From NCBI RefSeq assembly GCF_003334255.1, contig NZ_QOWU01000171.1: a stretch of DNA of 1,217 nucleotides, one strand, 5' to 3'. Each line of letters starts with the position of its first letter. The stretch's first letter is position 1. The translations under genes were made by a program, and so were the position numbers. The notes beneath the pieces are model-generated. The model saw nothing but the letters and a program-made list of their open reading frames with translations, had not been told where the DNA came from and made no database searches. This DNA comes from Escherichia coli (GTDB taxonomy: Bacteria > Pseudomonadota > Gammaproteobacteria > Enterobacterales > Enterobacteriaceae). This document shows, in pieces, positions 1-1,217 of the stretch.

Positions 1-893
1 GCGCTGATTATCTGCTGCAGCATTTCTGCCGGTTTTTCGCACGGATGTTTCCCGGGATAGTACTGCACCGGTTTATGCGTCCACACATCGGTGTACGGCA
101 CCTGCACCGTCACACCAAAATACCGCCGCAGATGCTTATATTCACTCTGCAGTTCCGTATACTGCCGGTTCAGTTCACTGTATGTGCTGACCAGTTGGTG
201 ATGTGGCTTTTCCAGTTCTCCGCGCTGATGCTTCTCTTCTGCCACCCGGGCAAACAGCGCCTGTAATTTCAGATAATCGCTTTCGTCCGGTAGCTGCCAC
301 TGGCTGGCACTGAACCAGTGCGACACCATGTTTTTCTTTCCTGTGGCATCAGCAATCTGTTTTGCCGTTATCCCCAGGGCAGCACGCGCATCACGAAAGT
401 AAGAAATCAGCGGGGCCATCACATGCTGTTTCAGTGCCCTGCCCTTCGCCTCATACCCGGCATCTTTCGGGCGATACGGCCCCTGATAATGTTCCGCGAA
501 CAGAATGCGCTCTGTGGCGGGGAAATATGCCCTCAGGCTTTCCTTGTTGCACCCGTTCCAGCGTCCGGACGGCTTCGCCCAGATAATATGGTTCAGCACA
601 TTGAAGCGTTCACGCATCATGATTTCAATGTCAGACGCCAGGCGATGGCCACAGAACAGGTAAAGACTTCCGGCAGGTTTCAGCACCCGCCAGAACTGCG
701 CCAGACACTGGTCCAGCCATTTCAGGTAATCATCGTCGCCCTTCCACTGGTTATCCCAGCCCTCAGGCTTCACTTTAAAGTACGGCGGGTCCGTGACTAT
801 CAGGTCAACAGAATTTTCGGGTAACGACCGGATAAATTCCAGGCAGTCGGCGTTGATTAACTCACAACTGGATATTTTTACAGTATTAAGCAT
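1..893 (-). CDS. DNA methyltransferase, beta-class (motif IV before motif I), probably N6-adenine-specific; 3' end truncated by the window edge (297 codons visible). Start ATG at 893..891.
   Basis: Reverse-strand translation from ATG 893..891 is open for 297 codons to position 1 with no stop, and an in-frame TGA lies two codons upstream of the ATG. Residues 30-38 read DLIVTDPPY (DPPY at 780..791), the catalytic motif IV of amino-MTases. Residues 283-288 read HPCEKP (30..47), matching the HPxxKP element that in YhdJ/M.RsrI-type enzymes sits just before the FxGxG AdoMet motif, which would lie beyond position 1. The three plus-strand ORFs in the track are antisense to this frame. Confidence 0.9.
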   Translation of the reverse strand, partial: MLNTVKISSCELINADCLEFIRSLPENSVDLIVTDPPYFKVKPEGWDNQWKGDDDYLKWLDQCLAQFWRVLKPAGSLYLFCGHRLASDIEIMMRERFNVLNHIIWAKPSGRWNGCNKESLRAYFPATERILFAEHYQGPYRPKDAGYEAKGRALKQHVMAPLISYFRDARAALGITAKQIADATGKKNMVSHWFSASQWQLPDESDYLKLQALFARVAEEKHQRGELEKPHHQLVSTYSELNRQYTELQSEYKHLRRYFGVTVQVPYTDVWTHKPVQYYPGKHPCEKPAEMLQQIIS

Positions 894-904
894 GGATCAT
901 TAAG

Positions 905-907
905 CCT
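905..907 (-). promoter_or_regulatory. Weak candidate Shine-Dalgarno (AGG) for the methyltransferase, with a long 11-nt spacer to the ATG.
   Basis: Minus-strand sequence upstream of the ATG is GACAGGCTTAATGATCC-ATG. The only purine-rich SD-like triplet is AGG at 907..905, and its spacing is longer than optimal. Confidence 0.25.
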
Positions 908-925
908 GTCTCTGATAGGCTCATT

Positions 926-944
926 CTGCTTTTGCGCAAAGCAG
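926..944. promoter_or_regulatory. Imperfect 19-bp palindrome CTGCTTT-TGCGC-AAAGCAG in the methyltransferase leader; candidate operator or RNA hairpin.
   Basis: Seen directly: 926..932 ctgcttt is the exact reverse complement of 938..944 aaagcag, with a 5-nt centre tgcgc. It lies 33-51 bp upstream of the methyltransferase start codon. No T-tract follows on either strand, so it is not a terminator. Confidence 0.3.
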
Positions 945-1029
945 TGGGCCTGAGGTTTGCTTGTGATCCGGACGCATGAGCAGATGGCTGGTGAGTGCCC
1001 CTAACACCCACCAGCCGCCCATTTACCAC

Positions 1030-1057
1030 AAATAAAAAAGCCTTCACTGCGGAAGGC
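1030..1057 (-). terminator. Rho-independent terminator on the minus strand: 6-bp stem GCCTTC (1057..1052), 6-nt loop, stem GAAGGC (1045..1040), then TTTTTTATTT (1039..1030).
   Basis: Seen directly: plus-strand 1030..1057 is aataaaaaag-ccttc-actgcg-gaaggc, whose reverse complement gives a perfect 6-bp GC-rich stem followed by six T then ATTT. The stop codon of the upstream gene (1046..1044) sits inside the loop and 3' stem. There is no T-tract on the plus strand, so it is unidirectional. Confidence 0.6.
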
Positions 1058-1217
1058 GTCTGTAACAACCGAACTGATAGTCTGCCAGACCCGCCATAAC
1101 CAGCTGGGTCAGTATTAACTGGCAGCGTTCGCGTGAAAGGTAAGTATTCTGCGCAATCTCCCCGACTGTCGCCGGTTCGGTGGCACTTAATTCATTAAAC
1201 ACCACTCTGGCGGTTTC
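1044..1217 (-). CDS. 3' end of an upstream gene (57 codons visible plus TGA stop at 1046..1044); hypothetical protein with a winged-helix/HTH-like C-terminus, possibly a phage replication or regulatory protein. 5' end lies outside the window.
   Basis: Reverse-strand frame entering at 1217 is open for 57 codons (ETARVVFNELSATEPATVGEIAQNTYLSRERCQLILTQLVMAGLADYQFGCYRRLPQ*). The composition looks protein-like, with an HTH-like pattern (TVGEIAQNTYLSRERCQLILTQLVMAGL). The stop is immediately followed by a hairpin plus T-tract terminator on the same strand. Function is inferred only from the motif pattern. Confidence 0.55.
   Translation of the reverse strand, partial: ETARVVFNELSATEPATVGEIAQNTYLSRERCQLILTQLVMAGLADYQFGCYRRLPQ

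Follow-up and report, generated by a model that had tools for sequence, protein, structure and literature searches.

An Escherichia coli prophage gene predicted to encode a non-specific N6-adenine DNA methyltransferase of the M.EcoGII family

The DNA analysed here (the window, 1,217 bases of an E. coli contig) carries most of a methyltransferase gene which is very likely an orphan, prophage-borne orthologue of M.EcoGII, producing non-specific N6-methyladenine (m6A), probably expressed late under the control of a Q-like antiterminator and with a presumed role in anti-restriction. The enzyme itself is already known, as the gene is an ordinary allele of a well-characterised and very widespread prophage family.

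The gene lies on the minus strand with its ATG at 893..891, and translation gave 297 uninterrupted sense codons up to position 1, where the frame is still open; the last 55 codons with the FxGxG motif thus fall beyond the left edge of the window. Translation, a Pfam match and identity to M.EcoGII led to the assignment of 1..893 (minus strand) to an M.EcoGII-family gene for a beta-class N6-adenine DNA methyltransferase, of which it holds the N-terminal 297 codons. The full-length gene was found in a near-identical E. coli locus (L001, DNA 99.3% identical to the window) and comprises 1059 bp or 352 aa. Catalytic motif IV, DPPY (residues 35-38), is encoded by bases 780..791 on the minus strand, where gtacggcgggtc reads GAC CCG CCG TAC as reverse complement, and aligns with the DPPY of 9c3u/8urk and M.RsrI. 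Similarly, the reverse complement of bases 30..47 (CAT CCG TGC GAA AAA CCG, minus strand) gives HPCEKP at residues 283-288, which represents the conserved HPxxKP element before motif I and aligns with HPTQKP of 9c3u/8urk. Direct reading therefore showed both motif positions of an earlier reading of the sequence alone (the sequence-only reading) to be exact. The Pfam profile N6_N4_Mtase (PF01555), proposed there as a check, matched residues 29-296 of the window protein with E=5.3e-22 over model positions 1-175 of 221, the match being incomplete at the C-terminal side because the window stops there. Motif I, for which the same reading had looked to the gene continuation, is present as FFMGSGST at residues 309-316 of the full-length L001 protein. 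With DPPY N-terminal (window), a central target-recognition domain and FxGxG C-terminal (seen in L001), the motif order is that of the beta class, so that the proposed beta-class amino-methyltransferase agrees with both motif order and PF01555 match. A Dam-type alpha-class (GATC) enzyme was rejected, as it needs FxGxG N-terminal and DPPY C-terminal and the order here is reversed. An N4-cytosine methyltransferase was rejected as well, since its typical motif IV is SPPY or SPPF instead of DPPY and the nearest characterised relative makes m6A (PMC5778455).

The central target-recognition domain spans about residues 160-237, of which residues 160-203 correspond to bases 285..416 (minus strand) and the rest reaches to about base 183. 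These limits were taken from an AlphaFold2 model of M.EcoGII, in which the domain is a four-helix bundle containing a helix-turn-helix (PMC11551740); a weak Pfam HTH_3 match was detected at residues 167-195 of the window protein. Comparison with solved structures led to similarity to beta-class enzymes only at the protein ends (residues ~8-114 and 281-345), and the central ~170 residues are without a counterpart among the solved beta-class methyltransferases matched, namely 9c3u/8urk, M.RsrI (1eg2), CcrM (6pbd) and M.MboIIA (1g60). These four share the Rossmann core, DPPY, HPxxKP and FxGxG with the full-length protein but are sequence-specific and lack the central domain. On the opposite strand a 168-aa ORF (318-824, plus strand) runs antisense to the gene, which is probably spurious because its equivalent in an Stx2c phage locus reaches only 121 aa.

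The whole window shows 99.3% identity to E. coli chromosomes, 96.4% to Escherichia phage 1720a-02 and 86.9% to phage phiP27, and many Stx2a-, Stx2c- and Stx2d-converting phages rank next together with phiP27. In a scan of viral contigs, all relatives returned were 94-100% identical, which added context but no diversity. Read along the coding strand, L001 shows a Q-like antiterminator gene (phrog_127, E=3e-111), a pR'-like promoter, a terminator, a 65-aa ORF, a second terminator and the methyltransferase gene, followed by tRNA-Ile, tRNA-Arg, a TolA-like gene, a NanS-p-type esterase gene and holin, lysozyme and spanin genes. Phages 1720a-02 (methyltransferase AGR48369) and phiP27 (an Stx2e phage; methyltransferase L24, NP_543076) share this order, with small ORF, terminator, methyltransferase and tRNAs again as one module downstream of Q, but carry stx after the tRNAs where L001 has the TolA-like gene. 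The gene therefore sits in a lambdoid prophage late region, and the prophage-like setting of the sequence-only reading was borne out by this gene order. The slot after the tRNAs (L001 6926-7354, L002 4945-5451, L003 3209-4444, and downstream of the tRNAs in L005-L084) is occupied by variable cargo, with stx, a TolA-like lipoprotein, a TerB-like tellurite-resistance protein, phrog_2873 or phrog_406, and it is here that Stx phages are known to carry their morons. When stx occupies this slot it is transcribed late from pR' (PMC6266700), and for O145 Stx2a phages a paper had already pointed out a 'transcriptional regulator' and a 'site-specific DNA methylase' lying together between q and the tRNA genes. 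In L065 (2501-3547), a natural 349-aa allele of M.EcoGII type is preceded by the same small ORF, terminator and leader as in the relatives of the window and followed by three tRNAs, but the Q gene there is of a different type. As Q differs in L065 and no more than 36 of the 84 loci have the Q of L001, the stretch from small ORF to tRNAs is exchanged as a module among different late-control regions. Phage 1720a-02 carries a separate Dam-like gene in its early region.

Within the window, an intrinsic terminator was detected at 1040..1057 on the minus strand, followed by a T-run at 1030-1039 and overlapping the last codons of the small ORF. Its sequence is GCCTTC-CGCAGT-GAAGGC, then TTTTTTATTT, and it corresponds to the terminator which the sequence-only reading had noticed behind the upstream neighbour. 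The loop occurs as two alleles, CGCAGT in the window and AGTCCT in L001 and most relatives, with the stem kept; the two alleles alter the C-terminus of the small ORF (LPQ* versus LQS*). In the Stx2c phage locus L004, two stem pairs show compensatory changes. The two terminators of L001 are located at 9385-9370 and 9057-9040. After Q, L001 shows a promoter-like site, TTGATT-16 nt-TGgTAAATT followed by AACGATGGG, which a simple scan did not call and which is much like lambda pR' with its pause element. A promoter scan of the window, leader included, gave no sigma-70 promoter-like site. The 10-nt sequence TGTGGTAAAT occurs twice on the minus strand, once as the extended -10 of the pR'-like promoter after Q (L001 9436-9445, outside the window) and again directly after the small-ORF terminator (window 1021-1030), in both cases followed by GGGCG. 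The repeat flanks the cassette of the small ORF and may be a scar of recombination or the vestige of a second promoter.

Between this terminator and the methyltransferase ATG lies a conserved and strongly structured 5' leader of about 150 nt (894..1039, minus strand). Folding of the RNA (885-1062) led to z=-4.3 compared to shuffled sequence, and the leader contains a 20-bp hairpin (GGGCGGCUGGUGGGUGUU...CACUCACCAGCC). Its sequence hardly varies among 83 related loci and is, in Stx2c phages, better conserved than the coding sequence (~85% identical). Due to this near-invariance a covariation test of the leader in the 83 loci was uninformative, and compensatory pairs were observed only in the stem of the small-ORF terminator. 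An Rfam scan of L001 7400-10400 for known RNA families detected the two tRNAs only.

The 349-aa beta-class enzyme M.EcoGII comes from an O104:H4 prophage and methylates adenines regardless of the surrounding DNA sequence (Murray et al. 2018, PMC5778455). The window protein is identical to the M.EcoGII sequence printed in Table S1 of PMC11551740 at 284 of 297 residues (96%), and to the M.EcoGII-type allele of L065 at 287 of 297. Both values are given because the printed text was machine-read; this exact sequence was not found in the protein collection searched, and the L065 allele differs from it solely at sites resembling reading errors. The real substitutions are N98S, S164A, S191P, D203N, A212S, T246M, Q249L, H254N and H273Y, while a tenth difference at residue 2 is seen against L065 only. 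The identity of 96-97% extends over all 297 visible residues, the target-recognition domain included, where only four substitutions were found in comparison to the M.EcoGII-type allele (S164A, S191P, D203N and A212S). At the C-terminus, M.EcoGII (349 aa) ends with DLIV and the full-length relative of the window protein (352 aa) with NLVSQNG. M.EcoGII, which likewise lies in a lambdoid prophage (of E. coli O104:H4 C227-11), shares fold class and motif order with the window protein. Its paralogue M.EcoGI differs from it at 16 of 349 residues, and the two enzymes are regarded as promiscuous alike (PMC5778455), so that the window allele falls inside the known divergence of the family. It is also 96% identical to the methyltransferase of phage 1720a-02, which Murray et al. 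called very similar to M.EcoGII (PMC5778455). Homologues from O111 strains (~93% similarity) are listed as 'nonspecific' in a REBASE-based table, and reconstructed ancestors, although far more divergent, are still non-site-specific (PMC11551740). From the identity to M.EcoGII, the kinship to the 1720a-02 enzyme, the O111 homologues and the non-specific ancestors, the best prediction is that the gene encodes an N6-adenine methyltransferase acting on any adenine. The N6-adenine type proposed by the sequence-only reading thus agrees with the identity to characterised M.EcoGII, whereas its statement that the target specificity is unknown is outdated, as any adenine is the target of the family (PMC5778455).

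Nevertheless, the nine or ten substitutions, of which four are in the target-recognition domain, could in principle alter the behaviour of the enzyme, and databases list the protein as 'site-specific DNA-methyltransferase'. Both would fit an orphan N6-adenine methyltransferase with an undescribed motif, acting as a sequence-specific epigenetic regulator in the lysogen. We regard this as very unlikely, since the protein is nearly identical to an enzyme shown to be non-specific, non-specificity holds in the family over much greater divergence, and the name in the databases is of a generic kind assigned automatically. Furthermore, no additional methylation motif was detected in O111 lysogens carrying the homologues, and two terminators without a promoter-like site upstream of the gene also argue against a function in the lysogen. 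A restriction partner for the enzyme had to be considered too, as the window ends within the gene with the downstream neighbour out of view. No endonuclease gene was found downstream in L001, in the two phage genomes L002 and L003 or in the 66 related loci (of 84 in all) with at least 1.5 kb of downstream sequence, and clustering of the downstream ORFs from these 66 loci led to esterase, StxA/B and small cargo (TolA-like, TerB-like and phrogs of unknown function), none of them nuclease-like. From this lack of a downstream restriction endonuclease in the related loci examined, the methyltransferase is an orphan, as the sequence-only reading had suggested. The locus of phiP27 (L003) contains a gene of the GIY-YIG nuclease family between Q and the small ORF (L22, 409 aa, 6451-7680). 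It could be taken as a hint that the methyltransferase belongs to a Type II restriction-modification pair with its endonuclease just outside the window, but it lies two genes upstream, is not adjacent to the methyltransferase gene and is absent from L001 and L002. Moreover, the related loci show tRNAs, then stx, small cargo or the NanS-p esterase, and then lysis genes, and a non-specific methyltransferase cannot have the usual cognate sequence-specific partner, which makes such a pair extremely improbable. Membership in a Type II system, which needs an adjacent endonuclease, was therefore rejected, with the small ORF and Q upstream and tRNAs, cargo, esterase and lysis genes downstream.

The remaining alternative is that the prophage is cryptic and the gene a remnant in decay, without function. 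Murray et al. described the host prophage of M.EcoGII as cryptic (PMC5778455), and partial copies of the methyltransferase exist in databases, though most of them at contig ends. Against this, the 297 visible codons are uninterrupted, cloned M.EcoGII is highly active, and the full-length protein of the nearest relative was found in identical form on at least 250 contigs, with 4,845 members in its 90%-identity cluster. Alleles differ by few and mostly conservative substitutions, which suggests purifying selection. A remnant is accordingly a reading to which we give very little credence, and the active, non-specific orthologue of M.EcoGII is preferred.

For this orthologue the following course of events is proposed. 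The protein would be a beta-class S-adenosylmethionine-dependent enzyme, probably dimeric, converting adenine to N6-methyladenine in essentially any context. Its chemistry would be that of M.EcoGII, from which the Rossmann core, the four-helix target-recognition domain with helix-turn-helix, the dimer and the non-specific binding of nucleic acid are borrowed. RNA polymerase transcribes the late unit of pR' only if Q suppresses termination. Late and Q-dependent expression of the gene is suggested by gene order and terminators, and the literature found on its Q-dependent transcription consists only of descriptions of gene order. In the lysogen, transcription would end at the two terminators and the toxic enzyme would not be made; the two terminators and the negative promoter scan point to such silence. 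After induction, RNA polymerase modified by Q would pass the terminators, leading to late production of the enzyme and heavy adenine methylation of the replicating phage DNA before packaging. The packaged m6A DNA would then be shielded from those restriction systems of the next host that are blocked by m6A. No expression of M.EcoGI and M.EcoGII was observed in the normally growing lysogen and their over-expression slows growth (PMC5778455), and a position in the late unit would account for both the silence and the toxicity upon forced expression. An anti-restriction role is a published hypothesis for the M.EcoGII family, which we infer here for the window allele. Heavy m6A would also expose the phage DNA to methylation-dependent nucleases.

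The small conserved ORF upstream is represented in the window by the C-terminal 57 of its 65 codons and the stop (1044..1217, minus strand; 65 aa full length in L001). It belongs to phrog_331, and some copies are annotated as 'TrmB family' in RefSeq. Among E. coli genomes, 2,268 gave matches to it, at 4,241 places in all, and 2,325 gave matches to the whole window, at 4,483 places; the ORF hardly ever occurs apart from the methyltransferase gene. At the corresponding place in the Stx2c phage locus L004 there is a homologue of 49% identity. The sequence-only reading had described a winged-helix-like protein at this place. The ORF (given as 1044..1205 in the window) indeed turned out to be real and conserved, but the fold label is left with Pfam matches to winged-helix families that are all below threshold (TrmB with E=1.3e-3, MarR_2, HTH_24 and DprA_WH). 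An NCBIfam search gave no match, and a single-sequence AlphaFold2 model (four helices, pLDDT 78) led to no significant match in a search of PDB structures. The ORF may nevertheless be a winged-helix protein.

A comparable arrangement is known from Mom of phage Mu, which is also a late adenine modification of a phage, silent in the lysogen, toxic, and encoded directly downstream of a small gene. Mom is grouped with M.EcoGII in a review (PMC12707154), but belongs to an unrelated protein family with a different chemistry, the carbamoylmethylation of adenine. The small gene of Mu, Com, activates translation, and the small ORF is likened to it by position. By this analogy, small ORF, terminator and structured leader might form a dedicated control module that times or limits production of the toxic methyltransferase, an idea which is unlikely to hold. 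If it did, the module would play a part like that of Com for mom in Mu, or of the C-proteins in restriction-modification systems, and would be more than a stretch of the late transcript.

DNA similar to the window was found in 2,325 of 5,426 complete E. coli genomes (~43%) at 4,483 places, with up to seven copies per genome, and it thus carries little weight as a discovery. Characterisation of the M.EcoGII family dates from 2018, and its founding member now serves as a tool for labelling chromatin and RNA. The value of the present analysis is one of annotation, since records name a 'site-specific' enzyme while the evidence is for a non-specific adenine methyltransferase in a phage late operon adjoining the Shiga-toxin slot.

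Follow-up and report, generated by a model that had tools for sequence, protein, structure and literature searches.

The window analysed here, a stretch of 1,217 nt of Escherichia coli DNA, carries on its minus strand the start of a gene for an adenine methylase of the M.EcoGII family, preceded by the end of a small gene. Very probably, the methylase gene stands second in a lambdoid Q-dependent late operon, without a promoter of its own and read from the late promoter pR' past two intrinsic terminators (T1 and T2) upon antitermination by Q. Its position, downstream of Q and followed by late genes, is what assigns it to the head of the late operon. Q, pR' and T1 lie outside the window and no locus that was fetched is 100% identical to it, so that this context is taken from relatives at 95–99% identity.

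The methylase gene starts with an ATG at 893..891 on the minus strand, according to the ORF list and translation, and its first 297 codons (1..893, minus strand) run off the window; the full-length protein is annotated in relatives with 352 residues. The translation is that of a beta-class N6-adenine DNA methyltransferase, with matches to phrog_67/6025 and PDLC03265 MTase_II. Over the part encoded in the window, 284 of 297 residues (96%) are identical to M.EcoGII, the reference sequence of which was taken from the supplement of PMC11551740. A DPPY motif is located at residues 35–38, within the window, and the C-terminal FxGxG motif, in a part of the gene that falls outside the window, was found as FMGSGS in a full-length relative; the high identity and these two motifs place the protein in the M.EcoGII family. 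Adenine is methylated in any sequence context by M.EcoGII (PMC5778455), and from this enzyme, in which it was shown, the same sequence-nonspecific activity is predicted for the window allele. A restriction-modification or defence system was considered and rejected, as no cognate nuclease or partner adjoins the gene, the neighbours being a winged-helix gene and tRNA genes; for this region PADLOC returned only generic MTase_II models.

M.EcoGII and its paralogue M.EcoGI are prophage-borne enzymes of E. coli O104:H4, neither of which is expressed in the lysogen, and their constitutive expression harms the cell (PMC5778455). Phage 1720a-02, named in the same study as the carrier of a very similar enzyme, is also the phage that matches the window best (96.4% nucleotide identity). 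That study gives no mechanism for the silence in the lysogen, and its text contains neither 'terminator' nor 'upstream'. Two terminators combined with the lack of a promoter would explain why M.EcoGII-type methylases are silent in lysogens, and the arrangement of T1, small gene, T2 and leader is also present at loci with a methylase 98% identical to M.EcoGII.

Sequences matching the window were found in 2,325 of 5,426 complete E. coli genomes (about 43%), with up to seven copies per genome, and in 40 phage records, mostly of Stx2-converting phages, at no more than 96.4% identity. IMG/VR was scanned with the methylase protein, and the fetched set comprised 149 loci. The nearest relatives reach 99.3% identity at the nucleotide level (a prophage of E. 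coli G1/2, hereafter L003) and 100% at the protein level (locus L006). In L003 a DUF968 gene, RusA and an antitermination protein are followed, after a gap of 226 nt, by a gene of 65 codons and the methylase, and subsequently by tRNA-Ile, tRNA-Arg, cargo, a SASA esterase, holin, lysozyme, lysis protein (spanin) and terminase. The order in the Stx2a phage Stx2_95 (L001) and in phiP27 is the same as in L003, with stx2AB after the tRNA genes. More generally, L003, the Stx2 phages and about 150 IMG/VR loci share the order rusA, Q, pR', T1, small gene, T2, methylase and tRNAs, followed by stx or other cargo, lysis genes and terminase; co-oriented holin, lysozyme, spanin and terminase genes were found downstream in L001, L002 and L003. 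In Stx2_95 there is also a strong terminator-like site (AGGCUCGCUUUUGCGGGCCU + U5, L001 10689..10718) between the tRNA genes and stx2A; counting it, the terminators that separate pR' from the toxin genes would number at least three.

The original prediction, made from the window alone, had pointed to the flanking genome as the place to look for an N- or Q-type antiterminator, and in the relatives a co-oriented Q-family gene is indeed located immediately upstream. The gene order in these relatives identifies Q as the relevant antiterminator and tR' as the relevant terminator. The Q protein is of the Q-lambda type (PF03589) in L003 and of the Q21 type (PF06530) in Stx2_95, and other loci carry Q genes of the PF06323 and DUF1133 types. 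In most loci the Q gene ends 560–590 nt upstream of the methylase ATG.

A lambda-like late promoter follows the Q gene in the nearest relative. Positions 8756–8798 of L003 align with lambda pR', with a -35 hexamer TTGATT (TTGACT in lambda), an extended -10 element TGgTAAATT, and at +1..+9 a pause element AACGATGGG that is identical to that of lambda. Sigma-70-dependent pause elements of this type are where lambda Q engages the polymerase. With a position weight matrix (PWM) this promoter scores 11.8 bits, compared to 12.9 bits for lambda pR'. Promoter and pause element were assigned from this alignment in L003, and the promoters belonging to the other Q types were read by eye. Transcription in L003 is predicted to start at 8790, with the methylase ATG 535 nt downstream and two intrinsic terminators in between. 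The terminator scan also flagged L003 8784..8800, where the first nucleotides transcribed from pR' can fold into a small hairpin with UUUUAU behind it, overlapping the sigma-dependent pause element.

The first and stronger of the two terminators, T1, consists of CCCGCCGCCUGGCGGG followed by U6 (-12.6 kcal/mol) and is located about 45 nt after pR' and about 330 nt upstream of T2; the RNA terminated there is predicted to be about 63 nt long. Since it lies directly behind a lambda-like pR', T1 corresponds to tR', and T2 is a second terminator in tandem. The IMG/VR loci for which 640 nt or more upstream were available, approximately 75, all carry a terminator of the T1 type near position -490, whatever the type of Q, with stem sequences that vary among loci. 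Terminators between pR' and the late genes are therefore represented by T1 in all these loci and by T2 in the window itself. In three relatives the sequence becomes alignable exactly at T1, which marks a mosaic joint between the Q/pR' modules and the downstream region. At least four unrelated Q types (PF03589, PF06530, PF06323 and DUF1133), each with its own promoter region, are joined to this common downstream sequence (L001–L149, positions -1300..-490). T1, small gene, T2, leader and methylase form one cassette, which recombination has joined to different Q/pR' modules.

T2 is the terminator contained in the window. Its hairpin (1040..1057, minus strand; GCCUUC-CGCAGU-GAAGGC), identified by terminator scan and by folding, overlaps the stop codon of the small gene; in the DNA, the arms GCCTTC (1057–1052) and GAAGGC (1045–1040) enclose the loop CGCAGT and are followed by TTTTTTATTT (1039–1030), corresponding to a U-tract UUUUUUAUUU (1030..1039, minus strand) that is conserved in the main allele. 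A short stem of 6 bp with four G-C pairs, followed by U6AU3, has the sequence characteristics of an intrinsic terminator. The RNA folds at -8.9 kcal/mol (z = -2.3), and a variant with an AGUCCU loop at -10.5 kcal/mol. Scan and folding therefore agree with the original prediction that a hairpin with T-tract at 1030..1057 (minus strand) ends the upstream gene. Terminator-like sites are no more frequent in the window than in shuffled sequence (two found, 1.3 +/- 0.9 expected), and T2 is judged to be real because it stands where a gene ends, on the coding strand, has a tract of six U residues and recurs at -164 in close relatives. Termination at T1 and T2 would be expected from the established biology of lambda. 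None of the publications consulted describes T2 or reports expression of this methylase after induction, and a look for Term-seq or in vitro data on the T2 site found none.

The position of T2 was surveyed in 81 loci, of which those that extend about 200 nt or more upstream are informative. It was found at -164/-165 from the methylase ATG in every such locus except the Stx2c-type L004, and its stem is invariant across six loop variants among close relatives with enough upstream sequence. Two diverged lineages differ: in the L091-type lineage T2 is degenerate (-4.9 kcal/mol), with an interrupted U-tract UUUUAAUUU, and in the Stx2c (L004-type) lineage a different hairpin (-11.7 kcal/mol) covers the stop codon of the small gene and is followed by a poor U-tract with the tail UUUCCUGCU. 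Degenerate or devoid of a U-tract in these two lineages, T2 cannot be essential; as it is not universal, T1 represents the constant barrier and T2 a common but dispensable second one. Elsewhere, the conservation of T2 is partly due to coding constraint and to the overall identity of 95–99% in the region. The stop codon TGA (1046–1044) of the small gene sits within the 3' arm of the T2 stem, and all alleles share this overlap. The stem would be covered by a ribosome that completes the small ORF, so the efficiency of T2 may vary with the coupling of translation and transcription, and may be lowered by a ribosome terminating on the in-stem stop codon.

Between T2 and the methylase ATG lies a leader of 136 nt (894..1029, minus strand), which is highly conserved, with 35 distinct variants from the 149 loci. 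No sigma-70 promoter above chance was detected in it: the consensus scan gave zero sites in the whole window, and the best PWM score in the leader was 4.46 bits, compared to a shuffle maximum of 6.27 +/- 2.05 bits, a score equalled or exceeded by 80% of the shuffles. The matrix was calibrated on lambda pR' and on the late promoter of the close relative L003 (12.9 and 11.8 bits, as above). The original prediction had found no convincing promoter in the leader, which the two scans, at or below the level of shuffles, bear out; its best candidate, TTGCGC-16-TATCAG (912..939, minus strand), had been called weak and at 2.37 bits is not credible. Its description of the ribosome-binding site as weak is equally justified. 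The Shine-Dalgarno (SD)-like sequence, GAGACAGG (905..912, minus strand), has its AGG 11 nt from the ATG and gives the best anti-SD duplex in the region -20..-1, at -3.3 kcal/mol, a value reached by 40% of random 20-mers from the window. It is partly paired in a small hairpin (923..899; -8.6 kcal/mol), which is not conserved in leaders of the phiP27 and Stx2c types.

On the plus strand, a promoter-like sequence TTAACT-16-TACAGT at 857..884, within the methylase coding sequence, reaches 8.7 bits, roughly the top score that 2.4 kb would yield by chance. A hairpin resembling a terminator overlaps the methylase start at 903..921 and pairs better on this strand than on the sense strand. Together these would yield an RNA of about 45 nt, antisense to the start codon and SD of the methylase. 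Leaders of the phiP27 and Stx2c types have not kept this hairpin, and with a chance-level promoter score this antisense RNA was rejected as probably a chance occurrence.

We propose that transcription would start at pR', a constitutive promoter close behind the Q gene, and that in the lysogen the polymerase would stop about 60 nt later at T1, the tR' of this locus; any polymerase escaping T1 would meet T2 at the end of the small gene. In lysogens of Stx phages, pR' is indeed constitutive and its transcription terminated at tR' (PMC7547250). Upon induction, Q would load onto polymerase paused at pR' and render it resistant to terminators, giving a single late transcript that would extend through T1, small gene, T2, leader, methylase, tRNAs and cargo (stx2 in Stx phages) to the lysis and morphogenesis genes. 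By analogy with lambda, expression of the genes downstream would require Q. The weak ribosome-binding site would keep translation of the methylase low even after induction. As a result, a non-specific adenine methylase that is toxic to the host would be made only during replication and packaging of the phage DNA. The original prediction had already proposed that expression depends on antitermination and is confined to induction, as is to be expected of a gene that has no promoter of its own and lies behind an intrinsic terminator; the silence of M.EcoGI and M.EcoGII in the lysogen (PMC5778455) agrees with this. Its comparison with delayed-early genes behind tR2, a class under the control of N, is contradicted by the gene order.

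Directly after T2, the leader contains a long conserved RNA stem-loop (976..1022, minus strand), identified by folding and alignment and composed of an inner stem of 14 bp (1016..986) and an outer stem of 6 bp; no U-tract follows. This helix folds at -26.9 kcal/mol (z = -5.1), and the leader as a whole also folds better than shuffled sequences (z = -3.05). All 35 leader variants retain it, even those without T2, and in the alignment 19 pairs are kept with three broken cells, variation at three adjacent pairs being limited to G-C/G-U or U-A/U-G. A covariation test on the 35 variants revealed zero double compensatory changes and one-sided G-U changes only. That the variants keep their pairing solely through G-U fits an RNA element of the sense strand, and suggests a function of the helix as RNA. 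It could serve as a site for RNase III, as a stabiliser of the mRNA or, in the form of DNA, as a palindromic operator GGCTGGTG-N15-CACCAGCC. A search of the window and of the region from Q to stx of a relative against Rfam, at permissive thresholds, gave tRNAs and chance-level hits only.

These properties raise the possibility, compatible with control by Q, that the leader RNA adds a post-transcriptional layer, in which the helix of about 20 bp (1022..976) would act as a site for RNase III or as a stability element, and the weak, partly paired SD would hold down translation of a toxic enzyme. We regard this as possible, if somewhat unlikely. The great stability of the helix, its presence in all variants and the restriction of changes to G-U pairs tolerated in sense RNA speak for it; the sequences are, however, closely related, so that conservation of the helix is weak evidence, double compensatory changes and an Rfam match are both lacking, and the small hairpin at the SD is not conserved. 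It is doubtful that a dedicated multi-layer lock on the methylase, separate from Q, is built from T2, the leader helix, the winged-helix protein and an SD that is both weak and partly sequestered. The parts of such a lock might include a T2 efficiency set by ribosomes, processing by RNase III, and binding of the winged-helix protein to GGCTGGTG...CACCAGCC or to methylated DNA.

The small gene is represented in the window by its 3' part of 57 codons and a stop codon (1044..1217, minus strand; ORF list), and its start lies 24 nt past the window end. The full-length product has 65 residues, as annotated in L001 and L003 (8977–9174), and the gene always precedes the methylase in the relatives. The protein matches phrog_331, a family of unknown function, and has only weak TrmB/MarR matches in Pfam; a sequence search against the PDB gave nothing significant. 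Its AlphaFold model (pLDDT 90) has an H-H-H-beta-hairpin winged-helix fold that matches the winged-helix domains of IclR/MarR and other proteins, and on this model it is a winged-helix domain that stands alone. Possible roles are those of a regulator, of a methylase partner or of a protein that reads methylated DNA. The allele of the Stx2c lineage is only about 50% identical (49% by tblastn, 52% in the alignment), and accompanies a diverged methylase.

With terminators on both sides, a better SD (-5.3 kcal/mol) and a conserved upstream region of 120 nt, the small gene has some features of a moron with its own promoter, in which case T2 would mainly end its transcript and insulation of the downstream gene would be incidental. 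Morons do occur at this spot in relatives: between Q and T1 an extra gene encodes a lipoprotein in L004, a GIY-YIG nuclease in phiP27, and membrane proteins in L026 and L032. We nevertheless consider this distinctly improbable, as no promoter-like site could be identified between T1 and the small gene in either L001 or L003, and the best PWM score in this spacer (6.89) does not stand out from the shuffle maximum (6.66 +/- 2.0). As neither consensus nor PWM scans revealed a promoter of its own, the small gene was not classified as a moron.

Sequence scans may miss atypical or non-canonical promoters, and a weak promoter of this kind in the leader would lead to low constitutive, or separately regulated, expression of the methylase. 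Candidates are an extended -10-like sequence TGgTAAATG (1028..1020) and its counterpart TGtGAAAAT in leaders of the Stx2c type. Directly after the U-tract of T2, the 10-mer TGTGGTAAAT followed by GGGCG copies both ends of the -10/pause region of pR' in L003 (TGTGGTAAATTTGCCCTAACGATGGGCG), and the Stx2c-type leaders carry a better extended -10 element (TGTGAAAAT). In the window, however, TGgTAAATG has a G at -7 and no -35 hexamer, and its PWM score of 1.86 bits is far below the shuffle maxima; moreover, M.EcoGI and M.EcoGII leave the DNA of the lysogen unmethylated (PMC5778455). A promoter in the leader is thus very unlikely. Compared with TGTGGTAAAT-TTGCCCTAACGAT-GGGCG in L003 (8773..8800), the window sequence TGTGGTAAAT+GGGCG (1016..1029, minus strand) looks as if the middle 13 nt had been deleted, and this copy may be a relic of recombination or a dead copy of the promoter.

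The remaining alternative, which follows from the comparison with tR2 in the original prediction, would make the methylase a delayed-early gene that has a tR2-like terminator in front of it and is reached by N-type antitermination of transcription from pR; a terminator and a missing promoter fit any scheme of processive antitermination, but this one is extremely unlikely, since in all loci with enough flanking sequence the cassette is located downstream of Q and pR' and never between the replication genes and Q (the nin region of N-dependent delayed-early genes), late genes follow it, and the nearest relative has a canonical lambda-type pR' with pause element 535 nt upstream of the ATG. The analogy with tR2 does not hold for a cassette that is placed after Q and the late promoter and before tRNAs, cargo, lysis genes and terminase. 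In lambda, N-modified polymerase from pR runs past Q and gives some Q-independent late expression, and such polymerase could make a minor contribution to expression of the methylase.

The methylase of the window has in common with M.EcoGII the prophage setting and, over the 297 residues in the window, 96% protein identity. The proposed control by Q provides a concrete and testable reason why methylases of the M.EcoGII type stay silent in lysogens while the phage can still draw on them. Enzymes of this type are widely used reagents for chromatin footprinting, and M.EcoGII, which acts on adenine in DNA and RNA, is sold as such. In Stx2 phages, both terminators and the methylase are located between pR' and stx2, so that variation in T2, which may be present, degenerate or without a U-tract, could affect basal read-through into the toxin genes.

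The arrangement closely resembles the late control region of lambda. In both, Q is encoded upstream, a constitutive promoter (in the nearest relative with the identical pause element AACGATGGG) is soon followed by a strong intrinsic terminator, the late genes lack a promoter of their own, and a second terminator is present in tandem; tandem late terminators in lambda were reportedly described by Luk and Szybalski in 1983. There are also differences: a terminated RNA of about 63 nt is predicted here, compared to 194 nt for the 6S RNA of lambda, the winged-helix gene, the methylase and tRNAs are inserted between tR' and the lysis genes, and the second terminator overlaps a stop codon.

Another parallel is the pR'-tR' unit of Stx phages, which gives rise to the sRNA StxS (Sp5/Sp15, 933W type; PMC7547250). 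It occupies the same position in the genome, its pR' is always on, transcription stops at tR' in lysogens, and read-through by Q allows expression of tRNAs, stx and lysis genes; the cassette itself is often carried by Stx2 phages. In contrast, phages of the 933W type lack both the methylase and the small gene in the interval from tR' to the tRNAs, and their terminated transcript is 258 nt long and processed to 74 nt (PMC7547250). The region studied here matched no Rfam family. In the late operon of the P22-like phage L, predicted Rho-independent terminators are found within an operon with a single antiterminated promoter, with proposed but uncertain roles in stopping unmodified polymerases or in trimming the downstream mRNA (PMC8022706). 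The terminators of phage L are situated among virion genes, whereas T2 is located at the very start of the late operon, before a toxic enzyme. As a whole, the arrangement is ordinary textbook lambdoid late-gene control.

Follow-up and report, generated by a model that had tools for sequence, protein, structure and literature searches.

A short palindrome lies between two genes of an Escherichia coli prophage, just upstream of the start of a DNA methyltransferase gene, and the question addressed here is what this palindrome does. The DNA analysed is a stretch of 1,217 nt (contig NZ_QOWU01000171.1, assembly GCF_003334255.1), which at its full length is referred to as the window. Positions 926-944, CTGCTTTTGCGCAAAGCAG, read CTGCTTT-TGCGC-AAAGCAG, with perfect arms at 926-932 and 938-944. 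The methyltransferase ATG occupies 893-891 of the minus strand, which places the palindrome 33-51 bp upstream of it, and GATC sites flank the palindrome at 895-898 and 965-968. The preliminary description of this locus had given the sequence, arms, centre and coordinates exactly, and its distance from the ATG and its placement between two GATC sites agree with the coordinates. It had proposed a binding site for a dimeric regulator, possibly the methyltransferase itself or the winged-helix protein encoded upstream, or else a leader RNA hairpin affecting translation. Comparative evidence is reported here that points elsewhere. The explanation that we favour, with confidence slightly better than even, is that the palindrome encodes the opening stem-loop of a small cis-antisense RNA, about 100 nt long, predicted in this study and uncatalogued.

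The genes and other features of the window are collected in Table 1. Judged by its sequence, the methyltransferase belongs to the M.EcoGII type of beta-class N6-adenine enzymes: it has a PF01555 domain and the DPPY motif, is about 350 aa long and is prophage-borne. M.EcoGII is non-specific, toxic when constitutively expressed and silent in lysogens, and phage 1720a-02 has been named as the carrier of a close homologue (PMC5778455). The methyltransferase with a winged-helix partner found in Stx phages (PMC10810198) is a different enzyme (MT-A70, DPPW) and was set aside as an analogy only. The window is 96.4% identical to Escherichia phage 1720a-02, 96% to several Stx2-converting phages and 87% to phiP27. 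The gene order in the matching phages is Q antiterminator, small ORF, methyltransferase, tRNAs, stx or place-holders, and lysis genes, and in several Stx2-converting phages the leader region lies on the path from Q to stx. The stop codon of the small ORF sits in the loop of the terminator that follows it. When a 181-nt leader region (window 880-1060) was used as query, matches were present in 2882 of 5426 complete E. coli genomes, and E. coli JE86-ST05 was 100% identical over the query. In that strain, Q is followed by a pR'-like promoter (TTGCAA-17-TATATT) and a strong terminator, CCCGCCACTGGCGGG plus a T-run, and then by the small ORF, the window's terminator, the leader and the methyltransferase; the promoter-terminator pair lies about 400 nt upstream of the conserved element described below.

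Table 1. Features of the window, with predicted RNA helices numbered as in the text
Feature	Position	Strand	Remarks
PF01555 DNA methyltransferase gene, 5' part (DPPY motif), M.EcoGII family	1-893	-	runs off left end
Whole conserved element, 147 nt	888-1034	- (late-leader orientation)	covariance model R1, 136.8 bits, E 1e-28
-35-like hexamer TGGATC	893-898	+	abuts methyltransferase ATG of the other strand
P4-P3a-P3b, long imperfect hairpin	894-970	-	capped by the palindrome, ends at AUG; -27.8 kcal/mol, z -4.5
Candidate extended -10, TGATAGGCT (TGnTAnnnT)	913-921	+	TG 913-914, TAGGCT 916-921
Palindrome	926-944	.	7-bp arms and 5-nt centre; conserved with compensatory changes
Core hairpin GCUUU-UGCGC-AAAGC, predicted 5'-terminal stem-loop	928-942	+	
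Predicted RNA body: 5' hairpin and Y-shaped three-way junction	928-1024	+	3' end approximate
P0, 5' strand AGUGGGC	943-949	+	pairs with 1017-1023
P2 hairpin	955-985	+	pairing and stability favour plus strand
P1 hairpin, 12-bp stem	986-1016	+	two-sided changes in 11 of 12 pairs
P0, 3' strand GCCCAUU	1017-1023	+	short U run after
Intrinsic terminator right after small ORF	1030-1057	-	stem 1057-1040, T-tract 1039-1030
65-aa winged-helix-like ORF, 3' part (phrog_331)	1044-1217	-	stop at 1046-1044

By itself the palindrome is not significant. When hairpins with perfect arms of at least 7 bp and loops of 3-8 nt were counted, 0.47 were expected per dinucleotide-shuffled window (P of one or more, 0.33) and 0.075 in the 150-nt intergenic stretch (P = 0.06). 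As an isolated RNA hairpin it is modest on either strand, at -7.3 kcal/mol on the minus strand (z -2.2) and -5.9 kcal/mol on the plus strand (z -1.5). The palindrome is regarded as real because it is conserved and covaries in homologues. The leaders of 80 viral contigs contained few variants of it, and a set anchored on the protein, and hence unbiased for the leader, was gathered from 80 loci with one genome per species. About 50 of these 80 loci had a recognisable leader of about 140 nt, even though identity among the enzymes was no higher than 55-80%, and these loci came from Escherichia, Klebsiella, Mixta, Trabulsiella, Kosakonia, Enterobacter, Citrobacter, Buttiauxella, Rosenbergiella, Hafnia, Yersinia, Ewingella, Providencia, Serratia and Vibrio. 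The arms of the palindrome differ among them with compensation (CUGCUUU/AAAGCAG, CCGCUU/AAGCGG, UUGCUG/CAGCAA and GCUC/GAGC), and the centre differs by a one-base change between close relatives (19 nt against 20 nt). A single added T would turn the window's own copy into a 9+9 palindrome, with CTGCTTT(T)GC as one half and GCAAAGCAG as the other.

Covariance model R1 (146 positions) yielded an alignment of 50 sequences, here called A4, in which 27 of 36 pairs had changed on both sides, including all seven pairs of the palindrome; for the covariation of P1, P2 and P3, none of 500 shuffles reached the observed values. A further 47 copies (34 distinct, many strongly diverged) were collected from viral contigs by a scan with a two-motif pattern followed by a search with R1, and form alignment A5. 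Two-sided changes were seen there in 29 of 36 pairs, the covariation score was 0.42 against 0.14 after shuffling, and the palindrome pairs occurred as many pair types. The pattern fixes AATGGGCGAC and GCCCA, and the invariance of these two motifs in A5 is therefore not evidence; the promoter positions discussed below were left unconstrained. With the palindrome conserved in related prophages, its flagging as regulatory in the preliminary description was justified.

The genes directly downstream of the A5 copies are varied: a lambda-S-like holin with endolysin, other holins, Mom-like genes, a ParB-methyltransferase fusion and another DNA methyltransferase. The element therefore belongs to the lambdoid late-operon leader and not to one gene. 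Vibrio copies have an ORF of 36-38 aa for a Com-like zinc ribbon, with weak PHROG matches (E about 5e-4), between the element and the methyltransferase. In phage lambda, only a remnant of P1 and P2 was found (45,014-45,155; 33 bits, E 4e-7), and lambda lacks the palindrome, the invariant GCCCA and an antisense promoter at the matching place.

Conservation of a structure leaves the strand to be decided, and the pairing statistics favour the plus strand of the window, opposite to the late genes. The percentage of cells paired was computed for each helix on A4. As a plus-strand RNA, P2 was paired in 96.6% of cells, against 73.7% on the minus strand; the corresponding values were 98.6% against 84.1% for P0 (UGGGC:GCCCA, extended to 7 bp), 89.4% against 79.1% for P3a, and 77.4% against 80.1% for P1. 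The late-gene strand was favoured only by P0' (AUGGGC:GCUCAU; 81.3% plus, 95.0% minus) and P4 (76.6% plus, 83.4% minus), helices that exist only there. Stability gave a similar division. P2 was more stable on the plus strand in 42 of 43 distinct sequences of A4 and in all 24 of A5, P3 in 31 of 40 and 18 of 22, and P1 in 16 of 35 (about equal) and 25 of 28, respectively. Wobble counts on P0' and P4 had seemed to favour the late-gene strand, and the per-helix energies and pairing reversed this for P2, P0 and P3. On the minus strand, the mismatches of P2 are A.C in nine different columns, with G.U in one; A.C mismatches there are G.U pairs on the plus strand. Together with the per-helix comparisons and the consensus folding, this turned the picture toward the plus strand. 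Read on that strand, P2 interchanges GC, GU and AU pairs as genuine RNA helices do, and hardly any of its pairs are broken.

Consensus folding agreed, with RNAalifold energies of -29.6 kcal/mol on the plus strand against -20.0 kcal/mol on the minus strand for A4, and -28.4 against -11.4 kcal/mol for A5. In a MAFFT alignment of 41 plus-strand sequences made without reference to structure, P0, P2 and P1 were recovered with 95.8% of cells paired; shuffled controls gave 87.0% and slid registers 29-50%, and none of 500 shuffles reached the observed value. As expected of a cis-antisense RNA, the conserved structure thus pairs better on the strand proposed for it.

A promoter-like site lies at the corresponding place on the plus strand. 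The invariant late-strand bases just 3' of the palindrome, GAGCCUAUCA, are TGATAGGCT when read on the plus strand, and the TGGATC hexamer is the complement of the conserved CUGAUC beside the start codon. In the protein-anchored alignment, invariant columns fall on the TG, TA and CT of the extended -10, and variable columns on its n positions. The elements were scanned with a sigma-70 matrix over about 143 7-nt windows on both strands within 200 nt on either side, the promoter window being defined as one in which the -10 ends 20-26 nt before the TGGGC anchor. That window was among the top 5% in 89% of 82 distinct elements, with a median rank of 1.7%; as a check on the matrix, lambda pR' came top when its own region was scored. 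Across the elements, no fewer than 12 different hexamer pairs are found at this place, among them TTGATA-16-TACACT, TTGTCT-17-TATGGT, TTGTCA-18-TAGACT, TTGAGT-17-TATCGT and TGnTAGGCT, and several are near consensus. The candidate promoter of the E. coli lineage is weak on paper, with 3/6 matches at -35 and 3/6 at -10 plus the TG, and a generic promoter scan of the window did not call it. In silico, the predicted RNA has a candidate promoter of its own, as a cis-antisense RNA should.

In all lineages the first base of the hairpin lies 6-8 nt beyond the -10, at the predicted start site, which in the window is about G928. The five core pairs of the palindrome are paired in 92-93% of A4 cells and its two outer pairs in 57-65%. 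A hairpin that starts at the predicted +1 fits this pattern, in which the inner 5 bp are kept and the outer pairs are not.

The plus-strand RNA of 99 nt (928-1026) has a minimum free energy of -41.8 kcal/mol, a structure that makes up 31% of the ensemble, and a z score of -3.26; the same segment on the minus strand has an ill-defined fold (z -1.8). In P0, one compensatory change from G-C to A-U was found, in homologue L094. No canonical terminator was seen for the predicted RNA: GCCCA is followed by 2-4 U, partly paired in P0, and after this closing helix there is only GCCCAUUU(U). Permissive scans with Rfam 15 (4227 models) covered the window, lambda, and Vibrio, holin-linked and Mom-linked copies. 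In the window nothing scored better than E 0.75 or came near a gathering score; the only match overlapping the element there was P26 (plus strand, 946-1016; 16.6 bits against a gathering score of 36), and the minus strand of the element in the window had no Rfam 15 match. The other overlapping match was a sub-threshold trpB motif on homologue L200 (34.6 against 59 bits). A tRNA-like element, a riboswitch and a ribozyme were rejected, as no model matched and the genes that follow the element differ in function. No description of such an RNA turned up in the literature searches.

The most serious competitor, to which we give clearly less credence than to the antisense RNA while regarding it as a live possibility, places the structure in the late mRNA itself. 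The palindrome would then be P3b, the apical stem of the P4-P3a-P3b hairpin, which would restrict translation or be cut by RNase III; in a variant of this reading, competing P2 and P0' helices would make the hairpin a conformational switch. Of the two strands, it is the late one whose transcription is known, with the gene order Q, promoter-like site, terminator, small ORF, terminator, element, methyltransferase and tRNAs. The long hairpin is stable and is present in the minimum-energy fold of nearly all homologues, P4 (83% paired) has five pairs changed on both sides, P0' (95% paired) has only compatible one-sided changes, and both of these helices pair better on the late strand. Where a methyltransferase or Mom-like gene comes next, its start codon sits immediately after the 3' strand of P4, and a translational lock would make sense for an enzyme that is toxic and silent in lysogens (PMC5778455). 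Against this, P2 and P0, which besides P1 are the best-supported helices, pair far better on the other strand. The predicted accessibility of positions -14 to +3 was only slightly below that of shuffled leaders, with a fraction of 0.07-0.77 of the shuffles at or below the native value, and lends sequestration of the start site no clear support. In the holin-linked copies about 45-55 nt separate the end of the hairpin from the start codon. Moreover, the 3' strand of P4 and the conserved bases next to it are also the predicted antisense -35, spacer and -10, so that the conservation of this strand could be due to its overlap with the antisense promoter.

P2 excludes both P0' and P4, each of these helices has comparative support, and P2 pairs well only on the plus strand. 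Both RNAs may matter, each mirroring the other. A leader hairpin that affects translation, as the preliminary description had suggested, thus survives as a rival, while the pairing and the promoter-like site point to an RNA from the opposite strand, a reading absent from that description. A leader peptide starting at an invariant AUG (ORF 921-1022, 33 aa) was considered and rejected, as the frame has anywhere from 3 to more than 47 codons, the peptide changes along with P1 covariation, and one homologue has GUG.

It is improbable, in our assessment, that the palindrome acts chiefly as a DNA operator bound by a dimeric protein, whether the winged-helix protein, the methyltransferase or a repressor at the antisense +1. 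What speaks for such a site is its symmetry. Dyad symmetry reaches the very centre in 96 of 97 sequences with about 20 apex types (centres include GCGC, CGCG, GTAC, GATC, TGCA, CTAG, AGCT, TCGA and ACGT), perfect symmetry with zero spacer spans 4-16 nt among homologues, and the GCT...AGC core is nearly universal. The palindrome also occupies +1 to +16 of the candidate promoter, the classical position of lac-type operators. The half-sites, on the other hand, vary in sequence, length and centre while their complementarity is kept, with indels in the centre between close relatives. In 40 kb of prophage no second copy was found at up to two mismatches (0.2 expected by chance), and the search with R1 gave exactly one match and no other. 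The winged-helix ORF, whose Pfam matches are weak (best E 0.005), occurs only alongside the M.EcoGII-type gene, and the holin-linked and Mom-linked copies keep the palindrome without this ORF and without the methyltransferase; neither protein is therefore a likely binder. For the regulators originally proposed, the operator reading is largely rejected. The self-complementarity of the loop is not accounted for by a 5' RNA hairpin, which does not need it, and the possibilities are an operator at the antisense +1, dimerisation of the RNA through its loop, or a mutational origin by template switching.

A hairpin for transcription pausing or termination inside the late operon is very improbable. 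The nascent late RNA would contain a stable hairpin, and upstream of the region are terminators that Q has to override; no T-tract follows the palindrome arms on either strand of the window, as would be expected of an intrinsic terminator, the terminator scan of the window did not call the palindrome, and the real terminator lies 100 nt upstream. That the palindrome is an unlikely terminator, as previously argued from its missing T-tract, is borne out. A pause site would also leave the strand bias and the promoter-like site without explanation. A functionless chance palindrome, though a third of shuffled windows would contain a hairpin of this kind, is refuted by the compensatory changes seen from Escherichia to Vibrio in two independently gathered sets, and can be given practically no weight.

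Returning to the antisense RNA, we infer from the conserved structure, its strand and the promoter-like site how such an RNA would be made, where it would end and how it would act. A sigma-70 promoter on the plus strand would start transcription at about G928, within the left arm of the palindrome, and the transcript would head away from the methyltransferase gene and toward the gene for the Q antiterminator. The RNA is predicted to fold into a 5' hairpin (928-942) followed by a Y junction of P2 and P1 closed by P0. Being fully complementary to the Q-dependent late leader, it would base-pair with late transcripts escaping the upstream terminators, and the pairing would block or destroy them, setting an expression threshold for a toxic first late gene. 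The route that suggests itself, from OOP/cII and other antisense pairs, would be cleavage of the duplex by RNase III. During lytic growth, massive Q-driven late transcription would pass across the antisense promoter and exceed the RNA in amount. The genes that would be protected, for a non-specific methyltransferase, Mom and holins, fit a safety catch of this kind. It is a bolder proposal, which we put forward tentatively and consider rather unlikely to hold in full, that a dedicated gene for such an antisense RNA exists in lambdoid prophages from Escherichia to Vibrio and that the RNA sets the threshold at which late transcripts, whether from read-through or Q-dependent, become productive, with the hairpin at +1, dyad-symmetric through its loop, doubling as an operator or as a site of RNA-RNA dimerisation.

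In the textbook picture of the lambda-like late operon, Q antitermination at pR'/tR' is usually the sole control. An element that is conserved, structured and apparently promoter-equipped, placed just before the first late gene, would add a layer of control after antitermination. The genes directly downstream, for the methyltransferase, Mom-like enzymes and holins, kill or damage the host if their expression leaks. If the bolder proposal is true, the RNA would affect the timing of lysis, DNA-modification enzymes and, in some Stx phages, toxin output.

Several known systems bear comparison with the element. Translational control of a toxic DNA-modification gene, whose start lies beside a hairpin, is known from com-mom of phage Mu. 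The present element resembles it in the toxic DNA-modification gene that starts beside a hairpin, in the Com-like ORF of the Vibrio copies and in the Mom-like genes that follow others; it differs in that the window has no com gene and that the element also precedes holin genes. Daniels, Subbarao, Blattner and Lozeron (1988, Virology 167:568) reportedly described RNase III processing sites in the late leader of lambda, which like the element would be structured RNA between tR' and the first late gene. Short transcripts from pR' to tR' include StxS of Stx phages (PMC7547250) and P22E (PMC13397905). Like lambda 6S, StxS and P22E, which are present in lysogens, the element would give a small RNA, here predicted, from the late regulatory region of a lambdoid phage. 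Those RNAs are sense transcripts from pR' to tR', whereas the element lies downstream of tR' and its RNA is predicted from the other strand. P22E, although encoded upstream of the P22 holin gene, was also rejected as a counterpart, being a pLate-tLate RNA of unrelated sequence.

Control by cis-antisense RNA is exercised by RNA I of ColE1, CopA of R1, Sok of hok/sok, OOP of lambda, anti-Q of lambda and P22 (paQ / 23as) and sar of P22. The P22 RNAs 23as, oop and sar have been listed together (PMC13397905). From these the element departs in its location, which is new, in the leader of a Q-dependent late operon just before the first late gene. It departs also in the predicted 5' hairpin and Y junction with the invariant UGGGC:GCCCA closure, lacking a clear intrinsic terminator, and in standing outside Rfam 15. 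What it would share with them is a length of about 100 nt, several stem-loops, a promoter of its own opposite the 5' region of the target and, as predicted, full complementarity to it; and, like their targets, the target here encodes a product that is harmful if mistimed. Cis-antisense control RNAs are thus the closest known kind, and the element is predicted to be a further one.

Analysis of the interval between the pR'-like promoter and the methyltransferase gene in the prophage of E. coli JE86-ST05 (L086) identified a strong terminator and a weaker terminator-like site after this promoter, so that, with the terminator behind the small winged-helix ORF, this interval comprises three terminators. 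This ORF is followed by an intrinsic terminator whose loop contains the ORF's own stop codon (window 1046-1044, minus strand), and the same arrangement, with TAA or TGA in the terminator loop, is repeated in many genera. Folding of the terminator could be disturbed by a ribosome that terminates there.

Positions of features in the window and in the compared loci
Feature	Location	Strand	Context
33-codon ORF (MGGWWVL...)	window 921-1022	minus	first codon is the element's invariant AUG
Intrinsic terminator	window 1030-1057	minus	after the small winged-helix ORF
pR'-like promoter (TTGCAA-17-TATATT) and strong terminator (CCCGCCACTGGCGGG, then T-run)	L086 20492-20589		immediately after Q
Weaker terminator-like site	L086 20431-20447		next after the strong terminator
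tRNA genes Ile, Arg, Arg	L086 18664-18915; L001 (another compared locus) 5535-5788		after the methyltransferase gene, before the stx position

The two GATC sites flanking the palindrome (window 895-898 and 965-968) pair with each other (GGAUCA/UGAUCC) where the stem of the sense-strand hairpin begins. The site adjoining the ATG, which belongs to the predicted -35, is conserved, being present as TGATC in about 90% of the sequences; many sequences have lost the upstream site and carry, for instance, GGTCA or GTTCA there. Additionally, a 12-nt inverted repeat, I2 (window 925-936 with 973-984, 83% complementary), connects the palindrome's right half with the P2 arm and seems to be limited to the E. 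coli lineage.

An Rfam match to the trpB ncRNA motif at 3339-3434 (minus strand) of the compared locus L200 was below threshold (34.6 bits, E 0.16; the family's gathering score is 59) and is probably due to chance. It covers some of the element's 5' portion and is read from the strand that does not encode the late genes. The 33-codon ORF inside the element was considered as a coding sequence and rejected; it is probably non-coding, since its homologues can be as short as 3 codons or longer than 47, and its sequence changes follow the covariation of the stems.

Reduced versions of the element were also identified. The lambda copy upstream of gene S (45,014-45,155; L287 1215-1356) keeps the P1 and P2 hairpins (33 bits, E 4e-7); the palindrome is absent from it, as are the antisense promoter and GCCCA. 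The Xenorhabdus and Photorhabdus methyltransferase leaders (L114-L146, L160), matched weakly by the covariance model R1 (E 0.04-0.5), are a reduced variant that retains GGUGAAAUGG, a P1-like hairpin and AUUCGCC, and has neither the palindrome nor the GGCCCA motif.

Vibrio-type loci (L159 1329-1439, L207 1831-1944, and L216) carry a zinc-ribbon ORF of 36-38 aa (CxxC...CxxC) that separates the element from the methyltransferase gene and weakly matches PHROG entries for Mu Com/translational regulator; these loci have a winged-helix ORF upstream as well. The small winged-helix ORF (phrog_331; window 1044-1217 and homologues) travels together with the M.EcoGII-type gene. Another Stx-phage methyltransferase, of the MT-A70 type, associates 1:1 with a winged-helix partner, which targets it to rRNA (PMC10810198). 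The two methyltransferases are different enzymes; by analogy, the phrog_331 product might be a subunit of the methyltransferase rather than a repressor. Beyond the methyltransferase gene, TerB-family and DUF3927 genes occupy the place of stx in JE86-ST05, and the tRNA genes in L086 and L001 are positioned as in Stx phages, which likewise carry tRNA genes between the methyltransferase gene and the stx position.

Follow-up and report, generated by a model that had tools for sequence, protein, structure and literature searches.

Promiscuous adenine methylases of Mu-like prophages, among them Hin1523, Hia5 and Nma1821, are controlled by Com and protect phage DNA from many restriction systems (PMC3299994). 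The non-specific adenine methylase M.EcoGII is silent in the lysogen and harmful once expressed, and the methyltransferase of phage 1720a-02 has been named as a close relative of this enzyme (PMC5778455). In Gifsy-1 of Salmonella, the isrK-orf45-anrP unit that follows antQ is controlled by alternative RNA structures (PMC4825925). Here we analyze a 1,217-nucleotide stretch of Escherichia coli DNA (contig NZ_QOWU01000171.1; the window), every feature of which lies on the minus strand, and find that it belongs to a module of conserved order in which a small winged-helix (wHTH) gene is followed by a ~155-nt leader RNA, an M.EcoGII-type methyltransferase (MTase) gene and the lysis genes. A search of the literature found no study of this ORF or of the leader RNA.

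The module resembles Mu com-mom and the Com-controlled methylases in that a toxic adenine-modifying enzyme of broad specificity is reserved for late expression, a very small protein is encoded just upstream of it, and translation of the enzyme starts at an RNA structure; moreover, distant versions of the module (Valp1, phiARM81ld) themselves carry a Com-like zinc finger. The parts nevertheless differ. The small protein is a winged helix, not a CxxC...CxxC zinc finger, and its gene stands ~150 nt from the enzyme gene, with no overlap and, in E. coli, with a terminator in between; the RNA is a ~155-nt element of five helices, as opposed to the single hairpin of mom; and the enzyme is a beta-class MTase unrelated to Mom, the likeness being drawn from the genes and the predicted RNA. 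With Gifsy-1 isrK-orf45-anrP the locus shares a slot after the Q gene, a short terminated RNA, a small first ORF and a following gene that is kept off in the lysogen. However, orf45 is a non-conserved peptide that acts by translational coupling, whereas a conserved folded protein is encoded here; the gene downstream encodes a methylase where Gifsy-1 has an antirepressor, and a comparison of the two loci turned up no sequence homology. Restriction-modification systems with controller (C) proteins likewise have the gene for a small regulator directly before the DNA-modification gene, as would be the case here if, as we infer, the wHTH protein is a regulator; unlike the C proteins, which are Xre-type HTH dimers that use C-boxes and time a restriction enzyme, the wHTH protein has a different fold and is accompanied by no endonuclease.

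Identity of the window to E. coli prophage DNA is 99.3%, and to Stx phages (1720a-02, for example) it is 96%; 2325 of 5426 complete E. coli genomes contain a match, at no more than seven places per genome. The late operon runs from RusA/DUF968 through a Q antiterminator gene and a tR'-type terminator to the wHTH ORF, the MTase gene, and then holin and endolysin genes; the order of Q, terminator, wHTH, MTase and lysis genes was seen in E. coli, phage 1720a-02, Shigella SfV, Salmonella, Klebsiella, Proteus/Providencia and Morganella. In lambdoid prophages, including Stx-converting ones, the wHTH gene is the first ORF past the Q antiterminator's late promoter and tR'. Because three distinct Q families precede it (PF03589, PF06530/DUF1133 and PF06323), the wHTH ORF belongs with the genes downstream of it, not with Q. 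In Stx phages, tRNA genes and the stx genes sit between the MTase gene and the holin and endolysin genes, so that each Q-dependent toxin transcript first crosses the wHTH gene, the terminator, the leader RNA and the MTase gene. The tRNA genes found 3' of the MTase, joined in Stx phages by stx, encode tRNA-Ile and tRNA-Arg (positions 7633-7794 of locus L001 and 6945-7451 of locus L002). In short, two conserved elements accompany the MTase gene, namely a tiny winged-helix protein and a structured leader RNA absent from Rfam, both of which stand at the very start of the late operon and, in Stx phages, between Q and stx.

Positions 1..893 hold the first 297 codons of a 352-aa N6_N4_Mtase protein of the beta class. 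Judged by sequence, with 95% identity to the 1720a-02 enzyme and an N6_N4_Mtase domain (PF01555) recorded on its homologues, this MTase is a member of the M.EcoGII family of non-specific adenine methylases, and non-specific activity is predicted for this allele. M.EcoGII and related enzymes serve widely as m6A-based tools for the footprinting of chromatin and RNA; in nature, enzymes of this type probably give phages blanket protection from restriction. MTase homologues are present in 96 phage records and wHTH homologues in 57.

The wHTH ORF lies at 1044..1217, where 57 codons and a TGA stop are visible on the minus strand (ETARVV...GCYRRLPQ*, a reading that contains the peptide on which the preliminary description drew). 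That description took the frame for the C-terminal tail of a larger protein encoded upstream. The ORF itself is real, as shown by its translation, its full-length identical alleles, a match to PHROG 331 and purifying selection, but it is not the end of a larger gene. At the closest locus the frame, unbroken by stops beyond position 1217, stays open for eight further codons (MLKQQDMT) to an ATG, which places the ORF start 24 nt past the window's right edge and leaves codons 9-65 within it. Phage PhiR5_1 and the IMG/VR contigs L009-L013 carry the window's allele (100% identity across residues 1-65) as a complete ORF, and the RefSeq gene call at the 99.3%-identical E. coli locus is likewise 65 aa long. 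The wHTH protein is complete, free-standing and 65 residues in length. Its homologues measure 63-69 aa, have the conserved start MLKQQDMTE and come from at least 12 genera (Escherichia, Shigella, Salmonella, Klebsiella, Kluyvera, Buttiauxella, Citrobacter, Erwinia, Proteus, Providencia, Morganella, Mangrovibacter, Mixta and Hafnia).

Other start sites were considered and rejected. Longer ORF models (77-106 aa) rely on upstream GTG or TTG starts that are unconserved, whereas the ATG and the MLKQQDMTE that follows it are conserved; the annotated gene models of 94-106 aa are accordingly not justified. A start at the second ATG (M7) is disfavored because codons 1-6 vary in a codon-like manner and no Shine-Dalgarno sequence lies at a usable distance before M7. 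Comparison with the Salmonella copy gives a pN of 0.07 and a pS of 0.66, as expected of purifying selection; in most comparisons synonymous sites have reached saturation, and variation is greatest at the third codon position. The family is narrow, with just 65 representatives at E<=1e-3 among 1.84 billion clustered proteins.

The extent of the ORF and its surroundings also bear on the proposal that it encodes the C-terminal DNA-binding domain of a larger replication-module protein, O-like or of the MarR/Rrf2 type, in a prophage laid out as a replication module followed by accessory genes. The lambdoid setting and the terminator and methyltransferase downstream were correctly recognized, and the fold has the resemblance that this proposal invoked. 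The full ORF is only 65 aa, however, and its neighbors are Q, tR' and the MTase gene, with RusA and DUF968 before Q, rather than O, P or DnaC; at the closest locus, the nearest annotated candidate for a replication-module gene, an 'ATP-binding protein' by DUF1627 and DUF977 genes, lies ~7.5 kb away, and a search of the window for iteron-like repeats found none. The full-length loci refute the proposal.

AlphaFold2 modeling of the wHTH protein from a 20-sequence alignment (pLDDT 92.2) predicts the canonical order of winged-helix elements, alpha1-beta1-alpha2-alpha3-beta2-beta3, with a beta-hairpin wing after helix 3. In the model, helix 1 comprises residues 9-16 (1194..1217), helix 2 residues 26-33 (1143..1166), helix 3, in the 'recognition helix' position, residues 37-49 (RERCQLILTQLVM; 1095..1133), and the wing residues 53-62 (DYQFGCYRRL; 1056..1085). 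The best structural neighbors of the model are DNA-binding domains of MarR, ArsR, BlaI and Lrs14 proteins, and RNA-binding winged helices of SelB are found among them as well. Together with sub-threshold Pfam matches, these results bear out the MarR/Rrf2-like winged-helix call of the preliminary description, and its caution that a family could not be assigned was also warranted: Pfam gave matches only below threshold, to TrmB (the best, i-Evalue 1.3e-3, 19 bits), MarR_2 (0.017), Rrf2 (0.089), HTH_24 and DprA_WH. Scanned singly at E<=1e-3, 9 of 20 family members matched DprA_WH and four matched TrmB. NCBIfam returned only Lrs14, at E=0.074; against the PDB, the single sequence gave nothing significant and the profile gave weak matches to winged-helix domains only. 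PADLOC reported a generic type II MTase match and a weak SWIM_XIII match for the wHTH protein, with no defense-system membership. No match placed the protein in a family unrelated to DNA binding, and its one strong assignment is to PHROG 331, a family of unknown function (E=2.4e-37 over residues 1-64).

Several named families were rejected as identities for the protein. TrmB (PF01978), which is the NCBI label on many copies, gives no significant match; TrmB proteins have a C-terminal sugar-binding domain, and a 65-aa protein holds no further domain, such that the label 'TrmB family transcriptional regulator' is not justified. MarR and Rrf2 regulators, which also give no significant Pfam match, are ~130-150 aa long, with dimerization helices on the N- and C-terminal sides of the wHTH, as against 65 aa for the entire protein here. 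The Mu Com activator is ruled out by the cysteines, of which there are two (C40 and C59) and no CxxC, short of a four-cysteine zinc finger. More generally, factors of the MarR, ArsR, BlaI, Lrs14 and TrmB types span 90-350 aa and have dimerization or ligand domains, whereas the wHTH protein is a bare 65-aa domain that is mostly acidic. Minimal stand-alone winged helices such as Z-alpha domains, RPA32C and Sul7s, which bind Z-DNA or Z-RNA or other proteins, have no sequence relationship to the wHTH protein and belong to unrelated biology.

The family gives indirect and conflicting cues as to whether the protein binds nucleic acid through helix 3 and the wing. Helix 3 is the most conserved stretch, with L44, T45 and Q46 invariant in the family and Q46 alone of the three retained in remote homologues. 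The invariant core is this hydrophobic helix (RCQLILTQLVMAGL), in which T45 and Q46 are the only residues that are both polar and invariant; the wing has a conserved G-x-Y and basic residues. An acidic composition prevails in the family, with a pI of 4.6-5.7 and a net charge of -1 to -5 in most proteins. Acidity and a hydrophobic helix 3 are unusual for a small nucleic-acid binder, whereas T45/Q46 and the basic wing point the other way. By itself, the wHTH gene is an ordinary uncharacterized small phage wHTH gene; the interest of the locus rests more on the module, and especially on its undescribed structured leader RNA.

An intrinsic-terminator-like hairpin (GCCTTC-loop-GAAGGC, then TTTTTTATTT; 1030..1057) overlaps the wHTH stop codon; copies from E. 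coli have it in canonical form, those from Salmonella and Klebsiella in a weaker one. Between this stop codon and the MTase AUG, the spacer shows stronger conservation than do synonymous sites in the genes on either side, and covariation, a covariance model (R1) and folding energy together predict a structured leader RNA of ~155 nt (891..1046) whose 3' end is at the MTase AUG. It is composed of five helices: P1 (1021-1017/949-945), P2 (1016-1005/997-986), P3 (982-975/965-958), P4 (943-939/931-927) and P5 (922-917/907-902). On a MAFFT alignment of 30 sequences that was not fitted to the structure, 80.6% of cells are paired, against 31-46% with the partner columns slid, and 12 pairs are changed on both sides, against 1-6 in controls; none of 500 shuffles reached the observed score. 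A covariance-model alignment, which adds Yersinia, Klebsiella, N15-like, Vibrio and Aeromonas phages and, being fitted to the model, favors the structure, has 30 of 36 pairs changed on both sides as compared to 6-11 in controls. R1 scores 141.7 bits in the window, the MFE z-score is -3.3, and frequent G-U pairs are compatible with the sense strand only. Rfam 15 holds no relevant match at E<=1 for the window or at E<=0.1 for four other representatives, and known RNA families, tRNA and tmRNA were likewise rejected as identities of the element. Where the leader RNA is present, the MTase AUG has no good Shine-Dalgarno sequence; in two Proteus-group loci (L091 and L092) the element is absent and AAGGA appears instead before the MTase. 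From these sequence comparisons, we propose 891-1046 as a possible new leader RNA that regulates M.EcoGII-type methylase genes in cis.

Other sources of spacer conservation were weighed and set aside. A 33-aa ORF, MGGWWVLGALTSHLLMRPDHKQTSGPLLCAKAE (921-1022, minus strand), shrinks to 16 aa in Klebsiella, and the invariant runs of the spacer lack 3-base periodicity; the ORF is probably a by-product of the conserved RNA. In Salmonella this ORF is kept open by a -1/+1 indel pair. A Chi site, GCTGGTGG (1008..1015, on the sense strand of the late transcript), forms the 5' arm of P2 in ~24 of 30 spacers, and can account for the conservation only in part, since stems that lack Chi keep the hairpin by compensatory changes. 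In spacers where P2 is changed or absent, Chi can be found elsewhere, at the stop codon in Hafnia and in a terminator stem of L091 and L092. The MTase start has the context TGATCYATG, a GATC (895..898) standing directly 5' of the start codon in 27 of 30 diverse spacers. The P3 loop (965-968) holds another GATC, or a GGTC, and pairing between the two sites (GGAUCA:UGAUCC) could block access to the start region; a long-range helix of this kind that sequesters the MTase start has 92% of cells paired and was rejected for covariation too low to accept.

The position of the leader RNA immediately 3' of the wHTH gene raises the prospect that the protein acts as Com does on mom, binding the RNA at 891-1046 to open or close translation initiation of the methylase. 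Winged helices can bind RNA hairpins, as those of SelB do, and SelB domains are among the neighbors of our model; the RNA covaries over multiple helices and ends at the MTase AUG, the Shine-Dalgarno sequence is poor where the RNA is present and replaced by AAGGA where it is missing, and Com sets a precedent for the control of promiscuous adenine-modifying enzymes. Against this reading, the wHTH gene is kept in loci that lack the RNA (L091/L092) or have it truncated (PhiR5_1), the wHTH subfamilies do not follow RNA variants, and the protein is acidic. In addition, the wHTH gene and a Com-like zinc finger co-occur in Valp1, which argues that the wHTH protein is not simply Com's replacement. Taken together, we judge a Com-like role distinctly unlikely.

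To what extent the wHTH gene is tied to the MTase can be read from the loci themselves. An MTase gene lies 132-154 nt downstream of the wHTH gene in 86 of the 95 loci first collected, where the spacer is nearly always 141-151 nt, and in ~24 of 30 loci from a scan of species-representative genomes; the pairing persists down to 42% wHTH identity. The partners have not diverged in step, however: Spearman's rho is 0.47-0.51 for the wHTH protein against the MTase or the RNA and 0.76 for the RNA against the MTase, and wHTH proteins of a second subfamily (47% identical) adjoin MTases as alike as those beside the first. From these sequence comparisons, wHTH alleles have been exchanged relative to a tightly co-evolving RNA-MTase pair. 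The wHTH gene is also present without an MTase, in the plaque-forming phage PhiR5_1 and in L009-13. Its retention both without the RNA in L091/L092 and without the MTase in PhiR5_1 indicates that its role may not be MTase-specific.

Such exchange weighs on the idea that the wHTH protein is an adaptor that docks on the methylase, as an inhibitor, chaperone or targeting subunit, or on some other phage or host protein. Winged helices that dock on proteins are known, as in RPA32C and in the N-terminal dimerization domains of O-methyltransferases. Yet wHTH alleles are swapped relative to MTase clades, the gene is kept where the MTase has been deleted, and M.EcoGII alone is fully active in vitro (PMC5778455). 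We hold an adaptor role to be rather unlikely.

We give a similar, low weight to the alternative that the wHTH gene is an independent moron, acting elsewhere in lysogeny or anti-defense, or mainly an upstream ORF that, by being translated, affects downstream expression in the manner of orf45. The gene occupies the same slot as the experimentally studied isrK-orf45 leader (PMC4825925), some viable phages carry it without an MTase, and the module is mosaic. Set against these points are the conservation of the product at the protein level, its saturated synonymous sites and its confident fold, all unlike the variable orf45. Moreover, the 150-nt spacer and terminator between the two genes indicate that wHTH and MTase are not translationally coupled, and co-localization of the wHTH gene with the RNA-MTase unit survives rearrangement across lambdoid, N15-like and Vibrio phages.

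These rearrangements came to light through remote relatives of the module. R1 finds the leader RNA 5' of the MTase in Yersinia PY54, Klebsiella Kpn74, the N15-like E. coli phage YDC107_1 and the Vibrio phages VHML and Valp1, and gives a weak match upstream of the MTase in Aeromonas phiARM81ld. PY54 ORF59 and YDC107_1 gp51 match PHROG 331 (E 1e-26 to 1e-32), and these two proteins and a 98-aa Valp1 ORF align to the wHTH profile with an hhalign probability of 93.6%; by itself, the Valp1 ORF matched no PHROG family. The wHTH gene of PY54, YDC107_1 and Valp1 is separated from the leader RNA by a late-promoter-like site and a tR'-type terminator (L127 2260-2375, L129 1276-1361 and L130 1060-1145, respectively), so the order in N15-like and Vibrio phages is permuted with respect to the lambdoid one of Q, pR'-tR', wHTH and RNA-MTase. 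The Valp1 promoter and terminator site also gives a weak match to isrJ of Rfam. In Valp1 (L130 1340-1465) and phiARM81ld (L126 2329-2544), a Com-like CxxC zinc-finger ORF, matching PHROG 6417 ('translational regulator') and annotated 'translational regulator Com-like', intervenes between the leader RNA and the MTase. The Valp1 RNA element ends at the com start codon and not at that of the MTase. This distribution suggests that one and the same RNA-enzyme core has recruited non-homologous parts, a wHTH protein here and, elsewhere, a Com zinc finger.

A further conserved element precedes the wHTH gene. Just past the window's right edge (L001 9273-9284, minus strand), ~40 nt ahead of the wHTH ATG and downstream of the tR'-type terminator, stands an invariant block, CTTGCTG-N13-CAGAGTTAY-NN-GT. 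It occurs in one copy per locus at more than 90 loci, always travels with the wHTH gene, and precedes the wHTH operon of N15-like phages in variant forms. From its sequence and position, the block could be a promoter, an operator or a 5'-UTR element; a consensus scan found no sigma-70 promoter in it, and no fixed-spacing palindrome was found there.

A conserved, folded wHTH protein, the persistent neighborhood of the RNA-MTase unit across differing phages and the invariant upstream block lead us to favor, tentatively, the view that the wHTH protein is a small regulator that gates the toxic late RNA-MTase unit, with DNA, RNA or protein as its candidate target. Such a regulator would help to keep a toxic, promiscuous methylase silent until late lytic growth, most likely by binding nucleic acid in its own neighborhood, where the CTTGCTG-N13-CAGAGTTAY block, as DNA or 5'-UTR, and the structured leader RNA are the candidate targets; binding would gate the transcription or translation that reaches the RNA-MTase unit. 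Only in the lytic cycle would Q-modified polymerase that started at pR' get past tR' and the wHTH-gene terminator, and the logic would parallel the multi-layer control of Mu mom (C activator, Com and RNA hairpin) with unrelated parts. By analogy with M.EcoGII, which is silent in the lysogen, a toxic late enzyme can be expected to need tight control. Against a regulator stand the acidic members of the family, the hydrophobic helix 3 and the lack of MarR/ArsR dimerization helices, as well as the failure of the upstream block in the sigma-70 scan and its lack of a fixed-spacing palindrome; the exchange of wHTH alleles relative to the RNA-MTase pair and the permuted gene order in N15-like and Vibrio phages point the same way. 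Acidity, the missing dimerization elements and the failed promoter scan weigh in particular on simple DNA binding, whereas allele exchange, co-occurrence with Com in Valp1 and survival of the wHTH gene without the RNA or the MTase weigh on a dedicated RNA or MTase partner. A broader version of the regulator model, in which the wHTH protein and the five-helix leader RNA form a previously undescribed control device for M.EcoGII-type methylases of lambdoid, N15-like, Vibrio and Aeromonas temperate phages, is possible if doubtful. In such a device, the RNA would represent a new cis-regulatory class, protein-binding or ligand-sensing (for example, of SAM/SAH), that occludes the start codon, and the wHTH protein would be its trans partner or a gatekeeper of transcription.

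Breakpoints and, among the species-representative loci, decayed copies of the module were also seen. In phages that lack the MTase (L009, L010, L012 and L013), homology to the window ends right after the Chi-containing run, which suggests, from the sequence at these junctions, a recombination hotspot at a mosaic boundary. Two loci (L107 and L122) keep the RNA element, with no MTase detected by tblastn. In L104 (3501-4646) the wHTH gene is fused or truncated at residue 52, and in L112 it is frameshifted beside an intact MTase.
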